Program-made: the position numbers and the translations under genes
Origin: Escherichia phage vB_EcoM-BECP11
Reading direction: 5' to 3' (one strand)
Sequence record: MW286157.1
Length of the DNA stretch: 64,000 nt
In this document: one piece after another, positions 1 through 64,000 of the stretch
How the letters are laid out: each line of letters begins with the position of its first letter
Numbering within the stretch: position 1 is the stretch's first letter
The notes under the pieces: generated by a model
Database searches by the model: none
Told to the model about the DNA's origin: nothing
What the model saw: only the letters and a program-made list of their open reading frames with translations

Positions 1-215
1 TCATTAATATAGTCTTTTACCGCTTTTTCTAATATACGTTTTGGATAAAGACGTTTATTTCTATTGACGACTTCTGCTTGCATGAATATTCCTTCGATGT
101 ATAAACCAGGTTTTAAACCTAAGTCTTTCCCATCATGGGATTCAAGCATTGGCACACCATCAATAATTTCGCCAGGTTGACCCCAAGTTTCAATTAGCAA
201 TTGGGGTTCATTCAT
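1..215 (-). CDS. 21: prohead core scaffold protein and protease gp21, N-terminal part; gene continues beyond window start
   Basis: Minus-strand frame from ATG at 213-215 translates MNEPQLLIE..., the T4 gp21 N-terminus; start overlaps gene 68 stop by one base. Confidence 0.75.
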   Translation of the reverse strand, partial: MNEPQLLIETWGQPGEIIDGVPMLESHDGKDLGLKPGLYIEGIFMQAEVVNRNKRLYPKRILEKAVKDYIN

Positions 216-640
216 TAGCTTAATCCTAATGCTTTACGGCGTTTAAGAGCTTTTTTACGCTTACGCTGAGCACGAGATTGACCTGCTGGATTGGCAATCT
301 TCGTTTTGGTAGCTTTACGAGCAATTTGTCTACGTTTTGCTTTAGACAACCCGGTAGTTTGAAATGCATTACGTTCGCGGGTTTTGCGATCTTTAGTGCG
401 AGTAATTTCACCACGGGCAGAAACATGTTTAACGATAAATTCATTTAACGGCATATTTTCATTAATAGAAGCTAATGCAACCGCTAAATCAGTTTCATCA
501 TCAAGCATATTCTCGATAATTTTATTTATATCGTCTTTATTTAAAGCAGAAGACAACTCGTCAAAGCGACCCTGTGCTTCAGGAATAAGTGCTTCGACAT
601 TCTCGAGAACTAATTCATGAGTTTCAGGGATTAGAATCAT
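215..640 (-). CDS. 68: prohead core protein gp68
   Basis: 141 aa ORF, same length and position as T4 gene 68 between 67 and 21. Confidence 0.85.
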
Positions 641-875
641 TATTCATCATCCTCGTCTTCATCAGAGTCTTTGTCTTTTTTGTCGTCTTTACCATCATCG
701 CTATCTTCGTCGTCATCCTCGTCATCAGGTTCTTCACCCTCGATTAAGAAATTACGAGCGATAGTGATTTTTTCTTCTTTGATTAAATCAGTCGTTCTTG
801 CAGCCATGGCTTCAGCAAATAATTTACGAGCGGCTACGAGGTCGTTTGATTTAATAGCTTCAATTAAACCTTCCA

Positions 876-876
<1 letters not shown>
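640..876 (-). CDS. 67: prohead core protein gp67 (acidic C-terminus)
   Basis: 78 aa ORF with poly-Asp/Glu tail, between 20 and 68 as in T4. Confidence 0.8.
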
Positions 877-2501
<1,625 letters not shown>

Positions 2502-2533
2502 TTAAGCAGGATGGGGATTTCTCCCCATTCATT

Positions 2534-3025
2534 TTATTCCCAATAATCGAGAGCAAGAGTTACTTCAAATGTTTGGATTTCATTGTTTGAATCCCAATCT
2601 AATTGAAGTTCACCCACGTTAGTAGGCCATAGACCTTTAATTTCAATTTCTTTTGTTACTGTTTTAGCATCACGAGCATATTGGCGAACAATAGCGCTCT
2701 TTTTATACTCTGCAGGTTTTCCACCAGTAATTTCGTTTCCTTGACCAGCAGCAATGCTTTGCCAATCAACAAACTTCTGACGAGCATCATGAGCTTCATC
2801 ATTCATCACTGTAACAGTCCAATCATCGAATGTACGGTCTCCTGCTACATTAATTTTACGGTTCATAAATCCGACTGGAATTTTTTCTACAATACCAGCT
2901 GGTAAAGCAGTAGCTTTACATTGGAACGTAAAATTTTGTCCAAGATAAGAAATTTCTACTTGGAATAAGTTAGGTCGAGCAAAATCACCAGATTCAAACG
3001 CTCGTGTTACATCATCTACAAACAT
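2534..3025 (-). CDS. 19: tail tube protein gp19
   Basis: 163 aa ORF, T4 gp19 length and synteny. Confidence 0.95.
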   Translation of the reverse strand: MFVDDVTRAFESGDFARPNLFQVEISYLGQNFTFQCKATALPAGIVEKIPVGFMNRKINVAGDRTFDDWTVTVMNDEAHDARQKFVDWQSIAAGQGNEITGGKPAEYKKSAIVRQYARDAKTVTKEIEIKGLWPTNVGELQLDWDSNNEIQTFEVTLALDYWE

Positions 3026-3039
3026 ATTAGCCTCTGTAG

Positions 3040-3047
3040 TATTTATA
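3040..3047 (-). promoter_or_regulatory. late promoter TATAAATA for gene 19
   Basis: Exact TATAAATA on minus strand 15 nt upstream of gene 19 ATG. Confidence 0.6.
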
Positions 3048-3098
3048 TCCCTATGTTTAACCTAGGGCATATAGAATTAAAGAATTAAGGATATAGTG

Positions 3099-3106
3099 TA
3101 TTTATA
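3099..3106 (-). promoter_or_regulatory. second late promoter motif upstream of gene 19
   Basis: Exact TATAAATA on minus strand in the 18-19 intergenic region. Confidence 0.5.
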
Positions 3107-3107
3107 T

Positions 3108-3125
3108 GGCCTGCCGAAACAGGCC
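3108..3125 (-). terminator. hairpin GGCCTG-CCGAAA-CAGGCC downstream of gene 18 (weak terminator or RNA-stability element)
   Basis: Perfect 6 bp inverted repeat right after gene 18 stop; no clean U tract. Confidence 0.35.
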
Positions 3126-3141
3126 TTTAGAATGCACCGTA

Positions 3142-5121
3142 TTAACCTGCAAGACCAGTTAACTCATCGAAATCTGCACCAGTAGCAGTTGCTACGAAGT
3201 TTAAGGTAATGTAGTTAATGCTTCTAGCCGGTTGAATGTAGAATGTTGCAACAAACTCATTTCTATCAATTACTGACGGAGTGTTATTTGTTGTATCGCA
3301 AACTACACGATATTCATAAATTCCGCCAAGAGCTTTAATTCCTTGCAAGTACTGAGCAGTTTCTGTACGGAATGAAGAACGAGTAAACGCGTTGTTTAAT
3401 TCGAACAAACGATATTTTGAACTACGTCCGATATTCGTTTTCAACATATTAAACAGACGACGAACGTTAATACGATCAAATGGAGAAGGAACAGAAGTAG
3501 CTGTTTTATCACCATACAATACGTAACCATCACCACCTGTACCAGTTACTGGGTTGATAGCTTCTTGATATAAGCGGTCACGTTGTGCCTGGCGAGTTTC
3601 AATAGCAAGTTTAATAACGTTAAGAATCTGGCCACGATTATAACCAGCTGGTGACATCCAAGTCTGAGATACGTTATCAGTTCTTGCGCATAAACCAGCA
3701 ATATCAGCTGCTAATGGAACCCAACGATTCACATCATTATATTTGTCATACTGATATTTGTAGTTGCCATCGATTGCTGCATAGGTTGAACTGATATTAA
3801 AGTTATTATCAGTGTATGAACCTGCTGCAGTTCTCCAGTTAACTAAATTATCTACTGCACGAGTTACAGGAATTCCAACTACAGTTTCACGTGGTGGTGA
3901 GCACAATACTAAGCAATCTTGGCGAGCATCCCCAATTGAAACGACGTGTTTTTGGACAGTAGATGCTGTTTCTAGAGATTCACCGGCACAAGAACCCGCA
4001 ATAAACAGTTGAACGTCAACAGATTCACGGTCAGCAAAGAAGTCCCAAGCTTCCATCAAATCTCCTGCTGTTACTTCAGCATTTGATGATAATCCACCAG
4101 ACAGAGTTAAAATTCCAGAGAAGCCTTCTGGCCAGTTTTGTGCAGTTGCAAAAATATATTCTGAGCCGCCTTTTGCGAAAAAGTCATCGATATAGATGTT
4201 ACTATCGTAAATATCTTTTTCACCACGCTTAGTTGAAAGAACAACGCTTTGAACAATAGCATCATTACGACGAACTATAATAGCGTACTGTGAATCGGTT
4301 TGTGGTCCATATCCAAACACTGCTTTAGCAGTAGATGCGCGAGTACCACCGCCAGGATAAATTGGGAGTAATGCAGAAGCGCCTTTCGCATAGTCAGCTT
4401 TAGATACGATTTCAATTTCAATTTTATCGCCTAATTCGCCTGGATAGAGAGCTACTACTCCTGGAATTCCATATTTTTCAAGATTTTCCTGAAAATTAAC
4501 TGCTGTCATAGCAGTTTCAGCGCTCTCGATTTCAGCTAATAAAATACCGGAATCAGTAATAATTTTTCCAAGAGTTATTACTGCAGCTAAACCGGAAGAA
4601 GATGAAGAAATTTCTGCAGTCCAGTTAGAACCTAATGTTGGGTATTCGCCAACTTCTTTAGCTTTAGCGATAATTTTTGCAGTAGGAATATTAATTTTCT
4701 TAATTTTTCCATCTGCGTCTACTTCAGTAATTTTACCTTCAGTTTCAATATCATCTGAAACATATTTGACCGTGATTTTATCTCCAACTGCATAGTTACT
4801 ACCTGGGGTAGAAATTGTGTATTCAATATTACCAGCAATTGGCGATGAGTTTTTAGCGGTATCTCTATCAACAGCACGAACTACTCGTAAGTCATTTCCG
4901 TACTGCAAGAAATTCATCGCAGACATAAAATAGTCAGCAGTTTCAGCGGTTGGTTGACCAAAAGTATTAACTAAATCTACTTCATTTGTAACCTGTTTAA
5001 TCTGAAAAGCAGGACCCCACTGGAATTTACCGGCCAAAGCTGCTGTACCAGTAGAGTTATTAACCACGGTGCTTTGAACCGTAGTTTCTTTGAGCTCAAT
5101 GCCCGGAGATAATAAAGTCAT
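3142..5121 (-). CDS. 18: tail sheath protein gp18
   Basis: 659 aa ORF, T4 gp18 length and synteny. Confidence 0.95.
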   Translation of the reverse strand: MTLLSPGIELKETTVQSTVVNNSTGTAALAGKFQWGPAFQIKQVTNEVDLVNTFGQPTAETADYFMSAMNFLQYGNDLRVVRAVDRDTAKNSSPIAGNIEYTISTPGSNYAVGDKITVKYVSDDIETEGKITEVDADGKIKKINIPTAKIIAKAKEVGEYPTLGSNWTAEISSSSSGLAAVITLGKIITDSGILLAEIESAETAMTAVNFQENLEKYGIPGVVALYPGELGDKIEIEIVSKADYAKGASALLPIYPGGGTRASTAKAVFGYGPQTDSQYAIIVRRNDAIVQSVVLSTKRGEKDIYDSNIYIDDFFAKGGSEYIFATAQNWPEGFSGILTLSGGLSSNAEVTAGDLMEAWDFFADRESVDVQLFIAGSCAGESLETASTVQKHVVSIGDARQDCLVLCSPPRETVVGIPVTRAVDNLVNWRTAAGSYTDNNFNISSTYAAIDGNYKYQYDKYNDVNRWVPLAADIAGLCARTDNVSQTWMSPAGYNRGQILNVIKLAIETRQAQRDRLYQEAINPVTGTGGDGYVLYGDKTATSVPSPFDRINVRRLFNMLKTNIGRSSKYRLFELNNAFTRSSFRTETAQYLQGIKALGGIYEYRVVCDTTNNTPSVIDRNEFVATFYIQPARSINYITLNFVATATGADFDELTGLAG

Positions 5122-5149
5122 TTTTAATCCTCTTTAATATGCTTTAATA

Positions 5150-8290
<3,141 letters not shown>

Positions 8291-8331
8291 GATTTCTCCT
8301 AATCTGGGCTTTAATTAGTTTATAATATTTA

Positions 8332-10033
<1,702 letters not shown>

Positions 10034-10039
10034 TTAAAA

Positions 10040-10060
10040 TCCTTTAGGGCCTTGCGGCCC
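10040..10060 (-). terminator. hairpin GGGCC-TTGC-GGCCC between wac and 13
   Basis: 5 bp GC stem directly after wac stop, followed on the minus strand by a short A/U-rich stretch. Confidence 0.4.
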
Positions 10061-10064
10061 CATG

Positions 10065-11522
10065 TTATGCTGGTGATAAAAAGGTAGAAAGCAATACCCA
10101 TTCGCCGTCTTTACGAACGTAAGCTTGACCATCTTTTGGAGCTTCAGGAATATAACCAGCTTCTTGTAAAGTCTGGACATCCCTCTGTAATGAGGACACA
10201 TTACCTTTAATACTACGAATCTCTTGATTAATTGAAGAAATGTTAGTCTCATTAGCTTTTATTGAATTAGTCAATCCGCGTTCTTCGACAGTTGAACCAT
10301 TCGGATTTGTTCCATTTACTAATTTATTTAGTGTTACAACTTGCCCTTTAATTCCGGAATTGTTATTACCAATTTCAACCTGTAAGTTTTGAACATCATT
10401 GTTAAGTCTATTAACAGAGGTTTCAACAGTTGAAACTCTATTTAAAAGAGACCCCGGAGGAGAAGGTTGACCTCCGCTAGAATCAGTTCCAACTATCTGA
10501 TTTAGCCATGAAACGTTAGCTCTTAAACCGGACGAGGTGTTTTCACCTACAATTCCATTTAAAGATTCAATAGAAGTGGTATTATCTTTAATTTGACCTT
10601 TAATACTAGAAGGAATATCATCTGAACCAATCGATGTTTCAATAACAGTTAATCGCTGTTTAACGCCGCCACTTTTATTTAGTTCATCATTTAAAGCTGA
10701 AATTTCTTGACTATTGACATTGACATCTGTGATTATTGAAGTATTTCCTGGATATCCAATAGAAGTTTTGATAGATTTAATTTCGGAACTAAGATTAATC
10801 TGCGATTGATCTAAATTATGCATACGTGAATATATGCTTTCACTAAATGAAGATGGTCTTTGTCCAAGTTCTTGTCTAAGATTTCCAACTTCAATTGTCA
10901 GTGAACCTACATCAGATTCAATAAATTTTTCTTCCAAATCACTTAGACGTATTCCTTGGGAAGTTATAGCATCTGTATTATTAATGATACGGTGCTTCAT
11001 ACCCGTGCTGCTATTTCCTACAACAGGAAGACCATTAATATCTTGTCCAGCATATTGCCCTAATTCTCTTTTAATCCATAACAAATCATTTCGAACTGTT
11101 CTATAAACTGAATTTGCGTGTTCATTAAATGGACCTATATCAGAAAGAATGCGGTCAACAGTGGCATTTGTACCATTTAATATATCAGTGTGTTCATTCG
11201 TAAGCGTCTTTAAATTTGATATGTCATTTTTATTAACGCTAATCTGTGATAGTGCTTCGATATCTCCAGATACATCCAAAATGCCTTGAATTGTTTTAAT
11301 ATCTTCCTGTGATGTTTCAACGGCAGTTTTAAGAATTCCTATATTTTCATCAAGAACCTCAACATTTTTAAATACGGACACAGTTGGTCTATTCATTGAT
11401 CCATCGTTTCCATACTTAGTACTAGCTCCTAGTATTTCTTCACCATTTTTAATCCATGAAATACGCTCCTGACCTTCGTCAGGAACGCTATCAACAAAAG
11501 GTAAATCTTTTAATTCAATCAT
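10065..11522 (-). CDS. wac: fibritin (whisker antigen control)
   Basis: 485 aa coiled-coil protein ending in the foldon sequence [27 protein letters not shown]. Confidence 0.9.
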
Positions 11523-11531
11523 TTGTAATCC

Positions 11532-13082
11532 TTAGTAATGAATTTTAATAATATAGTTTAATGATATATTCCATGGTCTAGTTTCATAACCAATTAATCC
11601 TTCACGATTAAGTGTACCAAGGGCATCTCTCGGTCCACCTAATTCAAATCCATCATTAGTGAAGTATGAAGCATTATCCCAGTCGGCATATTTTCTAGTT
11701 CCAAGATATCCTTGATAAACGGACGCGCCAAATGGAGCTTCATGTCTTTGGTATTCTCCCCAACCACCAGCATGTTTATGGTATGACATCTGTTGTGCTT
11801 GAACACCGCCAACATGCATTCCGTCACATCCTACACCAAGTCTATCCTTCCCGTAACCATCTTGCCCTCGTTGATTTAAAATATGACCGCCCGTGCCAGC
11901 TCCTCTGACGAAAAGACCTCGCATATCAGGAATGCCAGGGTTATTCCAATCACCACCAAATCTTGTTCCAACCGTGTTTCTATAATCAGGATATTGATCT
12001 CCTGACACGGTTCCGCCGTGGCACATAATCCAACCAGGAGGAGCTGAATCTCCAGCAAACATCATAATAGTTCCAACTGGAACCCTTTCGGACGCATATC
12101 TTTCAGTGGCAACAGGTTGATCGCCATTTTTCCACATTCCGCCGCGCGACCAAATTCCATTTGCTGTTAAATGATCTAAATTTAAAGAACCATTAATAGT
12201 TTGTCCACCGCGAGTATTAATTACATCTGCGTTCCATGCTAATGCTCCAGAGCTATCACCTTCAGGGGCAATACCGGCTTGCGTCGTTAATTTTACTACC
12301 CCACGCATAGAACCGGTAGCTCCTCGACCATTTAATGTTTCACCTGTTACTGCAACATCTCCCAAATTACTGTTAATTTCTGATTGTGTTCCTAAACGTA
12401 TAACACCCTTATATTCTTGTGTTGCAACAGAATTCATAAAGGTATACGGAGAAATTGCATATCCTTCGCGGAGAGTTCCTTGACGAGTTTGAGCGACAGT
12501 TGATAACTGAACTACACCTCTAACAGATTCTGATGCTGTGTCTTCTGAAGGAGCTATTTGCGAAATTAATTTTATTGCGAGTTTTTGGGTTTTCAACGGA
12601 GTCATCGCCGTAGTATCATCAACTCCAGCCAAAGCCGCAGGAGTAGATGATATTTTAATAACTCCATTTGATGATTCAGATGAATACCTATTTTGGAATA
12701 CATCGTCAGTATGGTATTTCAGTTTTTGTGGCGTTATTGATGAATTATTATCTGAGCCTTCTAAAGTTTCTTCATTTGTTGAATAGCGTGTTAATCCATA
12801 TTTAGTTTCAGTAGCATTTGGATACAATAATCTTGTTGCTAATGTAGCTGGTGTAACGATTTTAGAATTATTAGTTCCATCTAAAACCTCTTGCTCCGAT
12901 GCAATCATTGCTATTCCTTTAACTTCCATAGTTGCATCAGGAATACCATTTACGCCGATATTACTTATTTTTGATAATGCTGACTGCACTGTCGTGACAG
13001 TGTCAGGAAAATTCGATCCTACAGGATCGAATTTAACGTATTTTGATTCATTTGATACGTGCTGATATGTATTGTTACTCAT
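11532..13082 (-). CDS. 12: short tail fibre gp12
   Basis: 516 aa beginning [13 protein letters not shown] as in T4 gp12 (527 aa there). Confidence 0.9.
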
Positions 13083-13738
13083 GCTATTCTCTCAAAATAA
13101 TAAAATACTGTAGGTTGGGTGTGACTATCTAGCGTAACAGTTTGCGCACCTAATAATTGCCAAGTTCCATACCCAGGTTTAGAAGGAGAAATTATTTCCT
13201 GTTTGAAAGTAATTCCTTTATCAGAGTATTGTTCTAAGATATGTTCTTGGTTATCTAAATACTTAACTTGTATTTTATTTCCTATGGTAGGATGGTCTTC
13301 AAATGAATCAATTGCAATAAATTTTGCAACCATTTCCTGCAGAGCTGTTCTAACGGCACTGGTAAATTCGATTGAAGTCATTCCATTAGTAGCTTTAACA
13401 GGAATGCCAAACATATTAACAATAACTGGGTCACCTGGTTTGGCTGAAGTATCAGTAACAGTTCCTTCAAATGACCAATAGTCTGTTTGCTGCACGCCGG
13501 TAGGAGATACGCCACTTATATTAACTAATACAGCTCCAACCTGTTGCTCTGCCATATTTCTAACATCATTGATAGCAGATTCTACATTTGGGTCATAAAA
13601 ACCTTTTGCTATTTGTGAAATTGTTACAGCACCTACCGGCTGATTATTCATAACCGAAATATCATTTTTCTTAGTTCTAAAACCAAGAAAATCTGCTAAG
13701 CGGGAAATAACTCCCGCTTTATTATTAAGTAAACTCAT
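13079..13738 (-). CDS. 11: baseplate wedge and short-tail-fibre connector gp11
   Basis: 219 aa from ATG at 13736-13738 (MSLLNNKAG...), overlaps gene 10 stop; track ORF extends 6 codons upstream. Confidence 0.85.
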
Positions 13739-15543
13739 TATGCAATCCTTATCCAACGGTATACAGTAATAGACGGTTGAATATTACTAATATTAGCAGG
13801 AGGAGTATGTGAAGAGTTTGTTGTTGCGTAGTCTTCACGATATTTTGTATATATAGGACCAGTTTCATCTGGGTCATATTGGCAACCTCCAATAATAACT
13901 GATCCGTTTTCATCTTCAATTAAAACTTTTTCATCAGTTTTAGTCGCAGGAAGATTTGCGTTCTCAAGTGTCACAGATGTTGTTCCAACTGTTCCACCGG
14001 CAGTATGTGAAGGATTTCCGCTAGAATCTAAATCATTATTGTTTAAAGCAAAGTTTGGATCCGTAACATCATCATTCCATCCTACTAAAACTTGTCCTTT
14101 ACCAAATAATTTCCATGAACCAAATCCCATATAAGTCACCGGATTATTTGGGTTTATAGCATTTTCATAAATTGAACCTACAGGATAAATGCTATCGAAA
14201 ATAGATGATATTGAATTATACGTTCTAGTATAAGAATCAACTTTTTCAACATTTGGCCAACCGATTTTATCAAAATCTGTTAAGGCTACATCACCAGTAA
14301 CTTCGGTAGATGATCCTTTGCTAACATAACGGTCATCAGTCAATTCAATGATGTCATCTTTTTCTAAAAGAGTTCCTAAATCATTATTGAACCACGTTAT
14401 AACGATTATATCGCCTGATTCAAATTTTCTATCAAATAAAAGACTGGTAGGTTTTCCATCTTCATATTCTATAGAATAATCTGTGTTTGATTCTTTCCAT
14501 TCACCACCAAGAGATATACATCCTTCTTGCGTATCTGAACTAGCGCCTTCACACAAAAACAGAGGATATCCAGCTGTTCCAGCTTGTTGTTGTAAAATTC
14601 CATTAAAACGAACTTCAAGAGAATTAGGATTAATAGGTTCTCCTGGAATTAATCCAAATGCGGAAAATGGAATTGATTTCATCGTCGATAAATCAGTAAC
14701 GTAAATACTTCCTTCTAAAGAAGTCTTTGATGTTAGTTTTGAATCCAGTACTTTTATTTGGCGTCTTGTATATGAACTTCTCCATTGTGATACACCATCC
14801 ATAAATGTTTCAATTTGAACAGTGTCACCAATATTACAAGGCTGTCTTAATCGAATATTAAATCCATCAAGAGGAACTAATTCGCCTTCATTTTCTCCAG
14901 GAGAACCAAAGTCGCTATTTTCGCTAAAAACATCGCCGTAATACAATTCATTACCGCGGTGTTTTACTCTGATGTTATTAACATTATAACTAGTTCCACG
15001 GAAAATATCTAAAAAGTCTGTTTGTCCTTGAACTTCGACTAAAAATTCTTTACGAGCTACATTGCTAATGTCTGAACTAATAATTTTGTCAATTTGTTTA
15101 TTTTTGACATATTCCCAACGGCCCGGAGCGCAATAAACTAGCTCTAAATCACTAAATTGAACGTTAATTTCAACCGATGACGATGATCCTTTGATAGTAT
15201 CACCAGAAGCGGCTACTAAAGTAACTGGATTAACATTCCATGTTGCAAATACATCCCTAGCTCTAATTACTTTATTATAATCATTAACAGTTCCTTTAGG
15301 AAGTTGCAGTGTTACTCTTCCAGACGAAGTATTAATAGCGTATGATTTTCCCCATTCAGCTTTTAATGTTTGCCCAGATGAAGCATTATAAGTTTTCCAA
15401 GCACCGGCTGAATATGGAACATTACCATCACCGAGTTCATAATAAAGCTCATCAAAGTTTTCATTTATTTTTATACCACCTTTACGCAGGTAGTCACCGG
15501 TACCATCATCTACAACATTACCGATATTAATATTTTGTTTCAT
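13738..15543 (-). CDS. 10: baseplate wedge protein gp10
   Basis: 601 aa, T4 length and synteny. Confidence 0.9.
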
Positions 15544-16409
15544 TATTGAGCCACCCCGATTTTCTGCGTAGCGATAACTTTAACTGCTGCTCTCATACCG
15601 ACAGTTGAAGAACTTATAGTCGCCGTTACATAATTTTCTTTAACACTAAATGCAATATTAGCGATTTCGTCTTCTTCGGTTTCATTCCCAACTCGCATGA
15701 CAGCATATTCAGAAGAAATGACCTCTGAATTAACAGTATCCACAAGAATATTTATTTCTGCTGTTTTAATTTTTCTTCCATCTATCGATTGGCATGTAAC
15801 TAGCAATTTAGCCATATTGTATTCAGTGCGATGAAATAGTGGAATGTCAACTGATCCAGATGTAGAAATATTCCATGTACCTTCAGCTGGTGATTCCTTT
15901 TGCCCAAACATACTTTCAATAGAATAATTCCAAACCGACGTAGAATTATCAGATGAAATACAACGTAAAGTAACTTTACTATATGGACTAGTTACTACTA
16001 AATTACCTGAAACGCCTTTAATTGAATCAATAGCTTGAATCGTTAAAGGATTAGTAACTGATATTGATCCATTCGAGTTAATAAATTCAACGCAGTCGCC
16101 AAGTTCGCCTCTTTCAATGATAACTTTAACACCTACGGTAGAAGTATCAATATCATGTCTAGTGCCAACTTTTACTGGAGTTGCGTACTCCGCGATAGAG
16201 TGTTTTTGATAATATCCAGTAGCATGGATAATTTGACCATCAGCTCCAGTGCCATTTGCTACTGCCATTTTACGTTGATCGCCAAACGCGTTATAAATTG
16301 CGTTAAAATCACTATTAATTTTATTACCACCGTCGAATAAGATATCACCAGTAGAAGCGTTACCAATTTCGCCGGTATCAATCAATTTCTTTGGTTCTTG
16401 AATGAACAT
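15543..16409 (-). CDS. 9: baseplate wedge, long-tail-fibre socket gp9
   Basis: 288 aa, T4 length and synteny. Confidence 0.9.
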   Translation of the reverse strand: MFIQEPKKLIDTGEIGNASTGDILFDGGNKINSDFNAIYNAFGDQRKMAVANGTGADGQIIHATGYYQKHSIAEYATPVKVGTRHDIDTSTVGVKVIIERGELGDCVEFINSNGSISVTNPLTIQAIDSIKGVSGNLVVTSPYSKVTLRCISSDNSTSVWNYSIESMFGQKESPAEGTWNISTSGSVDIPLFHRTEYNMAKLLVTCQSIDGRKIKTAEINILVDTVNSEVISSEYAVMRVGNETEEDEIANIAFSVKENYVTATISSSTVGMRAAVKVIATQKIGVAQ

Positions 16410-16433
16410 AGCGGTTTCCTTATGAGTTTATAG

Positions 16434-16441
16434 TATTTATA
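16434..16441 (-). promoter_or_regulatory. late promoter TATAAATA for gene 9
   Basis: Exact TATAAATA on minus strand 25 nt upstream of gene 9 ATG. Confidence 0.6.
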
Positions 16442-16467
16442 AAGAAAAAGGGAGCCCATGGGCTCCC
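16441..16467 (-). terminator. intrinsic terminator after gene 8
   Basis: GGGAGCC-CATG-GGCTCCC hairpin followed on minus strand by UUUUUCUUU, immediately after gene 8 stop. Confidence 0.7.
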
Positions 16468-16472
16468 TTAAT

Positions 16473-17477
16473 TTAAAATGTAAACAGAATATTGATTTCT
16501 TCTGTCTGATCCATTGCCATAATAATAGGTGGCCTATTTTCCATATAAATCATTTCACCCGAATGCCTCATTAAATCTTCAGGATCATAATAATCCTTTT
16601 CAGCTTTAACGTTTGGATCATTTGGATGAACTTTAGCTTCAAGAGGATTTGTAATTATCGATATTTGTCTAAATCCTTTATTTCCCGGCAATGCAGCTTC
16701 AGGAAAATAAACTGAATCTAAATATGCTTTAAAACGAATTGTATTAGCTTTAACACGATAAATTAACCCAAAATCATCTTGCTGCCAAGTGAGATTATCT
16801 TCATACCCCCATCTAGTCGGGTCTTCTTTTAATTCCTCAGGCCAAGGAACTACAATATACTCATTCGTGCATCTATTTATAGATACATCAGGCGGAATCT
16901 CAAAAAGATATTCCCATACATATCCATCGCCGGGTTCAATTGTTCCTTCAGCATCTCCTCGGCCTTCAGGCGGAGTCATTGACCTAGCAGAAGGAGTCCA
17001 TTTTCCACCTAATTTGAGGCATTCATCCTTATCAGTTAAAGATGCGATTGAACACATTCCAGTATCAGGAACATCTAAACAACGATATACTAACCAGCCT
17101 GCGCCTGATTCAGTAGCATTGTAAGGAGCTGAGTTACACACTACAATATCATTAATTCTAAATGTGTATGGATCCGGATATCTAGTATCTCCCCAATCTC
17201 GACGAGGAATAACTGCATCAAGCATTGATGGAAGAACTTTTACTGTTCCCATCATATGCGTCCACATGTCAGTTACACCTAATACAGAATCGGTAGGATA
17301 AGGTGGGGCAAAGCCCACCTCATTTTCATTTGATGACCACGGTTCTGATCTTCCAAATGTGATAAAGATAGTGTTTTTATCCGGACCACTTCCAATTGAA
17401 TTATAAAAATTCAACATTTTTTCTGTTCTAAATTTTGAAGTAACTATCGCACGATAGATAACACTTGAATCATTCAT
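16473..17477 (-). CDS. 8: baseplate wedge protein gp8
   Basis: 334 aa, T4 length and synteny. Confidence 0.9.
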   Translation of the reverse strand: MNDSSVIYRAIVTSKFRTEKMLNFYNSIGSGPDKNTIFITFGRSEPWSSNENEVGFAPPYPTDSVLGVTDMWTHMMGTVKVLPSMLDAVIPRRDWGDTRYPDPYTFRINDIVVCNSAPYNATESGAGWLVYRCLDVPDTGMCSIASLTDKDECLKLGGKWTPSARSMTPPEGRGDAEGTIEPGDGYVWEYLFEIPPDVSINRCTNEYIVVPWPEELKEDPTRWGYEDNLTWQQDDFGLIYRVKANTIRFKAYLDSVYFPEAALPGNKGFRQISIITNPLEAKVHPNDPNVKAEKDYYDPEDLMRHSGEMIYMENRPPIIMAMDQTEEINILFTF

Positions 17478-20400
17478 CTATTTTAACCTGTGTTGGATTT
17501 TCAGGGTCTCTTGGATTTCCTATATTATCTTTTAGACGTTTATTAACTAAATTCCTAAATTGTGCAAATGTTGTTCCAGATGCATCAAATAGAGGACTCA
17601 TTAATTTACGTCGTTCAGATGGCAATTGACCTTGAAATATTGAATTATTATTTTCAGCATTATAGTCATCAGGAAGAGGATATTCTACACCAGCCATTGG
17701 GCCAGGTTCATAAATTGCTTCGCCTGTTACTGAATCATGCTCAATTTCACCGGTTGGAGTCAATTTGGCTACTCTATCAGCATATTCAGTAGGCAATCCA
17801 GAATCCCATTTATAGTTTTTGTATTTATTAATTATAGTCTCTGTATGTTTAAGAGTTAAACCAACATTAATAAACATTGTTAAAAGGGTAATTGCTATAA
17901 ATCCAAATCCTACTGGATGAACAAAACGAATAACGTCAGATTTCCAGCGGGAAGAAGGTAAATTGGATTTAATTTTCATTACATAATATGATCTACTTCT
18001 ATTAATATAGTCTATATTATTTTGAAGCAAATCCTTTCCTTTAACCCCACGAATAATTTCGCCTTCAAAACCTGGAAGTCTTTCTGCTTTAACTTCTTGC
18101 CCTGCTATTAAACGCCCCAAAAGATTATGTATAGTCACGGTCCATTGCAATTTACCATTAGAATAGCTTCTTTCTATATAAGTAACATTACATCTTCCTG
18201 TAGCTGTATAAATCGTTTGTCCTACTAAATCTTCTGTAAGAGAATCAGATTGAATGATTACATCATATTCAGTACCTGCTCCCGATTCAATTTCAATTTC
18301 AACTTCTTCATTATAAAGAACTTTAAAAAGAAATTTATATGATGCTTCAATTCCTTTAGTAGAATAAAAATCATAGCTACGTGATTCAAAAAATCTTGCA
18401 ACAGCATCGCGTTTGTCAGCATTTAAATAAATGTTTCTTTTATATATTTCTGACCATAAATATTCCCACGCATGCTCTTCTCGCGGATATTGGTTACGAA
18501 TTAAATTTCGTAAATTGTTATACTGAGTTCCATATCCGTCAGAAAGATATTGAATATATGCTTCACAAAATGCCTCAAAATTAGAATCTTGTAACAAATA
18601 AGAATCAGGCATCATTGTGCCAATCAATGGTCTTAAATCAGGGTCAGCTAATCCACGTTCTTCTTCTGGTGACCAAGGAGTTTCGCGCTCTTGGTTTTGT
18701 AAAAATGCTTTTAAAAATACTTCAGTTGGCTTCCAAATAATTTCTACTGTATCTCTCACACGATAGTTAAAATCATAATAAGAAATTATTTCGCCAGAAG
18801 ATTTGTAGAAAAGCATCCCAGATGCATATTTTTTAAATCCGGTGAATTTAACATTTGGCATTACTATAGTGCAATCGCCATCATCCCAGTATTCATGAAC
18901 TAATCTATCTGGTGATGTTTCCGGAATATTTTCTATAACTTTAGTGTATTTTAAATCAGCATAAACTACTACAGCTTTATCAGAGTTGTTTATCCAACAA
19001 CGAGTGTTAGATTTTTTAGACCAATTAAAGAACGGTTCTGCGTAGTATTTCATCGGTTGAGGAGTAAAAGTCTCCCAATCAGATTTTTCATCCGCTATAA
19101 ACGCCATCATATGATAATGTTTATCAGCTAACCATTCGCGAGGAAATTCATATTTAACAGCACCGATTAACTGGTATTTTACAGCAGTTTCAGGGTCATT
19201 AACAACGTTATCACTTAAAAATTTAAAATTACTCGAAGACAGAGAAACTAATTTACCATCAGTTGACATGTTTGCGTATCCAGGTTGAATACGTCTTCTT
19301 TCTTCTTCGGTATTACCGAAAACTCTTTTCCATGTTTTCGTGTCTTGATTTAAAACATATATTCCTTTATCAGCGGAATCAATTATTTTTGATGTTCTAG
19401 GATTAGCATTTAATGTTTCAACTTCACCAATAATAAGAGCAAAAACTTTATCACCAATAGAATCCATTTTATAGCATACAGCTTTAGGATTTCCAGTTAT
19501 AGTCATTGTATCAGGTTCAAAAAGTCTTTCCGAGTATGTTGGTGATAACGGGTCAGAATCTATAGGTGCATTACTCGTTTTTATATATCTAACTTTATCT
19601 CTGGCAACAACATAGATATAATCATCCGTACAAGTAATAGCCTCAGCTATACGATATACATTCGCTGGTAAAGTCGCATAAGTAGCGAAGATTTCAACAT
19701 CGAATCCTAAATGAAGTTGGTCTCCTAATTTAGCAAATGTTATATCCTGTGAACTGAATCTGACATCATCTGCTGACCATCTAACATCAGTCGATTTACG
19801 GCCATAGAAAATCTTATCGTATCCTAGAACGTATGTTGTGTTTGCAGATTGGTAATATACAGTCTTAGATAAAGGATATCCTACACGGTCATTGAAGAGC
19901 TTTACAGCTTTCCAAGTTTGTCCTTTATCATTTGATACTTTAACTACGGGTTGATAGCGCTCAAAAAGATATAGAATCCCTTCTGATTCCATCAAATAAA
20001 CTCGGTTAATATCCTTACATACTTGCTGAATAGAACCTTGTATTTCATGATACTCGTTTTCACCAATAATAAAATTACTGATTGATGAGACATCAGCATA
20101 CGATGGGCTGAACTGAAATGATTCATTCATTAACGCAGCCATTATTGTGTCATTATTGAAATTGACATAATTAGAATTATTAAGAGTGAACTTTTCCTGA
20201 ATGAATTTATTAGCTAATTGCATTTCAATCATATTTTGAAATGTGTAAGCATTCGTAGCAAAAGTTTCAAACTCTTCTGTATAAATCCAATCAGACTGCT
20301 CAAAATCTTGCGCAGCTGTAGCTACTCTGATAATGTATGATGTCAATGGATCAGCATCATCAAAAAAGAAACTATTATTTGCTGTATATCCTAAATTAAT

Positions 20401-20568
20401 CCAACGATATTGATTACTCGGGAGATTTTCTCCCGAGTTTGATTTTGTCTCAGCGATTTCTACAAAGTAGTAGAAATTAGCACCAACGTCATCCCAGCGT
20501 ACTTGCACCTGATTTGCGGATAACTTGGAAATTCTGAGACTAGTGACTGAAGGTGCTTTTACTGTCAT
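17470..20568 (-). CDS. 7: baseplate wedge protein gp7
   Basis: 1032 aa, T4 length and synteny. Confidence 0.9.
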   Translation of the reverse strand: MTVKAPSVTSLRISKLSANQVQVRWDDVGANFYYFVEIAETKSNSGENLPSNQYRWINLGYTANNSFFFDDADPLTSYIIRVATAAQDFEQSDWIYTEEFETFATNAYTFQNMIEMQLANKFIQEKFTLNNSNYVNFNNDTIMAALMNESFQFSPSYADVSSISNFIIGENEYHEIQGSIQQVCKDINRVYLMESEGILYLFERYQPVVKVSNDKGQTWKAVKLFNDRVGYPLSKTVYYQSANTTYVLGYDKIFYGRKSTDVRWSADDVRFSSQDITFAKLGDQLHLGFDVEIFATYATLPANVYRIAEAITCTDDYIYVVARDKVRYIKTSNAPIDSDPLSPTYSERLFEPDTMTITGNPKAVCYKMDSIGDKVFALIIGEVETLNANPRTSKIIDSADKGIYVLNQDTKTWKRVFGNTEEERRRIQPGYANMSTDGKLVSLSSSNFKFLSDNVVNDPETAVKYQLIGAVKYEFPREWLADKHYHMMAFIADEKSDWETFTPQPMKYYAEPFFNWSKKSNTRCWINNSDKAVVVYADLKYTKVIENIPETSPDRLVHEYWDDGDCTIVMPNVKFTGFKKYASGMLFYKSSGEIISYYDFNYRVRDTVEIIWKPTEVFLKAFLQNQERETPWSPEEERGLADPDLRPLIGTMMPDSYLLQDSNFEAFCEAYIQYLSDGYGTQYNNLRNLIRNQYPREEHAWEYLWSEIYKRNIYLNADKRDAVARFFESRSYDFYSTKGIEASYKFLFKVLYNEEVEIEIESGAGTEYDVIIQSDSLTEDLVGQTIYTATGRCNVTYIERSYSNGKLQWTVTIHNLLGRLIAGQEVKAERLPGFEGEIIRGVKGKDLLQNNIDYINRSRSYYVMKIKSNLPSSRWKSDVIRFVHPVGFGFIAITLLTMFINVGLTLKHTETIINKYKNYKWDSGLPTEYADRVAKLTPTGEIEHDSVTGEAIYEPGPMAGVEYPLPDDYNAENNNSIFQGQLPSERRKLMSPLFDASGTTFAQFRNLVNKRLKDNIGNPRDPENPTQVKIDE

Positions 20569-22547
20569 TGTGATATAGGCTCCAAATCGATAGTTAAGTA
20601 TTGTGGACGTAAGTCATTTTCAAATACAATCAGTGAACCATCGCGAGTAAAGATAACATCATCGGTTGGGTCAGAATATAATTCAATAGTCTGAACTTCA
20701 AATTTTTCAGATGTTAAATTAATTTTAGCGATATTCCAATAAATTGTATCGGCTGGATAGTTTATTTCACCGATAACATAGTATTTGTCGCGTCCATCAG
20801 AATTTGCTAATTTGTTAAAATCGTTGCCTGTATACGGCTGAATGTTTTCATTTTCTGTAACATCGCCAGAAGCAAATGGACCAATAATAACTTTACCAAT
20901 TCCTTTAGAATCTCTGTCAGTTGATACTATACGAACATCGTATAATACATCTTCTTCTAAACCAGTATCAGGATTTACAACTTTTCGTCCAGAATTAAAT
21001 GAAAACGTATTAGATTCCATAGAACGGTCTTTTATTTGATTATTATATTTAATACCCGCTTCAGGTGTTTTATAGAAGTTTTGTACTTCACGAACAATTT
21101 GAATTGTCGCTGATGAACCAATGATAGAATGATCTGCATCATCTACATAAGTTAACATCTTAGACTTAGCGAAAGATGAGTTAAAAATTTCTACATCTTC
21201 AGTATAATAGCGGTCAATTTTATCAATTATTTGACCTTCAAGCCACTGTTCAGATTCTTGCAGCTTATTTAAAGCATATGTGACTTTTAAATTAGTCTTA
21301 ATAAAAAGATAATTAGGAGAAATAATTGATGGTGTAATAGGTGCTAAATTATAATCTTTGAGATAATTTTTAATATCTTCACGCTGCACAGTAGTTAAAT
21401 ACAATCCTGATTTAGGTTTAGCAGCAATAAATGCATAACCAGGTTTAGTAGAATCAGTGAAAGTCTGAACAGCTTGAATAATAGAACCAAATCTTTCTGA
21501 GACAAATGTATCATAATCAGTTGCGGTTACGCAGCGTTGCTGGGTTTCGCGTTTAATAGTACCTAATTCGCGAATACGCTCAATATCTTCTGGATCACCG
21601 CCGCCATCTGCTCCGACAAAATCTGGGTCGTCGTTTGGATTTTCATTAATATTGATGACAGTTATATTTGTTAATGTATCTGCATACGAAAATCCGACTG
21701 CGCCGTTTGCATCTGCACCGTTAGTACTGATGTACTCAATAACAATTGTAGAGTTCTGGGTAGGTTTAAGACCTCCAATATAATTAGCGGTCAATGCTCC
21801 TTCTGCCGCATTAACGGAAATCTCACCTTCACCAAAATAAAATTCAGTATTTCCATCAATAGTTTCACGCATGTAGTAAATTGTTGATGTAGAACCAGCA
21901 TGGACCATTGACTTTCTTGTCCAGTTAATCCATTCTGCTCCATCAACATACAGCTTAACTTGGTTTCTATCAATATTTTTATCATAAATGATAATAGGTG
22001 TTAATTTATCATAAATGATTTCAGTTCTTACTATACGTCCCTGGGCCAATTTTAAACGTGGAAAATATTGGTTATTTTTATCACGAATAGCAATAACGTC
22101 TTCGGTAGAAACGAAGTTATATGGATTAACAGAAGTATCTTTTGCATATGCTAAAAAGCGAGTTCCGCGAGGAATTGTGATGTAATTCCTATTCAATGCG
22201 TCAGTGCATGTTAACATAATTTCGGTCTGCGCAGCGGATTTTGAAGTAGGTAAATATCCGTTATCTTGTGCAGCTTGAACAACTGAACTTCGTAAGTTAG
22301 CAGTACGCATAAAGCTTTCATACACAGCAGCATTACCAAACTGCTGAATGTACAGCGTATTATAAGCCAAAAGGTCACACAGAACGTTTAATCTTGAGCC
22401 TTCAAAATCATAATCCAAAAATTCATTTTGGCCATTAAGCCATTCAATGAGGTTTTGTTTTATTTCAGCAAACGTACCCCCGACGAATATCTCGGGAATA
22501 GCATTTGCTGTTCTTGTTAATTGATAATTTACAGGGGTATTTGCCAT
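20565..22547 (-). CDS. 6: baseplate wedge protein gp6
   Basis: 660 aa, T4 length and synteny. Confidence 0.9.
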   Translation of the reverse strand: MANTPVNYQLTRTANAIPEIFVGGTFAEIKQNLIEWLNGQNEFLDYDFEGSRLNVLCDLLAYNTLYIQQFGNAAVYESFMRTANLRSSVVQAAQDNGYLPTSKSAAQTEIMLTCTDALNRNYITIPRGTRFLAYAKDTSVNPYNFVSTEDVIAIRDKNNQYFPRLKLAQGRIVRTEIIYDKLTPIIIYDKNIDRNQVKLYVDGAEWINWTRKSMVHAGSTSTIYYMRETIDGNTEFYFGEGEISVNAAEGALTANYIGGLKPTQNSTIVIEYISTNGADANGAVGFSYADTLTNITVININENPNDDPDFVGADGGGDPEDIERIRELGTIKRETQQRCVTATDYDTFVSERFGSIIQAVQTFTDSTKPGYAFIAAKPKSGLYLTTVQREDIKNYLKDYNLAPITPSIISPNYLFIKTNLKVTYALNKLQESEQWLEGQIIDKIDRYYTEDVEIFNSSFAKSKMLTYVDDADHSIIGSSATIQIVREVQNFYKTPEAGIKYNNQIKDRSMESNTFSFNSGRKVVNPDTGLEEDVLYDVRIVSTDRDSKGIGKVIIGPFASGDVTENENIQPYTGNDFNKLANSDGRDKYYVIGEINYPADTIYWNIAKINLTSEKFEVQTIELYSDPTDDVIFTRDGSLIVFENDLRPQYLTIDLEPISQ

Positions 22548-22555
22548 TTTAAATC

Positions 22556-22849
22556 CTATTTAATGAATACTTTAGATGATGCCTGAGCCACAGTATCACC
22601 GCATGATATTGGATCAGCCATTTGAACAGCTTTCTTTCCAGTGACATATACCTTAGAAGTTCTAGGTTGTGTCACTCCGCCATGTGTTTCATATGGCTTT
22701 TTAATTTCTGTATGTTCTGTAATTGGATCGCCTGCTACTAGAACAGCAATTCCTCCAGTGAATACTTTACTTTGTGTAGCATTCACAACTGTTGGAGGCC
22801 ACGCTTCATGGCCAGCAGTAACACACTTATCATAACTTAATCCTGACAT
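22556..22849 (-). CDS. 5.4: PAAR-type spike tip protein gp5.4
   Basis: 97 aa Gly/Val-rich protein directly downstream of gene 5 region, as T4 5.4. Confidence 0.8.
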
Positions 22850-23407
22850 TTATGGCCTCTCATATACATAGCTTCTCAGTTTATTAGCCCAACGACTCCA
22901 ATTTCCAACTATAGTTTTAGTATAATTTTTAACGAGAGTTTTTCTTACTGGAGCAGGAGGATCCGTCGGTTCAGTAGTATCAGAAGATGACCTAGAATTA
23001 CTGCCAGAACCCCCAGATTCACTTTGTTCTTGGTAGTCATATATTAATGTTACTTCGTAAGTGAATGTCTTCTGGAGATTTTGAGGAGCTTTCCACAAAT
23101 ACAGCTGAGTATCAGAATCAGTAGGAAGTTCTTCCCATGAAGCAGCAATTTTAAATTCATCGCCTAAACGATATTTCAACGCGTCATTTCCGAAACCAAA
23201 TACAGATTCATATGTTCCATATAAGCGATTTTCTTCTACTAAAACCCCAGGAGTTTCTTCGTAACTAGTTATATTTATAGATACTAACGTTTCACCTGTT
23301 TCTAATTGAGCGGTAAAGGTGACGTCGATAGAAGAACCTTCCATGGATTCTCCTAAATCAGCGCTCATTGGAAGTATATTAGCCAATGTCAATCCTCGAT
23401 CCATCAA
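22850..23407 (-). CDS. 5.1: gp5.1-like protein
   Basis: 185 aa ORF between 5 and 5.4; start not verified. Confidence 0.65.
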
Positions 23408-25106
23408 TTGTGTATTGACCAGATGAAATAGAACTCATAGATGCCATTTTTTCTGTCCAATCACCACCAACGTCCCAATCAACTGTCCCAGCAACTTTCC
23501 AAGAAAGATTTCCATTTACTGTATTAGTCTGATTTCCTTCAACTAAAGTGGTAGCATCTCCTTTAACTGTAATGTCAGCATTACCTTCAACTACAATAGT
23601 AACATTACCTTTAACTAGGATAGTTCCATTACCTTCAACCGTCTTAGTTTCATCGCCACGTACAAATATTGTATTGCTTCCATCGATTTGATGTAAACGA
23701 TTATCCATGTTGTAATAAATTTCTGATCCACCGACGTTAGTCTTTTTATCACCGGCTACCAAAAAATTACCATCAGCATTTGTTATATCATACAAATTAT
23801 CAACAGTTTTTCTTGTTCTTCTTCCTGACGGTGATACTTCTTCATAAGTTCCAGTTGGATGAACTAATCTGTATCGTTCTTGCCCAGGGGTATCATCAAA
23901 TTCTTGGATATGTCCACTTTCAGTTTCCATCGTATGCACATAAGGATACTCACCTTTATATGAAGAAACTGGTTCTTTGAATAAAATTCTCGAGTCATTT
24001 GGAATAGGAGGATCAGCAGGGTCAGAAGATTTAGCTACAGTAGCAGCCATTGCAGATAAAGACCTAGCTGGTGTTTTCACTTCAACACCATATGATTCCA
24101 AATTTCCCGTAAGAATAATCATGGTAACACGGGATGCACGGCCTTTTGTTTGTTGATACCACAATGAATCACGACCTGCTTTATATGCTTTTTCCCAATC
24201 TCCGGCTAACATAGCAGTTAACATTGTGTTAAATTTAGCTACACCGCCAACACCCATCTGAAATGCCATATTTTCTAACGCCATTTGACGAGAACGGTTG
24301 ACAGCTTGCCAGACTGGTCCTACTTTAGAATGCGATTTAATGTCACGTTGCATATCAGCCAAATCACGCTCAAATAAAGTTACCGCTTCTTCCATTGTAA
24401 TAGAACCTGGATTTCCTGTAATTTCACGACCAACTTGTTTTGATAAAACTTTATTAATTTGAGCCATATCACGAACTGGCTGCTTCATGATAAGATGACC
24501 AATACCAATTGTCGGATATCCTTCGGTATCCCAATAAACTTTTAGTCTTAATCCTTCATCACGGCGAAGCATTTCAGCCATTGACATATTTGGATTATCA
24601 TCGGTTGGAATCTCTGATAGTGGTCTATCATCAGGATTTATTGCAGTGTCTAAGTTACTATCTTGAATAACGTTAGAAGAGGAATCATATCCTACTTCTC
24701 CGCCTTGGTTTAGTACGTTAGTATCATTTCCTAAACGTCTAGGATATTGCCCAGTTGGGTCAGAAAATCCTTCAAGTCTATTCGGTTTTTCGCGAACTAT
24801 TCCACCATACGTGCCAAGGACAATTCCGTTAGTTTTCCATTTGTCTAAAAAATGACCATAAACTCTAGTTCCTTCTACCGGACCAGTAACGGAGCCTCCA
24901 ATTCCTGACATTGCTGCAGAAGTTATAGGTTGAATAACTGACATCCATGGTAATTTTTCAGTTGGAATACCCATTACATCACCTTGTGCTCTTTGAGGTG
25001 GATGCAGACCAACAACACGAACACGAACACGACCTAATTTTAATGGGTCCATTCTATCTTCAACAACACCAACAAACCAATTAAGGTTATTACTTATCAT
25101 TTCCAT
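23379..25106 (-). CDS. 5: baseplate hub and cell-puncturing protein gp5 with lysozyme domain
   Basis: 575 aa; internal EGLRLKVYWDTEGYPTIGIGH matches the catalytic region of the e lysozyme in this window; C-terminal VxGxxxxxx beta-helix repeats. Confidence 0.95.
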   Translation of the reverse strand: MEMISNNLNWFVGVVEDRMDPLKLGRVRVRVVGLHPPQRAQGDVMGIPTEKLPWMSVIQPITSAAMSGIGGSVTGPVEGTRVYGHFLDKWKTNGIVLGTYGGIVREKPNRLEGFSDPTGQYPRRLGNDTNVLNQGGEVGYDSSSNVIQDSNLDTAINPDDRPLSEIPTDDNPNMSMAEMLRRDEGLRLKVYWDTEGYPTIGIGHLIMKQPVRDMAQINKVLSKQVGREITGNPGSITMEEAVTLFERDLADMQRDIKSHSKVGPVWQAVNRSRQMALENMAFQMGVGGVAKFNTMLTAMLAGDWEKAYKAGRDSLWYQQTKGRASRVTMIILTGNLESYGVEVKTPARSLSAMAATVAKSSDPADPPIPNDSRILFKEPVSSYKGEYPYVHTMETESGHIQEFDDTPGQERYRLVHPTGTYEEVSPSGRRTRKTVDNLYDITNADGNFLVAGDKKTNVGGSEIYYNMDNRLHQIDGSNTIFVRGDETKTVEGNGTILVKGNVTIVVEGNADITVKGDATTLVEGNQTNTVNGNLSWKVAGTVDWDVGGDWTEKMASMSSISSGQYTIDGSRIDIG

Positions 25107-25680
25107 AAGATTTCTCCATTATACGTATAAGGTCGTTCATAAATGAATTAATGTCTGATTTTGCTATTATTTTTATTTGACGAAGTTTTTCATTTTCAAG
25201 AACAGCAGCTTCATACGTATCGACCGCAGCAAGTGCTCCTTCATATTGAGGATATTTTCTAGCTTTATCACCTTTGTCATACCAAACATATGGATTATCA
25301 TCGTATGATATTAAATTGTAAAATTTTTCACCGTTCTCATTCACATGATATACTATTTGGTCTCCACCTACGTTTTTGTATTTTTGTATAGATGCTTGAT
25401 AAGCAGCTTCTTGCGAAGTAATCCATCCATAATATGGATCATAATTATCATTACACATCAATAAAACCCAATACAACTGTGGATTTCCATATATAGTATT
25501 TGCTAATTCTTCCGGGCGTGGTGAACCTTTGATATAATAAGTACGTAAGCGGTATCCCGCAAGAGCGCGTTTAAAATAGTCTTTATAGTTTCTAAAAATA
25601 TCTGTCATAGGAATAGTCGGCGCGTTTTTATTCACCGTTTTGGCCGCATATTCAATCGGATCAAAAAATGTAAAGAGCAT
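25090..25680 (-). CDS. 53: baseplate wedge protein gp53
   Basis: 196 aa, T4 length and synteny. Confidence 0.9.
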   Translation of the reverse strand: MLFTFFDPIEYAAKTVNKNAPTIPMTDIFRNYKDYFKRALAGYRLRTYYIKGSPRPEELANTIYGNPQLYWVLLMCNDNYDPYYGWITSQEAAYQASIQKYKNVGGDQIVYHVNENGEKFYNLISYDDNPYVWYDKGDKARKYPQYEGALAAVDTYEAAVLENEKLRQIKIIAKSDINSFMNDLIRIMEKSYGNDK

Positions 25681-25693
25681 GGGCCCTCCTGTT

Positions 25694-25701
25694 TATAAAT
25701 A
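25694..25701 (+). promoter_or_regulatory. late promoter TATAAATA for gene 4
   Basis: Exact TATAAATA 27 nt upstream of gene 4 ATG. Confidence 0.6.
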
Positions 25702-25708
25702 TATTATC

Positions 25709-25716
25709 TATTTATA
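25709..25716 (-). promoter_or_regulatory. late promoter TATAAATA for gene 53 (divergent from gene 4 promoter)
   Basis: Exact TATAAATA on minus strand 29 nt upstream of gene 53 ATG. Confidence 0.6.
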
Positions 25717-25727
25717 AGGAGAATCCA

Positions 25728-26180
25728 ATGGCATATTCTGGAAAATGGGTTCCTAAAAATATATCAAAGTATAGAGGTGACCCTAAAAAAATTACGTATA
25801 GATCAAATTGGGAAAAATTCTTTTTTGAATGGTTAGATAAAAATCCAGAAATTATTGCATGGGGTAGTGAAACAGCAGTAATTCCTTATTTTTGTAATGC
25901 AGAAGGGAAAAAACGTAGATACTTCATGGATATTTGGATGAAAGATTCTTCTGGACAAGAATTTTTTATTGAAATAAAACCTAAAAAAGAAACACAACCA
26001 CCAGTTAAACCAACACATCTAACAACCGCAGCGAAGAAAAGATTTATGAATGAAATTTATACCTGGTCTGTGAACACTGACAAATGGAAAGCAGCGCAAG
26101 CTTTAGCTGAAAAGCGTGGAATAAAATTTAGAATTCTAACAGAAGATGGATTACGAGCTCTTGGCTTTAAGGGGGCATAA
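25728..26180 (+). CDS. 4: head completion protein gp4
   Basis: 150 aa, SD AGGAG, T4 length and synteny. Confidence 0.9.
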
Positions 26181-27004
26181 TGGCTATTTTTCAAATAATT
26201 AATGAAAGCACTCCCCAAGTTCCAAAGGTTAAGCAATCATTAAACGAAAAGAAATGGATTCAGATAGGTCTTGAATATAAAAAGGCCAAAGCAAAAGGAA
26301 TGACAGGAAAGCAATTTGCTGAAGAAAGAGGAATCAAATACTCTACGTTTACTTCGGCAATGTCAAAATATGCTTCAGGAATTAAAACAGCTGAAAAGAT
26401 TCAAAAGCTTGAATCAAAACCAATGAATAAGCTCAATAAGCAAGAAAGACAACTGCTTATGATAAATTCATTCAGACAAACATTGCGTGATAAAATTCGT
26501 AATGAAGGCGCAGCAATTAATAATAAAACCAGAAAATGGTTTGCTGAAACTATTAAGCAAGTAAAAGGACATAAAGTTGTTCGCCCGCAGCCGGGACGAA
26601 TATATGCTTTTGCTTATGATGCTAAACACAAGGAAACTCTTCCTTACTGGGATAAATTTCCTTTGATAATTTACCTTGGTTTAGGTAAGCATAATTTAAT
26701 GTACGGATTGAACTTGCACTATATTCCACCTAAAGCTCGTCAGCAATTTCTAGAAGAGCTTTTAAAGCAATATTCAAATACACCTACTATTACTAATAAA
26801 ACGAAATTAAAAATTGATTGGAGTCAAGTGAAAGGATTTAGGGGTGCAGATCAAATGATTAAGGCATATATACCCGGTAATATTATGGGTAGCCTCGTTG
26901 AAATCGCCCCGAAAGACTGGGCGAACGTTGTGTTGATGCCACTTCAGCAGTTCGTTTCAAAAGGAAAACGTTTCTCTGCAAACAAAGTCTGGTCAAATAT
27001 CTAA
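26180..27004 (+). CDS. 2: DNA end protector protein gp2
   Basis: 274 aa, TAATG overlap with gene 4. Confidence 0.9.
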
Positions 27005-27110
27005 TTCTATTATCTTCCATTCTTTTCTGTTGTTTGTTCTAAATGGAATTGAATGGAAGGGACTTAGACCCATTATACCACCAACAGTTATAAAGCATTA
27101 TGAGGAATAT

Positions 27111-27641
27111 ATGTCGCAAGCTCTGCAACAAATTTTTAACCAAGCAAATACAACTAACTTTGTAGTATCAATACCACATAGTAATACTACATCTGCTTTT
27201 ACTTTAAATGCTCAGTCAGTTCCTATTCCAGGAATTAGAATACCTGTTACTGATACCGTGACTGGGCCGTTTGGACTGGGCCGAGCACAACGTCCAGGTG
27301 TTACATTTGAGTATGATCCACTCATTGTGAGATTTATAGTTGATGAAGAACTTAAGTCATGGATAGGAATGTATGAATGGATGCTAGGAACTAGCAACTA
27401 TCTTACAGGTGAAAATACTGCCCAAAAAACAGGTCCTGAGTACATTACGCTTTACATCTTAGATAATAGCAAAACTGAAATCGTGATGTCAATAAATTTT
27501 TATAAGCCTTGGGTTTCTGACCTATCTGAAGTAGAATTTAGCTATACGGAAGATTCAGACCCGGCTTTAGTATGTACTGCAACGATTCCTTACACCTATT
27601 TTCAAGTAGAAAAAGATGGAAAAATTATAGCAGAAGTTTAA
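27111..27641 (+). CDS. 3: tail completion and sheath stabiliser gp3
   Basis: 176 aa from ATG 27111 with SD TGAGGAA; track ORF starts at an upstream ATG with no SD. Confidence 0.85.
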   Translation: MSQALQQIFNQANTTNFVVSIPHSNTTSAFTLNAQSVPIPGIRIPVTDTVTGPFGLGRAQRPGVTFEYDPLIVRFIVDEELKSWIGMYEWMLGTSNYLTGENTAQKTGPEYITLYILDNSKTEIVMSINFYKPWVSDLSEVEFSYTEDSDPALVCTATIPYTYFQVEKDGKIIAEV

Positions 27642-27665
27642 TGCTTCAGTTTTGTGTGTTATAAT
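27641..27665 (+). promoter_or_regulatory. candidate MotA-type middle promoter for gene 1
   Basis: ATGCTTCA MotA-box-like motif followed 11 bp later by TATAAT. Confidence 0.4.
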
Positions 27666-27690
27666 CTTAATTAAATTTGAGGAGAAACAC

Positions 27691-28415
27691 ATGAAACTAA
27701 TCTTTTTAAGCGGTGTAAAGCGTAGTGGAAAAGATACTACTGCTGATTTTATCATGAGCAATTATTCTGCGGTTAAATACCAACTTGCTGGTCCTATTAA
27801 GGATGCATTGGCTTATGCATGGGGAGTATTTGCAGCAAACACCGACTATCCTTGCTTAACTCGTAAAGAGTTTGAAGGAATTGACTATGATCGTGAGACT
27901 AATTTAAATCTGACTAAATTAGAAGTAATCACGATTATGGAACAAGCATTTTGCTATCTTAATGGTAAAAGCCCAATTAAGGGTGTGTTTGTTTTTGATG
28001 ACGAAGGACAAGAATCAGTTAATTCCGTAGCATTTAACAAGATTATTGACGTTATAAATAATATTGAAGATCAATGGTCAGTCCGTCGTCTGATGCAAGC
28101 CCTAGGTACGGATTTGATTGTTAATAACTTCGACCGCATGTACTGGGTAAAATTATTTGCTTTAGATTATCTTGATAAATTTAACTCAGGTTATGATTAT
28201 TATATCGTTCCTGATACCCGTCAAGATCATGAAATGGATGCGGCTAGGGCGATGGGTGCTACAGTAATTCATGTAGTTCGTCCTGGTCAAAAATCCAATG
28301 ATACACATATTACAGAAGCTGGATTGCCAATTCGTGATGGTGATTTAGTAATTACAAACGATGGTTCTCTTGAAGAACTTTTTTCTAAAATTAAAAATAC
28401 ACTAAAGGTACTATA

Positions 28416-28416
<1 letters not shown>
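27691..28416 (+). CDS. 1: deoxynucleoside monophosphate kinase gp1
   Basis: 241 aa from MKLIFLSGVKRSGKDT (P-loop), SD GAGGAG. Confidence 0.9.
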
Positions 28417-29101
<685 letters not shown>

Positions 29102-29113
29102 TTTCACAAAGTT

Positions 29114-29143
29114 GTTTACATGCTGATGAGGTAGTGATACTAT
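29114..29143 (+). promoter_or_regulatory. T4-type early promoter for ipI
   Basis: TTCACAAAGTTGTTTACA then TGATACTAT -10; -10 lies inside an inverted repeat GATGAGGTA...TACCTCATC. Confidence 0.65.
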
Positions 29144-29173
29144 TACCTCATCAAAATTAATTAGGAAAATAAA

Positions 29174-29458
29174 ATGAAAACTTATCAAGAATTCACTTCA
29201 ACCACTAACGCTTCTACTTTGACTGAAGCGACCCTTACTTCTGAAGTTATTAAAGCAAACAAAGGACGTGAAGGTAAACCGATGATTAGCCTGGTTGATG
29301 GCGAAGAAGTCAAAGGTACTGTTTACCTGGGTGATGGATGGTCCGCTAAGAAAGATGGTGCTACAATCGTTATCTCCCCTGCTGAAGAAACTGCTTTGTT
29401 TAAAGCCAAGCATATTTCAGTAGCTCAGCTTAAAATTATTGCTAAAAATCTTTTGTAA
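29174..29458 (+). CDS. ipI: internal protein I (injected anti-restriction protein family)
   Basis: 94 aa starting MKTYQEF capsid-targeting sequence with L-x-E gp21 cleavage motif (LTE). Confidence 0.85.
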   Translation: MKTYQEFTSTTNASTLTEATLTSEVIKANKGREGKPMISLVDGEEVKGTVYLGDGWSAKKDGATIVISPAEETALFKAKHISVAQLKIIAKNLL

Positions 29459-29476
29459 TAAATTTTTCACAAAGTT

Positions 29477-29506
29477 GTTTACATAGGGTTTTAGTTGTGA
29501 TACTAT
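29477..29506 (+). promoter_or_regulatory. T4-type early promoter
   Basis: TTCACAAAGTTGTTTACA ... TGATACTAT, nearly identical to the ipI promoter. Confidence 0.65.
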
Positions 29507-29534
29507 TACCCTATCAACTACTGAGGAGAATAAA

Positions 29535-29720
29535 ATGAAACGTTGTGAATTAATTCGAAATGTTGCTATTGCAATTTCTGCTTCTGCTTTTAGTTTTTCA
29601 ATGTTTGTTGGATTTATATGCGGATTATTAACTACAGCAGAAAATGTATTTTCACTTGTAGTAGCATTTTTAATTGGTTTAATTGCTATCGTTATGGATA
29701 AAATTTCTAAAGGTGAATAG
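29535..29720 (+). CDS. small membrane protein, unknown function
   Basis: 61 aa with two hydrophobic helices, SD GAGGAG. Confidence 0.5.
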   Translation: MKRCELIRNVAIAISASAFSFSMFVGFICGLLTTAENVFSLVVAFLIGLIAIVMDKISKGE

Positions 29721-29721
29721 A

Positions 29722-30102
29722 ATGTATAAAGTGTACGCGGATTATCAGGCTAATCCATCTGAAAAGCCAGATTGCCAAATTGGATGGGCTCATGATACCC
29801 TGCTTGAAGCAGTAGATGCTGCTCAAAAATTAGGATATAAATATGTAGAGATTGTTCAACCGACAGGAAAAGTTATTACTCTTGAAGAGTTCAATAATAT
29901 TAAACCGAACTTTTTACTTTTTGCGGGTGATAATTATTATCCTCGCGGTGGGTATGCTGATTTAATCGCGAAAGCCGCTACTGAAGATGAACTCCGTGAT
30001 ATCATTAAAGAAAATGAGAACAAACCAATGTATGGTTCTAATCGCTTTGATTGGTGGCAAATTGTAAATGCCCACACTCATACTATTGTTGATGAAGGGT
30101 AA
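29722..30102 (+). CDS. hypothetical protein
   Basis: 126 aa from ATG 29722 with SD AGGTGA; track ORF starts upstream. Confidence 0.6.
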   Translation: MYKVYADYQANPSEKPDCQIGWAHDTLLEAVDAAQKLGYKYVEIVQPTGKVITLEEFNNIKPNFLLFAGDNYYPRGGYADLIAKAATEDELRDIIKENENKPMYGSNRFDWWQIVNAHTHTIVDEG

Positions 30103-30104
30103 TA

Positions 30105-30392
30105 ATGATTCTTTATGCTAAAGTATCGTCCATTGAAAATGGATATAAATATGATCAAGACGCGGCTAAATCCTTGATTGATGATTATGGCATTTTAACA
30201 TGTTTTGAAGTTGAAAAGGTTTATGTTGACCGTTCATCTTCTCAAGTTAAATTAGTGAAGGAAGACCGTAAATTTAATACAGTAAATTTTGATTTCTTTA
30301 TTGAAACAGAAAAAGGTCCTCTTGAATATGATATTTTCAGGAATCCTTTGGGCCTTGAATGCATCGTAAATATGTATTATCATAAATGGTAA
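30105..30392 (+). CDS. hypothetical protein
   Basis: 95 aa ORF tightly following previous gene. Confidence 0.6.
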   Translation: MILYAKVSSIENGYKYDQDAAKSLIDDYGILTCFEVEKVYVDRSSSQVKLVKEDRKFNTVNFDFFIETEKGPLEYDIFRNPLGLECIVNMYYHKW

Positions 30393-30395
30393 ATA

Positions 30396-30420
30396 TGCTT
30401 TAAGAATTATTTGTTATTAT
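30396..30420 (+). promoter_or_regulatory. candidate MotA-type middle promoter ahead of tRNA cluster
   Basis: TGCTTTA MotA-box-like motif, 12 bp, then TATTAT. Confidence 0.35.
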
Positions 30421-30489
30421 TAACTCATACCACACTGATTAATACCCTCTATCATCAAGGGTTCTTGTTTGAGAGCCTTTGTTAATAAT

Positions 30490-30562
30490 TGGGAATTAGC
30501 CAAGTTGGTAAGGCACTGGATTTTGATTCCAGGATGCAAAGGTTCAAGTCCTTTATTCCCAG
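30490..30562 (+). tRNA. tRNA-Gln (UUG)
   Basis: Hand-folded cloverleaf: acceptor TGGGAAT/ATTCCCA, anticodon loop TTTTGAT, T-loop TTCAAGT; no encoded CCA. Confidence 0.85.
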
Positions 30563-30563
30563 C

Positions 30564-30650
30564 GCGAGAATGGTCAAATTGGTAAAGGCACAGCACTTAA
30601 AATGCTGCGGAATGATTTCCTTGTGGGTTCGAGTCCCACTTCTCGCACCA
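30564..30650 (+). tRNA. tRNA-Leu (UAA)
   Basis: Acceptor GCGAGAA/TTCTCGC, anticodon loop CTTAAAA, long variable arm, encoded CCA. Confidence 0.85.
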
Positions 30651-30655
30651 AATTT

Positions 30656-30729
<74 letters not shown>

Positions 30730-30739
30730 ATTTAATTTA

Positions 30740-30813
30740 CTCCGTGTAGCTCAGTTTGGTAGAGCGCCTGATTTGGGATCAGGAGGTCCAAGGTTCAAAT
30801 CCTTGTATGGAGA
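30740..30813 (+). tRNA. tRNA-Pro (UGG)
   Basis: Anticodon arm CCTGA-TTTGGGA-TCAGG, T-arm CAAGG-TTCAAAT-CCTTG, acceptor with two G-U pairs. Confidence 0.8.
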
Positions 30814-30815
30814 CT

Positions 30816-30905
30816 GGAGGCGTGGCAGAGTGGTTTAATGCACCGGTCTTGAAAACCGGCAGTCGCTCCGGCGACTCATAGGTTCGAATCCTATCGCCTC
30901 CGCCA
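30816..30905 (+). tRNA. tRNA-Ser (UGA)
   Basis: Acceptor GGAGGCG/CGCCTCC, anticodon loop CTTGAAA, long variable arm, T-loop TTCGAAT, CCA. Confidence 0.85.
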
Positions 30906-30910
30906 GTTTT

Positions 30911-30986
30911 GCTGATTTAGCTCAGTAGGTAGAGCACCTCACTTGTAATGAGGATGTCGGCGGTTCGATTCCGTCAATCAGCACCA
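30911..30986 (+). tRNA. tRNA-Thr (UGU)
   Basis: Acceptor GCTGATT/AATCAGC, anticodon arm CCTCA-CTTGTAA-TGAGG, CCA. Confidence 0.85.
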
Positions 30987-30987
30987 A

Positions 30988-31062
30988 GGCCCTGTAGCTG
31001 GAAGGTTCAAGCAAGCGACTCATAATCGCCAGATGGTGGTTCAATTCCACCCAGGGCCACCA
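30988..31062 (+). tRNA. tRNA with CAU anticodon (Ile2 type as in T4, formally could be Met)
   Basis: Acceptor GGCCCTG/CAGGGCC, anticodon loop CTCATAA, T-arm GGTGG-TTCAATT-CCACC, CCA. Confidence 0.75.
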
Positions 31063-31074
31063 AATTATGAATTA

Positions 31075-31161
31075 GGGGAGTTATCCCGTAGAGGTAGCGG
31101 TGTGGACTGTAAATTCATTGTCATTGCGACTCGGGTGGTTCGACTCCATCACTCCCCACCA
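31075..31161 (+). tRNA. tRNA-Tyr (GUA), type II
   Basis: Perfect acceptor GGGGAGT/ACTCCCC, anticodon loop CTGTAAA with U33 and A37, long variable arm with 3 bp stem, CCA. Confidence 0.7.
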
Positions 31162-31165
31162 ATTT

Positions 31166-31240
31166 GGATGTGTAGCTCAATGGCAGAGCGATCGCCTGTT
31201 AAGCGATTGGTTATAGGTTCGAATCCTATCACGTCCGCCA
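31166..31240 (+). tRNA. tRNA-Asn (GUU)
   Basis: D-arm GCTC/GAGC, anticodon arm ATCGC-CTGTTAA-GCGAT, T-arm ATAGG-TTCGAAT-CCTAT, CCA. Confidence 0.8.
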
Positions 31241-31354
31241 AATTTGTGACAACTGTCACATTAATATCTACTTGACGCGATTATAGGGGTTGAACTGATC
31301 ACTCTTCTCTTAATTTCGTGTGAAGACATCATGATTGTTGGAGTAGGTATTAAT

Positions 31355-31430
31355 GTGGCCGTAGTTCAGTTGGTAGAACTCGAGATTGTGATTCTCGTAG
31401 TCATGGGTTCGACTCCCATCGGTCACCCCA
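31355..31430 (+). tRNA. tRNA-His (GUG) with extra 5' G(-1)
   Basis: 8 bp acceptor including G-1 opposite C73, anticodon arm CGAGA-TTGTGAT-TCTCG, T-loop TTCGACT, CCA. Confidence 0.8.
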
Positions 31431-31434
31431 ATTA

Positions 31435-31510
31435 CGGGGCATAGCTCAGAAGGAAGAGCAAGGACCTTCTAAGTCCTGGGTCGTAGGTTCGATCCCTACT
31501 GCCTCGACCA
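31435..31510 (+). tRNA. tRNA-Arg (UCU)
   Basis: D-arm GCTC/GAGC, anticodon arm AGGAC-CTTCTAA-GTCCT, T-loop TTCGATC, CCA. Confidence 0.85.
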
Positions 31511-31528
31511 ATTATAAGTGAGGAAAAT

Positions 31529-31879
31529 ATGAAAGGTAATGTTTATTTAGTAGTTCATGATTTAACATTCTATTTTAATCATAATGATACTGTTATTTCT
31601 GAACGCGTAATTAATTTGCTTTATCAGCATGCAGATTATGTTTATGTCGAAAACGAATTTGGTCATTGGCAATTTCTCAAAAATCGTTCATTTGGTTTAG
31701 ATGGTTACGAATATTTTGAACGTAAAGACCTTTTAGATAAAATTCCGTTATCTACACAATATCAAAATCACAAGTCTTTATATAAATGCCGTCCAATTCG
31801 AAATGCTGAATCTGCGTATGAAGTAATTGATTTATGGCGTAAACGTCGTGAACAGGTTGATGCTTTAAAAGAATACTAA
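31529..31879 (+). CDS. hypothetical protein
   Basis: 116 aa ORF with SD GAGGAAAA right after tRNA-Arg. Confidence 0.6.
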   Translation: MKGNVYLVVHDLTFYFNHNDTVISERVINLLYQHADYVYVENEFGHWQFLKNRSFGLDGYEYFERKDLLDKIPLSTQYQNHKSLYKCRPIRNAESAYEVIDLWRKRREQVDALKEY

Positions 31880-32186
31880 GAAACCGGGTCGCTACCGGTA
31901 AGTCGTCGGACTGATGTTCCCTGGAGTATAGTTTCCTCCCACAGTTTTACTGTGTTCTGGCTCTTTACTATCACAGCAGAAACGGCGCACCGAATTATCG
32001 ATTCGAGGAAATATCTTTGCCGTAAACCGAGTAGCGTTTTTGACGGAACGTTCGGATATGGTCGAGATATGGCCTTTTAAAAATATTGAGTAGCGTCAAC
32101 TGCTTAATAACCGGGTTCGAATCCCGGCGTTTCGTACAAACACTTGCCTTAGCAGGTGGAACCCCGACAAGGTTGCCGCAAGGCTT
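31880..32186 (+). ncRNA. candidate structured non-coding RNA region (possibly related to the small stable RNAs of the T4 tRNA region)
   Basis: About 300 bp with no credible ORF on either strand, GC-richer than surroundings, contains a T-arm-like hairpin CCGGG-TTCGAAT-CCCGG and ends at a strong terminator. Confidence 0.3.
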
Positions 32187-32215
32187 AGCCCCGACCGAAA
32201 GGTTGGGGCTTTTTA
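32187..32215 (+). terminator. intrinsic terminator, 10 bp stem with GAAA tetraloop
   Basis: AGCCCCGACC-GAAA-GGTTGGGGCT followed by TTTTT. Confidence 0.75.
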
Positions 32216-32260
32216 GTATAAATAAGTATATTAAATCCACGAATTAAAACAGGAAATAAG

Positions 32261-32734
32261 ATGAAATCATATACTCAATTTTTAAATGAAGCGGTGTTAA
32301 ATGAAGCATCTAGCACCGAAATTCAAGCTGTCGCAAAAGCAGCCATTGCAGCGGGTAAATATTCTTACAAAGATGCTTCTGATGAATCGCGATTTCAGTT
32401 CGCACGCGACATGAAAGCGGAAGGATTTACGGGAAATGCAGTTAGTATGGCCTGGAAAAGTTTAGTTGCTACTGGCGCTGCTTTTGCAAAGGCTTCGGGT
32501 AAACCTGCTCCTAAAGCAGATCCTAAAGTCGCACAAGAAAAAAATATCGTTAAAGGAATTATCTCCAAATATGAAGCTATCCTTAAAGAGCTTTTAGTAA
32601 TCAAAACTGAAGGCCAAAAGCTAGCTCGTGCTCATAGCTTTAAAGATAACCCACATGCTCATGACCTAGAGTATGTTGAAGACATCCAAAAAATTATTAA
32701 AGACCGCATTTGGTCTGCTAAACAAATCAAATAA
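32261..32734 (+). CDS. internal-protein-like protein with capsid-targeting sequence
   Basis: 157 aa starting MKSYTQFLNE-AVLNE-A, i.e. the MK-Y-F ten-residue capsid-targeting sequence plus L-x-E gp21 cleavage motifs seen in ipI and the ip gene after e. Confidence 0.65.
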   Translation: MKSYTQFLNEAVLNEASSTEIQAVAKAAIAAGKYSYKDASDESRFQFARDMKAEGFTGNAVSMAWKSLVATGAAFAKASGKPAPKADPKVAQEKNIVKGIISKYEAILKELLVIKTEGQKLARAHSFKDNPHAHDLEYVEDIQKIIKDRIWSAKQIK

Positions 32735-32741
32735 CATTCTT

Positions 32742-32770
32742 AGCCCCGACCAAAAGGTTGGGGCTTTTTG
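32742..32770 (+). terminator. intrinsic terminator, near-duplicate of the one at 32187-32215
   Basis: AGCCCCGACC-AAAA-GGTTGGGGCT followed by TTTTT. Confidence 0.75.
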
Positions 32771-32902
32771 GTATCTAGGCCTTTCCAGGCCTCTCTAGGC
32801 ATCATTTAGTTTCTACCCTTTATAATATATTATCCTATCCTTTGATTTCCCCTCCTTGCCCTAGAATTCCCCAAAACTTTTTAAAAAATTTTTCACAAAA
32901 CT

Positions 32903-32932
32903 GTTTACATCCCTGTTCTTCCATGGTACTAT
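32903..32932 (+). promoter_or_regulatory. T4-type early promoter
   Basis: TTTTTCACAAAACTGTTTACA ... TGGTACTATACAACTATC. Confidence 0.65.
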
Positions 32933-32975
32933 ACAACTATCAACTACTGATACAGAAAACAACTTGGAGAATGAA

Positions 32976-33239
32976 ATGGATAATTACGGCGAACTGTTCA
33001 ACTTCTTTATGAAATGTGTTTCAGAAGATTTTGGTCGTACAGTGAATGATATTAAAGTTATCGGTCCTGATCATCCGATGTTTGAAACTTACGCAGTAAT
33101 GGGTAATGAAGATGGTCAGTGGTATACTGTAAAGGTTGTGATTAACATGTTCACTGCTGAAGGTTATGTTAAACTGTCTTCTAAAGTTTATCATGATAAC
33201 GACGAAATTGCAGAAGAATATTTCAATAATATGAAATAA
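32976..33239 (+). CDS. hypothetical protein
   Basis: 87 aa from ATG 32976, SD GGAGA; track ORF starts at an upstream TTG. Confidence 0.6.
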   Translation: MDNYGELFNFFMKCVSEDFGRTVNDIKVIGPDHPMFETYAVMGNEDGQWYTVKVVINMFTAEGYVKLSSKVYHDNDEIAEEYFNNMK

Positions 33240-33269
33240 GTTTACATAGGCTCATGATTGAGATATTAT
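33240..33269 (+). promoter_or_regulatory. T4-type early promoter
   Basis: GTTTACA then TATTAT inside inverted repeat ATAGGCTCAT...ATGAGCCTAT. Confidence 0.55.
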
Positions 33270-33295
33270 GAGCCTATAATTTGAGGAAAACTGTT

Positions 33296-33814
33296 ATGTC
33301 TCTTTATACCGAACTGAATGAAACTTCCGAAAAATCTTTTGATGGTATCTTATCAATAATGCAAAAGCAGGTATTAGAAGAGCTTAGTGAAGCCGCAAGC
33401 AATGGGTACAAGGCTTGTCGAGTTCAAAGCCCACATCGCCGCATGTATGAACGTCCTCTTATTAATTGGCTAGAAAGCGAAGGTCTTACGGTTAAGATTT
33501 GCCCTGCTAAATTTGATGTCCCGCGTATTCTCAATATTTACTGGGATAAACCGGTTGAGAAAAGTGACACTTGGGTTGTTAATGTAAAAACATGTGATAA
33601 TGGATGCTCACTTGAGGTGTCTGCTGTAATTAAAGGCACTCATGGTGAAAAATCGTGGGGTTGGCCTGGTAAAGATAAAGAAATCGTGTTAAGTGTAAAA
33701 GCTACTAGTATTAGTACTCCTATAGCTAAAAGCATTATCACTGCCGCTGTTGAAGAAGCTGAACGAATTTGTAAAATTAAAAATAGTTTACATCTCTTAA
33801 ATAGCATGATATAA
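33296..33814 (+). CDS. hypothetical protein
   Basis: 172 aa from ATG 33296 with SD GAGGAAAA. Confidence 0.6.
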   Translation: MSLYTELNETSEKSFDGILSIMQKQVLEELSEAASNGYKACRVQSPHRRMYERPLINWLESEGLTVKICPAKFDVPRILNIYWDKPVEKSDTWVVNVKTCDNGCSLEVSAVIKGTHGEKSWGWPGKDKEIVLSVKATSISTPIAKSIITAAVEEAERICKIKNSLHLLNSMI

Positions 33815-33856
33815 TTTTTCTGTGGATTTTAATTTTAATCAACCTAAGGAAATACT

Positions 33857-34450
33857 ATGAACACACTGAAGAAAATTGTTGAGTTTATTCGCACTAAACT
33901 TGGTTCTGTTATGGCTAAAAATCTATCTGTTGAAGAACAGTATACTGCTGCAGCAGCAAAACTACTTGATAAGATTAAAGACCTAAAAACTGCTTCCATT
34001 AAATCTATTAACGAAGAAAAGCGTATTCGTGAACTTATTGTCGAAAAGAATAAGCAGGCCGAATCAAAAGAGCGCGAAATTCGCAAGCTCCTTTCTGAAG
34101 GTCAAGATGTAACAATGCATGCTAAACTCGGTTTACTATATCGTCGAACAGCTGAGCAGCTGACTACTAAAGCTGATGGTTATGCTGAAATGCGAATTGA
34201 AATCGCCAAGAAAGTAGTTGAGTTAGATGATGCTCGCCAAGAACTTGCAGTTAAATTGGAATATATCCGTGAAACTCGCGCCGCGAATGCCCTCGGAATT
34301 AGTACTGCTGATGATGTAGTTGAAATTGCAGCGCTGACTAAGGTTGATATTGAAGATACTCTTGCCCGAGTTGAAACCTTTAATGGCAATATTTCTGGGG
34401 TTGAAACTACCTCTGCCGATGTTCAGGAATATATTAATTCTCTGAAATAA
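33857..34450 (+). CDS. coiled-coil protein, unknown function
   Basis: 197 aa, largely heptad-like Lys/Glu-rich helices, SD AAGGA. Confidence 0.65.
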
Positions 34451-34456
34451 TGATAA

Positions 34457-34475
34457 GGGGCTTCGGCCCCTATTA
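34457..34475 (+). terminator. hairpin GGGGC-TTCG-GCCCC, weak terminator
   Basis: UUCG tetraloop hairpin after stop; U tract poor. Confidence 0.45.
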
Positions 34476-34498
34476 CTTGGAGTAAATAGGAATGAAAA

Positions 34499-35101
34499 AT
34501 GCAAAGTGATTTCAATTCAATGTTTGAAGAATTCCAAAGACAAGTTGATGTTCCAGACCAATTATTAAATGCTCTTAAACGTATGGCAGAAGGACGTAAT
34601 TATTATTGGGGTTCTTCATATGAAACTGATGAAAATCTTTCTGGAAGATTTTCTAGAGGTAAAAAGTCTTTAATACGTCCTGGAATACTTATTAACAGTA
34701 TTGAATCAATTCATTCATTAACATGCGATTTTGACGTTGAATTTACTGATTTTGTTTCTCCTGAATGGACGGTCTGTTATTTAAACGACGATTATGATTA
34801 TCTTGGCGTTTATAGTTTAAGTGATGCATGGTTTAAACGTAATTTACAAAAGTCAAATTTATTCTATATTGATACTACTGTAAAATTTCAGGGCAAGAAA
34901 TATTTCTTTACTCTTATAGTTGATTCTGAAACGAAGCATGAAAATAAGCGTATTCTTAGTAAAAAGAATATCTTAACTATTGTTGATGATCTTTTTGATA
35001 AATTCGTAGAAAATCCCAATTTTGAAAGCGATTTATTATTAGAAAAATTTGTGAAGGAATGTAGAGAATATGTCAAAGCCATCAATGTATCTTCCAAGTA
35101 A
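34499..35101 (+). CDS. hypothetical protein (first of four with C-terminal F-x-x-E/D-C-R motif)
   Basis: 200 aa ending ...EKFVKECREYVKAINVSSK. Confidence 0.6.
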   Translation: MQSDFNSMFEEFQRQVDVPDQLLNALKRMAEGRNYYWGSSYETDENLSGRFSRGKKSLIRPGILINSIESIHSLTCDFDVEFTDFVSPEWTVCYLNDDYDYLGVYSLSDAWFKRNLQKSNLFYIDTTVKFQGKKYFFTLIVDSETKHENKRILSKKNILTIVDDLFDKFVENPNFESDLLLEKFVKECREYVKAINVSSK

Positions 35102-35462
35102 ACCGTTGAAGTATGAATTAAAGCGCCAGCTAATTTCTACTGATGTATTAATAGGTCCTGTAATAGCTGTATCATTTGTAATTCTACTGGGGGTTGGAAT
35201 AGTTATAGATGTTATGACTGATATTGAATCTAATATAATATTTGCGTCAACACTAATTCTTCCAATGATAGTTCCATTTTTATTAGTACCTGTAAATTGG
35301 GTGGGATACTGGTATCAAGGAAGACACTATCGTAAACGTGTACGTGATTGGAAAGCCCAGTGTAAAAAGATTAAAAAGGAACATCAGCTTAAACTTGCTG
35401 CACATGAATTTGATGAAATTATGAAATTTGTTAAGGAATCACGATGCAAAAGCCAAAACTAA
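35070..35462 (+). CDS. membrane protein (C-terminal FVKESRCK motif)
   Basis: 130 aa, two hydrophobic helices, overlaps previous gene. Confidence 0.55.
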   Translation: MSKPSMYLPSKPLKYELKRQLISTDVLIGPVIAVSFVILLGVGIVIDVMTDIESNIIFASTLILPMIVPFLLVPVNWVGYWYQGRHYRKRVRDWKAQCKKIKKEHQLKLAAHEFDEIMKFVKESRCKSQN

Positions 35463-35806
35463 ATAAAGTCAAATATTCTCTTCCTGAGTCATTTTTAATT
35501 TTTGCTGTGGCGTTGGCTGCAGCTCTTGCGGGTAGTCTTTTTGGATTGTTAATTGACTGTATTATTTTAAACATTGACGGCACAGTAAATATAATAGAAG
35601 TTTGGAGTGAACTTCACTATACTAAAATTATTTCATTATTTTCATTCTTTGGTACCATGTTATATTTTCATTATGATAATTTTAAAATAAATTGGCAAAG
35701 AAAAAAGGATTACAAAATACAATTAAAGGAATATAACAGCTACATGTCTTATATTGAAAAAGAATCAATGGAAGAGTTTGTGAGTGATTGTAGGAAAATT
35801 AAATGA
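35444..35806 (+). CDS. membrane protein (C-terminal FVSDCRKIK motif)
   Basis: 120 aa, hydrophobic helices, SD AAGGAA. Confidence 0.55.
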   Translation: MQKPKLNKVKYSLPESFLIFAVALAAALAGSLFGLLIDCIILNIDGTVNIIEVWSELHYTKIISLFSFFGTMLYFHYDNFKINWQRKKDYKIQLKEYNSYMSYIEKESMEEFVSDCRKIK

Positions 35807-36291
35807 TTTTAAAAACTCGCTGGTATGATTTAGATGATGGGGATGATGGCATTTCAGTTAATAGAGTTGACTGGAATGGTTGTTCCGAAGATATGAAAAA
35901 TTTGTTGATTAGGGAGTTTAGAATGGGATATCAAGCAGCTAAGCCATCTATTATAACAGATGATAAATTCGTGTGTATTCATAATGGTCGCGCTAAGTTA
36001 ACGAACGCTGATTGGTTTACAAATAAGATTATGATTCTGTGGTATATCATTAGTCTTCCTGTGTCATCATTTGTATTTTGCTTCTTTGGTGAAAGTCCAA
36101 TAGGCAGAACAGGAGATTGGATTCTTTTAATTATGCTTGTTAATATTTTGACAGCAGCAATATTATCAGGAATATGGTGCGTGTTCATTGAAATGCCATG
36201 GCGTTTACGCAGACAGCAAAAGATTTTTGATGAAAAGAAATATACTCAAAATTTAAATAACTTTATCACTGAATGCAGGAAATTAAAATGA
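35803..36291 (+). CDS. membrane protein (C-terminal FITECRKLK motif)
   Basis: 162 aa, ATGA coupling to previous gene. Confidence 0.55.
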   Translation: MILKTRWYDLDDGDDGISVNRVDWNGCSEDMKNLLIREFRMGYQAAKPSIITDDKFVCIHNGRAKLTNADWFTNKIMILWYIISLPVSSFVFCFFGESPIGRTGDWILLIMLVNILTAAILSGIWCVFIEMPWRLRRQQKIFDEKKYTQNLNNFITECRKLK

Positions 36292-36728
36292 AAACACTAT
36301 CAGCTGGTATTATCTTTATGACAGAAGATAAAGATTTATTTATGGGTCGGGTTACTGGTTCTCGTAAGCCTGGAATGATGGCACATCGTTGGGATATTCC
36401 AAAGGGCCGTGTAGAAAGTTCTGATTTGAATGCACTGGAAGCTGCAAAAAGAGAATGCTTAGAAGAGACCGGTTTTAGCAATTATAATCCAGACCTTCTA
36501 GAAGACCTAGGTGTATTTAAATATTCTAGTAATAAAGACTTACAGTTATTTTATTATACGATTCCAGTAGAGCATGAGATGTTCAGAAATTGCCATTGCG
36601 AGTCTTATTTTGAAAATAAAGATGGCGTTATGATTCCAGAGATGGATGCTTTTGCTCTTATTCCTCGTACTCAGTGGCAATATGTGATGGGTCCTTCACT
36701 TTACCGAATAATGAACAGCCTCTTTTAA
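36288..36728 (+). CDS. nudE: Nudix hydrolase NudE
   Basis: Nudix box GRVESSDLNALEAAKRECLEETGF; ATGA-coupled start at 36288 (an in-frame ATG 15 nt upstream would give 151 aa). Confidence 0.8.
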   Translation: MKTLSAGIIFMTEDKDLFMGRVTGSRKPGMMAHRWDIPKGRVESSDLNALEAAKRECLEETGFSNYNPDLLEDLGVFKYSSNKDLQLFYYTIPVEHEMFRNCHCESYFENKDGVMIPEMDAFALIPRTQWQYVMGPSLYRIMNSLF

Positions 36729-37259
<531 letters not shown>

Positions 37260-37263
37260 AGTT

Positions 37264-37293
37264 GTTTACTTTCTCCTAGAATTGTGATAGTAT
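37264..37293 (+). promoter_or_regulatory. T4-type early promoter
   Basis: GTTGTTTACT ... TGATAGTAT. Confidence 0.6.
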
Positions 37294-37347
37294 ATTCACA
37301 GTTGCTTGAAGAGACAAATTACTAATTAAAATATTTAAAGGAAATAT

Positions 37348-37821
37348 ATGAAAACATATCAAGAATTTATCACTGAAGCAGCTATTAATTCTCAAATTAT
37401 TGCTGAATCTTTTACTGATCTTTTGAAATTTAAAAAAGGTCAAAAAATCACTGCTGTATTGGATGATGGTACAGAAGTTGAGATGGATGTACAGGGATAT
37501 AATTATGCAGTAGATGGAAAATTGTATAATAAATCTCATGCTAAATTTGATTCATTTGACGACTTTGTTAATACAGTTGAAGATGAAAAAACTCGTCGAT
37601 CCATTGCAACTGGTGATGCTAAGGTTCTTATGGCACATGGTCATGAACGCATTCGCGCTAAACAGAATAAAATGGGTGAAGATAATTTCGCATTAGTTGG
37701 TTATCAATCTGGTAAACAAACTTATGGCTATCAACGTACTGCTACCATGTATAATAAAAATGGTAAAATTGCCTTTGTAAATAGTAAAGGTTCTATTCAG
37801 TACGTTAAATCGTTCAAATAA
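37348..37821 (+). CDS. internal protein (ipII/ipIII locus) with capsid-targeting sequence
   Basis: 157 aa starting MKTYQEFITE-AAINSQIIAE-S; sits after e where T4 has ipIII and ipII, but the size differs from both. Confidence 0.75.
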   Translation: MKTYQEFITEAAINSQIIAESFTDLLKFKKGQKITAVLDDGTEVEMDVQGYNYAVDGKLYNKSHAKFDSFDDFVNTVEDEKTRRSIATGDAKVLMAHGHERIRAKQNKMGEDNFALVGYQSGKQTYGYQRTATMYNKNGKIAFVNSKGSIQYVKSFK

Positions 37822-37958
37822 TATGGGAACAGCCTGGACCTCATTTGAGGTATTCCCGCCAACCTGTGATAAGGTCGAGCCAAAGCGCGGTAATGGGTAA
37901 TGCAGGAATGGACAACTCATGTGCCATGGAATGGCCCAAAAACCTTAAGAGAAATAAC

Positions 37959-38501
37959 ATGAGAACATTTTTAACTGGCCCGTATCTATCCTTGATGAAT
38001 GCTTTTACACACCATTCTGATGCTAGAGTAGAAGAACTCTGTAAGAATGATTATCTTCCACCAATGGAAGATGTGCTCAAACAGTACTGCACACTTCGTA
38101 TAGATGGTGGACGTCAATCCGGTAAATCAGTTGCTGTGACTAACTTTGCCGCTAATTGGCTGTATGATGGCGGAACAGTTATTGTTCTTTCTAATACTTC
38201 AGCTTACGCTAAAATTTCTGCTGGCAACATTGAAAAAGAATTTTCTCGTTATTCTAGCGATGATATTCGATTCCGTTTATTTACTGATTCTGTCCGTAGT
38301 TTTATCGGTAATGAAGGTCATAAATTCCGTGGGTTATCGCTTTCTCGTATCTTGTACATAATTGACGAACCTATTAAAGCTCCTGATATGGATAAGATTT
38401 ACAATATCCATATTAAAACGGTACAACACTGTTGTCGAAGCTATAATGCTGAAACAGGTGAAACAGTTCGTCCTCAATTTTTTGTGATTGGAATGCAATG
38501 A
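37959..38501 (+). CDS. small P-loop NTPase-like protein
   Basis: Walker A-like GGRQSGKS and Walker B-like ILYIIDEP; start uncertain (in-frame ATGs at 37893, 37908, 37926, 37959; track ORF begins at TTG 37845). Confidence 0.5.
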   Translation: MRTFLTGPYLSLMNAFTHHSDARVEELCKNDYLPPMEDVLKQYCTLRIDGGRQSGKSVAVTNFAANWLYDGGTVIVLSNTSAYAKISAGNIEKEFSRYSSDDIRFRLFTDSVRSFIGNEGHKFRGLSLSRILYIIDEPIKAPDMDKIYNIHIKTVQHCCRSYNAETGETVRPQFFVIGMQ

Positions 38502-38827
38502 TGACAGACACACAGCTTTTCGAATATCTCTATTTTTCACCAAAAACTATTAAAAATAAATTGGTGAATCATTTTGAAATTTTAGCAAATAATAACATTT
38601 TGAGCGAATTTTATCCCAAGCAATACAAATTACAAAAAGGCGTATTCAAAGGATGCAGAGTTTTGTGTACTGCTCCTAACGCGCAGTTAATGAATAAAAT
38701 TCCATATTTTACCATGGAATTTATTGATGGACCTTTTAAAGGACTAATCACCCAAAGTTTAATGGCATATGATTCTGAGCCATTTTTAATTAAAGAACAA
38801 TCTTGGATAAATTTATTTTCTAATTGA
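38498..38827 (+). CDS. hypothetical protein
   Basis: 109 aa, ATGA coupling. Confidence 0.55.
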
Positions 38828-38834
38828 GGTTTAT

Positions 38835-39197
38835 ATGAAAGCATATCAAATTCTTGAAGGCACACATAAAGGTACTATTTATTTTGAAGATGGTATTCAA
38901 GCACGAATTATTGTCTCTAAAACCTTTAAAGAGGACTCTTTTGTAGACCCAGAAATTTTCTACGGTTTGCATGCCCGTGAAATTGAAATTGAGCAACAAC
39001 CTACAGTTAAAATTGAAGGTGGTCAACACCTGAACGTTAACGTTCTGCGTCGTGAAACTCTGGAAGATGCAGTTAAGCATCCGGAAAAATATCCGCAGCT
39101 GACCATCCGTGTATCAGGTTATGCAGTTCGCTTTAACTCTCTGACTCCGGAACAGCAGCGCGACGTTATCGCTCGTACCTTTACTGAGAGTTTGTAA
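38835..39197 (+). CDS. autonomous glycyl-radical cofactor (GrcA/YfiD-like) protein
   Basis: C-terminus ...[59 protein letters not shown] carries the RVSGY glycyl-radical motif; 3' half uses host-like CTG/CCG/CAG codons. Confidence 0.8.
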
Positions 39198-39418
39198 TGG
39201 CAAAGATAATTATTGAAGGTTCTAAAGATGTGCTAAATGCTTTCGCCGAGTGGTTTAGTAATTCAGGCGAACAGCAATTTAACGAAGCCTGGAATATGGG
39301 TGATATTGATGGAATTTATCCTACGACAGAAATTTCTGTTCAAGGATATGGCATTCATGAACCTATTCGTTTAGTTGAATATGATTTATGTACTGGTGAG
39401 GAAGTCAAATATGATTGA
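39197..39418 (+). CDS. hypothetical protein
   Basis: 73 aa, TAATG coupling. Confidence 0.55.
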   Translation: MAKIIIEGSKDVLNAFAEWFSNSGEQQFNEAWNMGDIDGIYPTTEISVQGYGIHEPIRLVEYDLCTGEEVKYD

Positions 39419-39677
39419 AGACATTAAAGGTTATAAGCCGCATACTGAAGAGAAAATCGGTAAAGTGAATGCTATCAAAGACGCTGAAGTTCGTTTAGGA
39501 CTTATCTTTGATGCTTTATACGATGAATTTTGGGAAGCATTTGATAGCTGTGAAGACTGTGAATTCGCGAAGAATTATGCTGAAAGCCTCGATCAGTTAA
39601 CTATTGCTAAAACGAAACTCAAAGAAGCCAGTATGTGGGCTTGTCGTGCAGTGTTCCAACCAGAGGAAAAATACTAA
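39411..39677 (+). CDS. acb2: likely Acb2 (Vs.4) cyclic-dinucleotide sponge
   Basis: 88 aa from ATG 39411 with SD GGTGAGGAAG; second gene upstream of regB, the T4 vs.4 position. Confidence 0.6.
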
Positions 39678-39955
39678 TGGCTCAATTAAGTGCAGGGTTT
39701 GGTTATGAGTATTATACTGCACCTCGTCGTGTATCTGCCGCTCCTAAGAAAATTCAAAGTCTTGATGACTTCCAGGAAGTAGTCCGTAAAGCTTTTCAGG
39801 ACTATGCACGTTATCTTAAAGAAGATTCACAGGACTGTCTCGAAGAAGATGAAATTGCTTACTATGAGCAGCGTCTTGAACAGCTCAAAAATCTACATGA
39901 GGTTCGTGCAGAAGTTTCAAAGTCTATGAATAAATTGATTAGATTTAAAGAATAA
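39677..39955 (+). CDS. hypothetical protein (vs.3 position)
   Basis: 92 aa from TAATG-coupled ATG 39677, SD GAGGAAAAA. Confidence 0.55.
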
Positions 39956-39957
39956 CT

Positions 39958-39987
39958 GTTTACTTTTCCTCTTGACTGTGGTATAAT
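39958..39987 (+). promoter_or_regulatory. T4-type early promoter for regB
   Basis: CTGTTTACT ... TGTGGTATAAT. Confidence 0.65.
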
Positions 39988-40014
39988 TTTTCTATCAGTT
40001 AAGAGGAGAATAAC

Positions 40015-40476
40015 ATGACTATCAATACAGAAGTTTTTATCCGTCGAAATAAGCTTCGTCGTCACTTTGAGTCGGAGTTTCGTCAAATTAACAATGAGAT
40101 TCGTGAGGCATCAAAAGCAGCAGGGGTCTCATCGTTTCATCTAAAATATTCTCAGCATCTTCTTGATCGTGCAATTCAACGGGAGATTGATGAGACATAT
40201 GTTTTTGAATTATTCCATAAAATAAAAGACCATGTTTTAGAAGTTAATGAATTCCTGAGTATGCCTCCGCGTCCTGACATTGACGAGGATTTTATTGATG
40301 GGGTTGAATATCGTCCTGGACGTTTAGAAATCACAGATGGAAATCTTTGGCTTGGATTTACGGTTTGTAAGCCTAATGAGAAGTTCAAAAACCCGTCACT
40401 TCAATGCAGGATGGCAATTATCAACAGTCGTCGTTTACCAGGAAAGGCTTCTAAAGCAGTAATTAAAACTCAATGA
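40015..40476 (+). CDS. regB: site-specific endoribonuclease RegB
   Basis: 153 aa beginning MTINTEVFIRRNKLRRHFESEF, recognised as T4 RegB. Confidence 0.85.
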   Translation: MTINTEVFIRRNKLRRHFESEFRQINNEIREASKAAGVSSFHLKYSQHLLDRAIQREIDETYVFELFHKIKDHVLEVNEFLSMPPRPDIDEDFIDGVEYRPGRLEITDGNLWLGFTVCKPNEKFKNPSLQCRMAIINSRRLPGKASKAVIKTQ

Positions 40477-40483
40477 GGTAAAC

Positions 40484-41029
40484 ATGAGAAAAGCACTACT
40501 CGCTGGTCTATTGGCCATTTCTATGATGGCACATAGCTCCGAGCATACTTTCAGTAATGTCCAACTCGATAACATGCGTTACGCGTATCAATTCGGGGAA
40601 CAGTTTTCTAAGGATGGAAAATATAAAACACATCAAAATGTTCATAAGAGTGGATTGGGTCATATAATGGCTGCTATTTTATGGCAAGAAAGCTCTGGCG
40701 GAGTTAATTTAAAATCTAAACCAAAGCATCACGCCTACGGAATGTTCCAAAATTATTTGCCTACTATGCGAGCAAGAGTTAAGGAACTTGGTTATAATAT
40801 GACCGATGCTGAAATAAAAAGAATGTTGAATAAACGGTCCAATTCAGCTTCCTGGGCGTACATTGAACTTTCTTATTGGTTAAATATACATAAGGGCGAT
40901 ATAAGAAAAGCAATATCCTCTTATAATTCGGGATGGAATGTTAAAGCAGGTTCTAAATATGCTTCTGAAGTCCTAGAAAAGGCTAATTACCTTAAAAATA
41001 ATAAACTTTTGGAAATAGTAAATGACTAA
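40484..41029 (+). CDS. secreted SLT-domain (lytic transglycosylase-like) protein
   Basis: Signal peptide MRKALLAGLLAISMMAHS; SLT motifs WQESSGG, YGMFQ, SYNSGWN. Confidence 0.7.
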   Translation: MRKALLAGLLAISMMAHSSEHTFSNVQLDNMRYAYQFGEQFSKDGKYKTHQNVHKSGLGHIMAAILWQESSGGVNLKSKPKHHAYGMFQNYLPTMRARVKELGYNMTDAEIKRMLNKRSNSASWAYIELSYWLNIHKGDIRKAISSYNSGWNVKAGSKYASEVLEKANYLKNNKLLEIVND

Positions 41030-41363
41030 AATTTTGGTTTTATGTATAGGATTAATTTCATTTTCTGCGTTAGCAGATACATCATATACTGAAATTAGAG
41101 AGTATGTAAACCGTACTGCAGCGGATTATTGCGGGAAAAATAAAGCATGCCAAGCTGAATTTGCGCAGAAATTAATATATGCATATAAAGACGGAGAAAG
41201 AGATAAATCAAGCAGATACAAAAACGATACATTGTTAAAACGATATGCTAAAAAGTGGAATACCTTAGAATGTTCAGTTGCGGAGGAGAAAGATAAAGCC
41301 GCTTGTCATTCAATGGTTGACCGTTTGGTAGATTCTTATAATCGAGGATTGAGTACTAGATGA
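41022..41363 (+). CDS. secreted protein at the T4 vs position (identity tentative)
   Basis: 113 aa with signal peptide MTKILVLCIGLISFSALA; placement by synteny only. Confidence 0.5.
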   Translation: MTKILVLCIGLISFSALADTSYTEIREYVNRTAADYCGKNKACQAEFAQKLIYAYKDGERDKSSRYKNDTLLKRYAKKWNTLECSVAEEKDKAACHSMVDRLVDSYNRGLSTR

Positions 41364-41839
41364 TTGTAAAATATATCAAGGGCGATATTGTCGCCCTATT
41401 TCTTCAAGGTAATATTATTGCGCACGGGTGCAATTGTTTTCATACTATGGGTTCAGGTGTAGCGGGTCAATTAGCAAGAGCCTATCCCAAAATTTTAGAA
41501 ATAGATAAAACCACTACTGAGTACGGTTCTCGTGATAAATTAGGCGATATGTCTATTGTTTTTAAACATAAACCTAATGGTTTTGGCATATGTTATAACT
41601 TGTACACGCAATACGAACCAGGTCCTAATCTTGATTATGGTGCTTTAGTAAACTGCATGATAGAATTAAATCTACAGGCAGAAACCCTTTTGTTTAAACC
41701 GGTAATTTACATTCCGCGTATAGGTTGTGGTATTGCTGGCGGCGATTGGGATAAGGTTTCTAAATTAATCGACATGTTTACTCCTGATATTGATTTAATA
41801 GTGGTGGATTATGAAAGTACATTACCCACATCCGTTTGA
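41360..41839 (+). CDS. macro-domain protein (ADP-ribose binding or hydrolase fold)
   Basis: 159 aa; N-terminal GDIVALF...NIIAHGCNCFHTMGSGVAGQL resembles macro-domain nucleotide-binding motifs; ATGA coupling. Confidence 0.65.
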   Translation: MIVKYIKGDIVALFLQGNIIAHGCNCFHTMGSGVAGQLARAYPKILEIDKTTTEYGSRDKLGDMSIVFKHKPNGFGICYNLYTQYEPGPNLDYGALVNCMIELNLQAETLLFKPVIYIPRIGCGIAGGDWDKVSKLIDMFTPDIDLIVVDYESTLPTSV

Positions 41840-42023
41840 TCCTAAAAACAAAGCAGTAATTATTCGTCAATGGGAACGCATTTGCCGTACTAAATGCCCA
41901 ATTAATAGTCCACATGATGTAGATAAAGACTACATTGGAACATTCGTTGAATATACCTTTATTGATAAGAAAGGTCGTAAACAACATGTAGAAGAATATT
42001 GCTTAAAGGTTACATGGTTATGA
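41811..42023 (+). CDS. hypothetical protein
   Basis: 70 aa ORF overlapping neighbours. Confidence 0.5.
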   Translation: MKVHYPHPFDPKNKAVIIRQWERICRTKCPINSPHDVDKDYIGTFVEYTFIDKKGRKQHVEEYCLKVTWL

Positions 42024-42226
42024 GCCAAACTAGTATTCTTAAAAATGCCCATTGTGAAAAGTGTAAGTGGCCGGTTGTTTTTGCTTTATGCAACGATGAA
42101 ATGACTTGTGATTTCGATTATTGGTGCTATTGCTCGAACAAGGGTTGTAGCAATCATAAAGGTGAAGGATTTTATTCTGGATTTAATCCTTATCCGGATT
42201 TCGTTAAAGAAGGTGAACCAAAATGA
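42020..42226 (+). CDS. small cysteine-rich (putative zinc-binding) protein
   Basis: 68 aa from ATGA-coupled ATG; CEKC...CNDEMTC...CYCSNKGC. Confidence 0.55.
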   Translation: MSQTSILKNAHCEKCKWPVVFALCNDEMTCDFDYWCYCSNKGCSNHKGEGFYSGFNPYPDFVKEGEPK

Positions 42227-42396
42227 ATAATTTTGAGTTACGCTATGAAGTTTTACGCAATATTGATAATTTAATTGAACTTGCCGTAAATAAGGGTTTT
42301 GCTATTGGAATTGGTCAAAAAGATACTGATCATTTAACGATGGAAATATTTAAGCAAAAGCGAATTATCTTAAAACTTCTAGGATTTAATATATGA
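42223..42396 (+). CDS. small hypothetical protein
   Basis: 57 aa ORF below the track cutoff, ATGA-coupled at both ends. Confidence 0.45.
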   Translation: MNNFELRYEVLRNIDNLIELAVNKGFAIGIGQKDTDHLTMEIFKQKRIILKLLGFNI

Positions 42397-42578
42397 GTCT
42401 GAGTAAAGAACAAAAAGACAAACTCTTTTCTCTTATCCACGAAGTTATGGATAAAAATAGCGAATTGGAAAAAGTTTGTAATGAATGCGGTCCTTTTAGT
42501 GCAAACGAGTACGAAGAACTTTCTAAAGAATTCGATAATAAAGAACAAGAACTCATTGATTATATAAATTCATTATGA
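42393..42578 (+). CDS. small helical protein, paralogue family member
   Basis: 61 aa MSLSKEQKDKLFSLIHEV...ELIDYINSL. Confidence 0.55.
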   Translation: MSLSKEQKDKLFSLIHEVMDKNSELEKVCNECGPFSANEYEELSKEFDNKEQELIDYINSL

Positions 42579-42763
42579 TTACTCGCGAACAAAAGAACGA
42601 AATATTATTTTTAGTTAGTGAAATTGTTAGTTTAGAAAAGGATTTGTCTTTTGAAATATCTTCTGAATATGGAGATGCCGAAACATATTACGAATTAGTA
42701 AAATCTATCGATAAAGCTGAAAATGATTTAGAAACATATTTAGAAAATTTAACTAAGGACTAA
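42575..42763 (+). CDS. small helical protein, paralogue family member
   Basis: 62 aa MITREQKNEILFLVSEIV...DLETYLENL. Confidence 0.55.
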   Translation: MITREQKNEILFLVSEIVSLEKDLSFEISSEYGDAETYYELVKSIDKAENDLETYLENLTKD

Positions 42764-42764
42764 G

Positions 42765-43346
42765 ATGGCGAGTTTAATTTTTACTTATGCAGCAATGAAT
42801 GCTGGAAAATCTGCTTCTCTTTTGACTGCTGCACATAATTATAAAGAACGTGGAATGGGTGTATTAGTTCTTAAGCCTGCTATTGATACTCGCGATTCTG
42901 TCTGCGAAGTCGTTTCTCGCATTGGAATTAAACAGGAAGCGAATATTATTACAGATGATATGGATATTTTCGAGTTCTATAAATGGGCTGAAGCACAAAA
43001 AGATATTCATTGCGTATTTGTAGATGAAGCTCAGTTTTTAAAAACTGAACAGGTGCACCAATTAAGCCGAATTGTTGATACATATAATGTTCCTGTTATG
43101 GCTTATGGATTAAGGACTGATTTCGCTGGAAAATTGTTTGAAGGTTCTAAAGAACTTTTAGCGATTGCAGATAAACTTATTGAACTAAAGGCAGTTTGTC
43201 ATTGCGGCAAAAAAGCGATTATGACAGCTCGATTAATGGAAGATGGAACACCAGTTAAAGAAGGTAATCAAATCTGTATTGGTGATGAAATTTATGTTTC
43301 TTTGTGTAGAAAACACTGGAACGAATTAACTAAAAAGCTCGGTTAG
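42765..43346 (+). CDS. tk: thymidine kinase
   Basis: 193 aa; P-loop NAGKSASL; C-terminal CHCGKKA...C zinc ribbon typical of TK. Confidence 0.9.
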   Translation: MASLIFTYAAMNAGKSASLLTAAHNYKERGMGVLVLKPAIDTRDSVCEVVSRIGIKQEANIITDDMDIFEFYKWAEAQKDIHCVFVDEAQFLKTEQVHQLSRIVDTYNVPVMAYGLRTDFAGKLFEGSKELLAIADKLIELKAVCHCGKKAIMTARLMEDGTPVKEGNQICIGDEIYVSLCRKHWNELTKKLG

Positions 43347-43355
43347 TGCAAAAGT

Positions 43356-43363
43356 TATAAATA
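43356..43363 (+). promoter_or_regulatory. late promoter TATAAATA
   Basis: Exact TATAAATA 26 nt upstream of ATG 43389. Confidence 0.5.
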
Positions 43364-43388
43364 GGTTTATCTAACTAAAGGGGTATAT

Positions 43389-43601
43389 ATGCTACAATTA
43401 ACTGAAAAGCAACTTCGCAATCTTACTGTGCTTCAATTAGATGAAATTCGTAGGGAAGTTGGAAATATCATTTCAGCTTTGCGTCGAGAAGTATCACTCA
43501 ACCAATCTCCGGCAGACTATACTAGATTGCGAAATTTTGAAAAATACCTTGATAAAGTTAAGGCCGTGCATCGGCATAAAGTAAATACAGGACAAAAATG
43601 A
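43389..43601 (+). CDS. hypothetical protein adjacent to rI
   Basis: 70 aa, SD AAAGGGG. Confidence 0.55.
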
Positions 43602-43613
43602 TAGGAGGCCTTT

Positions 43614-43907
43614 ATGGCCTTAAAAGCAACGGCACTTTTTGCCATGCTAGGATTGTCATTTGTTTTATCTCCATCGATTGAAGCGAATGTCGATCCTCAT
43701 TTTGATAAATTTATGGAATCTGGTATTAGGCACGTTTATACACTTTTTGAAAATAAAAGCGTAGAATCGTCTGAACAATTCTATAGTTTTATGAGAACGA
43801 CCTATAAAAATGACCCGTGCTCTTCTGATTTCGAATGTATAGAACGAGGCGCGGAGATGGCACAATCATACGCTAGAATTATGAACATTAAATTGGAGAC
43901 TGAATGA
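43614..43907 (+). CDS. rI: lysis inhibition regulator RI
   Basis: 97 aa with signal-anchor MALKATALFAMLGLSFVLSPSIEA; recognised as T4 RI. Confidence 0.85.
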   Translation: MALKATALFAMLGLSFVLSPSIEANVDPHFDKFMESGIRHVYTLFENKSVESSEQFYSFMRTTYKNDPCSSDFECIERGAEMAQSYARIMNIKLETE

Positions 43908-44290
43908 AATTCAGCGACTTTTCACAAAGTGGAAAACCTTCAAAGGCAGATGAATACTTAGGTTTATTAATGGCTGCACAAGCTTATTTTCATTCTGCAC
44001 ATTTTGAAACTAAAAGTTATGCTAGACACAAAGCATACGATTTTATTTTCTCCGAATTGCCAGATTTGATTGATAAATTTGGTGAGCAATATTTGGGGTA
44101 TTCTGGTAGAAAATACACACCTTCAATTCCAGATGCCAGTAAACTTCCTACCGACACAATTAAAATGATTGATCGCATACTAGACCAATCTAACAGCATT
44201 TATAAAGAAATGCCTCCAGCCATTCAAAGCACGATAGATGATATTACTGGGATGTTTTACCAGAGTAAGTATCTTCTTTCCCTCGAATAA
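43904..44290 (+). CDS. hypothetical protein adjacent to rI
   Basis: 128 aa, ATGA-coupled to rI. Confidence 0.6.
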
Positions 44291-44294
44291 CATT

Positions 44295-44320
44295 AGTCTC
44301 CTTCGGGAGACTTTTTTCAT
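44295..44320 (+). terminator. intrinsic terminator
   Basis: AGTCTCC-TTCG-GGAGACT hairpin then TTTTTTCATTTT. Confidence 0.75.
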
Positions 44321-44327
44321 TTTACCG

Positions 44328-44358
44328 GTTTACTTTCCATTTGAGCTGTGATACTATA
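44328..44358 (+). promoter_or_regulatory. T4-type early promoter
   Basis: GGTTTACT ... TGTGATACTATACAACTATC. Confidence 0.6.
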
Positions 44359-44385
44359 CAACTATCGGATAAAGAGGAGAACATC

Positions 44386-44574
44386 ATGAAAATTGAAGCA
44401 CTCAATCAAGAAGGAAATATCTACGTCATCATTAATGGTGATTTTTTCGTCGACATGGATGAAGTTACTAGTGAAGAACTTGTAGAACTTCTTAAGAAAC
44501 GTTATAATATGTGTGATGAAGTTGCAACTCACATGGCGTGTGCAATATTCTCTCTGTCATATGTGGTGGAATAA
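44386..44574 (+). CDS. small hypothetical protein
   Basis: 62 aa from ATG after SD AGAGGAGAA; track ORF starts inside the promoter. Confidence 0.55.
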
Positions 44575-44777
44575 TGATTAGTATAGAGCAAGCAGATAAA
44601 ATCAAGGAATTAGTGGCTTCAATTCGTAAAGCAGATGAAGAGCTGATTGACTTTGCTTGGTATTCATCGGGTATTTCGAATAAAGGCATTAAAGACTTTG
44701 AAGCTAAAGTTGATAATGCTATAGAAGCGTTAGATATGTTTCTTGATGAAATTATCGATCATAATACGAGAGTTTAA
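44574..44777 (+). CDS. small helical protein, paralogue family member
   Basis: 67 aa [17 protein letters not shown]...ALDMFLDEI, TAATG coupling. Confidence 0.55.
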   Translation: MISIEQADKIKELVASIRKADEELIDFAWYSSGISNKGIKDFEAKVDNAIEALDMFLDEIIDHNTRV

Positions 44778-44779
44778 TT

Positions 44780-44974
44780 ATGTTAACACACGAACAGTTT
44801 GAAAAAATCATTAAATTAGCACGTGATATTGAAATAGATTCATATCAATTAGCAGTTGAGCATTGTGAAGGATATTCATACGACGGTATAGAAACAGCTA
44901 AAAAGGATTTGGATAAATCTAAAGCTAAGTTAGTTCAATATCTTGAAATGATTAGGTGGAATAATGAAAACTGA
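44780..44974 (+). CDS. small helical protein, paralogue family member
   Basis: 64 aa MLTHEQFEKIIKLARDI...KLVQYLEMI. Confidence 0.55.
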   Translation: MLTHEQFEKIIKLARDIEIDSYQLAVEHCEGYSYDGIETAKKDLDKSKAKLVQYLEMIRWNNEN

Positions 44975-45137
44975 AAAGCAGATGTTTTTAATGAAACTAA
45001 TTGAAGAATATGCTAATGCAGTTTCTGACTATGAATGCTCTTCTCGTGAAAGAGGCACAGCTTTCGCTAAAGAAGAATTGAAAATCATGGTTGATGCTCA
45101 TACAAAGCTTCAGAATTTTATCGAAAACGTCATTTAA
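44964..45137 (+). CDS. small helical protein, paralogue family member
   Basis: 57 aa MKTEKQMFLMKLIEEY...KLQNFIENVI; below track cutoff. Confidence 0.5.
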   Translation: MKTEKQMFLMKLIEEYANAVSDYECSSRERGTAFAKEELKIMVDAHTKLQNFIENVI

Positions 45138-45139
45138 TG

Positions 45140-45169
45140 GTTTACAAGTTGGCAAGGTTATGGTATAGT
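45140..45169 (+). promoter_or_regulatory. T4-type early promoter
   Basis: GGTTTACA ... TATGGTATAGT. Confidence 0.6.
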
Positions 45170-45197
45170 AATCTTGTCAACTGCCAAGGAGAAGAGA

Positions 45198-45302
45198 ATG
45201 AAAGTTTTGTTTGTTGTGTATGTGATGATTCAATATAATTACCCAATGTTTACTTATAATTTGGTGAACAACATTATTGATATTATTCAAAGGAGCATGT
45301 AA
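45198..45302 (+). CDS. candidate 34 aa hydrophobic micro-protein
   Basis: MKVLFVVYVMIQYNYPMFTYNLVNNIIDIIQRSM with strong SD AAGGAGAAGAGA, TAATG-coupled to next gene. Confidence 0.3.
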   Translation: MKVLFVVYVMIQYNYPMFTYNLVNNIIDIIQRSM

Positions 45303-45487
45303 TGACAAGTGAGCAGGCTTTTAAATTAAGAGAATTAATTGAGACGTATAGTAAAGCTGTTCATACATCAACAATTATTGATGAATCAGCTTTCTCCGGA
45401 CATGCCAACAAGATTAAATACAAAACTCTTATGGAAGAAGCTAAAGTAAATCTTGATTCTTATATTGAAACTTTAATTGGTGAATAA
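45302..45487 (+). CDS. small helical protein, paralogue family member
   Basis: 61 aa MTSEQAFKLRELIETY...NLDSYIETL. Confidence 0.55.
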   Translation: MTSEQAFKLRELIETYSKAVHTSTIIDESAFSGHANKIKYKTLMEEAKVNLDSYIETLIGE

Positions 45488-45488
45488 C

Positions 45489-45755
45489 ATGGGCTTTCCT
45501 AAATTAGAAGTAGGTGATTTGGTCTTAACAAAATTGTGGAATGGTGTTCAATCAGTAGAAATCTGTCAATATCGTGGAGCAACAGGTAATTTGATGTACA
45601 CGATTTATAATCCAGAAATTTTATTAGAGTGTCATTTGGAACGCTTTATAAAAGACACCGATAGTATGCCGTATAGTGTATCGATTGTACGTAAATCTGA
45701 TACAAAGGAATACTCTAAAATTTTAGAACAAATTCGTGCCAATAAAAAGGATTAA
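45489..45755 (+). CDS. hypothetical protein
   Basis: 88 aa from ATG 45489; track ORF starts at TTG. Confidence 0.55.
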   Translation: MGFPKLEVGDLVLTKLWNGVQSVEICQYRGATGNLMYTIYNPEILLECHLERFIKDTDSMPYSVSIVRKSDTKEYSKILEQIRANKKD

Positions 45756-45756
45756 T

Positions 45757-46308
45757 ATGAAACGATTAGTATTAGAAGATAGTCCACTTTTTGGTGAATT
45801 GGCTGTAGAAAAAGTAAATAACATGTATCGTTTGACGCAAGAAGATGACATGTTATATTTTACGCCTAGCGAAATTGTTCGTTTAACCCAAATTGAATAT
45901 GCTTACACTGATAAAATTGTAAGCATTAATGATGAGCATAAAATTCATTTTTATTCTTCATGCCCAGGATTTAATATTAAAAGCGAGTCAATGTGCTTAT
46001 CAATTAATAATTGGGATAATTTTATAACTTACATTAAATATTTTTATTATTCTAATGAAAGAAAACATAGTTTAAAATGGCTTAAAAATTGCAATGCTAT
46101 TATTACTAACGCTTGCGATCAGTGCGATCAGTGCGATCAGAATGATGAAACTGTTTTAAATGTATCAAAATGTTATGAAGAAGGAGATGTCTTAACTATT
46201 CGTCAAATTGACGATTTTCGATCACATATTGTCACATTTACCAAAGACGAAGCTATTGCACTAAAGACTTATCTTGATTCTGTCATTCCAACTATGATTT
46301 CAAAGTGA
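45757..46308 (+). CDS. hypothetical protein with internal (CDQ)x3 repeat
   Basis: 183 aa; C-terminus ...ALKTYLDSVIPTM resembles that of the next gene. Confidence 0.6.
   Translation: MKRLVLEDSPLFGELAVEKVNNMYRLTQEDDMLYFTPSEIVRLTQIEYAYTDKIVSINDEHKIHFYSSCPGFNIKSESMCLSINNWDNFITYIKYFYYSNERKHSLKWLKNCNAIITNACDQCDQCDQNDETVLNVSKCYEEGDVLTIRQIDDFRSHIVTFTKDEAIALKTYLDSVIPTMISK
46114..46140 (+). repeat. perfect tandem repeat 3 x TGCGATCAG, in frame
   Basis: Three identical 9 nt units encoding CDQCDQCDQ inside the 45757-46308 ORF. Confidence 0.9.
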
Positions 46309-46314
46309 GGAAAT

Positions 46315-46836
46315 ATGTTTATTTCAAGTGGAAGCGGTTTAATTCGTGTTGAATTTAAAAATGACATCTTCCTTAGTCAAGGAGATGATATTATTAAAAT
46401 GAGTTATGACGAAATCAAGAAAATTTGTCATACTCTTGAAAGCCGTGGAAAAGTAAATGCTGTTATTGATATTGGCGATTTATGGGTAACGCTTTATGAA
46501 GTATCCGAAGGATTTAACATTGAAGATGAAAATAACATCTTAGCTATTGATAAAAGAACTGATTTGCTTGATGTATTAAAAGCCTATGAGCAGTCAAATG
46601 GCGGAAGAAAAGCTGTATTGATTTATCAAAAACCGCATTCATGTGGAACTGCTTCAATCATTTCAAATATTGAAGGCGAAGTTGATACTTATATGTGTGT
46701 TTTAAAAGCTGGTGGTGACCGTCATCCGGATTTTATTTCTATTCGTCAAAACAATGAAGAAATTTCATTATCAAAATCAGAAGCTGAAGCTATGATTAAG
46801 TATTTAACAACCGTTACGCCTCCAATGAAAGGATAA
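46315..46836 (+). CDS. hypothetical protein, paralogue of previous gene
   Basis: 173 aa; C-terminus ...AMIKYLTTVTPPM. Confidence 0.6.
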   Translation: MFISSGSGLIRVEFKNDIFLSQGDDIIKMSYDEIKKICHTLESRGKVNAVIDIGDLWVTLYEVSEGFNIEDENNILAIDKRTDLLDVLKAYEQSNGGRKAVLIYQKPHSCGTASIISNIEGEVDTYMCVLKAGGDRHPDFISIRQNNEEISLSKSEAEAMIKYLTTVTPPMKG

Positions 46837-46838
46837 TT

Positions 46839-47300
46839 ATGATTATTAATGAAAACTCTTGGCATTATAAATTATTCAAATTGTTTAACGACGAATGGCA
46901 ACGACCTAAGACGCTATGTGCATACTTTTGGTCTATTGTTATCCCTACATTTTTCGTTTCTATTTTTGGGTGTGCTATACTCGTAGGGCTGACAATTATT
47001 TGTGCAGAAAGTTTACAGCGCTGGCTTATTTTCGGTAGTTTATGGACTCTTCTTCCATCGGCATTTATACTTGCGCTTTTGGTTGTTTTACTTATTATCG
47101 GTTCATTTGTTATTCCTGCACATTTGCGTGAAAAATATAAAGATTATAAATGGAAAAAGGATTATGCTTTACACGTAGAAAATATTGATAGGGTGTATAA
47201 AGGTTTACCTCCTATTCAACCCAAGAAATCGATTATCGTTGAATTTTTAAAAGCTCGTAAAGCTAAAGTATGTCCTGTTATTGAATATAAGGCTGAATGA
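46839..47300 (+). CDS. membrane protein
   Basis: 153 aa with about three hydrophobic helices. Confidence 0.6.
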   Translation: MIINENSWHYKLFKLFNDEWQRPKTLCAYFWSIVIPTFFVSIFGCAILVGLTIICAESLQRWLIFGSLWTLLPSAFILALLVVLLIIGSFVIPAHLREKYKDYKWKKDYALHVENIDRVYKGLPPIQPKKSIIVEFLKARKAKVCPVIEYKAE

Positions 47301-48310
47301 TGAAAACAGTAATGAAAAGCTATTTTGGTAGTCATCTTTATGGAACTTCTACTCCAGAATCTGATGTAGATTTTAAAGAAATCTTTGTTCCTCCTGCTCG
47401 CGATATTCTTATCGGAAATGTTAAAGAGCATATGAGTAAAAATACCAACAACACATCATCTAAAAACACTAAAGATGATATTGACCACGAATTGTATAGT
47501 CTTAAGTATTTCTTTAAATTAGCAGCAGATGGTGAAACTGTAGCATTGGATATGCTTCACACTCCACCTGAACTAGTGGTTAAATCTGATTTGCCTGATG
47601 TGTGGAAGTTTATTCAAGACAACCGTTCTCGTTTTTATACGACGAACATGAAATCCTATTTAGGATATGTTCGCAAGCAAGCTTCTAAATACGGTGTCAA
47701 GGGTTCTCGTTTGGCTGCATTACGCGATGTATTGAAAGTAGTTAATCAAATCCCTGACCAGTGGGTCGACTATCAAGAAGGAATCCCCGATAGACTTCGT
47801 CGTACTAAGGTAGAAGATATCAAACACAGACTCCCTGAAAACGAGTTCTGTGAATGGGTGTTCCATAATCACGAGAAAACAGGCCCGCAAACGTTCTACA
47901 CTGTGTTGGGTCGTAAATATCAGACAACACTTTCTCTTATTGAGCTTAAGCAGTCACTGAACAAATTAGATGCTGAATATGGTGAACGTGCTCGTAAAGC
48001 CGAAGCTAATGAAGGTATTGATTGGAAAGCTCTGAGTCATGCTTGTCGTGGTGGACTTCAACTATTGGAAATTTACAAAACTGGTGACTTGATTTATCCA
48101 CTCCAAGATGCTCCATTTATTCTCGACGTGAAGTTGGGTAAGCATCCATTTAAAACAGTTCAAGAGTTTTTGGAAGATGTGGTCGATCAAGTAGAAGCAG
48201 CATCTACTGAAGCTTCTAAGAACGGTATGCAGCAAAAAGTAGACATGGGTTTCTGGGATGACTTCCTTGAGAAGGTCTATCTTGAAAACCACCGAAGTTA
48301 TTATAAATGA
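47297..48310 (+). CDS. Pol-beta-superfamily nucleotidyltransferase-like protein
   Basis: 337 aa; N-terminal YFGSHLYGTSTPESDVDF fits the G-S-x9-13-D-x-D nucleotidyltransferase motif; ATGA-coupled to membrane protein gene. Confidence 0.6.
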   Translation: MMKTVMKSYFGSHLYGTSTPESDVDFKEIFVPPARDILIGNVKEHMSKNTNNTSSKNTKDDIDHELYSLKYFFKLAADGETVALDMLHTPPELVVKSDLPDVWKFIQDNRSRFYTTNMKSYLGYVRKQASKYGVKGSRLAALRDVLKVVNQIPDQWVDYQEGIPDRLRRTKVEDIKHRLPENEFCEWVFHNHEKTGPQTFYTVLGRKYQTTLSLIELKQSLNKLDAEYGERARKAEANEGIDWKALSHACRGGLQLLEIYKTGDLIYPLQDAPFILDVKLGKHPFKTVQEFLEDVVDQVEAASTEASKNGMQQKVDMGFWDDFLEKVYLENHRSYYK

Positions 48311-48312
48311 TA

Positions 48313-48340
48313 GGGAGCCTTCGGGCTCCCTTTTTTATTT
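48313..48340 (+). terminator. intrinsic terminator
   Basis: GGGAGCC-TTCG-GGCTCCC hairpin followed by TTTTTTATTT. Confidence 0.8.
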
Positions 48341-48362
48341 CAAAAATTTTTTTCGCAAAACT

Positions 48363-48392
48363 GTTTACAAGCATAAAGCTTTATGGTACTAT
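48363..48392 (+). promoter_or_regulatory. T4-type early promoter
   Basis: CGCAAAACTGTTTACA ... TATGGTACTATACAACTATC. Confidence 0.65.
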
Positions 48393-48430
48393 ACAACTAT
48401 CAAAACAAATGAGTAAATTGGAGATACAAA

Positions 48431-48631
48431 ATGACTACTTTGAATAAACGTTTCGGTAAAGCTAAATCTGGTTGTGCAGCTGAACGTCGTTATGTTTTCG
48501 CTCAGTTAGAAGATGTAGAGTATCAGATTAATCAAGTTCACATTACTGGTATCGAGCCTATGTGTGGCCTTGAAGCTCTTCGTGAAGTTCGTGACGGGTA
48601 TCGTCGTGACATCGAAGAAATGTCAAAATAA
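48431..48631 (+). CDS. small hypothetical protein
   Basis: 66 aa, SD TGGAGA, Arg encoded exclusively by CGT. Confidence 0.6.
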   Translation: MTTLNKRFGKAKSGCAAERRYVFAQLEDVEYQINQVHITGIEPMCGLEALREVRDGYRRDIEEMSK

Positions 48632-48661
48632 GTATACAAACTGATAGGACTATGTTATAGT
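48632..48661 (+). promoter_or_regulatory. candidate early promoter within inverted repeat
   Basis: GTATACA (one mismatch to GTTTAC) ... TGTTATAGT, -10 embedded in GATAGGACTA...TAGTCCTATC. Confidence 0.4.
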
Positions 48662-48688
48662 AGTCCTATCAAATCAAAGGAGAATAAA

Positions 48689-49657
48689 ATGAAAACTGTA
48701 ACTATCAATAAGGGTATCTACTTTGGCAAAGAAATCTCTGGAACTTTTGAGCTCTTAGGCGAATGGTTCCCTGATAATGCTCCGGTAGATGCGCAAGGAG
48801 ATGGTAAAGTTTTTGTTGAAATTGACGGTAAACGTCGCGGTGTTTGGGTTTACAAATCAGACATTTCATATGATGGTGTAAAAGTTGAAGAAGTTAAAGA
48901 ATCATATGAAGATATGAAAACCCGCATTAATAAAAGATTTAATGTTATGGGAATGATGACGAATGGTATTATTAACGGAAACATTCGTTCATTAATTATC
49001 TCTGGTGCGGCGGGTATTGGTAAAACGTATTCTTTAGATAAAGCTTTAAATAAAGCAAATGATATTGGATACATTGAATATAAAAGCATTAACGGTAAAA
49101 TCTCCGGTATCGGTCTTTATGAACAGCTTTGGAATAATCGTGAAGAGAATTCTGTCCTTTTGATTGATGATGTGGATGTTTTCTCTGATATGGACATTCT
49201 TAATCTTCTGAAAGCTGCTCTAGACACTGGAGAGACCCGTAAAGTCTGCTGGAGCACCGCATCTTCTTACTTAGAAGAAAAAGGCATTGAGCGTGAGTTT
49301 GAATTTAAAGGAACGATTGTTTTTATCACAAACGTTGACATTGACCGCGAATTAGACCGTGGTACTAAACTTGCTCCACATTTACAAGCATTAGTGTCCC
49401 GCTCAGTTTATTTGGATTTGGGTGTTCACACTAATGAAGAAATTATGGTCAGGGTTGAAGATGTTATTCTTTCAACTGACATGATGCAAAAGCGCGGTCT
49501 TTCTGATGAAGAAACTTATAAAGCATTATCATGGATGAAAGTCAATGTTAATCGTTTACGCAATGTTTCACTGCGTACTGCTCTTTATCTTGCTGACTTT
49601 ATTATGACCGACAAAAACGGTTGGGAAGAAATCGCTGAGGTTACTCTTCTGAAATAA
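48689..49657 (+). CDS. AAA+ type P-loop ATPase
   Basis: 322 aa; Walker A GAAGIGKT, Walker B VLLIDDVD, sensor-1-like TIVFITN. Confidence 0.7.
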   Translation: MKTVTINKGIYFGKEISGTFELLGEWFPDNAPVDAQGDGKVFVEIDGKRRGVWVYKSDISYDGVKVEEVKESYEDMKTRINKRFNVMGMMTNGIINGNIRSLIISGAAGIGKTYSLDKALNKANDIGYIEYKSINGKISGIGLYEQLWNNREENSVLLIDDVDVFSDMDILNLLKAALDTGETRKVCWSTASSYLEEKGIEREFEFKGTIVFITNVDIDRELDRGTKLAPHLQALVSRSVYLDLGVHTNEEIMVRVEDVILSTDMMQKRGLSDEETYKALSWMKVNVNRLRNVSLRTALYLADFIMTDKNGWEEIAEVTLLK

Positions 49658-49755
49658 TTCATAAGAGGCCTTCTAAGATAAAAAGGCAGTTCAGAAATAG
49701 ATTATATGGACTGCCATCAAAAAGATGACTAGAATTAAACTGGTAAATGGAGGTA

Positions 49756-50061
49756 ATGATGTTATACTCAAAGGCTCGTGAAATTTACGAAACTAAAATT
49801 AAAGAAGCAGTATTTCAGTTCGCAACAACGATGCGATGGACAAATGATTGGGAGTATTCAAAAAATCATAAGAAGCCCTTGGTGACAAGAAAGGCTCATA
49901 TGTTAGTGTTAATAGACCGTGAGCAGATTAAAGCCCGAGAAGCCCTCCAGAATCATAAAAAGGCTGCCTTTGAATGGTTTATGGATAACACTGCTCCTGA
50001 GACTAAGAAAGCAGTGAGCGCTTGGTTCAGTGGAAAAAATTGTGAAAGAAGTTTCTTTTAG
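49756..50061 (+). CDS. hypothetical protein
   Basis: 101 aa; start chosen after SD GGAGG (alternative in-frame ATGs at 49747 and 49759). Confidence 0.5.
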   Translation: MMLYSKAREIYETKIKEAVFQFATTMRWTNDWEYSKNHKKPLVTRKAHMLVLIDREQIKAREALQNHKKAAFEWFMDNTAPETKKAVSAWFSGKNCERSFF

Positions 50062-50063
50062 TT

Positions 50064-50093
50064 GTTTACAAGACTGTTCCTCTGTGGTACTAT
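50064..50093 (+). promoter_or_regulatory. T4-type early promoter
   Basis: GTTGTTTACA ... TGTGGTACTATACAACTATC. Confidence 0.65.
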
Positions 50094-50121
50094 ACAACTA
50101 TCAACTACGGAGGAACAGAAA

Positions 50122-50649
50122 ATGAACGCTAAAGATATTTTCAACCTGGTAAATTACAACGATGGTAAATTTAAATCTGAAGTTCAAAGCAAGTTCTTTA
50201 ATGATGTCTCAATCGGTGGTGAAATCACGGTTGATGGAGGACAAATTTACAAATCCCGTTGGAATTGGATCGTTATTATCGATGAGATTGGTATTGTAGA
50301 AATTTACAAGAATACGAATAAAAATCGTACATTACACTGGTCTCGTGATACTAACGAACAGTACAAAAAGGATAAAGCATCTAAATTATCTCGTGTAACT
50401 CAAGAAGATATTGAGTTCATCAAGAAAGATATTTTGATGTATGATAACTTAATTGCTGAAGAGCAAGCTGTTATTGATAAATTTGACGAGATTAAAGCTT
50501 CTCGTGAAATTCCTGATTTTATGAAAGAATCAGTAAATGAACGATACACTCTCATTTCAGAGCGTATTGAAACTTACAAAAAGCAAAGAGCTGAACGCCA
50601 GAATACTCTTCGGAAGTTTGAAGAACGGTTAAAGACGGTACTCGCATAA
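50122..50649 (+). CDS. hypothetical protein with C-terminal coiled coil
   Basis: 175 aa from ATG after SD GGAGGAA; track ORF starts inside the promoter. Confidence 0.6.
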   Translation: MNAKDIFNLVNYNDGKFKSEVQSKFFNDVSIGGEITVDGGQIYKSRWNWIVIIDEIGIVEIYKNTNKNRTLHWSRDTNEQYKKDKASKLSRVTQEDIEFIKKDILMYDNLIAEEQAVIDKFDEIKASREIPDFMKESVNERYTLISERIETYKKQRAERQNTLRKFEERLKTVLA

Positions 50650-50650
50650 C

Positions 50651-50675
50651 CGCTTTATACCAAGGATGGTATAAT
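50651..50675 (+). promoter_or_regulatory. candidate middle promoter
   Basis: CGCTTTA (MotA-box-like), 12 bp, TGGTATAAT. Confidence 0.3.
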
Positions 50676-50704
50676 GGTTCTAAGCCCTTTTAATTGAGAT
50701 TATT

Positions 50705-51112
50705 ATGAAACAGTTGATAATTAAAAGATTGAATTTATTGATATGTTGTTTATGTATAGTAATTGCATATGGTTATTACGCAATTAATGATTATATGCAT
50801 TATAAAGATTATGATGTTACTGTAGTTAATACCCTTACAGGAACTCAAGGAAAGGGGTCTAGTTTATCGTTTATTGCTGTATATGAACTCAATGACGGTT
50901 ATAGATTTAGCGAATATATTTCACCAGAGATGTATTCATCAATAGAAAAAGGCGATAATATTACTGTAAGTTTACGTCCTTTCGACGTAAAACAGACATG
51001 GTTTGATAATATTGTTTGGTTCTTTGGAATGGTATTAGTTCAATCTGTATGCGGTGCTTATATAGTCTTTTCCATCATATTCTGCGTATTTAGTAAAATT
51101 GAAATTGAGTGA
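50705..51112 (+). CDS. membrane protein
   Basis: 135 aa with N- and C-terminal hydrophobic helices. Confidence 0.55.
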   Translation: MKQLIIKRLNLLICCLCIVIAYGYYAINDYMHYKDYDVTVVNTLTGTQGKGSSLSFIAVYELNDGYRFSEYISPEMYSSIEKGDNITVSLRPFDVKQTWFDNIVWFFGMVLVQSVCGAYIVFSIIFCVFSKIEIE

Positions 51113-51119
51113 GGAAAAT

Positions 51120-52007
51120 ATGTCAGTCGTAATTAATAATGTCAATGCAGTAATTAAATCTTTAGTTAATAAAAAATTGAATGAATGGACTGTACTTCGT
51201 CGTGGAGAGCCAGATAAATTTTTTCATAGATTTAACCCAACTTTGGATTTGAATGTTATTGACAGAGATGTTCATGCTGAAATTTTAGATAAATTTAAAG
51301 TTGATATTGGATTTGGATTAGAAAAACATTTACAGCGAACAAACGGATCTGGAATGAGTTTATCTAATCGCATTGTGAAAGCCCTTAATAAAATTGGAGC
51401 ATTGTCTCGTATTAATGCAAGTGAAATTCTTCGCAATTATAATAAAGGCTATGATCTTTACGGTCGACTAATGCCGAAATTATCATTTGACCAAATGATC
51501 GCGGATTTGTGGGAAAATCAACGACGATTATTAGCATTAGGCGCTCGATTAGCTAAAGGTCTAGATAAACAAATGATTTTTAAGACCAATAATACAGAAG
51601 ACCTTAAATGCTTTAAATTTAGTATTCGCGGCGATGATTATTATATCAGAGCTCGCTCTACAGATTATGTTAATATGGGGCATCATCTCTGTTTAGCTTT
51701 TGAAGTTTTAAAAGAAGCCGGAACATTAGAATATGTGTCTGGTGCTAAATGCCCGATTGGTTCAAGTTGTATTTTAATTTATCGCCCGGATGAATCCAGT
51801 TTAACTAAATTGCCTACAAAACCTGTACCAGTTCGCAGTAATGAAAAACATTCTGAGCAAATTGATTATTTTAATAAGCAAATTGAAGAGCTGAATATTT
51901 CTATTCAACAGTATGACGATGAAATTTTCAGACTATCTGGATTGAGTAGTAAAGCTAAATCTGAGCGTGAAAAATTAATTAAAATTGTTGATTTACTTAA
52001 ATCTTAA
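51120..52007 (+). CDS. hypothetical protein with C-terminal coiled-coil tail (1 of 4)
   Basis: 295 aa from ATG after SD GAGGAAAA; ends ...FNKQIEELNISIQQYDDEIFRLSGLSSKAKSEREKLIKIVDLLKS. Confidence 0.6.
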   Translation: MSVVINNVNAVIKSLVNKKLNEWTVLRRGEPDKFFHRFNPTLDLNVIDRDVHAEILDKFKVDIGFGLEKHLQRTNGSGMSLSNRIVKALNKIGALSRINASEILRNYNKGYDLYGRLMPKLSFDQMIADLWENQRRLLALGARLAKGLDKQMIFKTNNTEDLKCFKFSIRGDDYYIRARSTDYVNMGHHLCLAFEVLKEAGTLEYVSGAKCPIGSSCILIYRPDESSLTKLPTKPVPVRSNEKHSEQIDYFNKQIEELNISIQQYDDEIFRLSGLSSKAKSEREKLIKIVDLLKS

Positions 52008-52015
52008 GGAACACT

Positions 52016-53035
52016 ATGAAAACTCGTTCTCAAATTGAAGATATGGTTCGTAATGCCAGCTATACCCGTAATGTTATGACATTTTTGTGCCAAAATAATT
52101 TAGACCCTGATAGAGTTAATAGTTCCATTCACTTTAAATATATGAATAGCAGTGAATGGTTACGTCATTTTGATAAAGCTGGATATATTACACAAATGAC
52201 TGCTCGTGAACAGCTCACCGATTTCTGTAAAACTATTGATTATAAAAATCCTCTATTTGTTCAAGGTGTTGGTCAGAGTAAGGTTGATTTATCATCTGGA
52301 TTTTTCAATCCCAATCATTATCGTATTGAATGGAGATTTATTGCTCTATTCCGTAAACAGTTAAAGCAAATTTTGTCGACAGCTAGTCGATTAAAAGGTT
52401 CTGACATTAACTTAAAGAACCTGAAATTTGATGGTTATACTCTTCAGATGGAAGTAAGACCATTAAAAGAAAATAATAGAACTGCACGAATTAGCTTTAA
52501 ACCTAATACAAAAAATTCTCTTTCAATTTGTGAATGCCTTAAATCACAGTTGACAGAAGCATTTAAGTATATGGATGTTGTTGCCGCTGTTCAGTCTAAG
52601 ATTTTACCTCGTTTTGAACGATTTAAGTTAGATACAACATCATATGAACTTGATATGATCGTTTCATTTAAATACGATTTTTTGAGAAAGGACGAAGTCC
52701 CGCAAGAGAAAAAGCAGGAAGTACAAGATAACTTAAATTTATCCAATTACTTATCAAACGATCCTAAATTTTGGATGTATAGTTCAGGTAATAATGATGC
52801 ATGGAAATTCAATAAAGTGAATTTTCTTCCTGTTGAAAATCCGAGTCTTAAACCTGTTGAAAAATGGCACGCGGATGCGATTGAGAAGTCTATCAAGGCA
52901 GTAGATGATGAACTCGTTAAAGCGACCAATGAAGTGCTAGAAGCTGAAAAGGCGTTAGAACAAGCTCAGTCAAGGGTTCAAAATCTGACAAAGCAACGTT
53001 CTAAACTGAACAATGCATTAAATGCACTGAACTAG
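52016..53035 (+). CDS. hypothetical protein with C-terminal coiled-coil tail (2 of 4)
   Basis: 339 aa; ends ...VKATNEVLEAEKALEQAQSRVQNLTKQRSKLNNALNALN. Confidence 0.6.
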   Translation: MKTRSQIEDMVRNASYTRNVMTFLCQNNLDPDRVNSSIHFKYMNSSEWLRHFDKAGYITQMTAREQLTDFCKTIDYKNPLFVQGVGQSKVDLSSGFFNPNHYRIEWRFIALFRKQLKQILSTASRLKGSDINLKNLKFDGYTLQMEVRPLKENNRTARISFKPNTKNSLSICECLKSQLTEAFKYMDVVAAVQSKILPRFERFKLDTTSYELDMIVSFKYDFLRKDEVPQEKKQEVQDNLNLSNYLSNDPKFWMYSSGNNDAWKFNKVNFLPVENPSLKPVEKWHADAIEKSIKAVDDELVKATNEVLEAEKALEQAQSRVQNLTKQRSKLNNALNALN

Positions 53036-53064
53036 TTTACTTTGCCACAAGGATGTGGTATAAT
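53035..53064 (+). promoter_or_regulatory. T4-type early promoter
   Basis: GTTTACT ... TGTGGTATAAT, overlapping the stop of the upstream gene. Confidence 0.6.
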
Positions 53065-53092
53065 GTTCTTACTTTCTACTGAGGAGATTAAT

Positions 53093-54094
53093 ATGACTCG
53101 TAACGAATATATCAAATCATTCAATAGGGTTATTGATGATAAAGTTAAACCCATGTCTAGTCAGAATGCTGTTCTTTCTATTATCAATCAATGGCTCAGC
53201 AGTATTGATGCAAGTATTGTTTCTTCCAGTAAATTTATTCATGAAGTTCGTGAAATTTCTAGCCGTGTAGATAAAGATGATATTAAGATAATCTTTAAAG
53301 GGTCTCGTCTTCTTTCATATTTAGTTAATCGGGATATTCTTGGTAATTTTGGGAAAGAAATTAAACGAACTAAAGGTGTAATAGGATACAATTGGTTCGG
53401 TGATGTTAATTCTTATCATCTTAATATCAAAGAAGACCCTAAGAATATTTTTACTCGTCGTTGGATTAGTAATTTCAGACTTTTTAAAGGACAAATTCTA
53501 AAATCAGCTTCTAAATTATGTTATGGCGATTATCGTCAAATTCATCCTTTGGCTTCTGATATGATTATCGTAAAAGAATATGAGCTTGATAAAAATAAAG
53601 TAGCTATTTTTGTGAATTATGAATTTTTTACACCAGAAGCTAACCAAAAGAATATTAATAAATTTTTCTCAATTGCTAGCACTATAACTCATCAATTAGA
53701 GACGGCTTTGGATTGTATGGAAACTGTAAAAAGTATTCATACATATCCTTTCAAAAATATTGGTGGTTGGGAAGGATATAAAATTGTAATTAGTCTTCGT
53801 GAAGTGAAATGTGCTTATTCACTAACTGATAAAGAAATTTACCAACAAAAATGCGAAGAAATTGTGAATACTCCTAAAGAAGAAACTACCCTTGAGGAAC
53901 TAATGGATAATCTTGACGATTCACTTGAACCGGTAGAAATTCGTCCAGAAGTTGTTGCACTAGAAAAAGCTTATAAAGAAGTTCTAGAAATTTCTAATAA
54001 AGCGCAGAAAGAATATGAGAAGGCTAAAAAGATTTGGGAAGAATCTGTTAATCGCTTGGATCGTCTTGAACAAGCTTTACAGTTAATTAAGTAA
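53093..54094 (+). CDS. hypothetical protein with C-terminal coiled-coil tail (3 of 4)
   Basis: 333 aa from ATG after SD GAGGAGA; ends ...ALEKAYKEVLEISNKAQKEYEKAKKIWEESVNRLDRLEQALQLIK. Confidence 0.6.
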   Translation: MTRNEYIKSFNRVIDDKVKPMSSQNAVLSIINQWLSSIDASIVSSSKFIHEVREISSRVDKDDIKIIFKGSRLLSYLVNRDILGNFGKEIKRTKGVIGYNWFGDVNSYHLNIKEDPKNIFTRRWISNFRLFKGQILKSASKLCYGDYRQIHPLASDMIIVKEYELDKNKVAIFVNYEFFTPEANQKNINKFFSIASTITHQLETALDCMETVKSIHTYPFKNIGGWEGYKIVISLREVKCAYSLTDKEIYQQKCEEIVNTPKEETTLEELMDNLDDSLEPVEIRPEVVALEKAYKEVLEISNKAQKEYEKAKKIWEESVNRLDRLEQALQLIK

Positions 54095-54145
54095 TTTAAA
54101 GCCAAGGATGGCTCGGAGTATAAATCATTAACAAGTGAGAAGAAC

Positions 54146-55075
54146 ATGAAAACTCGTAAACATTATATTGATTATTTTGACAGTCTTATTACTAAACATC
54201 GTAATTATCAGATCGGACACAGAGCAGTAATCAATAATATTCTTCGTGATTTCCTTCAATATGTTGGCCAGGAAAATCATATCTGTAAAGATACTCAAAA
54301 CGCTTATTCTCATTCGTTAGGCAATTTGCTTGAATGGTTTAAACGTTCTCGTATGTTATCTTCTACTATAGCTCGTGATAACATTAAAAACTTTATGAAG
54401 CCGAGCTTCATTAAATCTGAGACATCTATAACCGATTTGGTTCAATTTACTATTGTTAACGATGTTAAAAAGACCCATTTGGCTGATTGGTTATCTACCA
54501 TTCCTGAAACTAAATTTGCTGATAAATTTGCTTGTCAATTCAATACCCAAGTGAATATGCTTTTTAAGCATGCTCGCAAACTGTTTACCGCGGGCGATGA
54601 TCGTACAAATACAGTTCATGTTAAGGACTGGGTTATTGCTGATGAAGTAACACACAAGCCAGGTGGTTCATCAGTATTAATTAATATCCAGGTTCCTTAT
54701 TATTACTCACGTAATCTCGGCACCATGACAGCTAAAGAAATTAATAAGCACAACAAAACTATTCGTTCGTTGTCTTATAAACTCCGCATGATGTTAAAAA
54801 TTATGGACGTAGTGGAAATGTATGACGAAACCGAAGATAATGGTTCAATGTTATACAGTTCACGCATTCTAATTAAACTGAAGAACCCTAATACATATAA
54901 GACAGTTGTAAAAGAGCCTAAAGTAGAAAAGGTTGATAATCTGGGTGAAGAACGTGAATATCTCAATGCCCGTTTGACTGAAGTTGAAAAACAAATTGAA
55001 GAGCATACTAAAGTTCTTAAGGCTTTAACCGCCAAAGCAAATTGTTTACGTAATGCTATTGAGGTATTGAAATGA
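54146..55075 (+). CDS. hypothetical protein with C-terminal coiled-coil tail (4 of 4)
   Basis: 309 aa; ends ...[42 protein letters not shown]. Confidence 0.6.
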   Translation: MKTRKHYIDYFDSLITKHRNYQIGHRAVINNILRDFLQYVGQENHICKDTQNAYSHSLGNLLEWFKRSRMLSSTIARDNIKNFMKPSFIKSETSITDLVQFTIVNDVKKTHLADWLSTIPETKFADKFACQFNTQVNMLFKHARKLFTAGDDRTNTVHVKDWVIADEVTHKPGGSSVLINIQVPYYYSRNLGTMTAKEINKHNKTIRSLSYKLRMMLKIMDVVEMYDETEDNGSMLYSSRILIKLKNPNTYKTVVKEPKVEKVDNLGEEREYLNARLTEVEKQIEEHTKVLKALTAKANCLRNAIEVLK

Positions 55076-55461
55076 AAAAGCGTTTATTAGAAGACATTGC
55101 AGCTTCAAGTAATTCCAGTTTAATTAAAATTATTATGGCTGGTGAGGAAGATGATATGGAAATGCGTGGAAAGATTCACGGCTGCGACGATTTAGATTTT
55201 AAACCTCCAGCATGGGATGCTATTATGGCTATGGTTGAACGACGTGAAAGAGCTTCTAAAAACGTTCCTAATTGCCCTGAATGCGGTACTGAACAAGTTC
55301 AGTTGATTAACTGGCGTAAACCAGAGCTTGAATATAAATGCCGTCAATGTAAACATAAATTTAATAAGCATGCTCCGGAAATGGTTAAATTGCCTGACTC
55401 TACTGAGTTCTTTAAAGAACTTGTGAGTGTTCAACCAATGCCTAATAATATTTTGGATTAA
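55072..55461 (+). CDS. zinc-ribbon protein
   Basis: 129 aa; CPECG...CRQCKH four-cysteine motif; ATGA coupling. Confidence 0.55.
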
Positions 55462-55463
55462 AA

Positions 55464-55706
55464 ATGACCAAGCGTAAAGAATATATGGAGACTGCTGAAA
55501 AGGCAGTCCGTGAATTAGCAATAGCTTATTATAATGAACATGGTAAATTTCCTGATAGATACAGCGTGCTTAAATCTGCTGTAACTCGTTCATACAAAAA
55601 TATGCTATCAGAAGTAAGTGATATTATATACAAACATAAAGAACAAACGGGCCAAAGTCTTGATTACGACGAGACTTTTAAACAAGTACTAGGAATTAAG
55701 GAATAA
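55464..55706 (+). CDS. hypothetical protein
   Basis: 80 aa ORF immediately upstream of nrdC. Confidence 0.55.
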
Positions 55707-55707
55707 T

Positions 55708-55971
55708 ATGTTTAAAGTATATGGTTATGATAGCAACATCCATAAATGTGTGTATTGCGATAATGCAAAACGTCTTTTGACCGTGAAGAAACAGCCGTTT
55801 GAATTTATCAACATTATGCCGGAAAAAGGTGTTTTTGATGATGAGAAAATCGCTGAGCTTCTGACTAAACTAGGTCGTGATACTCAAATCGGCTTAACAA
55901 TGCCCCAGGTATTTGCTCCTGATGGAAGTCATATTGGTGGATTTGACCAACTGCGAGAATATTTTAAATGA
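55708..55971 (+). CDS. nrdC: thioredoxin NrdC
   Basis: 87 aa MFKVYGYDSNIHKCVYCDNAKRLL..., recognised as T4 NrdC with CVYC active site. Confidence 0.9.
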   Translation: MFKVYGYDSNIHKCVYCDNAKRLLTVKKQPFEFINIMPEKGVFDDEKIAELLTKLGRDTQIGLTMPQVFAPDGSHIGGFDQLREYFK

Positions 55972-56183
55972 TGCTCGAAGGAACTGACTATATTCACGAT
56001 TACCGCGGAAGCGCGGTATATGTAGGTGATGAAGTTGCAGTTTATTATGGGTATGGAACTTTGATGACAGCAAAGGTTATTCAAATTAAAAATAATCGTG
56101 CTAAACTTGAAGTTTATTATTCTAATGGTGAAAAGTCTATTTCTAAGTGGAAATACGGCGATTGTATGGTCAAACTGGGGTAA
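55968..56183 (+). CDS. hypothetical protein
   Basis: 71 aa, ATGA-coupled to nrdC. Confidence 0.55.
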   Translation: MMLEGTDYIHDYRGSAVYVGDEVAVYYGYGTLMTAKVIQIKNNRAKLEVYYSNGEKSISKWKYGDCMVKLG

Positions 56184-56185
56184 AT

Positions 56186-56356
56186 ATGATTTACGATATT
56201 AATGTAGCAAGAGCTCCGTCAATGGTTACTATTCCTGCTGAAGAACTAGATCGTCTTCAGAAAATTGAAGAACTTCTTTGGGAAATTGAATGTGACCTGC
56301 CATCAGGACTAGAATCCTGGATTGATGATGAAGAACTTAATAAGCTTCGGGGTTAA
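56186..56356 (+). CDS. small hypothetical protein
   Basis: 56 aa from ATG 56186; track ORF starts upstream. Confidence 0.45.
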   Translation: MIYDINVARAPSMVTIPAEELDRLQKIEELLWEIECDLPSGLESWIDDEELNKLRG

Positions 56357-56408
56357 ACCTTGGTGGGCGGCTAGATGGGAAACTGTAGAGCCAGAGCCGG
56401 AAGAACCG

Positions 56409-56438
56409 GTTTACACTGATGAAGAAACAGTATATAAT
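56409..56438 (+). promoter_or_regulatory. T4-type early promoter
   Basis: GGTTTACA ... CAGTATATAAT. Confidence 0.55.
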
Positions 56439-56478
56439 GAACCAACGATAAATGACTTAATTGATATGGAGATGGGAC

Positions 56479-56964
56479 ATGATTACAGTAGATAAGTGGT
56501 TTAGAATTAATCGTGCTGATACAGGGCTGTGTAATTACTGGCCGGAACTTAGTGCAGGTACTGTCTTTAAAGTTCGTGAACTTGCAAAAGAATGTGAAGA
56601 TGATATAGAACCTGATACTGGAATTATTGAAATTGAACTTTCTGATGGAAAGATTATTAACATCTACGATAAGCCAATTACGTATTGGTGCTTGTGGAAT
56701 ACTGAATCAGTAGAAAATGGCGAAATTGAAGAAGTTGTAGAGAGAACTAATCAAGTTGTTCAGAAGCCTAAAGCTGATTTTCAAGGTGAACGTATTTCAT
56801 ACGCATTAGCTAAATTAGCTGCACAAGAAAATAACGATGGCTATGAAGGAAATTTGATGCAAGCTGCGGCAGAATATATTGAATGGCTTGAAACCCAAAT
56901 TTCTTTTTCTGACCAAAAGATTCGGCAATATAAGCGATTGAATCAAATGTTTTACAATACTTGA
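56479..56964 (+). CDS. pin: Pin, inhibitor of host Lon protease
   Basis: 161 aa from ATG after SD GGAG; position between nrdC and 49 and length as T4 pin. Confidence 0.75.
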   Translation: MITVDKWFRINRADTGLCNYWPELSAGTVFKVRELAKECEDDIEPDTGIIEIELSDGKIINIYDKPITYWCLWNTESVENGEIEEVVERTNQVVQKPKADFQGERISYALAKLAAQENNDGYEGNLMQAAAEYIEWLETQISFSDQKIRQYKRLNQMFYNT

Positions 56965-56975
56965 AAATAATAAAT

Positions 56976-57005
56976 ACCCTTATCTATTTAAGGTAAGGGT
57001 TTATT
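56976..57005 (+). promoter_or_regulatory. hairpin ACCCTTA...TAAGGGT covering the gene 49 ribosome-binding site
   Basis: 7 bp perfect stem with 11 nt loop; 3' arm contains the AAGGG SD and ends 5 nt before the gene 49 ATG. Confidence 0.5.
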
Positions 57006-57479
57006 ATGTTATTGACTGGCAAATTATATAAAGAAGAAAAACAGAAATTTTATGATGCACAAAACGGTAAATGCTTAATTTGCCAACGAGAACTAAATCC
57101 TGATGTTCAAGCTAATCATCTTGATCATGACCATGAATTAAATGGACCAAAAGCAGGAAAGGTACGTGGATTGCTTTGTAATCTCTGTAATGCCGCAGAA
57201 GGTCAAATGAAGCATAAATTTAATCGTTCTGGCTTAAAGGGGCAAGGTGTTGATTATCTTGAATGGTTAGAAAATTTACTTACTTATTTAAAATCCGATT
57301 ACACCCAAAATAATATTCACCCTAACTTTGTTGGAGATAAATCAAAGGAATTTTCTCGTTTAGGAAAAGAGGAAATGATGGCTGAGATGCTTCAAAGAGG
57401 ATTTGAATATAATGAATCTGACACTAAAACACAATTAATAGCTTCATTTAAGAAGCAGCTTAGAAAGAGTTTAAAATGA
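57006..57479 (+). CDS. 49: recombination endonuclease VII (Holliday junction resolvase)
   Basis: 157 aa; CLIC...HLDHDH...CNLCN zinc and HNH-like motifs; recognised as T4 gp49. Confidence 0.9.
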   Translation: MLLTGKLYKEEKQKFYDAQNGKCLICQRELNPDVQANHLDHDHELNGPKAGKVRGLLCNLCNAAEGQMKHKFNRSGLKGQGVDYLEWLENLLTYLKSDYTQNNIHPNFVGDKSKEFSRLGKEEMMAEMLQRGFEYNESDTKTQLIASFKKQLRKSLK

Positions 57480-59293
57480 CAATTGAAAAAGAAATTGAAG
57501 GATTGATTCATAAAACTAATAAAGACCTTTTAAACGAGAATGCTAATAAAGATTCTCGTGTTTTTCCAACTCAACGGGACCTTATGGCTGGTATTGTGTC
57601 TAAACACATTGCCAAAAATATGGTCCCGTCTTTTATTATGAAAGCGCATGAAAGCGGAATTATCCATTTCCATGATATTGATTATTCCCCTGCTCTTCCA
57701 TTTACTAATTGCTGTTTAGTAGATTTAAAAGGAATGCTTGAAAACGGATTTAAGCTCGGTAATGCACAGATTGAAACTCCTAAATCAATCGGCGTTGCTA
57801 CTGCAATTATGGCACAAATTACTGCACAGGTTGCTTCTCATCAATATGGCGGAACGACTTTTGCGAATGTAGATAAAGTACTTTCTCCTTATGTTAAACG
57901 CACCTATGCAAAACATATTGAGGATGCAGAAAAATGGCAAATCGCTGATGCGTTGAATTATGCTCAATCTAAAACAGAAAAAGACGTATACGATGCATTC
58001 CAAGCTTATGAATATGAAGTAAATACTCTCTTTAGTTCAAACGGACAAACACCTTTTGTAACAATTACATTTGGTACAGGAACTGACTGGACTGAACGAA
58101 TGATTCAGAAAGCAATTCTGAAAAATCGTATTAAAGGTCTTGGTCGTGATGGGATAACTCCTATTTTCCCTAAGCTTGTTATGTTCGTTGAAGAAGGTGT
58201 TAATCTTTATAAAGACGATCCGAACTATGATATTAAACAGCTTGCTCTAGAGTGCGCAAGCAAAAGGATGTATCCTGATATTATTTCAGCTAAGAACAAT
58301 AAAGCTATCACTGGTTCATCTGTTCCTGTTTCTCCAATGGGTTGCCGTAGTTTCTTGAGCGTATGGAAAGATTCGACTGGTAATGAAATTCTTGATGGAC
58401 GTAATAATCTTGGTGTTGTAACACTGAATCTTCCTCGCATCGCGTTAGATTCTTATATTGGAACACAGTTCAATGAACAGAAATTTGCTGAATTATTCAA
58501 TGAACGAATGGATTTATGTTTTGAAGCTTTGATGTGTAGAATTAGTTCCTTAAAAGGAGTTAAAGCTACTGTTGCTCCTATTCTTTACCAAGAAGGTGCA
58601 TTCGGGGTTCGTCTTAAACCTGATGACGACATAATTGAGTTATTTAAAAACGGTAGAAGTTCAGTGTCTCTAGGATACATTGGTATTCATGAATTGAATA
58701 TTCTTGTCGGTCGTGATATTGGACAAGAAATTTTAACTAAAATGAATGCTCATCTTAAACAGTGGACTGAAAGAACTGGATTTGCTTTTAGCTTGTATTC
58801 TACTCCTGCTGAAAACCTTTGTTATCGCTTCTGTAAACTTGATACAGAAAAATATGGAAGTGTAAAAGATGTTACCGATAAAGGTTGGTACACTAACAGT
58901 TTCCATGTTTCAGTAGAAGAAAATATTACTCCGTTTGAAAAGATTTCTCGTGAAGCGCCATATCATTTCATTGCGACAGGCGGTCACATTTCTTATGTTG
59001 AACTTCCTGATATGAAAAATAATCTAAAAGGTCTTGAGGCCGTGTGGGATTATGCTGCACAGCATTTAGATTATTTTGGTGTTAACATGCCAGTAGATAA
59101 ATGTTTTACATGCGGAAGTACCCATGAAATGACTCCTACTGAAAACGGATTTGTTTGTTCTATTTGTGGAGAAACTGATCCTAAAAAGATGAATACCATA
59201 AGAAGAACATGTGGTTATTTGGGAAATCCTAACGAACGCGGATTTAATCTCGGTAAAAATAAAGAAATCATGCATAGGGTTAAACACCAATGA
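57476..59293 (+). CDS. nrdD: anaerobic ribonucleoside-triphosphate reductase NrdD, uninterrupted
   Basis: 605 aa continuous ORF; C-terminal glycyl-radical motif RRTCGYLGNP and CxxC zinc site. Confidence 0.95.
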   Translation: MTIEKEIEGLIHKTNKDLLNENANKDSRVFPTQRDLMAGIVSKHIAKNMVPSFIMKAHESGIIHFHDIDYSPALPFTNCCLVDLKGMLENGFKLGNAQIETPKSIGVATAIMAQITAQVASHQYGGTTFANVDKVLSPYVKRTYAKHIEDAEKWQIADALNYAQSKTEKDVYDAFQAYEYEVNTLFSSNGQTPFVTITFGTGTDWTERMIQKAILKNRIKGLGRDGITPIFPKLVMFVEEGVNLYKDDPNYDIKQLALECASKRMYPDIISAKNNKAITGSSVPVSPMGCRSFLSVWKDSTGNEILDGRNNLGVVTLNLPRIALDSYIGTQFNEQKFAELFNERMDLCFEALMCRISSLKGVKATVAPILYQEGAFGVRLKPDDDIIELFKNGRSSVSLGYIGIHELNILVGRDIGQEILTKMNAHLKQWTERTGFAFSLYSTPAENLCYRFCKLDTEKYGSVKDVTDKGWYTNSFHVSVEENITPFEKISREAPYHFIATGGHISYVELPDMKNNLKGLEAVWDYAAQHLDYFGVNMPVDKCFTCGSTHEMTPTENGFVCSICGETDPKKMNTIRRTCGYLGNPNERGFNLGKNKEIMHRVKHQ

Positions 59294-59760
59294 ATTATGA
59301 TAGATTTTATCCTTGCGATTTTGTTAATGGTCCTGGGTGCAGGACCGTTCTTTTTGTTACTGGATGTTTGCATAAATGCGAAGGGTGTTATAATAAATCA
59401 ACATGGAATGCTAGAAATGGTATTCCATTCACTGGTGAAACATTAGAACAATTAATTGAATGTTTGAATAATGATTATATAGAAGGATTAACTATAACCG
59501 GGGGTGACCCTCTCTATCCTGATAACCGAGATGTTGTTCATTGCATTGTTCAAACAGTAAAAAATCTTTATCCCAATAAAAGCATTTGGTTGTGGACAGG
59601 ATATAAGTTTGAAGATATTAAACAACTAGAAATGCTTAAATATGTTGATGTTATTATTGATGGGAAGTATGAGAAAAATCTTCCGACCAAAAAGCTGTGG
59701 CGAGGATCAGATAATCAGCGACTTTGGTCAAATACCGATGGGGTGTGGACACATGATTAA
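59290..59760 (+). CDS. nrdG: anaerobic RNR activating enzyme NrdG (radical SAM)
   Basis: 156 aa; CxxxCxxC cluster motif CLHKCEGC; ATGA-coupled to nrdD. Confidence 0.9.
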   Translation: MNYDRFYPCDFVNGPGCRTVLFVTGCLHKCEGCYNKSTWNARNGIPFTGETLEQLIECLNNDYIEGLTITGGDPLYPDNRDVVHCIVQTVKNLYPNKSIWLWTGYKFEDIKQLEMLKYVDVIIDGKYEKNLPTKKLWRGSDNQRLWSNTDGVWTHD

Positions 59761-59875
59761 ATTGAATTACATTATGGATACTATAAATGATATGATTTTT
59801 CATTTTGGTCCAGAATTTTATTCACAGTATAGTTTAGTACTTATCAATGCTTGGTTAATCAATTAAGGGTAAAAT

Positions 59876-60088
59876 ATGTATAAATTTCGTAAAGGTTTAG
59901 CTGATTTTCTTACAACTGTAACATTCTTTTTGTTCATGGCAGTTGGAGCTATTTTCCTTATTCCTTTTATTGCTATATTTTTCGTGATTAGCTTAATTTC
60001 TCCAGAAAAAGGCTTATCTTCTAGCGAGTTCAATGCGCGTCTGGATAAAATTACTAACAAACTGAATGCTGCTCTCAGTAAGGAATAG
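59876..60088 (+). CDS. small membrane protein
   Basis: 70 aa with one long hydrophobic segment, SD AAGGG. Confidence 0.55.
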   Translation: MYKFRKGLADFLTTVTFFLFMAVGAIFLIPFIAIFFVISLISPEKGLSSSEFNARLDKITNKLNAALSKE

Positions 60089-60090
60089 TT

Positions 60091-60399
60091 GTGAAACAAA
60101 ATAAGATTGAAGTCTATGGAATTCCAGATGAAGTTGGTCGTTGTCCTGGATGTCAATCAGTTACAAAACTTCTAAAGGAGCTCAATGCTCCTTTTACTTT
60201 CTATAAAGTTCTTACAAATAATGGTAAGATTGAGTATGATCGTCCGCTGATTGTATCTCTTGCTAAACGCGCTGGATTCACATCTCTTAACATTCGTTAT
60301 CCAGTCATTTTCATTAATGATTCTAGACAAAAGAACATTAAACACTTCAAAGAAACTCTCATTTCACTTGGATATGATAGAGATATCATAGAAGACTAA
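60091..60399 (+). CDS. nrdH: NrdH-like glutaredoxin
   Basis: 102 aa, CPGC redox motif, GTG start after SD AAGGAA, position after nrdG as in T4. Confidence 0.75.
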   Translation: MKQNKIEVYGIPDEVGRCPGCQSVTKLLKELNAPFTFYKVLTNNGKIEYDRPLIVSLAKRAGFTSLNIRYPVIFINDSRQKNIKHFKETLISLGYDRDIIED

Positions 60400-60403
60400 G
60401 ACG

Positions 60404-60428
60404 GGCCCTCTGGGCCTTTCTTTCTCGC
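60404..60428 (+). terminator. intrinsic terminator
   Basis: GGCCC-TCT-GGGCC hairpin followed by TTTCTTTCTC. Confidence 0.6.
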
Positions 60429-60497
60429 ATTCTGTATATTACCATTCTAAGCTATCGTTCCCTTCTTGTCATTCCCTAAAATATTTTTCACAAAGTT

Positions 60498-60528
60498 GTT
60501 TACAACAAGTTCAAACCGTGGTATTATT
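60498..60528 (+). promoter_or_regulatory. T4-type early promoter
   Basis: TTCACAAAGTTGTTTACA ... CGTGGTATTAT. Confidence 0.6.
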
Positions 60529-60557
60529 AACATATGAATTGCCTTTGAGGAATTGAT

Positions 60558-60734
60558 ATGGTTGATAAAGAGATTAAAATTGACCAGTACTATCGTGTTA
60601 ACGGACATATCGTTATTGTTACAGCAGTCGATGATTTAGATGTTCATTATACTGTGATTAAATGGAACAAACGTATGATTTGTGATCGTGCTGTATTTAG
60701 TTCAGTTGCTAAGGAAATTAAACTCCATGGGTAA
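60558..60734 (+). CDS. small hypothetical protein
   Basis: 58 aa with SD GAGGAA; below track cutoff. Confidence 0.45.
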   Translation: MVDKEIKIDQYYRVNGHIVIVTAVDDLDVHYTVIKWNKRMICDRAVFSSVAKEIKLHG

Positions 60735-61020
60735 AACATATCGTCGTAAAGACTTGAAAGTTCGTGATTATGACTATTTCGGAAAGCGTAAAGCTCCTGA
60801 TGGTGTAAGTCATAAAGATATGGTTGAAAACATTTTTCGCTCTGATAAATGGCGTAGAATGAAAGGCATTGATTCAGAAGTTAAAGATGAGCTAAATCGT
60901 CAATTACGTGGTGAAGTAAGAAAGTTGAAAAAATCAGTTTACATTGACGATGATTTTGATTACAATACATCTCAACGAGTTGCTAAGCGCAAATCAAACG
61001 AGTGTTATCGTTACAGCTGA
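60727..61020 (+). CDS. basic hypothetical protein
   Basis: 97 aa from ATG 60727 overlapping previous gene; Lys/Arg-rich. Confidence 0.5.
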   Translation: MGKTYRRKDLKVRDYDYFGKRKAPDGVSHKDMVENIFRSDKWRRMKGIDSEVKDELNRQLRGEVRKLKKSVYIDDDFDYNTSQRVAKRKSNECYRYS

Positions 61021-61027
61021 GGAAAAT

Positions 61028-61159
61028 ATGAATATCAAACGAATGCTTTTTAAGCAGGGGTTATACACTTTAAATGTTACTCCAAAAGGCGATACAACTA
61101 AGTGGTCAGTAAATGACTGGATTAAATTCATTGATGAAAACGGTAATTGGAAAATTTAA
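61028..61159 (+). CDS. small hypothetical protein
   Basis: 43 aa with SD GAGGAAAA; track ORF starts upstream. Confidence 0.4.
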   Translation: MNIKRMLFKQGLYTLNVTPKGDTTKWSVNDWIKFIDENGNWKI

Positions 61160-61360
61160 ATGAATCCTGAATCTAAATTATCGCAACGAATTGCTGAAGC
61201 TCGTCGTCAGTTCTTTGAAAATATGATAGCCCAAGGTATTGATGACGAAGTTTTTCTAAACTGGTTTTGGAATCACAAATATTCAAAATGCTCAGGAGCA
61301 ATATTAATATCAGCCGCAATGATGTACGAAGGCTGGAAGGGTGCCAAACAGTTTAGCTAA
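61160..61360 (+). CDS. small hypothetical protein
   Basis: 66 aa, tightly packed after previous ORF. Confidence 0.5.
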   Translation: MNPESKLSQRIAEARRQFFENMIAQGIDDEVFLNWFWNHKYSKCSGAILISAAMMYEGWKGAKQFS

Positions 61361-61378
61361 GGGCTTCGGCCCTTTTTG
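61360..61378 (+). terminator. intrinsic terminator
   Basis: AGGGC-TTCG-GCCCT hairpin followed by TTTTT. Confidence 0.7.
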
Positions 61379-61412
61379 GATAATAAAATTTTAATGTAAT
61401 TGAGGATAATGT

Positions 61413-61739
61413 ATGACTATTCAAATTAAAAACGTCATTAATTCTTACGCATATGATAAAGTAGTTTCTTTGCTAGAAAAAGGCGATATTGTAACTCCTC
61501 AAATTTTGGATAAATGGGAAAAAGAGCTTCATCAGACGATGAAACAGAATGATCAGAAGATTGGACGCAATACTGTCCGTGAATTGTTGGTTCAATATAT
61601 CTTGTCAGAATTTGATGTTAAAGCTTTTGGTGTAGAATCTAAAGCTTATCAAAAGCATGAAATTTCCGATAAAACTATTCGTCGTATGAAAAATCAACGC
61701 AAGAAAAAATTTGCAGACCTGAAAATTACTAAGGTATAA
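61413..61739 (+). CDS. hypothetical protein
   Basis: 108 aa, SD GAGGATAA. Confidence 0.55.
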   Translation: MTIQIKNVINSYAYDKVVSLLEKGDIVTPQILDKWEKELHQTMKQNDQKIGRNTVRELLVQYILSEFDVKAFGVESKAYQKHEISDKTIRRMKNQRKKKFADLKITKV

Positions 61740-61741
61740 TT

Positions 61742-61957
61742 ATGAACGAAGCTCTTATTAACGATTTGCGTCTTGCTGGATATGAAGTAAATACAAATGG
61801 CATTGGTTTAACTCAAATTGAAGGAAATGGATTCATCCTTGAGTATGAATTTAGCCAATGGTGGTTATATGCCAATTATGGCGAATTGATTGAATACGTT
61901 GACCAATTTGATTCACTAGATGCAGCTCTTGAAGCGGCTAAGTTGATGAATGTATGA
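61742..61957 (+). CDS. hypothetical protein
   Basis: 71 aa. Confidence 0.5.
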   Translation: MNEALINDLRLAGYEVNTNGIGLTQIEGNGFILEYEFSQWWLYANYGELIEYVDQFDSLDAALEAAKLMNV

Positions 61958-62223
61958 AATTTATTAATATTTCTATTACTATTGAAAATTATGGCATTTT
62001 CTATGTTGACCAATACATGAAAATTTCATTTTTCCCAAATAAGACTGGTGTTGGATATTGGGAAAGCCATGTTTCTGAATTAAATGAAAGTGAATATGTT
62101 AGTACACATGAAAAGTTTTTAGACTTTTTATATCATGCTGATTTAACTAGTCATTATATAGATATTCATGAATTTAAAAAGATGATGGAAAAAGTGTTCC
62201 AAGCATACTGCTTACTTAGATAA
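61954..62223 (+). CDS. hypothetical protein
   Basis: 89 aa, ATGA coupling. Confidence 0.5.
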   Translation: MKFINISITIENYGIFYVDQYMKISFFPNKTGVGYWESHVSELNESEYVSTHEKFLDFLYHADLTSHYIDIHEFKKMMEKVFQAYCLLR

Positions 62224-62236
62224 CTGATATTCTCTA

Positions 62237-62272
62237 TGCTTTAAGATAGATCTTCAAATATTATGATATAAT
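62237..62272 (+). promoter_or_regulatory. candidate promoter region upstream of gene 55
   Basis: TGCTTTA MotA-box-like motif, TGATATAAT extended -10-like element and AGATCT...AGATCT palindrome. Confidence 0.3.
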
Positions 62273-62301
62273 AGATCTATGAATTGAGCTAAGAGGTGAA
62301 A

Positions 62302-62859
62302 ATGTCAGAAACTAAGCCTAAATATAATTACGTAAACAATAAAGAGCTTTTACAAGCTATTATTGATTGGAAAACAGAATTAGCAAATAATAAAGACCCA
62401 AATAAAGTAGTTCGTCAGAATGATACTATCGGATTAGCCATTATGCTTATTGCAGAAGGCTTATCTAAACGTTTCAACTTTTCAGGATACACCCAATCCT
62501 GGAAACAAGAAATGATTGCAGATGGTATAGAAGCTTCTATTAAGGGGCTTCATAATTTTGATGAAACGAAATATAAAAACCCACATGCATATATAACTCA
62601 AGCTTGTTTTAATGCATTCGTCCAACGTATTAAAAAAGAACGTAAGGAAGTTGCAAAGAAATACAGTTACTTCGTTCACAATGTCTATGACAGTCGTGAC
62701 GACGATATGGTTGCGTTAGTAGATGAAACTTTTATTCAAGACATCTACGATAAAATGACGCATTACGAAGAATCAACCTATAGAACACCGGGGGCTGAAA
62801 AGAAAAGTGTTGTAGACGATTCTCCTAGTTTGGATTTTTTATATGAGGCTAACGATTAA
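62302..62859 (+). CDS. 55: late-transcription sigma factor gp55
   Basis: 185 aa [24 protein letters not shown]..., recognised as T4 gp55. Confidence 0.9.
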
Positions 62860-63061
62860 CCTCTCCGGATTCTTGGAAGAAATACCTGAAGTTGAAGCTA
62901 TTCCCTATTTACTTAAAATGTATCTCAGGGAAGTTTTAGCTCTTGACATTGATATTGATCCAGAAAATCCGTATGATACCGCTTTTAAATCTAATGGTGT
63001 AGAATTAAACTATCGGTATCATTTAACAGATGATGATTTTTATTTTATATTAGAGAAATAA
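62843..63061 (+). CDS. hypothetical protein
   Basis: 72 aa overlapping gene 55 end. Confidence 0.5.
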
Positions 63062-63062
63062 T

Positions 63063-63380
63063 ATGACTGATAAACCCGAAATTAATGATGAAGTGGAAAA
63101 GCTTATTTCTTCTATTGAAGAAAAGAACCGTCTTGAAGCAGAAAGAAAAGCAAATAAGTTATTGTCTAAAAACAAACGTGAACTGAACCGTCTTTATAAG
63201 CACGCTCAGATTGCAGCTGAAAACAATAATTTTGCTCAATACGAATATGCTATCAAGAAAAGTCGGGATATTCTAAAACAGCCATATAACGATGAACTCA
63301 TTAGTATTCTTTGGAAGACTACTAGATCACAGATTGAGGATATGATTGATGCTTACACACGTAAAATTCAAGCGTCTTAA
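63063..63380 (+). CDS. hypothetical coiled-coil protein
   Basis: 105 aa. Confidence 0.55.
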   Translation: MTDKPEINDEVEKLISSIEEKNRLEAERKANKLLSKNKRELNRLYKHAQIAAENNNFAQYEYAIKKSRDILKQPYNDELISILWKTTRSQIEDMIDAYTRKIQAS

Positions 63381-63552
63381 AATTAATGCAGGATTTACTG
63401 AATCTTTGAATGGTCATCTTTGTGTGAAAATTTCTGAAAAAGAATACCATGATAGTTCAATTAAAGAAGTTAATCCTCCTATTGTAAGAGCAGACCCTAA
63501 TATGAAAGTGTGGGTTGATTCTTATCAAGTCAAAAAATGGTGGCAGCTGTGA
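63349..63552 (+). CDS. hypothetical protein
   Basis: 67 aa from ATG 63349; overlaps previous gene; uncertain. Confidence 0.4.
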   Translation: MLTHVKFKRLKINAGFTESLNGHLCVKISEKEYHDSSIKEVNPPIVRADPNMKVWVDSYQVKKWWQL

Positions 63553-63555
63553 AAG

Positions 63556-63735
63556 ATGAACGCCCAGACTTGTGAAATAGATTATGATTATAATAAAATT
63601 CGTTCCTCTAAAGTAGAAATGATGAGGCGCTTTAAAGAGTCTCATGATAAAGCTAAAGCAGAAGGAACTATAACACATAAACGTATAAAATTTAGAAGCT
63701 CTAACGAGCCTCTGTATGGTGTATTATGCGGATAG
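63556..63735 (+). CDS. small hypothetical protein
   Basis: 59 aa ORF below track cutoff. Confidence 0.4.
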   Translation: MNAQTCEIDYDYNKIRSSKVEMMRRFKESHDKAKAEGTITHKRIKFRSSNEPLYGVLCG

Positions 63736-63760
63736 GAGCTTCGGCTCCTATATTGCTTTA
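63734..63760 (+). terminator. hairpin AGGAGC-TTCG-GCTCCT, weak terminator
   Basis: UUCG-loop hairpin; downstream tract ATATTGCTTT is only moderately U-rich. Confidence 0.4.
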
Positions 63761-63801
63761 TAAATTTTTGGTAAAATAAACCAAAACAATGAGGATATTA
63801 A

Positions 63802-64000
63802 ATGAAAGTATGCATTTTTATGGCTCGAGGTCTTGAAGGTTGCGGCGTAACTAAATTTTCTCTTGAGCAGCGTGATTGGTTTATTAAAAATGGTCATGAA
63901 GTAACTTTGGTTTATGCTAAAGATAAATCATTTACCCGTAATTGCGCGCATGATTATAAATCATTTTCAATTCCGGTTTTATTGGCAAAAGAATACGATA
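63802..64000 (+). CDS. agt: alpha-glucosyltransferase, N-terminal part; gene continues beyond window end
   Basis: MKVCIFMARGLEGCGVTKFSLEQRDWFIKNGHEVTLVYAKDK... recognised as the T4 a-gt N-terminus. Confidence 0.85.
   Translation, partial: MKVCIFMARGLEGCGVTKFSLEQRDWFIKNGHEVTLVYAKDKSFTRNCAHDYKSFSIPVLLAKEYD

Follow-up and report, generated by a model that had tools for sequence, protein, structure and literature searches.

Several small phage RNAs and intergenic modules have been described that resemble the element reported here. Phage T4 makes two stable RNAs, C and D (species 1/2), small non-tRNA molecules which are expressed with the phage tRNAs and to which no function has been assigned. 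HDV-like "theta" ribozymes adjoin phage tRNAs, and PeSL cassettes carry an early promoter together with a simple stem-loop. According to recent literature, phage tRNA arrays are themselves partly counter-defence devices. At a larger scale, Fremin et al. (2023; PMC10690425) catalogued 8,495 candidate structured RNAs from IMG/VR as "DNAVirus_N" entries, many of them adjacent to tRNAs; as far as the text of that paper goes, such motifs are given no function, and vs.8, Straboviridae and Tevenvirinae are not mentioned in it.

We analyzed a stretch of 64,000 nucleotides from Escherichia phage vB_EcoM-BECP11 (MW286157.1), hereafter called the window, and in particular its segment 37822-37958, which separates the stop codon of the Ip4 gene (37819-37821, immediately 5' of it) from an open reading frame that we identified as the T-even gene vs.8 (Table 1). 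A reading of the sequence alone had described this segment as unusually GC-rich and devoid of an early-promoter consensus. Indeed, the GC content of these 137 nt is 48.2%, compared to 35.4% for the 64-kb window, which ranks them in the highest 1.3% among all windows of that length (z = 2.6), and a scan of 37822-37958 for sigma-70-type promoter-like or terminator-like sites found none. The tRNA cluster is among the other GC-rich blocks of the window. Comparison of the junction with those of other T-even genomes, which had been proposed as a check, showed that one side is variable and the other is not: the gene located 5' differs between T4-like loci (Ip4, denV, or other IP genes), while the segment and vs.8 are constant. 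The start codon of vs.7 overlaps the vs.8 stop codon (ATGA), which suggests translational coupling.

Table 1. Features of the Ip4-vs.8 region, in window coordinates
Feature	Position	Strand	Remarks
Ip4 (internal virion protein, DUF7412)	37348-37821	+	Pfam DUF7412, 5.7e-96; PHROG 3155; RB51/T4 annotation
Whole structured RNA, T4-type (H5 hairpin, three-way junction, 3' domain)	37825-37937	+	113 nt, 54% GC
H5 hairpin	37825-37857	+	Abuts P1; compensatory changes; equivalents in other classes
H5 outer stem	37825-37829 / 37853-37857	+	GGGAA / UUCCC
H5 5' internal loop	37830-37838	+	CAGCCUGGA
H5 inner stem	37839-37842 / 37847-37850	+	CCUC / GAGG
Invariant three-way junction	37858-37898	+	Covariation, blind MI ranking, covariance model
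P1	37858-37861 / 37894 and 37896-37898	+	Bulged G at 37895
P2	37862-37865 / 37872-37875	+	GNRA-like hexaloop GUGAUA, 37866-37871
J2/3	37876-37878	+	CGA
P3	37879-37881 / 37885 and 37887-37888	+	Triloop AAA
J3/1	37889-37893	+	GGUAA
Candidate pseudoknot strand	37903-37906	+	CAGG; would pair with CCUG 37833-37836 in the H5 internal loop
3' domain	37907-37937	+	T4-like (Tevenvirinae) copies only; AAUGGAC..CAUGUGCCAUGGAAUGGCCC
Weak Shine-Dalgarno-like purine tract of vs.8	37947-37952	+	AAGAGA; ends 6 nt 5' of the ATG
vs.8 CDS	37959-38501	+	180 aa; stand-alone P-loop ATPase; true start at ATG 37959
vs.7	38498-38827	+	109 aa, function unassigned; ORF list; PHROG 2049; kept after vs.8 in T4-like loci

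When homologous segments were aligned, a compact RNA emerged. The T4-type block (GGGAAC...GGCCC) has a mean column identity of 95% over 13 copies. At its center lies a three-way junction, for which a covariance model of the core scored 65.3 bits (E ~1e-17) at 37850-37907 and gave no match above 12 bits elsewhere in the 64-kb window. The junction pairs were formed in 90% of cases compared to 77 to 79% after shuffling and to 27 to 45% in slid-register controls; their covariation (0.30 to 0.36) was reached by none of 500 shuffles (0.09 to 0.11), a control that ignores phylogeny. A blind mutual information ranking placed junction pairs in its top four positions. Among 72 distinct copies, P1 pairs were formed in 97 to 99%, with three to five pair types each (for pair 12-46: AU34, UA15, CG10, UG8, GC4); the central pair of P3 was CG59/UA13 and the closing pair of P2 AU69/GC3, and the unpaired core positions were invariant. 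The alignment used for this (A2) was fitted to the model, and an independent MAFFT alignment (A1) gave the same result. For P3, the RNAalifold alternative (30-42, 31-41, 32-40) was dropped in favor of 30-39, 31-38, and 32-36, since 13 distinct copies show a two-sided change at 31-38 (CG to UA), and since it is exactly in the short variants that the optional bulge vanishes. The P2 loop occurs as GUAAUA, GUAACA, GUAAAA, or GUGAUA, i.e., G-N-R-A plus two nucleotides, and one variant has a plain GUAA tetraloop. The minimum free energy of 37822-37975 was not lower than that of shuffled sequences (z = -0.31); this single-sequence value is uninformative, and the structure becomes visible by comparison only.

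The H5 hairpin is likewise maintained by compensatory changes, in its outer stem (GGGAA/UUCCC to GGGAG/CUCCC in locus L042) as well as in its inner stem (CCUCAUG/UAUGAGG to CCUUAUG/UAUAAGG in L078), and every other class of the RNA has a topological equivalent with another sequence (GGGG..CACAU-GACG-AUGUG..CCCC in Phage 203). The analysis as a whole shows that 37825-37937 is a conserved structured RNA, neither a protein-coding sequence nor a host remnant. Two further elements are less firm. The 3' domain is kept in T4-type and Dhaka-type copies and is missing from non-T4 copies; a hairpin UGGAC 37909-37913 / GUGCCA 37921-37926 is possible there, with changes that are single-sided and uncompensated (GUGCC to GCGCC, GGAC to GGAA). 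We also tentatively propose a pseudoknot in the window between the H5 loop and the tail, with 4 bp in the window's copy and 3 bp in T4. Loop-to-tail complementarity recurs elsewhere with other sequences (CCAG/CUGG, GCCAGC/GCUGGU, UGAGG/CCUCA, GGGUA/UACCC, ACAAGAA/UUCUUGU, and CUCCGG/CCGGAG), and a restricted class-swap test favored the own partner (6.40 versus 5.65 when swapped; 50 of 20,000 permutations, p ~0.0025). A broad longest-helix shuffle test for this contact was negative (7.19 versus 7.16), and RNAduplex z-scores for a long-range helix enclosing H5 and the junction were not significant (median, -0.5).

The RNA matches no described family. With the 4,227 models of Rfam 15, which include tRNA, tmRNA, riboswitches, ribozymes, and rRNA fragments, the element taken by itself, from the window or from L068, gave no match at E<=10; a scan of the surrounding window region likewise placed no family on it. 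We obtained none at E<=1 on the element in nine other loci, and none on the element at gathering threshold in a scan of the whole window. A tRNA or tRNA-like nature was rejected: ARAGORN finds no tRNA at 37600-38200, and genuine flanking tRNAs were recovered in the same loci. The resemblance of CUGUAAA to the anticodon loop of tRNA-Tyr, and of the window's CUGUGAU to that of tRNA-His, was set aside because U16-A23 belongs to P2 (with one AU variant) and the loop acts like a GNRA plus two nucleotides. Searches of the literature on vs.8, denV, T4 noncoding RNA, RNAs in tRNA arrays, and the literal core sequence retrieved no description, and neither the RegB paper nor the T4 NAD-cap preprint touches the locus.

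The sequence-only reading had also considered that the segment could be a foreign remnant, to be sought in host genomes by BLASTN. This idea did not hold: 37822-37958 had no blastn match in 5,426 complete E. coli genomes, and the RNA motif was absent from 185,579 bacterial and archaeal species genomes (596 Gb). The mean column identity of the T4-type block shows strong purifying selection on the segment across hundreds of phages.

We found the RNA segment conserved in about 920 phage records. The motif is present in about 920 T4-like genomes, in which it always lies 5' of vs.8, directly and at a near-fixed distance in all 46 copies examined, within an mRNA and 6.3 kb away from the tRNAs. It is also present in Vequintavirinae, in Schitoviridae (the N4-like Klebsiella phage KpCHEMY26), in Pseudomonas phage PsgM04F, and in small coliphages, including the 45-kb Ivi, as well as in 41 metagenome loci. 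None of the non-T4 loci and genomes carrying the RNA contains vs.8, so vs.8 was rejected as its partner outside the T4-like phages. T4-like and rV5-like phages have a 43-bp core in common, 93 to 95% identical between them, which suggests horizontal exchange. A tRNA occurs within 700 nt of 25 of the copies away from vs.8, on the same strand in every case. In Ivi, the RNA is flanked by a promoter-like site (11/12) on one side and a terminator on the other. In two loci (L010 and L033), a second copy precedes an IP gene. In other phages, small coding sequences that have been annotated on top of the RNA are spurious.

What could such an RNA do? We favor, with middling confidence, the view that it is an autonomous functional unit which acts through its invariant junction on a conserved partner. 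The H5 hairpin stacks against the compact three-way junction, whose stems covary while the GURANA hexaloop, C-R-A, GGUAA, and the bulged G stay near-invariant across phage families, and this rigid junction would bind a partner conserved across hosts or phages. That partner may be a protein component of the translation or RNA machinery, a nuclease used in defence, or some small molecule. In BECP11 the RNA would be transcribed as part of the Ip4-vs.8 message, and other phages would transcribe it within tRNA operons or as a unit with a promoter and terminator of its own. It would serve as a decoy, sponge, or adaptor co-expressed with the phage tRNAs. It does not seem to act as a switch for vs.8 expression; the constant site 5' of vs.8 would reflect tight physical linkage or at most a lineage-specific partnership, which the T4-like-specific 3' domain may serve. 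From the distribution and the conservation pattern, we infer both the action in trans and the binding of a conserved partner. The near-fixed site before vs.8 in the 46 T4-like copies could also be explained by a cis role or by a partnership of RNA and protein, and a self-cleaving or ligand-sensing RNA fits the invariant junction and covarying stems equally well. More speculatively, the RNA could represent a new class of small functional RNA in T4 and many virulent phages of Gammaproteobacteria, either a new self-cleaving ribozyme or a high-affinity aptamer or decoy for a conserved host factor or immune signal, deployed with phage tRNAs for host takeover or anti-defence.

Among the alternatives, an RNA-processing element survives best, and we still consider it unlikely. 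A small self-cleaving ribozyme, or a module dedicated to recognition by an RNase of host or phage, would cut polycistronic transcripts, defining RNA ends between Ip4 and vs.8 and between the units of tRNA arrays. The junction, with about 20 invariant unpaired nucleotides in 41 nt and covarying stems, is typical of small ribozymes, and the element is found separating cistrons and within tRNA arrays, whose units must each be excised. Four copies begin within ~40-50 nt of a tRNA 3' end (L043, L069, L090, and L095), and the theta ribozymes provide a precedent next to phage tRNAs. However, none of the ribozyme families of Rfam 15 matches, and the joiners of 0 nt, C-R-A, and GGUAA are incompatible with the hammerhead core (CUGANGA, GAAA, and NUH), which led us to reject a hammerhead. 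Furthermore, neither the stand-alone copies with promoter and terminator nor the tandem duplicates (L006, L036, and L035) contain anything obvious to process.

A leader acting in cis on vs.8 or other downstream genes seems improbable to us. Such a leader might be a riboswitch, an operator bound by a protein, or an RNA of the put kind, modifying the ribosome or the polymerase that transcribes it. The appeal of this reading lies in the T4-like phages, where the RNA immediately precedes vs.8 with a core-to-ATG distance of 91 to 101 nt; in addition, the genes and tRNAs that follow the RNA always run in its direction, and it shows aptamer-like conservation and precedes the tRNA array in several non-T4 phages (L004, L007, L008, and L019). 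Against this, what follows the RNA varies from vs.8 or an IP gene to tRNAs, a terminator, or unrelated small ORFs, and several copies stand at array ends, 3' of the tRNAs. The linker to the vs.8 ATG differs among relatives and holds no conserved alternative pairing with the AGAGA tract or the start codon, and no expression platform is therefore evident. The intrinsic terminators that end 7 of the 36 distinct non-T4 copies could be a regulated element, but their distance to the junction is 25 to 113 nt, with no overlap of the P1 3' strand. Of the "structured leader" put forward by the sequence-only reading, the structure is thus borne out by the covarying hairpin and three-way junction, while a role as cis-regulator of vs.8 is doubtful because the RNA is found without vs.8 in other phage families, in tRNA arrays, and in a transcription unit of its own.

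It is highly improbable that the conservation acts on the DNA, as in a recombination linker at the border of the hyperplastic IP locus, an origin, or a protein-binding site. The element does mark the exact border at which the variable IP/denV region gives way to the conserved vs cluster, and the identity of its 43-bp core between T4-like and rV5-like phages is high. Nevertheless, its helices are maintained by compensatory base changes and include G-U pairs (8 UG at 12-46, 16 GU at 9-52), which would be A-C mismatches on the opposite strand; moreover, its orientation is always that of transcription, and it occurs within tRNA operons and with terminators of its own.

Finally, the segment has been read as coding sequence. 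T4 records have carried 219- and 203-aa alternatives of vs.8 since 1986 (the 219-aa form as RefSeq NP_049732, a long form as ORF 64.0 of X04567), and in the window the frame is open from TTG 37845, after an in-frame stop at 37806, to the stop codon at 38499-38501. The start had been called ambiguous from the sequence alone, which was fair in view of the T4 annotations, and the observation of several in-frame ATGs lacking a good Shine-Dalgarno sequence was accurate: none of the upstream in-frame starts (ATG 37893, 37908, and 37926; GTG 37866; TTG 37845) is preceded by a Shine-Dalgarno-like sequence. Most vs.8 orthologues have an AGAGA or GAGAGA tract at the same distance from the ATG as the tract in the window. 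Protein homology begins at M1 of the 180-aa form, M1 is invariant in homologues of 172 to 196 aa, and we looked among orthologues for a conserved longer N terminus and found none. The long frame is not conserved, since the core is found in each of the three possible phases with respect to the ATG, even between close relatives, and most orthologues have in-frame stops 0 to 69 nt upstream; between T4 and the window, a 1-nt and a 7/8-nt indel shift the frame so that homologous DNA is read differently. The possibility that the segment encodes the N-terminal part of a 218/219-aa Vs.8, with the T4 start ATG in a variable hairpin loop where the window has TTG and with the same sequence present in tRNA arrays that have no ORF, can practically be dismissed. 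Comparison of sequences resolves the start to ATG 37959, for a protein of 180 aa.

The protein itself was correctly recognized from sequence as a small P-loop protein. Its Walker A (GGRQSGKS, aa 50-57, nt 38106-38129) and Walker B (ILYIIDEP, aa 131-138, nt 38349-38372) motifs do not vary among 16 homologues, the most distant of which has 41% identity; they conform to the GxxxxGK[ST] and hhhhDE signatures of the ASCE division of P-loop NTPases, on a RecA-like core. Residues 3 to 180 match positions 2 to 177 of the 177-position PHROG 1488 profile (E = 5.5e-78), Pfam gives only sub-threshold AAA and terminase matches, and searches of defence-system libraries and of the sequences of solved structures returned no match. 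By tblastn, vs.8 is limited to about 1,010 T4-like phage records. Vs.8 aligns solely to domain 1 of Mfd, DDX1, RIG-I, DDX20, HsdR, and ZorD (~125-135 residues); we rejected an SF2 helicase, as there is a single domain in place of two tandem RecA-like domains with motifs I to VI, and likewise a terminase large subunit, which combines an ATPase with a C-terminal nuclease in about 400 to 600 aa. Vs.8 is thus a stand-alone RecA-like ATPase of the SF2-helicase-domain-1 type.

A strongly conserved, unannotated RNA was unexpected in T4, a reference phage. If our reading is correct, a mis-annotated N-terminal extension of vs.8 has kept it out of sight there for 40 years. The RefSeq entry of T4 vs.8 should be corrected from 219 to 180 aa. 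The motif is confined to virulent phages and crosses Straboviridae, Vequintavirinae, Schitoviridae, and others. Conservation of riboswitch or ribozyme grade, confinement to phages, and travel with tRNA arrays make it a candidate new class of functional RNA (~45-110 nt), and a tractable one, to which every tool of T4 genetics can be applied. More generally, a GC-rich, ORF-poor patch in an AT-rich phage genome is a good pointer to a structured RNA.

How does this RNA compare with known systems? Like T4 RNAs C and D, it occupies positions in tRNA arrays, here in non-T4 phages, but it is unrelated to them in sequence and structure, and our model scores <=12 bits after the tRNA cluster at 30490-31510. 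Like PeSL cassettes and the linkers of T4 hyperplastic regions, it is a conserved noncoding module at a place where gene cassettes shuffle; unlike PeSL, it has no promoter-like site, forms a covarying multi-helix junction, and is common to non-T4 families. Its P2 loop is of the same kind as the GNRA-like hexaloops of docking hairpins (23S H44, lambda boxB-N), and the variant GUAAUA has the very sequence of the H44 loop in the L11/thiostrepton GTPase centre. GTPase-centre RNA has its helices in another order and has other joiners, and the LSU rRNA models give no match on the element; mimicry of that centre or of the 16S 530 loop was rejected, as only short strings are shared and no rRNA model matches. 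A genuine GTPase-centre look-alike in another phage tRNA array (L043, 3349-3400) is a different RNA.

With three-way-junction riboswitch aptamers (purine, TPP, c-di-GMP-I), the RNA shares covarying stems, an invariant junction, and a GNRA-like loop suited to docking. It differs from them in that it has no Rfam match, expression platform, or constant class of downstream genes, occurs in tRNA arrays and terminated stand-alone transcripts, and is absent from the scanned bacterial genomes; by the standards of riboswitches, then, its conservation is aptamer-like, while a platform and a consistent class of regulated genes were not found. With phage self-cleaving ribozymes, it has in common a compact junction, invariant joiners, and the setting in phages and tRNA arrays. 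In IMG/VR we found 44 copies of the motif, and the candidates of Fremin et al. (PMC10690425), drawn from the same resource, are, like the RNA described here, conserved intergenic regions with covariation, among whose "DNAVirus_N" entries the motif may already be listed anonymously.

The 137 nt preceding vs.8, a T-even P-loop ATPase gene, had been singled out in a sequence-only reading as a GC-rich leader (37822 to 37958), and all features of that description were found in the window. The GC content is 48.2%, compared to 35.4% for the window, placing the segment in the top 1.3% of same-size windows; the remaining GC-rich patches include the tRNA cluster. As described, no promoter-like site lies inside, and a scan of the segment for terminator-like sites detected none. 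We found that this "atypical leader" is an undescribed, widespread, phage-specific structured RNA, of which T4 itself carries a copy. Its 43-bp core is 93 to 95% identical to unrelated Vequintavirus genomes of ~136 kb, where it lies in unannotated DNA beside tRNA genes. The feature is genuine and deserves more attention than the reading had given it. No Rfam 15 family matched the RNA, even when the element was scanned in isolation at E ≤ 10, and the literature searched, also with the literal core sequence, gave no description of it. A 2023 catalogue (PMC10690425) lists 8,495 candidate RNAs of IMG/VR anonymously, and the RNA could be among them.

The window represents a Tequatrovirus (T4-like) genome, with EPIMRB01 and AUBRB02 as nearest records (98.6% identity). 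The promoter-like site within gene e could drive an Ip4-RNA-vs.8 transcript. The GC-rich blocks behind the tRNA cluster occupy the position of the genes for the stable RNAs C and D in T4.

Features of the window around the RNA and vs.8
Feature	Position	Strand	Remarks
tRNA cluster	30490-31510	+	11 tRNAs; 6.3 kb upstream of the RNA
Three GC-rich blocks	31871-32538		each at least 48% GC per 137 nt; just 3' of the tRNA cluster; no Rfam family at threshold
nudE	36273-36728	+	
e	36765-37259	+	lysozyme
Promoter-like site	37156-37184		top sigma-70-like match of the region, TTAACT-17-TATAAT with upstream TG, 10/12; in 3' end of e, ~165 nt upstream of Ip4
Ip4	37348-37821	+	internal virion protein, DUF7412
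RNA, whole T4-type element	37825-37937	+	
RNA, core	37850-37907	+	only copy in window; covariance model, 65.3 bits, E ~1e-17
vs.8	37959-38501	+	flagged ORF, 180-aa form
vs.8/vs.7 overlap	38498-38501	+	ATGA
vs.7	38498-38827	+	
vs.6	38835-39197	+	GrcA-like glycyl-radical protein

Isolates, IMG/VR and metagenomes yielded 98 copies of the RNA (72 distinct) by pattern scans and a covariance model. All have the core ACC-UGUAANAAGG-UC..GCC...G.GC-GGUAA in common, while the flanking arms vary in sequence and stay complementary. The core folds into a three-way junction composed of stem P1 with a bulged G, P2 with a hexaloop cap, P3, and the joiners C-R-A and GGUAA. An independent MAFFT alignment, comprising 31 diverse copies, showed 89.8% junction pairing, compared to 79.4% after shuffling, and a covariation score of 0.303 versus 0.088, with none of 500 shuffles as high; sliding the partners lowered pairing to 27 to 45%. 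Among the 72 distinct copies, the P1 closing pair was AU in 34, UA in 15, CG in 10, UG in 8 and GC in 4, followed by CG48, GC10, UA8 and AU4 at the next pair and CG52, GC12 and AU5 at the third. The middle pair of P3 was CG59 or UA13, and the P2 closing pair AU69 or GC3. A blind mutual-information ranking placed exactly these pairs in its top four positions. Unpaired positions were essentially invariant, namely, the P2 loop G-U-R-A-N-A, C-R-A, GGUAA and the bulged G. The P2 loop corresponds to a GNRA fold plus two nucleotides, and one variant carries a plain GUAA.

A 5' hairpin, H5, adjoins P1 in all lineages with a lineage-specific sequence. T4-type H5 showed compensatory changes (GGGAA/UUCCC to GGGAG/CUCCC; CCUCAUG/UAUGAGG to CCUUAUG/UAUAAGG). 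Its 5' loop is complementary to the tail right after P1, with sequences differing by class; a class-swap permutation supported such a contact (p ~0.0025), and a broader test did not. Since this putative contact comprises only 4 bp in the window, we treat it as tentative.

Conservation of the segment upstream of vs.8 extends to ~920 phage records. Within T4-like phages, the RNA invariably lies immediately before vs.8, while its upstream neighbor varies (Ip4, denV or other IP genes). vs.8 is limited to ~1010 T4-like genomes, and copies of the RNA were further present in Vequintavirinae, in the N4-like Klebsiella phage KpCHEMY26, in Pseudomonas phage PsgM04F, in the 45-kb coliphage Ivi, and on many uncultured contigs of gut, marine or saline origin. 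Where it does not adjoin vs.8, 25 copies have a tRNA within 700 nt, on the same strand in 25/25, and several begin directly after a tRNA. An intrinsic terminator ends 7 of 36 distinct non-T4 copies, and in Ivi the RNA has a promoter-like site on one side and a terminator on the other. Searched with a structure-aware pattern, bacteria and archaea (one genome for each of 185,579 species) yielded no copy. The suggestion of a foreign remnant was not supported, as blastn against complete E. coli genomes gave no copy of the segment. The alternative suggestion of a structured leader held for the structure, given the covarying junction, and is doubtful for the leader: the RNA structure is conserved and strand-specific, and most of the phage families have it independently of vs.8.

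Some T4-like genomes carry two tandem copies (L006, L036 and L091, before vs.8) or an extra copy before an internal-protein gene instead of vs.8 (Klebsiella phage loci L010, 719-776, and L033, 10334-10391, both including the 3' domain that only T4-like phages have); L035/L056 carry two tandem copies in a non-T4 contig. In PsgM04F (L013 1446-1556, 1546-1764), small "hypothetical protein" CDSs are annotated on the strand opposite to the RNA, and in Ivi (L096 2590-2706), a 38-aa ORF overlaps its 3' part. These are probably spurious calls, made because the RNA gene is unannotated.

The start of vs.8 had been called ambiguous, and annotations do conflict: 219 aa in T4 RefSeq (NC_000866 64253-64912; L003 2754-3413), 219 or 203 aa in the 1986 T4 record X04567, and 180 aa in RB51, EPIMRB01 and others. 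In the window, the frame is open back to TTG 37845, with in-frame ATGs at 37893, 37908 and 37926. Tblastn alignments at 33 orthologous loci start at residues 1 to 5 of the 180-aa form, M1 is unchanged throughout the protein alignment, and PHROG 1488 matches residues 3 to 180. A conserved longer N terminus, which would make the segment ordinary coding sequence, was contradicted by the orthologues: the conserved upstream core and the ATG are 91 to 101 nt apart, the phase being 0, 1 or 2 in different phages, most orthologues have an in-frame stop 0 to 69 nt upstream, and T4 and the window read homologous upstream DNA in different frames. Together, these comparisons resolve the start to ATG 37959, which a conserved purine tract, AAGAGA, precedes. 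The annotated T4 start ATG falls in the variable loop of H5 and is TTG in the window; on this comparative evidence, the T4 reference annotation probably needs correcting.

Walker A (GGRQSGKS, residues 50 to 57) and Walker B (ILYIIDEP, 131 to 138) are present in vs.8 as described and unchanged in homologues down to 41% identity. AlphaFold modeled a single RecA-like domain (pLDDT 78.7, pTM 0.80), and the weaker Foldseek matches were likewise RecA-like. Since a second helicase domain and a nuclease domain are absent, vs.8 is predicted to be a stand-alone ASCE ATPase, neither helicase nor terminase. Orphan proteins of 140 to 176 aa resembling it occur in many large phages. Its stop codon overlaps the vs.7 start, and the pair is kept together in T4-like loci, which suggests that their translation is coupled and that they perhaps form a two-protein unit.

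We propose that the RNA would act autonomously, through its invariant junction, on a partner conserved across hosts, being co-expressed with tRNAs or, in T4-like phages, carried within an early message; we give this about an even chance. The conservation pattern also fits a candidate processing element or new ribozyme, which we consider unlikely. A cis-acting leader, riboswitch or antitermination RNA would account for the constant linkage to vs.8 but is less probable again, as there is no expression platform and downstream features are heterogeneous. A DNA-level linker is very improbable, with compensatory changes, G-U pairing and an unchanging orientation all speaking against it, and a coding extension of vs.8, refuted by the comparison of orthologues, is scarcely credible.

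Behind its tRNA array, KpCHEMY26 has a CDS-free stretch of 1 kb (L097 2370-3374) with several units that are all closed by nearly identical long stems (GUGCUCUUuuCGUUGUGa ... CACAACAgGUAAGAGCA), and the three-way-junction RNA is one of them; L007, L019, L024 and L038 are similar, and an L007 unit flank is 98% identical over 51 nt to temperate phage HK620. Contig IMGVR_UViG_3300042010_000030 carries the RNA (6696-6752) and, on the same strand within a 10-tRNA array, a 52-nt stretch (L043 3349-3400) whose first hairpin agrees letter for letter with helix 43 of the GTPase-associated center of 23S rRNA (GGCUUAGAAGCAGCC...UUUAAAGAGUG). The stretch matches positions 1182-1231 of the Rfam archaeal LSU model (E 5.9e-5) and has the look of a phage-borne mimic of the rRNA domain that binds L11 and thiostrepton. 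In Vequintavirus Phage 203 (L004 3178-3516), the ORF directly 3' of the RNA belongs to PHROG 3330, and its product begins with an arginine-rich motif, MADTTKKRRRRGRPLKEE, with an acidic tail behind it. In lambdoid N/boxB systems, such arginine-rich motifs are the part that binds hairpins with GNRA-like loops.

Follow-up and report, generated by a model that had tools for sequence, protein, structure and literature searches.

The stretch analysed here (hereafter, the window) embeds 64,000 nucleotides from Escherichia phage vB_EcoM-BECP11 (record MW286157.1), and all the coordinates given below refer to it. At positions 38835–39197 of the + strand it harbors an ORF of 363 nt (120 codons, ATG start), which represents the ortholog of the T4 gene vs.6 (GRCA_BPT4, Y06I) and is referred to as vs.6, or phage grcA, throughout. 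A GAGG ribosome-binding site was read at positions 38826–38829 (+), where it overlaps the stop codon of the upstream ORF (38498–38827); at the other end, the TAA stop codon of vs.6 overlaps the ATG of the next ORF (at 39197). The gene shares 98.6% nucleotide identity with ORF 63.1 of the T4 record X04567, and the two proteins differ in two residues (Q54P and R73H). From an exact-sequence look-up, the protein resulted in belonging to the same 90% protein cluster as P13316/NP_049730 (UniProt P13316 being GRCA_BPT4, "autonomous glycyl radical cofactor") and was found unchanged on 167 contigs; in other phage records, its orthologs are labelled either vs.6 or autonomous glycyl radical cofactor.

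The 6-kb neighbourhood of vs.6 has 97.6% identity to Escherichia phage KIT03. RegB and a vs.1-like ORF (a vs.1-type transglycosylase) lie downstream, and the flanking ORFs match the map of X04567, so that the position of T4 vs.6 in the denV–regB early region is kept. The gene order is the same in T4 (denV, two ORFs, vs.6, short ORFs, regB, and vs.1), where the gene also carries the same host-identical tract described below. The differences between the two genes are only allelic: the tract of the window has the TCA allele and lacks R73H, and therefore reproduces E. coli grcA even more cleanly than that of T4. In the literature, vs.6 is listed among eleven unknown ORFs conserved in T4-like genomes (PMC1524935); neither the gene nor its biochemical role is new, as they were described in 2001 and are curated in UniProt. 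It is the T4-type phage GrcA (vs.6/Y06I), in which the glycyl-radical domain of pyruvate formate-lyase (PFL) is copied as a separate protein of 14 kDa.

The C-terminal part of the protein matches the Pfam family Gly_radical (PF01228, E = 2.5e-18). Its residues 61–120 are identical to residues 68–127 of E. coli GrcA, the radical domain differing only by a conservative Ile for Val before the EGGQH motif. The best PDB matches were GrcA (6OWR, E = 9e-42) and residues 697–759 of PflB (E = 5e-26, 49 identical residues out of 63). Their alignment points to Gly95 in the RVSGY motif (GGT codon, 39117–39119, +) as the predicted radical site, equivalent to G102 of GrcA and G734 of PflB according to the assignment in PMC12338860. 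The best-scoring NCBIfam family is TIGR04365 (spare_glycyl; E = 1.2e-45), even though the score of 154.9 bits (234 bits for E. coli GrcA) lies below the equivalog cutoff of 170 bits because of the diverged N-terminal half. The other characters of GrcA/YfiD proteins (TIGR04365; IPR011140) are all present, i.e., an RVSGY radical domain, a stand-alone protein of about 14 kDa, and a GrcA-type N-terminal region.

Like vs.6, E. coli GrcA (YfiD; 6OWR) is a small stand-alone protein; the residues from EGGQH to the C-terminus and 175 nt of the gene are identical, and the N-terminal regions are homologous. The phage protein differs in its N-terminal half, which is about 34% identical, seven residues shorter and written in phage codons, and in its genomic context, since it is encoded in a phage early-gene cluster and E. 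coli grcA lies in ung–grcA–eamB. PflB 697–759 has the same fold module and the same RVSGY radical loop; unlike PflB, vs.6 acts in trans and has no ten-stranded catalytic barrel. T4 Y06I, like YfiD, receives its radical from the PFL activase and rescues oxygen-cleaved PFL (Wagner 2001, as reported in PMC8683613), and in vivo GrcA allows formate to be produced again (PMC12338860). The proposal of the initial annotation that the protein may act as a spare part for host PFL agrees with the biochemistry reported there for the T4 ortholog, two residues different, and the same function (activation by PflA and rescue of PflB) may be attributed by analogy to the allele of the window.

Furthermore, the window harbors nrdD (57476–59293, +), coding for the anaerobic class III ribonucleotide reductase (RNR; PF13597, E = 2.6e-171, plus PF01228), and nrdG (59290–59760, +), coding for the radical-SAM activase of NrdD (PF13353, E = 4.3e-48, and PF04055). 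The Pfam domains thus confirm both genes, as annotated. On this ground, the phage protein had also been proposed as a spare radical domain for NrdD, from whose gene vs.6 is separated by 18 kb. Both proteins match the broad family PF01228; however, BLASTP of vs.6 against the full NrdD gave E = 6.3 without a meaningful alignment, the C-terminal 125 residues of the NrdD of the window gave no local alignment with vs.6 even at E ≤ 100, and none of the 33 PDB matches to vs.6 is an NrdD chain. The likeness is limited to a Gly-Tyr pair preceded by Arg (RVSGY in vs.6 vs. RRTCGY in NrdD), and the RRTCGY of NrdD follows a zinc ribbon, which vs.6 lacks. The proposed NrdD function is therefore devoid of sequence support.

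The comparison with the host gene at the nucleotide level revealed a mosaic. Probing 5,426 complete E. coli genomes by blastn retrieved grcA from every one of them, in each case over gene bases 179–363 only and with a best identity of 98.4%; no alignment to these genomes was obtained upstream of base 179. According to the pairwise alignment, gene bases 179–353 (39013–39187, +) are 175 consecutive identities with E. coli grcA, a tract encoding the PFL-type glycyl-radical domain, and upstream of it practically no alignment of the two genes is possible at the DNA level. All the 43 synonymous sites of the tract match E. coli. The only three mismatches of the matched region (bases 354, 357, and 358) are synonymous and fall within the last three sense codons. 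A megablast search of window positions 25001–50000 against all E. coli genomes did not retrieve any other near-identical chromosomal match beyond the tract.

Both junctions are sharp. The left one (39012/39013) falls just ahead of the GAAGG belonging to the EGGQH motif, at the point where the similarity between phage and host starts. The right one (39187/39188) lies three codons before the stop codon, and the phage-type gene end that follows it (39188–39197, +; the final base of GAG, then AGT TTG TAA) is where the three mismatches cluster. The last sense codons, GAG AGT TTG, are closer to those of RB43-like phages (GAG AGT CTA) than to those of E. coli (GAA AGC CTG), and the very last one is fixed as TTG in Tequatrovirus and as CTA in Mosigvirus. 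A GAGAG sequence at 39186–39190 (+), 7–11 nt before the ATG at 39197, is likely the Shine–Dalgarno sequence of the overlapping downstream gene; at the corresponding position, both T4 X04567 and phage Mineola carry an annotated ribosome-binding site. That the patch ends at this point would be accounted for if usable homology stopped here, or if selection acted on the next gene's ribosome-binding site. The division of the gene into 55 phage-like and 65 host-like codons given by the initial annotation is thus right in recognizing two parts and misplaced in its boundary, the actual junction falling at codons 59/60 and not 55/56.

The base composition changes between the two parts of the gene, with a GC content of 0.33 (GC3 0.20) in the 5' half and of 0.48 (GC3 0.42) in the 3' half. 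The codon usage was compared with a background of 466 windows of sixty codons each, drawn from 65 long ORFs within the same 64 kb. The 5' half falls at the median of this background for the phage-codon score, in agreement with its description as AT-rich and phage-like; the 3' half is an outlier, lying in the lowest 1.3% for the phage-codon score and in the top 0.6% for GC3. The host-like codons that had been pointed out in this half do dominate it and are foreign to the phage: CTG accounts for five of the six Leu codons (5% in the genes of the window), CCG for all three Pro codons (13%), and CAG for three of the four Gln codons (29%).

As to the divergence of the tract, the dS between the window and the host genes is 0 for E. 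coli, 0.05 for cryptic Escherichia, 0.38 for Citrobacter, 0.65 for K. pneumoniae, and 1.13 for Salmonella. At the protein level, all the phage and host copies of the domain are highly conserved; nevertheless, conservation of the domain does not entail identity of the DNA. RB43-like phages encode an identical stretch of 57 residues with about 83% nucleotide identity and 29 synonymous differences (dS of about 1.8), so that the match between vs.6 and E. coli grcA goes beyond what is expected for a conserved domain. When compared with 83 host grcA sequences, the copies of CC31-like, T5-like, jumbo, and other phages reach 64–86% identity with the best one. Phage codons are used in the CC31-like tracts (GC3 0.26), the RB43-like tract has a GC3 of 0.46, and both are only 77–85% identical to any host; T5-like phages, with about 75% identity, do not carry a host-like tract. 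Taken together, the identity over 175 of 175 positions, the dS of 0, the GC3 contrast, and the sharp junctions are those of a host-derived segment, and the comparison of the sequences supports a host origin of the 3' half of vs.6.

The N-terminal half (residues 1–59; 38835–39012, +) had been interpreted as a phage sequence to which the host domain was fused. Its 59 residues are 34% identical to the N-terminal half of E. coli GrcA in the pairwise comparison (E = 7e-5). Moreover, when the profile of eleven phage N-halves was aligned with that of eleven bacterial GrcA N-halves by hhalign, they matched end to end over 60 columns with a probability of 96.7% (E = 3.3e-10), and two metagenomic phage copies (L023 and L038) have visibly intermediate N-halves. 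The 5' half shares 72–76% nucleotide identity with the vs.6 of CC31-like phages and 59–62% with that of RB43-like phages, and it is under purifying selection (dN/dS of about 0.13). Since the N-terminal half is homologous to that of GrcA and is common to phages whose 3' halves were not copied from a host, the whole gene would be an old phage-resident grcA homolog of which only the 3' part was replaced. In other words, the host derivation of the 3' half holds, and the fusion to an unrelated N-terminus does not: the event appears to have been the replacement of a patch within a phage grcA homolog that already existed.

Mosaic genes of this kind occur, at ≥95% identity, in 643 phage records, including the T4 record X04567, whose accession is of 1980s vintage. 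The comparison of seven Tequatrovirus and nine Mosigvirus-type sequences revealed 13 fixed differences in the 180 nt of the 5' half and none in the 171 nt of the tract (Fisher, p = 2e-4). Similarly, the window and the Mosigvirus-type copies diverge with a dS of 0.33 over the 5' half and of 0.02–0.07 over the tract, and the alignment of 3.4 kb with one of them (L007) gave an identity of 67–68% for the flanks, 91% for the 5' half, and 99.4% for the tract. The tract of the window is identical to the grcA allele found in E. coli strain 503025 and that of L007 to the one found in strain SK1144. The Ser codon of RVSGY distinguishes the two alleles, being TCA in the former and TCC in the latter, with TCT in cryptic Escherichia; all three alleles are present in both Escherichia and phages. 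The informative sites are few in all these comparisons, and for recurrence within the E. coli phages they amount to the 43 synonymous sites of the tract and one shared polymorphic site, which could be a mutational hotspot. Judging from these alignments, host patching was probably repeated within this group.

A different tract was found in the Klebsiella-infecting Jiaodavirus, whose 5' half shares 72% identity with that of the window. The tract is GC-rich (in phage Mineola, GC3 is 0.61 in the tract and 0.23 in the 5' half), it has the same two junctions as the E. coli-type tract, and it is 94.7–94.8% identical to K. pneumoniae grcA and 85–87% to that of E. coli, with 16 of the 22 sites that discriminate between E. 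coli and Klebsiella being of the Klebsiella type. The search for its donor covered 80 species-representative genomes, a protein search plus two contigs, and the PLSDB records that are chromosomes; within this set no donor at ≥97% identity was found, the best ones being K. pneumoniae (94.7%, nine differences) and Pseudocitrobacter (94.2%, ten differences). The protein search, performed with the 57-residue domain, retrieved mainly truncated gene calls. The differences among the six Jiaodavirus tracts are mostly GC to AT changes. Multiple donors were considered for the higher tract diversity of these six isolates, and this idea was discarded, given that with such a bias decay is the simpler reading. 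These data suggest that the Jiaodavirus tract represents one older transfer that is now decaying, rather than a fresh re-copying. Aeromonas phage BUCT695 was also examined as a further host-like case and rejected, its tract sharing 82% identity with E. coli and 75% with Aeromonas.

In principle, the mosaic might be explained in several ways. An assembly chimera or a contamination with host DNA, to which we assign a practically negligible probability, would account for an abrupt junction and for nothing else; it is refuted by the intact frame, by the phage-type last codons and by the occurrence of the mosaic in hundreds of records, T4 included, which shows that it is not an assembly artefact. 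An identity reached without any transfer, through extreme purifying selection or convergent codon adaptation, might appeal to the conservation of the domain in the proteins of phages and hosts; it is also refuted, by RB43-like phages, which keep the same residues with many synonymous differences, by the lower identity of the T5-like copies, and by the perfect match to E. coli of all the synonymous sites through codons that are rare in the phage, and only the slightest chance is left to it. Identity alone gives no direction, so that the 3' half of E. coli grcA might conversely have been obtained from a T-even phage. Nevertheless, the two halves of E. coli grcA diverge in parallel from those of other hosts (dS in the 5'/3' halves of 0.53/0.38 for Citrobacter, 0.71/0.65 for Klebsiella, and 0.87/1.13 for Salmonella), both halves use host-like codons, and the composition of the tract is foreign in the phage and not in the host. 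This implies that the host copy was vertically inherited and that the transfer occurred from host to phage, making the reverse direction very improbable. A single fusion of the host radical domain with an unrelated phage N-terminus, yielding a spare part for both NrdD and PFL, can rely on the host origin of the 3' half, on the presence of nrdD and nrdG in the window with the match of NrdD to Gly_radical, and on the grcA-like genes that adjoin nrdD/nrdG in other phages; reviews, moreover, leave open that glycyl radical enzymes besides PFL may have spare parts (PMC8683613, PMC13450708). We consider this scenario improbable, because the N-terminal half is homologous both to the GrcA N-region and to the vs.6 of phages that lack the host-like tract, the last three codons are still of the phage type, as fits a patch inside an existing gene, and the resemblance to the NrdD C-terminus goes no further than RVSGY/RRTCGY, the clustered copies being themselves of the PFL type.

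The strongest competitor, although itself unlikely, is a single acquisition of the E. coli-type tract, which would then have spread or persisted through recombination between phages and slow synonymous change, without more input from the host. T-even phages recombine freely, the junctions are identical in all the copies, the changes with respect to E. coli are mostly private and of a single base, and the Jiaodavirus tract does resemble one transfer in decay. On the other hand, the limits of the low-divergence zone are exactly those of the host-homologous 175 nt, even though, with flanks 91% identical between the phages, crossovers would be possible anywhere; the nine Mosigvirus-type copies all retain SNPs of their own up to within 10 nt of the left junction, as well as their own last codon; the dS of the tract is far lower than that of the adjoining 5' half; and two phage tracts show full identity to extant E. 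coli alleles, a different one for each. We therefore favor, and regard as likely, the interpretation that vs.6 is a T4-type GrcA serving PFL rescue and formate production, and that it derives from an old phage homolog whose 3' half was overwritten from host grcA at least twice. A bolder version, which we advance tentatively and with somewhat less than even confidence, is that strictly lytic T-even phages repeatedly patch the radical-domain half from their current host (at least two and probably at least three events, in Tequatrovirus, Mosigvirus, and Jiaodavirus, with the same junctions), and that the gene serves to supply formate to their own anaerobic RNR.

According to the favored interpretation, T4-like phages would have long carried a diverged grcA homolog and, in the lineages infecting E. 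coli, the host-homologous stretch would have been overwritten through recombination with the chromosomal grcA of the host. This would have happened at least twice, giving the E. coli-type tract of Tequatrovirus and Mosigvirus and the Klebsiella-type tract of Jiaodavirus. Inside the infected cell, T4 recombines readily with cytosine-containing DNA homologous to its own, plasmid marker rescue being a standard procedure, and this makes such a mechanism of host-to-phage patching plausible. During infection, the host PFL activase (PflA) would place the radical on Gly95, and the activated protein would dock onto host PflB whose radical domain has been cut off by oxygen, restoring the conversion of pyruvate into acetyl-CoA plus formate. 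The benefit for the phage might be that fermentative energy and, above all, formate are kept flowing in the micro-oxic gut.

The importance of formate is suggested by the genomic context of this gene in other phages. Same-strand clusters of nrdD, a grcA-like gene, and nrdG were found in L026, L028, L029, and L043 (in the order nrdD–grcA–nrdG, except for L043, with nrdD–nrdG–grcA); in Aeromonas phage BUCT695, nrdD lies immediately upstream of the grcA-like gene, and the T5-like phage SpoonbillGilly has both genes. The grcA-like copies embedded in nrdD–nrdG clusters keep the PFL-type domain. PFL is the source of formate of the cell. Class III RNR, including the T4 enzyme, uses formate as the reductant (PMC4493059), and this, together with the adjacency of grcA to nrdD/nrdG in other phages, makes a functional link between the two genes plausible. 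Formate from the rescued PFL might thus serve as the reductant of the phage's own NrdD, and a link through the supply of formate appears plausible and more likely than the replacement of the radical domain of NrdD. The most economical reading would be that the supply of formate to anaerobic dNTP synthesis is what phage GrcA safeguards. The same two elements, adjacency in several unrelated phages and formate dependence, provide a testable reason for phages to carry a PFL repair part.

The nucleotide-level mosaic, the recurrent host patching, and the formate–NrdD link did not emerge from the searchable literature, key subscription papers being outside its reach and an earlier notice being possible; the recurrent host patching may therefore be unreported. 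With a host-identical tract of 175 nt, phage-type flanks, and specificity for the host genus, vs.6 represents a clean natural marker of recombination between virulent phages and the host chromosome, through which host-to-phage gene conversion becomes measurable in the laboratory.

A comparable case is that of cyanophage psbA, a phage-borne photosystem gene that is a host–phage mosaic through intragenic recombination with the host copy. Like psbA, vs.6 is a metabolic gene of a phage that exchanges segments with its host counterpart; it differs in the enterobacterial host and in the strictly lytic phage, in the single, sharply bounded, host-identical tract, and in the position of this tract beside a half that is too diverged to recombine. 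As for that half, the N-terminus of GrcA is disordered and promotes radical installation, its role being otherwise unclear (PMC13450708). The N-regions of the phage proteins, diverged but under selection, provide material for studying it.

In four IMG/VR loci (L026, L028, L029, and L043, at about 1501-1860) and in Aeromonas phage BUCT695 (L183, at 309-683), the grcA-like gene is co-oriented with nrdD and nrdG, which code for the anaerobic class III ribonucleotide reductase and its activase, respectively, and sits directly between or adjoining them. The gene order is nrdD-grcA-nrdG, or nrdD-nrdG-grcA in L043, with nrdD immediately upstream of the grcA-like gene in BUCT695; the phages sharing this adjacency are jumbo phages of ~350 kb, one 235-kb phage, and the 86-kb Aeromonas phage. 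This same-strand position between or beside the two genes suggests an anaerobic dNTP module. In the window, an endonuclease VII gene of the T4 gene 49 type (57006-57479) overlaps with its end the start of nrdD (57476-59293) by 4 nt.

A grcA-like gene is also present in T5-like phages (L044-L069, contigs of about 104-122 kb). The N-terminus of their proteins opens with the motif MKAYQ, as in the T4-like vs.6 (the phage grcA homolog, window 38835-39197), and is otherwise different; this common start hints that phage families have exchanged the gene.

The 3' half of the gene in the metagenome phage contig L022 (about 1711-1893) shares 86% identity and a 53-nt exact run with the grcA of Haemophilus parainfluenzae (L154), the exact runs of its close relatives being of only 23 nt; it may represent a partial host-derived patch in a pair differing from the E. 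coli one. Moreover, the RB43/RB16-like copies L013-L017 harbor the E. coli-type residues LEDAVKH and the sister contigs L018 and L019 the Klebsiella-type LLDAVEH, the tracts of both groups reaching no more than about 80-84% identity with host DNA. Judging from these sequences, the split looks like either proteins that track the host or old patches altered by later drift.

Some vs.6 copies are altered. A frameshift or premature stop truncates the homolog in the 167-kb Jiaodavirus-like contig L027 (1501-1650) and likewise in two other viral contigs (L037 and L039, 1450-1551); therefore, either some lineages can do without vs.6 or the truncations reflect sequencing errors. The copy of the Tequatrovirus Escherichia phage vB_VIPECOOM03 (L182, 401-769) is 122 residues long, having been extended by a 6-nt duplication (IEIE to IEIEIE) immediately 5' of the host-identical tract.

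Within window 25001-50000, the sole match to E. coli records besides the grcA tract (39013-39187) is the tRNA-Tyr region (31072-31164), ~90% matching the tRNA-Tyr on E. coli plasmid records and belonging to a cluster of 11 tRNA genes (Gln, Leu, Gly, Pro, Ser, Thr, Met, Tyr, Asn, His, and Arg; 30490-31510). Codon usage also singled out segments of an RlaP-family nucleotidyltransferase (47690-47989; ORF 47297-48310) and of a DUF7203 protein (49750-50049; ORF 49747-50061), whose codons (GC3 0.43-0.47) are less phage-like than even those of the grcA tract. Since no near-identical match to E. coli genomes was found for either segment, their origin is different from, or older than, that of the tract.

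Lastly, as seen with L172 (CP125156.1) and L173 (LR134122.1), some PLSDB records labeled as plasmids are whole or partial chromosomes, one example being a 5.37-Mb K. pneumoniae record; the frameshift that LR134122 carries in the grcA of K. aerogenes NCTC10006 is probably an assembly error.

Follow-up and report, generated by a model that had tools for sequence, protein, structure and literature searches.

The 88-codon gene at positions 39411-39677 (+) of the window (by which we mean the whole 64,000-nucleotide stretch of DNA analysed here) is very probably the T4-like (Tequatrovirus) orthologue of acb2, known in T4 as vs.4, and its product would be a hexameric, non-degrading cyclic-dinucleotide sponge directed against CBASS. 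The window is a Tequatrovirus genome; a 24-kb stretch of it has about 97% identity with several E. coli T4-like phages, and a 1.7-kb stretch round vs.4 is 98.9% identical to phage RB14. The exact protein is on deposit as QQM15775.1 of Escherichia phage vB_EcoM-BECP11.

In the initial annotation the Vs.4/Acb2 identity had been guessed from synteny and size, and it could be confirmed by sequence comparison. In a phmmer comparison with the full set of PDB chains, 7UQ2 'Vs.4' scored best (E 3.6e-56), with 86 of the 88 residues identical; this entry, which consists of six chains, carries the Foldseek title 'Vs.4 from T4 phage in complex with cGAMP'. The Pfam model PF24729 (Acb2/Tad1 hairpin) was matched at 71.3 bits (E 7.8e-20), well above its gathering score of 27 bits, and its profile positions 1-58 of 58 were all covered. 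Alignment with both T4 Vs.4 and PaMx33 Acb2 had been proposed as a check of the guess, and similarity was found to both of them: to the latter, 27% identity over 85 residues, end to end, by pairwise BLASTP (E 1e-7), which agrees with the 24% reported between the T4 and PaMx33 proteins (PMC10312549). The PaMx33 Acb2 chains (8H2J, 8IXZ) gave only a weak score in the phmmer search of the whole PDB (E 0.17), and the assignment to the family is therefore based on the match to the Pfam model, on the T4 structure and on the motifs that are conserved. The name in UniRef is 'Acb2/Tad1 hairpin domain-containing protein', and the 90% cluster has 373 members. In PHROGs the product is assigned to phrog_717 with the label 'unknown function'; this library is older than the work on Acb2. 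Proteins of 73 aa were also observed within the 90% cluster of Vs.4 (P0007, P0015), and these would be non-functional or mis-called if it is the N-terminus with Y8 that they are missing.

An AlphaFold2 single-sequence model (pLDDT 77) predicted two long helices, at residues 13-45 and 50-81. The top PDB matches of this model in Foldseek were 7UQ2 and then the Acb2 entries 8H2X/8H2J, which stood before generic helical hairpins, and superposition on 7UQ2 gave a TM of about 0.58. With moderate confidence, the predicted protomer of two antiparallel helices fits the Acb2 family; given the pLDDT of 77 and the TM of 0.58, the evidence from the fold is weaker than the sequence identity of 98%.

The position of the gene is that of T4 vs.4. 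It had been described beforehand as an 88-aa gene standing second upstream of regB, and this was borne out by the reading frame and by the match of the regB product (40015-40476, +) to Pfam REGB_T4 (E 5.9e-69), the latter product being identical to that of T4 in 153 of 153 residues. The one gene standing between them is vs.3 (39677-39955, +), identified as an open reading frame. The gene lies between vs.5 and vs.3, 5' of regB and on the same strand, as is expected of a T4 vs.4 orthologue. In the annotation of RB14 the order is e, Ip4, vs.8, vs.7, vs.6, vs.5, vs.4, vs.3, regB, vs.1, vs, tk.4, and the open reading frames of the window match it one for one; the order from vs.8 via vs.4, vs.3 and regB to vs agrees also with the original T4 record X04567, where the equivalent of vs.4 is ORF 62.5 (88 aa).

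Several features of the neighbouring genes were recorded as well. Two genes upstream of vs.4 stands vs.6 (38835-39197, +), whose 120-aa product is a GrcA-like protein with a glycyl-radical domain (Pfam Gly_radical, E 2.5e-18). The vs.5 product has 73 aa both in the window and in RB14 and only 58 aa in the T4 record X04567 of the 1980s (ORF 62.7); the shorter form arises because X04567 has one C fewer than the window (near 39247), so that the frame is shifted after residue 17, and this indel probably reflects either a mistake in the early sequencing or a frameshift peculiar to T4. Directly between the lysozyme gene e (36765-37259) and vs.8 there is a single gene (37348-37821, +) for a 157-aa internal virion protein (PHROG 3155, E 6e-102), named Ip4 in RB14, which has the same layout. 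We take the corresponding interval of T4, from e to vs.8, to hold ipIII, ipII and denV, in which case denV would be absent from the locus in the window. On the other side of regB, the tk.4 homologue (41360-41839, +; 159 aa) falls into PHROG 335, labelled 'phosphatase' (E 1.4e-71).

The reading frame of vs.4 runs on the plus strand from the ATG at 39411 to the TAA at 39675-39677 and comprises 88 codons. A mechanical list of open reading frames had begun it at an upstream TTG (39375), giving 100 aa, but it is the ATG at 39411 that corresponds to residue 1 (Met1) of T4 Vs.4. Nine nucleotides 5' of this ATG a Shine-Dalgarno sequence GAGG can be read directly (39398-39401, +), and X04567 has an annotated ribosome-binding site in the corresponding position, 7-12 nt before ORF 62.5. 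The start of vs.4 lies within the last codons and the stop of vs.5 (39197-39418, +), so that the two genes overlap by the 8 nt ATGATTGA (39411-39418, +); RB14 shows an equal arrangement of vs.5 and vs.4, and the overlap suggests that their translation may be coupled. At the other border the stop of vs.4 and the start of vs.3 share one base in a TAATG junction (39675-39679, +). Packing as tight as that of vs.5, vs.4 and vs.3 is typical of T4 early genes.

Compared with T4 vs.4, 12 codons differ, 10 of them by synonymous changes and 2 by replacements, with 14 nucleotide differences in all, and this 10:2 ratio points to purifying selection on the gene. From its sequence vs.4 can thus be regarded as a real gene and not a chance open reading frame; it is kept in 1,235 phage records. 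A promoter and terminator scan of 36500-41500 returned 19 promoter-like sites against 17.8 expected, which is no excess over chance, and because of this the transcription unit of vs.4 is taken from the T4 annotation only. The only convincing site in that scan was a promoter-like one at 39959-39987 (TTTACT-17-TATAAT with an extended TG), situated 3' of vs.3 in the spacer upstream of regB. Over 70 nt the vs.3-regB spacer (39950-40020, +) agrees with T4 in every base, and it also contains the regB ribosome-binding site with GGAG.

The residues reported to hold the ligand in Acb2 proteins are present in the window protein. The columns of an alignment of ten sequences of 24-98% identity (T4, RB14, RB51, Phapecoctavirus, Karamvirus, Pseudotevenvirus, Slopekvirus, siphovirus and PaMx33 among them) were invariant at G7, Y8, N20, K23, M75, R79 and P84. 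Both pocket residues of the family are thus found in invariant columns: the Tyr of codon 8 (39432-39434, +), equivalent to Y11 of PaMx33, which would stack on a base of the cyclic dinucleotide, and the Lys of codon 23 (39477-39479, +), equivalent to K26 of PaMx33, which would form a salt bridge to the ligand phosphate. The Phe of codon 82 (39654-39656, +), characteristic of the T4 subgroup and seen in the T4 structure to base-stack on the cyclic dinucleotide, is present too. Mutants described in the literature attach a function to each of these positions. In T4 Acb2 the Y8A substitution abolished dinucleotide binding, and in the F82C escaper binding was diminished, F82 stacking on the ligand (PMC12657218); in PaMx33 Acb2, Y11A likewise abolished dinucleotide binding and K26A the binding of cGAMP, Y11 providing the base stack and K26 the phosphate bridge (PMC10312549).

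PaMx33 Acb2 (p26; 8H2J, 8H2X, 8IXZ; Huiting et al. 2023, Cao et al. 2023/24) belongs to the same Pfam family and is likewise a two-helix hairpin, and its alignment keeps the GY motif, K26 and the C-terminal R..QP motif, although its identity to the window protein is only 24-27%. It differs in that it also binds cyclic trinucleotides, by a kinked-helix pocket with R67 and T74, whereas the window protein has Asp at position 61, which corresponds to R67, together with Thr68; the dual pocket of the PaMx33 type was therefore not found here. T4-Acb2 binds 3',3'-cGAMP with a Kd of about 84 nM and does not bind cA3, a limitation explained by Y37, A57, L60, D61 and T64, which constrict the potential trinucleotide pocket; even the D61R mutant still fails to bind cA3 (PMC10312549). 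These five residues and T68 are identical in the window protein. The window protein is like T4 Vs.4 (7UQ2) in its length of 88 aa, in the place of its gene (after vs.5 and before vs.3, 5' of regB), in the residues Y8, K23 and F82 and in the occluders of the trinucleotide pocket.

Only L44F and N46S separate the two proteins. Both replacements fall within codons 44-46 (39540-39548, +), which according to the list of differences and the helix prediction are situated where helix 1 ends and the hairpin turns. F44/S46 occurs also in RB14 Vs.4 (YP_002854457.1), which shares 86 of 88 residues with the window protein and whose gene overlaps vs.5 in the same way; RB14 has D50 and L52, whereas the window protein and T4 both have C50 and F52, and the allele accordingly looks like a mosaic in which the forms of T4 and RB14 are combined. 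It is conceivable that with the same fold the range of ligands has shifted, L44F and N46S altering the packing of the hexamer or the geometry of the pocket, so that for example the Panoptes decoy 2',3'-c-di-AMP might be avoided or binding of cA3 might be gained. Acb2 homologues are known to differ in their binding range (PMC10312549; PMC12393519), and the sole replacements relative to T4 would have to be responsible. We consider such a shift unlikely, as both positions are at the tip of the hairpin, in the segment (residues ~37-63) which is the most variable of the family in the ten-sequence alignment and carries indels, the reported dinucleotide-contacting and cA3-blocking residues are all unchanged, and F44/S46, being seen in RB14, is a common natural allele. 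A more specific idea, that the mosaic tip changes the hexamer packing in such a manner that the sponge separates CBASS signals from the decoy 2',3'-c-di-AMP better than T4-Acb2 does, is very unlikely in our estimation; if it were true, the F44/S46 sponge would be a natural counter-adaptation to a decoy-based defence.

A different target was also considered, as ten Acb2 homologues have been found to inhibit type I Thoeris (PMC12393519), and the vs.4 product could accordingly be a sponge for 3'cADPR similar to Acb2_43 instead of a CBASS sponge. Tad1 (Thoeris anti-defence 1) and Acb2_43 have in common with it the Acb2/Tad1 hairpin domain and the sequestration of a signal that is not degraded, but their ligands and the construction of their pockets are different. 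Acb2_43 has additional beta strands at both its N- and its C-terminus and makes no use of the Tyr stack; in the window protein Y8 and K23 are conserved, the N-terminus bears the GY motif of the cGAMP type, and the T4 protein, 98% identical, was crystallised with cGAMP. Terminal beta strands of the Acb2_43 type were absent from the AlphaFold2 single-sequence model, a weak result in view of the low confidence of the termini. We have rejected the Thoeris reading, which appears highly improbable, because neither the extra strands nor the different N-terminus were seen. Still harder to believe is that vs.4 is a decayed or unexpressed remnant that has no current function: nothing specific speaks for this apart from the 'hypothetical protein' by which deposited genomes mostly annotate the gene, and the intact full-length frame, the Shine-Dalgarno sequence, the apparent coupling to the neighbouring genes, the conservation across phage records and a substitution pattern that argues for selection all oppose it. 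The pseudogene reading was likewise dismissed, because the frame is intact, a ribosome-binding site is present and the substitutions are mostly synonymous.

As an Acb2 sponge, the vs.4 product would probably work in the way described for T4. T4 Vs.4 is described as a cGAMP sponge, a hexamer with three cGAMP (Jenson et al. 2023, summarised in PMC10449767). By analogy with T4 Vs.4 the window allele should bind nucleotides, and the 98% identity to the six-chain entry 7UQ2 together with the literature makes a hexamer with three pockets likely. In each protomer two long helices would run antiparallel as a hairpin, and six protomers would interlock, as in the T4 crystal structure, to form the hexamer. 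Its three pockets would each be situated between two protomers, at their N-terminal parts, and would take up a single molecule of 3',3'-cGAMP or of a related cyclic dinucleotide. The bases would be stacked by Y8 and F82 and the phosphates contacted by K23, and binding would be nanomolar and take place with no cleavage of the ligand. Such a sponge could hold the signal of the host's CD-NTase below the threshold at which the CBASS effector is activated, and the phage would then replicate. Cyclic trinucleotides such as cA3 would not be expected to bind, as is the case for T4-Acb2.

This gap at cA3 is probably covered by a second protein of the same window. The open reading frame at 28646-29101 (+) encodes a protein of 151 aa which matches the PDB entries 7T26/7T27 'Acb1' (E 1.3e-61) and contains two H-x-T motifs (IHSTI and PHITL); the label of this family in PHROGs is 'RNA ligase'. 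Judged by these matches, the phage is equipped with both known means against CBASS, Acb1 as a nuclease and Acb2 as a sponge, a pair which has likewise been noted in T4. Elsewhere in the window 11 tRNA genes were observed at 30490-31510 (+), for Gln, Leu, Gly, Pro, Ser, Thr, Met(CAT), Tyr, Asn, His and Arg. T4 presumably has eight tRNA genes, and those for Tyr, Asn and His would then be extras of the window.

The sponge may also have its price. Acb2 was reported to be both required and sufficient for the triggering of Panoptes, a system (OptSE/mCpol) which fires once Acb2 removes its decoy 2',3'-c-di-AMP (PMC12657218). As with T4-Acb2, the phage would be made vulnerable to Panoptes by the sponge that should protect it from CBASS; these in vivo phenotypes of the window allele are expected from the work on T4.

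The gene vs.4/acb2 is already known, the allele is present in public databases, and the locus shows no departure from the published picture. The value of the assignment lies in annotation, since it provides an experimentally grounded function for a gene which is mostly labelled 'hypothetical protein' in the deposited T4-like genomes. It also bears on phage therapy and on the prediction of host range, where resistance to CBASS systems that signal by dinucleotides, and sensitivity to decoy systems of the Panoptes type, would be the traits to expect of this phage.

Follow-up and report, generated by a model that had tools for sequence, protein, structure and literature searches.

The window analyzed here is a 64,000-nucleotide stretch of Escherichia phage vB_EcoM-BECP11 (MW286157.1). 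One of the open reading frames listed for it, running from ATG to TGA, encodes a predicted protein of 159 residues that begins with MIVKYIKGDIVALFLQGNIIAHGCNCFHTMGSGVAGQL. The frame lies where an earlier note on this DNA had placed it, and the N-terminal string quoted there, KGDIVALF...NIIAHGCNCFHTMGSGVAGQL, is found in the translation. Over approximately 4 kb around the frame, the DNA shares 97–98.6% identity with many Tequatrovirus genomes, EC121, Sf24, and JK23 among them, and the window is a Tequatrovirus sequence. The local genes follow the T4 order regB, vs.1, vs, tk.4, tk.3, and, further downstream, tk.2, tk.1, tk, rI.1, and rI; those from regB to tk are all on the plus strand, with junctions that overlap or nearly abut. 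Its position between vs and tk.3 in this order identifies the frame as the T4 tk.4 ortholog. Feature coordinates are collected in Table 1.

Table 1. Features of the tk.4 locus in window coordinates.
Feature	Position	Strand	Basis or description
tk.4 / adfM CDS	41360..41839	+	Single macro domain, 159 aa
Ribosome-binding region and start	41344..41363	+	Read from sequence: GAGGA 41344–41348, ATGA 41360–41363
H22-G23-C24-N25 codons	41423..41434	+	Family alignment (H22, N25 invariant); profile alignment
M30-G31-S32-G33 codons, first Gly-rich ADP-ribose-binding loop	41447..41458	+	Family and profile alignment
Q84 codon	41609..41611	+	Catalytic Lys position of DarG/TARG1, Gln85 of SCO6735; profile alignment
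G122-C-G124-I-A126-G-G128 codons, phosphate-binding loop	41723..41743	+	Family alignment; 5e3b and 2afc alignments
Allele cassette	41400..41820	+	60-bp bins: 40–80% identity to T4 DNA, flanks 95–100%
Candidate early promoter	39959..39987	+	Sigma-70-like TTTACT-17-TGnTATAAT, just 5' of regB

The GAGGA Shine–Dalgarno sequence lies 11 nucleotides upstream of the tk.4 start codon, which shares bases with the TGA of the preceding vs gene, an ATGA overlap that suggests translational coupling of vs and tk.4. At the other end, the tk.4 stop codon lies four codons further on than that of the T4 gene, and the overlap with the beginning of tk.3 (DUF7202) is thereby 29 nucleotides (41811–41839), compared with 4 nucleotides in T4. 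The additional C-terminal residues are modeled with low confidence.

Several neighboring genes have features of their own. The vs gene (41022–41363), annotated as "valyl-tRNA synthetase modifier", begins with a secretion-signal-like MTKILVLCIGLISFSALA, and vs.1 (40484–41029) has a signal-like start followed by an SLT lytic transglycosylase domain. If the signal-like start of the vs product is what it seems, export would be surprising for a protein whose target, a tRNA synthetase, is cytoplasmic. Relative to T4, a 367-bp insertion (42025–42391) lies between tk.3 and tk.2 and contributes two small ORFs, both annotated as hypothetical in EC121. The first (41999–42226, 75 residues) is Cys-rich and matches the Pfam family Phage_zn_bind (PF23895), and the second (42223–42396, 57 residues) matches PHROG 3452, a group of unknown function. 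Downstream of the insertion, tk.2 (61 residues) and tk.1 (62 residues), at 42393–42763, both match PHROG 653, as if one small gene had been duplicated in tandem.

The earlier note described the reading frame as part of an early cluster upstream of tk. Its location agrees with this description, with the thymidine kinase gene lying downstream (42765–43346) in the T4 gene order, whereas early polycistronic expression is a point that we infer only, because promoter-like sites in the region are no more frequent than in shuffled sequences in a consensus scan. The candidate promoter upstream of regB has 10 of 12 consensus matches and an extended −10 element; it could drive regB, vs.1, vs, tk.4, and the genes through tk as a single unit and is offered as a lead. 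The window contains 30 copies of the MotA-box-like motif of T4, WWTGCTTYA, where 12.9 would be expected, and none of 100 shuffles reaches that count. The nearest of them (42080–42088, plus strand) falls upstream of tk, within the zinc-binding ORF of the insertion.

The tk.4 product was read in the earlier note as a macro-domain protein, and profile, sequence, and fold searches bear this out. Pfam Macro (PF01661), the profile that the note proposed as a check, matches at 33.1 bits, above its gathering score of 22 (E 6e-8, model positions 2–117 of 118). The protein also matches PHROG 335 (E 1e-71), and tblastn finds homologs in 2773 phage records. In a phmmer search of PDB sequences, all matches are macrodomains of a single class: BT1257 (2afc/2fg1) at E 1e-10, yeast Poa1p (6lfu) at 1e-9, SCO6735 (5e3b) at 8e-8, Mycobacterium tuberculosis (Mtb) DarG (5m3i) at 2e-5, and human TARG1 (4j5r) at 8e-3. 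A profile built from 58 homologs strengthens every one of these matches. An AlphaFold2 model on the same alignment has a mean pLDDT of 94.3 and a pTM of 0.89, with uncertainty confined to the last nine residues, and shows the three-layer alpha/beta/alpha macro fold. The top Foldseek matches of this model in the PDB are TARG1/OARD1 (4j5r; E 4e-10, TM 0.73–0.82), followed by Poa1p, BT1257, and DarG.

The motifs associated with ADP-ribose binding, namely the Asn, the first Gly-rich loop, and the phosphate-binding Gly loop, are all present, and the closest relatives by both sequence and fold (TARG1, DarG, SCO6735, and Poa1p) all fall in the ALC1/TARG1-like macro class. On sequence and model evidence, the tk.4 product is thus a member of this class and a predicted ADP-ribose binder. 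RefSeq labels T4 tk.4 as "phosphatase; contains A1pp phosphatase motif", and an A1pp (macro) match of tk.4 orthologs was reported in 2006 (PMC1524935). In one survey, 41% of myoviruses were found to encode macro domains (PMC9503650). The one bacterial relative examined, encoded on a Pelagimonas chromosome, is an orphan with no DarT next door, and another homolog is carried on a phage-like contig.

In an alignment of 58 diverse Tk.4-family homologs, G8, H22, G23, N25, C26, G33, A35, D49, N80, Y82, Q84, P119, G122, G124, and W130 are invariant, and M30, G31, G127, and G128 are conserved in at least 90%. Equivalences to characterized macrodomains come from a profile alignment in which the DarG, BT1257, and SCO6735 sequences were taken from printed PDB alignments, the SCO6735 numbering was checked against residues named in the SCO6735 paper, and the TARG1 sequence used is consistent with the printed PDB alignment. 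Plain MAFFT left a two-residue gap at the catalytic position, which the profile alignment and pairwise alignments with SCO6735 and BT1257 resolved. By these alignments, Q84 corresponds to K80 of TaqDarG, K84 of TARG1, Q85 of SCO6735, and Q82 of BT1257, and N25 corresponds to N22 of TaqDarG, N27 of SCO6735, and N23 of PhiKZ AdfM. H22 is equivalent to H24 of SCO6735 and H32 of TARG1, A126 to the catalytic D125 of TARG1 and to A130 of SCO6735, and G122 and G124 to G126 and G128 of SCO6735. In DarG and TARG1, the counterpart of the M30–G33 loop is the MGKG/MGAG loop.

Among the catalytic residues, which the earlier note had marked for checking, N25, Q84, and the Gly loops are invariant, and the Lys of DarG and TARG1 is replaced by Gln84. 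The Tk.4-family active site is thus the SCO6735 constellation, and both the DarG Lys and the TARG1 Lys/Asp dyad are absent.

SCO6735 (5e3b) and BT1257 (2afc/2fg1) are orphan Gln-type macrodomains of the ALC1 class with approximately 26–29% identity to the window protein, which, unlike them, is phage-encoded. SCO6735 cleaves thymidine-linked ADP-ribose off single-stranded DNA and shields Streptomyces against DarT; its Q85A and Q85E variants are inactive, N27S almost abolishes activity, and G128E reduces it (PMC9411070). For SCO6735, a water-mediated chemistry has been proposed in which Gln85 positions the distal ribose (PMC9411070). The Tk.4 product and SCO6735 have in common the Gln at the Lys position (Q84/Q85), the Asn that holds this Gln (N25/N27), the His (H22/H24), and a GCGxAGGxW loop, present in the window protein as G122-C-G124-I-A-G-G-D-W130. 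The GCGIAGG stretch of this phosphate loop has the same pattern as GCGLAGG of SCO6735 and BT1257.

The two proteins also differ. The DNA-positioning lysines of SCO6735, K34 and K89, are replaced by S32 and G88 in the window protein, and the longer loop that follows the Gln in SCO6735 is absent. PhiKZ AdfM, which is active on DNA, likewise lacks a Lys in the K34 column, where it has an Ala. The predicted isoelectric point of the window protein is 5.25, compared with 9.5 for SCO6735 and 5.05 for PhiKZ AdfM. An acidic pI was considered as an argument against a DNA substrate and was dropped, since the DNA-active PhiKZ AdfM is equally acidic.

Comparison with DarG itself sets the window protein apart from the antitoxin family. 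Against the DarG equivalog model (NCBIfam NF048014), its score is 27.8 bits, where the cut-off is 250, and it aligns to model positions 2–142 of 338; against the PADLOC DarG model, it scores 27.7 bits, T4 Tk.4 36 bits, and PhiKZ gp104 132.9 bits. The catalytic Lys80 of DarG (5m3i, 5m31, 7omu) is Gln84 in the window protein, which is also without the DarG-type C-terminal DarT-binding domain and has vs and tk.3, not darT, as neighbors. A captured DarG antitoxin is accordingly ruled out by a score of about 28 against 133 bits, the Gln in place of Lys, and the missing C-terminal domain. TARG1, which is active on thymidine-ADP-ribosylated DNA, resembles the window protein in the N-terminal YxKGD motif and the PRIGCG loop. 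Its K84/D125 dyad corresponds to Q84 and A126, and a TARG1-type Lys/Asp mechanism is ruled out because both residues are absent. SCO6735 thus provides a tested mechanistic precedent for the Tk.4 family despite the failed tests of DarG membership.

PhiKZ gp104, also named AdfM, and Tk.4 (the T4 allele) are both phage-encoded orphan macrodomains that counter DarTG2. PhiKZ AdfM removes DarT2-made ADP-ribose from DNA in vitro, and mutation of the conserved active-site Asn lowers its activity, with an N23A construct given in the methods (PMC13309987, Cell Rep 2026). It is a true DarG-like copy, with a match to Mtb DarG at E 9e-25 and the Lys present in an FPTK motif, and a BLAST comparison with the window protein aligns just 33 residues at E 0.001. 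Since gp104 is DarG-like and barely alignable to the window protein, the name AdfM spans two independent macrodomain lineages.

A phenotype of tk.4 has been described in T4. Transposon sequencing of T4 on a DarTG2-expressing host returned tk.4 as the sole significant hit, a clean deletion sensitizes T4 to DarTG2, and the gene was renamed adfM, for anti-DarT factor Macrodomain (bioRxiv 10.1101/2025.11.20.689424). The authors of that preprint describe Tk.4 as structurally similar to Mtb DarG and state that it "seems likely" that ADP-ribose is removed enzymatically from DNA (bioRxiv 10.1101/2025.11.20.689424). The phenotype fits the observation that T4 is still resistant to DarTG2 when it lacks both adfA and adfN, the latter being gene 30.3, whose product is a guanine-ADPr-specific NADAR enzyme (PMC11825919). 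The infection of DarTG hosts with a deletion mutant, proposed in the earlier note, has therefore already been carried out for the T4 ortholog, with a sensitive mutant as the outcome, and the idea that the protein erases a host-imposed ADP-ribose mark is supported by this DarTG2 sensitivity of the knock-out (bioRxiv 10.1101/2025.11.20.689424). None of the results obtained here speaks to Thoeris signaling, which the note had also raised.

The tk.4/adfM product is probably an SCO6735-type macrodomain that removes DarT2-derived ADP-ribose from phage DNA and so cancels DarTG2. This reading joins the fold, orthology, and residue conservation observed here to the T4 deletion phenotype and the thymidine-ADP-ribose hydrolysis by SCO6735 described in the literature. 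For the 57%-identical window allele, the same activity is inferred, with catalytic removal as the putative mechanism. The protein would be made early in infection, together with the products of regB, vs.1, vs, and tk, and would bind the ADP-ribose that host DarT2 places on N3 of thymidines in single-stranded phage DNA. Hydrolysis of the N-glycosidic bond would then restore replicable DNA and cancel the DarTG2 defense. Q84, held by Asn25, may position the distal ribose while a water molecule performs the chemistry, an arrangement that would replace the lysine of DarG and TARG1.

Hydrolysis need not be the sole mode of action of the tk.4 product, because dead SCO6735 (Q85A) inhibits DarT in vitro by interaction, and does so more than dead DarG or dead TARG1 (PMC9411070). 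The Tk.4 protein could thus neutralize DarT2 mainly without catalysis, by binding and inhibiting the toxin or by shielding ADP-ribosylated DNA, and the human ALC1 macro domain has a Gln (AQH) at the position of Q84. The ALC1 macro domain is a binding module and not an enzyme. However, invariance across the 58 homologs extends to N25, Q84, and both Gly loops, an enzyme-like pattern that toxin binding would not need, and this invariance favors catalysis over non-catalytic inhibition of DarT2. The protein is also a single domain of 159 residues without a DarG-like DarT-binding C-terminal domain, and the DarT2 variants met by phages are many, while removal of the toxin's product is independent of the variant. 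We regard a mainly non-catalytic action as quite improbable.

The resemblance to Poa1p points to another kind of substrate. The Tk.4 product might act mainly on a small ADP-ribose derivative, either as an ADP-ribose-1''-phosphate phosphatase (the old A1pp assignment, Poa1p-like) or as a hydrolase of O-acetyl-ADP-ribose or of an immune signal. A weak A1pp phosphatase activity is seen in vitro for many macro domains whose role lies elsewhere. Among the Poa1p residues probed in deposited mutant structures, H23 aligns with H22 and is conserved, S30 aligns with T29, and F152, mutated in a deposited F152A structure, aligns with A126 and is thus an Ala in the window protein. The only recorded phenotype of the ortholog concerns DarTG2 specifically, and this system modifies DNA; the closest structural relative is of the SCO6735 group, a DNA/RNA-base ADPr hydrolase. 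A small molecule as the main substrate is therefore given little credence here.

DNA is also not the only macromolecule on which this class acts, as SCO6735 and TARG1 hydrolyze uracil-ADPr on single-stranded RNA and Glu/Asp-linked protein ADPr (PMC9411070 for SCO6735). The Tk.4 product might accordingly de-ADP-ribosylate RNA (N3-uracil) or protein (Glu/Asp marks, or the products of Alt, ModA, and ModB) instead of DNA, which we consider very unlikely. T4-type phages encode three ADP-ribosyltransferases, and Alt, ModA, and ModB modify arginine. The substrates recorded for the macro class in the literature consulted here are Glu/Asp esters or the N3 of thymine and uracil; arginine-linked marks lie outside this range, so that reversal of the phage's own Alt, ModA, and ModB marks, which the earlier note had brought into view, is unlikely and finds no support. 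A bacterial toxin producing U-ADPr RNA was not found in the literature consulted here, in which bacterial RNA-base ADP-ribosylation (by CmdT, on adenine) is called irreversible. To our knowledge, there is no bacterial source of RNA uracil-ADPr or protein Glu/Asp-ADPr marks directed against T-even phages, and DarT2 acting on DNA accounts for the T4 phenotype.

The reading preferred here, removal of DarT2 ADP-ribose from phage DNA, draws its phenotype from the T4 allele, and the window allele differs from it at 43% of residues. The window protein (159 residues) and T4 Tk.4 (NP_049723, 155 residues) are 57% identical (E 1e-69), and both genes lie between vs and tk.3. The two proteins share all family-invariant residues, including H22, N25, and Q84, but their phosphate loops differ, with GCGIAGG in the window protein and GAGIGKG in T4 Tk.4. 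The divergence is sharply bounded at the DNA level: identity to T4 recovers immediately on either side of the cassette listed in Table 1. Megablast with the divergent body finds 305 full-length alleles of the window type and 225 of the T4 type in phage records, and both allele classes are thus common within Tequatrovirus. EC121 and JoYop are two of the phages with the window-type allele.

A neighbor-joining tree places the window type among homologs from other Tevenvirinae genera (Dhakavirus, 74%) and puts the T4 type on a long branch of its own. Within the window-type class, dN/dS is 0.04–0.06 (about 0.05) and dS reaches 0.33–0.38, values that indicate strong purifying selection on an old lineage. 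Diversifying selection as the source of the divergence between the T4 and window types is unsupported, given the dN/dS of 0.04–0.06 within the window-type class. The low dN/dS, together with the tree placement, instead points to old lineages swapped by recombination.

A terminator-like hairpin (41379–41397, plus strand) spans tk.4 codons 7–13 and sits just before the point at which the two alleles diverge. It has a perfect 8-bp GC-rich stem (AGGGCGA-TAT/TG-TCGCCCT) followed by a T-rich run, and the RNA has a predicted energy of −12.9 kcal/mol, with a z of −2.9 relative to shuffled sequences. T4, JoYop, and a Dhakavirus all have this stem unchanged, even though the loop and nearby synonymous sites vary, and orthologs from Karamvirus, Mosugukvirus, Jiaodavirus, and Biquartavirus lack the hairpin. 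Its role could be that of an attenuator or of a site for RNA processing, or it could mark a boundary of recombination.

The two tk.4 alleles may also be functionally unequal, with different substrate or toxin-variant specificities and with cassettes exchanged under host-dependent selection. Such differences could concern DarT2 sequence contexts, uracil-ADPr on RNA, or another host transferase. This proposal is doubtful; if true, the T4 result would not transfer to the window allele.

The gene and its function are already known, the macro domain since 2006 and the anti-DarTG2 role since 2025, and the gene brings nothing new in kind. The refinements made here, which are a Gln-type SCO6735-like active site, separate origins of the two AdfM proteins, and a sharply bounded two-allele polymorphism, are useful and incremental. 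T4-type AdfM is of the Gln SCO6735 type and PhiKZ AdfM of the Lys DarG type, and the DarG mechanism should not be assumed in mutational or inhibitor work on the T4-type protein. Tequatroviruses hold two old, strongly conserved tk.4 allele classes, and the one that has been tested is the T4 type.

What the first reader, a model, noticed from the sequence alone, without database searches (positions are those of the whole stretch)
42393..45487. Family of at least six 57-67 aa helical micro-proteins in two clusters flanking tk and rI
42393, 42575, 44574, 44780, 44964 and 45302 share an N-terminal pattern M-x-x-x-[EK]-Q-x-x-K-[LI]-x-x-L-[IV], a short central loop and a C-terminal [DN]-L-x-x-[YF]-[LI]-E-x-[LI] helix. 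They are translationally coupled head to tail. Such multi-copy micro-protein families in phage early regions often act as host-protein inhibitors.
Basis: seen in the sequence. Interest (0 to 1): 0.55.

Follow-up and report, generated by a model that had tools for sequence, protein, structure and literature searches.

The report
T4-type helical-hairpin micro-protein family (DUF7438)
The six small genes are true paralogues encoding about 60-residue acidic two-helix hairpins made early in T4-like phage infection, but the family is already catalogued (Pfam DUF7438; T4 genes tk.1, tk.2, mobD.2a, mobD.3, mobD.4) and its function is still unknown.

Summary
The window is a Tequatrovirus (T4/T6/RB14-like) genome. 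The six ORFs are tk.2, tk.1, mobD.4, mobD.3, mobD.2a and a sixth copy found in T6 and RB14 but not annotated in T4. All six match Pfam PF24219 (DUF7438) at 54-69 bits against a cut-off of 25. Each outscores 500 shuffles of itself in leave-one-out HMM tests. No other ORF in the window, or in the rest of the RB14 genome, matches clearly.

AlphaFold gives a confident antiparallel two-helix hairpin (pLDDT 96). The fold is generic and has no informative structural relative.

The proteins are acidic and under purifying selection (dN/dS 0.05-0.19). Published T4 data show them transcribed early and detected as proteins, and each is individually non-essential. Copy number around tk ranges from 0 to 6 across T4-like phages. 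The hairpin base is conserved and the tip is variable.

The host-protein-inhibitor idea is plausible but untested; no target is known. The family is already in Pfam and PHROGs, so the finding is correct but not new. It is a reasonable, modest-priority experimental target.

The parts
42393..42578 (+). tk.2 orthologue, 61 aa, DUF7438 member (pI 4.4, net charge about -8)
   Evidence: Pfam PF24219 at 68.6 bits; phrog_653; RB14 annotation tk.2; ATGA overlap with the upstream 57-aa ORF
42575..42763 (+). tk.1 orthologue, 62 aa, DUF7438 member, immediately upstream of tk (TAAgATG)
   Evidence: Pfam 56.7 bits; AlphaFold2 hairpin with pLDDT 96.3; RB14 annotation tk.1
44574..44777 (+). mobD.4 orthologue, 67 aa, DUF7438 member with a long variable tip
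   Evidence: Pfam 58.9 bits; RB14 annotation; central codons 23-45 have the highest pN (0.106)
44780..44974 (+). mobD.3 orthologue, 64 aa, DUF7438 member
   Evidence: Pfam 61.3 bits; similar sequences in about 555 phage records
44964..45137 (+). mobD.2a orthologue, 57 aa, DUF7438 member
   Evidence: Pfam 54.2 bits; phrog_2758
45302..45487 (+). Sixth copy, 61 aa (orthologue of RB14ncORF101c and T6 gp099); not annotated in T4
   Evidence: Pfam 57.8 bits; phrog_4859; present at >=80% identity in 191 phage records; the T4 annotation goes straight from mobD.2 to mobD.1
44295..44312 (+). Intrinsic-terminator-like hairpin (AGTCTCC-TTCG-GGAGACT followed by a T run) that closes the tk-rI unit before the second cluster
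   Evidence: sequence
44328..44357 (+). T4-early-promoter-like site (GTTTAC, 18 nt, TACTAT with TG upstream) ahead of mobD.5 and the second cluster
   Evidence: Sequence read; a mobD.5 promoter was mapped by primer extension in T4 (PMC1702504). That the two are the same site is my inference.
44386..44574 (+). mobD.5, 62 aa. Not a family member; first ORF of the second string, with its stop overlapping the mobD.4 start (TAATG)
   Evidence: phrog_3024, no DUF7438 hit
45140..45169 (+). Second early-promoter-like site (GTTTAC, 18 nt, TATAGT with TG) ahead of mobD.2 and the sixth copy
45198..45302 (+). mobD.2, 34-aa hydrophobic ORF with AAGGAG Shine-Dalgarno; its stop overlaps the start of the sixth copy (TAATG)
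   Evidence: Sequence; the RB14 annotation of mobD.2 ends where RB14ncORF101c starts

Best explanation
Identity (shown). These are six paralogous accessory genes of a T4-type phage: tk.2, tk.1, mobD.4, mobD.3, mobD.2a and a T6/RB14-type sixth copy. All belong to Pfam DUF7438. Each encodes a roughly 60-residue acidic antiparallel two-helix hairpin. They sit in two strings of translationally coupled small ORFs around tk and rI. T4 data show the family transcribed early, with four of the five T4 members detected as proteins. Each gene is individually dispensable, is kept by purifying selection, and is gained, lost, swapped and recombined among closely related phages.

Mechanism (inferred, not shown). 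The proteins act stoichiometrically as small protein-binding modules during host takeover. The conserved base of the hairpin is the N-terminal M-[IL]-T-x-E-Q...[IL]..L[VI]..[IVL] segment packed against the C-terminal L..[YF][LIV][ED].[LI] segment. It carries more conserved large hydrophobic residues than one helix pair can bury. It would therefore mediate self- or hetero-association into a four-helix bundle, or docking onto a common partner. The variable, mostly acidic tip would set target specificity. The most likely targets are host proteins, either defence or nucleic-acid-binding factors. Paralogues would cover different or polymorphic targets, or act redundantly.
For: Family membership and significance.

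Fold: AlphaFold2 pLDDT 96.3, pTM 0.80, two helices.

Acidity: pI 4.2-5.3 and net charge -2 to -10 for the six; family median pI 4.46.

Conserved base and variable tip:
- The lowest column entropies fall at positions 1-17 and 48-60 of tk.1 numbering.
- Conserved large hydrophobics sit at 2, 10, 13, 14, 17, 52, 55, 56 and 59, with Ala at 20 and 48.
- tk.2 alleles from phages with 50-100% identical Tk keep both termini but replace residues about 19-48, with indels.

Real, expressed genes:
- dN/dS is 0.05-0.19 in close orthologues, like the neighbouring genes at 0.01-0.18.
- In T4, mobD.3 and mobD.4 are classed early RNA and early protein; tk.1 and tk.2 are classed early RNA and middle protein (PMC9697503 supplement).
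- A mobD.5 promoter is mapped in T4 (PMC1702504), and early-promoter-like sites lie at 44328 and 45140.

Accessory character:
- All five T4 members are non-essential in HIDEN-SEQ (bioRxiv 10.1101/2025.11.20.689424 supplement).
- The nrdC.11-mobD.3 segment is deletable in T4 (PMC9825161).
- There are 0-6 copies per Tk-anchored locus in 40 T4-like contigs.
- tk.1 and the sixth copy each occur in only about a third of roughly 550 related phage records.
- Natural tk.2::tk.1 chimeras exist.

Neighbourhood: tk.4, two to five genes upstream, is the anti-DarTG2 factor AdfM.

Distribution: phage-only. There are only 37 representatives among 1.84 billion clusters, all about 60 aa. Some sit as single copies in unrelated, smaller phage contigs among small early-type ORFs.
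Against: - No partner, target or phenotype is known.
- Single-gene disruption in T4 gave no reported effect against RexAB, RnlAB, CBASS, DarTG1 or DarTG2, or in minimal medium. Redundancy could mask an effect, but this is equally consistent with a role unrelated to defence.
- dN/dS gives no sign of positive selection at the shallow depth sampled.
- Oligomerisation is inferred only from hydrophobic-position counts. The one natural tandem fusion (P0132) is a singleton on a 1.1-kb contig and folded with low confidence (pLDDT 69, pTM 0.44).
- Two members (mobD.2a and the sixth copy) are only mildly acidic.
Confidence: 0.45

Rival explanations
1. They are Rop-like nucleic-acid regulators. Hairpins would dimerise into an antiparallel four-helix bundle that binds structured RNA (or DNA) and tunes the stability or translation of early phage or host transcripts.
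Against:
- Most members carry strong net negative charge, and there is no conserved basic patch: basic residues exceed 50% only at column 9.
Confidence: 0.1
2. They are partners or modulators of the phage's own proteins. Candidates are thymidine kinase and the dNTP-synthesising enzymes, or the RI/T lysis-inhibition proteins that they flank.
For: Where the family is present, one copy sits in the slot just upstream of tk and is coupled to it. This holds in several Tevenvirinae lineages: Tequatrovirus, Moonvirus Merlin, the AP014714/AP014715 phages and others. The neighbouring small genes rI.-1 and rI.1 are reported to modulate lysis inhibition (PMC2962797, title and abstract).
Against: - 14 of the 40 Tk-anchored loci have no detectable copy, so Tk does not need one.
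- Distant members occur in phage contigs where the called genes around the member show no thymidine-kinase (TK) Pfam hit.
- Synteny is preserved throughout T4-like genomes regardless of function.
- The second cluster lies behind a terminator and has its own promoter.
Confidence: 0.1
3. They are DNA-mimic decoys, a special case of the main explanation. Acidic four-helix bundles would imitate the phosphate backbone and sequester DNA-binding host proteins such as restriction enzymes or nucleoid proteins, as Ocr and Arn do.
For: tk.2, tk.1 and mobD.4 carry net charge of -7 to -10 on 61-67 residues. Expression is early. T4-type genomes do encode such inhibitors: arn is annotated as a restriction-nuclease inhibitor in RB14.
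Against: mobD.2a and the sixth copy have charge of only -2 to -3, and one family member has pI 8.2. The spatial charge pattern could not be examined. There is no similarity to Ocr, Arn or other known mimics in Pfam or PDB searches.
Confidence: 0.1
4. The resemblance is chance or compositional (helical, Glu/Lys/Leu-rich short ORFs), or the ORFs are decaying remnants without function.
For: Several individual pairs are not significant on their own; mobD.4 against mobD.2a has z = 0.0. Helical hairpins are easy to evolve.
Against: - Pfam scores are 2-3 times the cut-off.
- Leave-one-out HMMs beat all shuffles.
- dN/dS is 0.05-0.19.
- Proteins are detected in T4.
- Orthologues are conserved across genera.
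Confidence: 0.02
5. The names in public records are right: helicase loader, KilA anti-repressor, or molybdopterin-guanine dinucleotide biosynthesis protein MobD.
For: The phrog_4859 label 'helicase loader' and the RefSeq T6 product names; the NCBI name 'MobD' on several clusters.
Against: - The sixth copy shows no similarity to the T4-type helicase loader gp59 of RB14: best blastp E 0.91 over 8 residues, family HMM 0.6 bits, and 61 aa against 218 aa.
- There is no Pfam or NCBIfam hit to any such family at E <= 1.
- One T6 record gives three mutually exclusive labels to the same gene.
- In my reading 'MobD' is a confusion with the neighbouring T4 homing-endonuclease gene mobD, after which the ORFs are numbered.
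Confidence: 0.01

Closest known systems
Pfam PF24219 (DUF7438) and PHROGs 653, 2758 and 4859: T4 tk.1, tk.2, mobD.2a, mobD.3, mobD.4 and their T6/RB14 orthologues
   Same: The six ORFs are members and near-identical orthologues (94-100% amino-acid identity to RB14 and T6 copies). Length, full-length HMM match and genomic position all agree.
   Different: Nothing differs. The window simply carries the largest complement seen (six, against five in T4 and 0-5 in other sampled loci).
Rop/Rom (ColE1 RNA one modulator), a 63-aa helical hairpin that dimerises into a four-helix bundle
   Different: There is no detectable sequence relationship. RNA binding and dimerisation are untested here. The structural match is no better than to thousands of other hairpins.
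CsoR/RcnR/FrmR metal- or aldehyde-sensing repressors
   Different: Those proteins have a third helix and a conserved Cys/His sensing site, and they bind DNA as tetramers. DUF7438 has two helices and no conserved Cys or His. No Pfam hit.
Small early phage inhibitors of host proteins (T4 AsiA, Arn, Dmd; T7 Ocr, Gp2)
   Same: Small, often acidic, made early, non-essential in the laboratory, and encoded among strings of small ORFs (this is my own general knowledge of those proteins). asiA, arn and dmd are annotated in the RB14 genome.
   Different: There is no sequence or specific fold similarity, and no target is known. Unlike those single-copy genes, this family is multi-copy and varies in copy number.

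Membership tests
Pfam PF24219 (DUF7438) | Whole-protein HMM score at or above the gathering cut-off (25 bits) | tested here: met
   68.6, 56.7, 58.9, 61.3, 54.2 and 57.8 bits, each covering profile positions 1-56/57
Pfam PF24219 (DUF7438) | Single-domain protein of about 57-67 residues found in phages | tested here: met
   The six are 57-67 aa. Homologues are about 60 aa and sit on phage-type contigs.
PHROGs 653 / 2758 / 4859 | Profile match | tested here: met
   phrog_653 for tk.2, tk.1, mobD.4 and mobD.3 (E 1e-22 to 5e-25); phrog_2758 for mobD.2a (4e-35); phrog_4859 for the sixth copy (5e-39). Weaker cross-hits link the three.
Rop family | Sequence or profile similarity to Rop | tested here: not met
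Rop family | Helical hairpin of about 60 residues | tested here: met
Rop family | Homodimeric four-helix bundle that binds RNA kissing complexes | not testable with these tools
   No multimer prediction or binding assay was available. The natural tandem fusion P0132 gave a low-confidence model.
T4 gp59-type helicase loader (label of phrog_4859 and RefSeq T6) | Similarity to gp59 | tested here: not met
   Best blastp E 0.91 over 8 residues; family HMM 0.6 bits on RB14 gp59; 61 aa against 218 aa
MobD / molybdopterin-guanine dinucleotide biosynthesis (NCBI name on some clusters) | Match to any molybdenum-cofactor biosynthesis family | tested here: not met
   No Pfam or NCBIfam hit at E <= 1. In my reading the name derives from the T4 locus name mobD.x.
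CsoR/RcnR/FrmR | Three-helix protomer with a conserved Cys/His ligand set | tested here: not met
   Two helices only; no conserved Cys or His column; no Pfam hit
DNA-mimic inhibitor (functional kind) | High negative charge density arranged like a DNA backbone | tested here: inconclusive
   Net charge is -7 to -10 for three members but -2 to -4 for the other three. Spatial arrangement was not examined.
Known anti-phage defence proteins (PADLOC-DB) | Profile match | tested here: not met
   Only sub-threshold noise, E >= 0.008

The most novel reading that the evidence does not exclude
DUF7438 is a modular scaffold for diversification. A conserved base would dimerise or dock. A hypervariable hairpin tip would be swapped and recombined among otherwise near-identical phages to neutralise polymorphic host immunity or takeover targets. 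On this reading the complement of copies and alleles (0-6 per phage) helps determine which strains a T4-like phage can infect.
Probability: 0.15. Interest if true: 0.65.

Novelty: already known. Interest (0 to 1): 0.3.

Why it matters
T4 is the best-studied lytic phage, yet roughly half of its genes have no function; these five or six are among them. Knowing that they form one family with one fold changes how they should be tested. They sit in two transcription units and may act redundantly, so they should be deleted together, not one at a time. That may explain why single-gene screens have been silent. If they prove to be inhibitors of host proteins, the pattern of variable tip and variable copy number would give a compact, engineerable determinant of host range. 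As it stands, the finding confirms existing database knowledge and adds no new kind of system.

Tried and rejected
1. Searched for further members in the window with two HMMs. None beyond the six.
2. Scanned the whole genome, using the window plus the rest of RB14. The only extra candidate is a borderline pseT.1 match (E 0.006, no Pfam hit), left as a lead.
3. The search for related loci with the 38-sequence alignment failed because no stretch was conserved enough. I used Tk as an anchor instead.
4. A sequence search of the PDB gave nothing below E 0.019.
6. Rop homology was tested and rejected.
7. gp59 'helicase loader' homology was tested and rejected.
8. NCBIfam and PADLOC gave no hits.
9. 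I used the natural tandem two-repeat protein P0132 as a proxy for a dimer. It is a singleton and its single-sequence AlphaFold2 model had low confidence. I did not use alignment A3 because MAFFT aligned the family's two helices to helices 1 and 4 of P0132, which would have biased the model.
10. A DNA- or RNA-level explanation for the conserved N-terminus was rejected. The paralogues share no nucleotide repeat longer than a 13-nt start junction, and they use different codons for the conserved residues.
11. Literature searches by gene name, UniProt accession and family name found no functional study.
Full report
**What the window is.** Megablast of 42200-45800 and of 1-25000 finds hundreds of Tequatrovirus genomes at 94-99% identity, including T6, RB14, Shigella phage ESh18 and wV7. 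The + strand of the window is the early-gene strand. Using the RB14 gene names, the local order is:
- vs.1, vs, tk.4, tk.3 and two small ORFs;
- tk.2 (42393), tk.1 (42575), tk (42765), rI.1 (43389), rI (43614), rI.-1 (43904);
- mobD.5 (44386), mobD.4 (44574), mobD.3 (44780), mobD.2a (44964), mobD.2 (45198);
- RB14ncORF101c (45302), a Phage_tudor protein, two mobD.1-like genes and nrdC.11.

The sixth copy is present in T6 and RB14, but the T4 annotation lacks it: there mobD.2 abuts mobD.1.

**Is the family real?** Yes.
- All six match Pfam PF24219 (DUF7438) over the whole 57-position profile, at 54-69 bits against a cut-off of 25.
- PHROGs splits them into phrog_653, phrog_2758 and phrog_4859, with weaker cross-hits linking the three.
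- Independently of those libraries, pairwise local alignments reach z = 9.4 against 1000 shuffles and form a connected graph.
- In leave-one-out HMM tests every member outscores all 500 shuffles of itself.
- An HMM of the six recovers only the six among 912 six-frame ORFs.
- A broader 38-sequence HMM finds nothing else in the window or in the remaining 100 kb of the RB14 genome. The one exception is a borderline hit to pseT.1 (E 0.006) that Pfam does not recognise.

The paralogues share no nucleotide repeat beyond a 13-nt start junction, and they use different codons for the conserved residues. The conservation is therefore at the protein level and the duplications are old.

**Structure.** I modelled tk.1 with a 38-sequence alignment. 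AlphaFold2 gives pLDDT 96.3 and pTM 0.80, with helix 4-29, a five-residue loop and helix 35-60. This is an antiparallel helical hairpin. The fold is generic:
- Foldseek finds no PDB entry at E <= 1e-3.
- The viral structure library returns only uncharacterised phage proteins.
- Profile search of PDB sequences finds nothing.

Column statistics show the conserved positions concentrated at the open end of the hairpin:
- N-terminal M-[IL]-T-x-E-Q.
- Hydrophobic positions 10, 13, 14 and 17, facing 52, 55, 56 and 59.
- Ala at the mid-helix core positions 20 and 48.
- High entropy around the loop.

That is more conserved large hydrophobic residues at the base than one helix pair can bury. I therefore infer self-association or docking through the base; this is an inference, not a result. 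The proteins are acidic, with pI 4.2-5.3 and net charge -2 to -10; the family median pI is 4.46.

The second cluster is a separate unit. A strong terminator-like hairpin at 44295-44312 is followed by a T4-early-promoter-like site (GTTTAC, 18 nt, TACTAT with TG) at 44328-44357 and a GAGGAG ribosome-binding site for mobD.5. A mobD.5 promoter was mapped by primer extension in T4, and its transcript is RegB-insensitive (PMC1702504). A second such promoter at 45140-45169 precedes mobD.2 and the sixth copy.

The published T4 time course classes mobD.3 and mobD.4 as early RNA and early protein. It classes tk.1 and tk.2 as early RNA and middle protein. For mobD.2a the RNA is early and there is no protein call (PMC9697503 supplement). 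So at least four orthologues are translated.

**Selection and dynamics.** Among close orthologues, dN/dS is 0.05-0.19. The value for tk.1 is 0.8, but it rests on very few changes. Neighbouring genes give 0.01-0.18, so the genes are maintained.

The complement is fluid:
- In 40 Tk-anchored loci from viral contigs (Tk identity 47-100%), copy number within 5 kb ranges from 0 to 5. Copies are always on the tk strand and in the same two slots, upstream of tk and 1.2-2.7 kb downstream.
- Moonvirus Merlin and the AP014714/AP014715 phages keep one or two strong copies upstream of tk and a weak one in the downstream slot. Both slots are therefore old.
- Two phages whose Tk is 100% identical to the window's carry a tk.2 allele only 56% identical, and they lack tk.1.
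- tk.2 alleles keep both termini but replace residues about 19-48, with indels.
- mobD.4 has its highest non-synonymous divergence in codons 23-45.
- tk.1 and the sixth copy each occur in about a third of roughly 550 related phage records, while mobD.3-like sequence is in nearly all.
- Natural tk.2::tk.1 chimeras (P0012, P0087) show recombination between paralogues.

**Distribution.** The 5.8-billion-protein search returns 109 clusters, essentially all on Tequatrovirus-size contigs. The exhaustive HMMER search of 1.84 billion representatives returns only 37, nearly all 57-65 aa. Some distant members are single copies in unrelated phage contigs, for example a 45-kb contig with PDDEXK, AAA_25 and NinH genes, always among small unannotated ORFs. 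I found no bacterial, non-phage context.

**What is known functionally.** Nothing direct.
- All five T4 members are non-essential by transposon sequencing. The paper reports other genes, not these, as hits against RexAB, RnlAB, CBASS, DarTG1 and DarTG2, and in minimal medium (bioRxiv 10.1101/2025.11.20.689424).
- The nrdC.11-mobD.3 block can be deleted from T4 (PMC9825161).
- The neighbour tk.4 is the anti-DarTG2 macrodomain AdfM, so the region does hold counter-defence genes.
- Literature searches by gene name, accession and family name found no study of these proteins.

Names in public records ('helicase loader', 'kilA', 'molybdopterin-guanine dinucleotide biosynthesis protein MobD') are not supported. 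There is no similarity to gp59 and no Pfam or NCBIfam hit. One T6 record gives contradictory labels to one gene.

**Most likely mechanism.**
- Shown: a curated family of early, translated, acidic helical-hairpin micro-proteins that are dispensable one at a time, are conserved by selection, and vary in copy number and tip sequence.
- Inferred: they work by binding, not catalysis. The conserved base would give association, and the variable tip would give specificity towards host proteins during takeover or counter-defence. Redundancy or strain-specific targets would explain the silent single-gene screens.

I put about 0.45 on this general model and about 0.95 on the identity statement. The rivals are Rop-like RNA binding, modulation of phage Tk or lysis-inhibition proteins, and DNA mimicry as a special case. 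Each gets about 0.1 and none is excluded. Chance resemblance and the database names are refuted.

**Verdict.** The family is already known to Pfam and PHROGs, and the genes are long-annotated T4 ORFs, so this is not a new kind of element. Its value is practical. The copies should be studied, and deleted, as a set.

Noticed in passing
window 41360-41839 (+): The macro-domain gene tk.4, a few genes upstream of the first cluster, is the orthologue of T4 AdfM. AdfM was recently shown to counter the DarTG2 defence system (bioRxiv 10.1101/2025.11.20.689424; Pfam Macro hit).
   Followed up: partly
window 45736-46308 and 46315-46836 (+): A second paralogue pair sits just downstream. These are two tandem mobD.1-like genes, both with T4_y05I_N plus T4_y05I_C domains ('putative transcription factor'), 28% identical.
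   Followed up: partly
L053:32852-33082 (-) (RB14 pseT.1, outside the window): The 76-aa pseT.1 protein has DUF7438-like ends (MISWYQFEHLKGLIYE... and ...ASKDLHDYIQSLVEK) around a longer middle. It scores E 0.006 (14.5 bits) with my 38-sequence HMM but is not recognised by Pfam. It may be a distant seventh member in T4-type genomes.
   Followed up: partly
proteins P0012, P0087, P0088, P0100: Natural chimeras exist. Some join the N-terminal half of tk.2 to the C-terminal half of tk.1, through recombination between paralogues. Others are mobD.3::nrdC.11 fusions that mark deletions of the whole mobD block; one is from a T4 record tagged 'T4583L'.
   Followed up: no
L002 / L051 (T6 records AP018814.1 and NC_054907.1) and the cluster names: Small ORFs of this region carry unsupported automatic names. 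Examples are 'helicase loader', 'kilA anti-repressor', 'rI antiholin' for a 57-aa ORF, 'tail assembly protein', 'virion structural protein' and 'molybdopterin-guanine dinucleotide biosynthesis protein MobD'. In T6, tk.2 is also annotated from an internal start (132 nt).
   Followed up: partly
window 44565-44577 and 44955-44967 (+): The starts of mobD.4 and mobD.2a share the same 13-nt junction, GGTGGAATAATGA. It combines a Shine-Dalgarno-like GGTGG, the end of the upstream gene and the ATG. It is the only nucleotide-level repeat between paralogues.
   Followed up: no
window 44295-44357 and 45140-45169 (+): A strong terminator-like hairpin is followed within 20 nt by a T4-early-promoter-like site. 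A second such site lies inside the 45137-45238 ORF listed mechanically. The real mobD.2 is more likely the 34-aa ORF at 45198-45302, which has an AAGGAG ribosome-binding site.
   Followed up: partly
protein P0113 (936 aa): A large protein with about 20 tandem copies of an 18-residue unit (LSSEQRTKLTELLHTIES...) matched the N-terminal helix of the family profile 14 times. I judge it a repeat or compositional match, not a relative.
   Followed up: no
window 41811-42396 (+): The three small ORFs between tk.4 and tk.2 each belong to their own family: DUF7202 (tk.3), Phage_zn_bind, and phrog_3452 for the 57-aa ORF at 42223. The whole stretch consists of catalogued families of unknown function.
   Followed up: no
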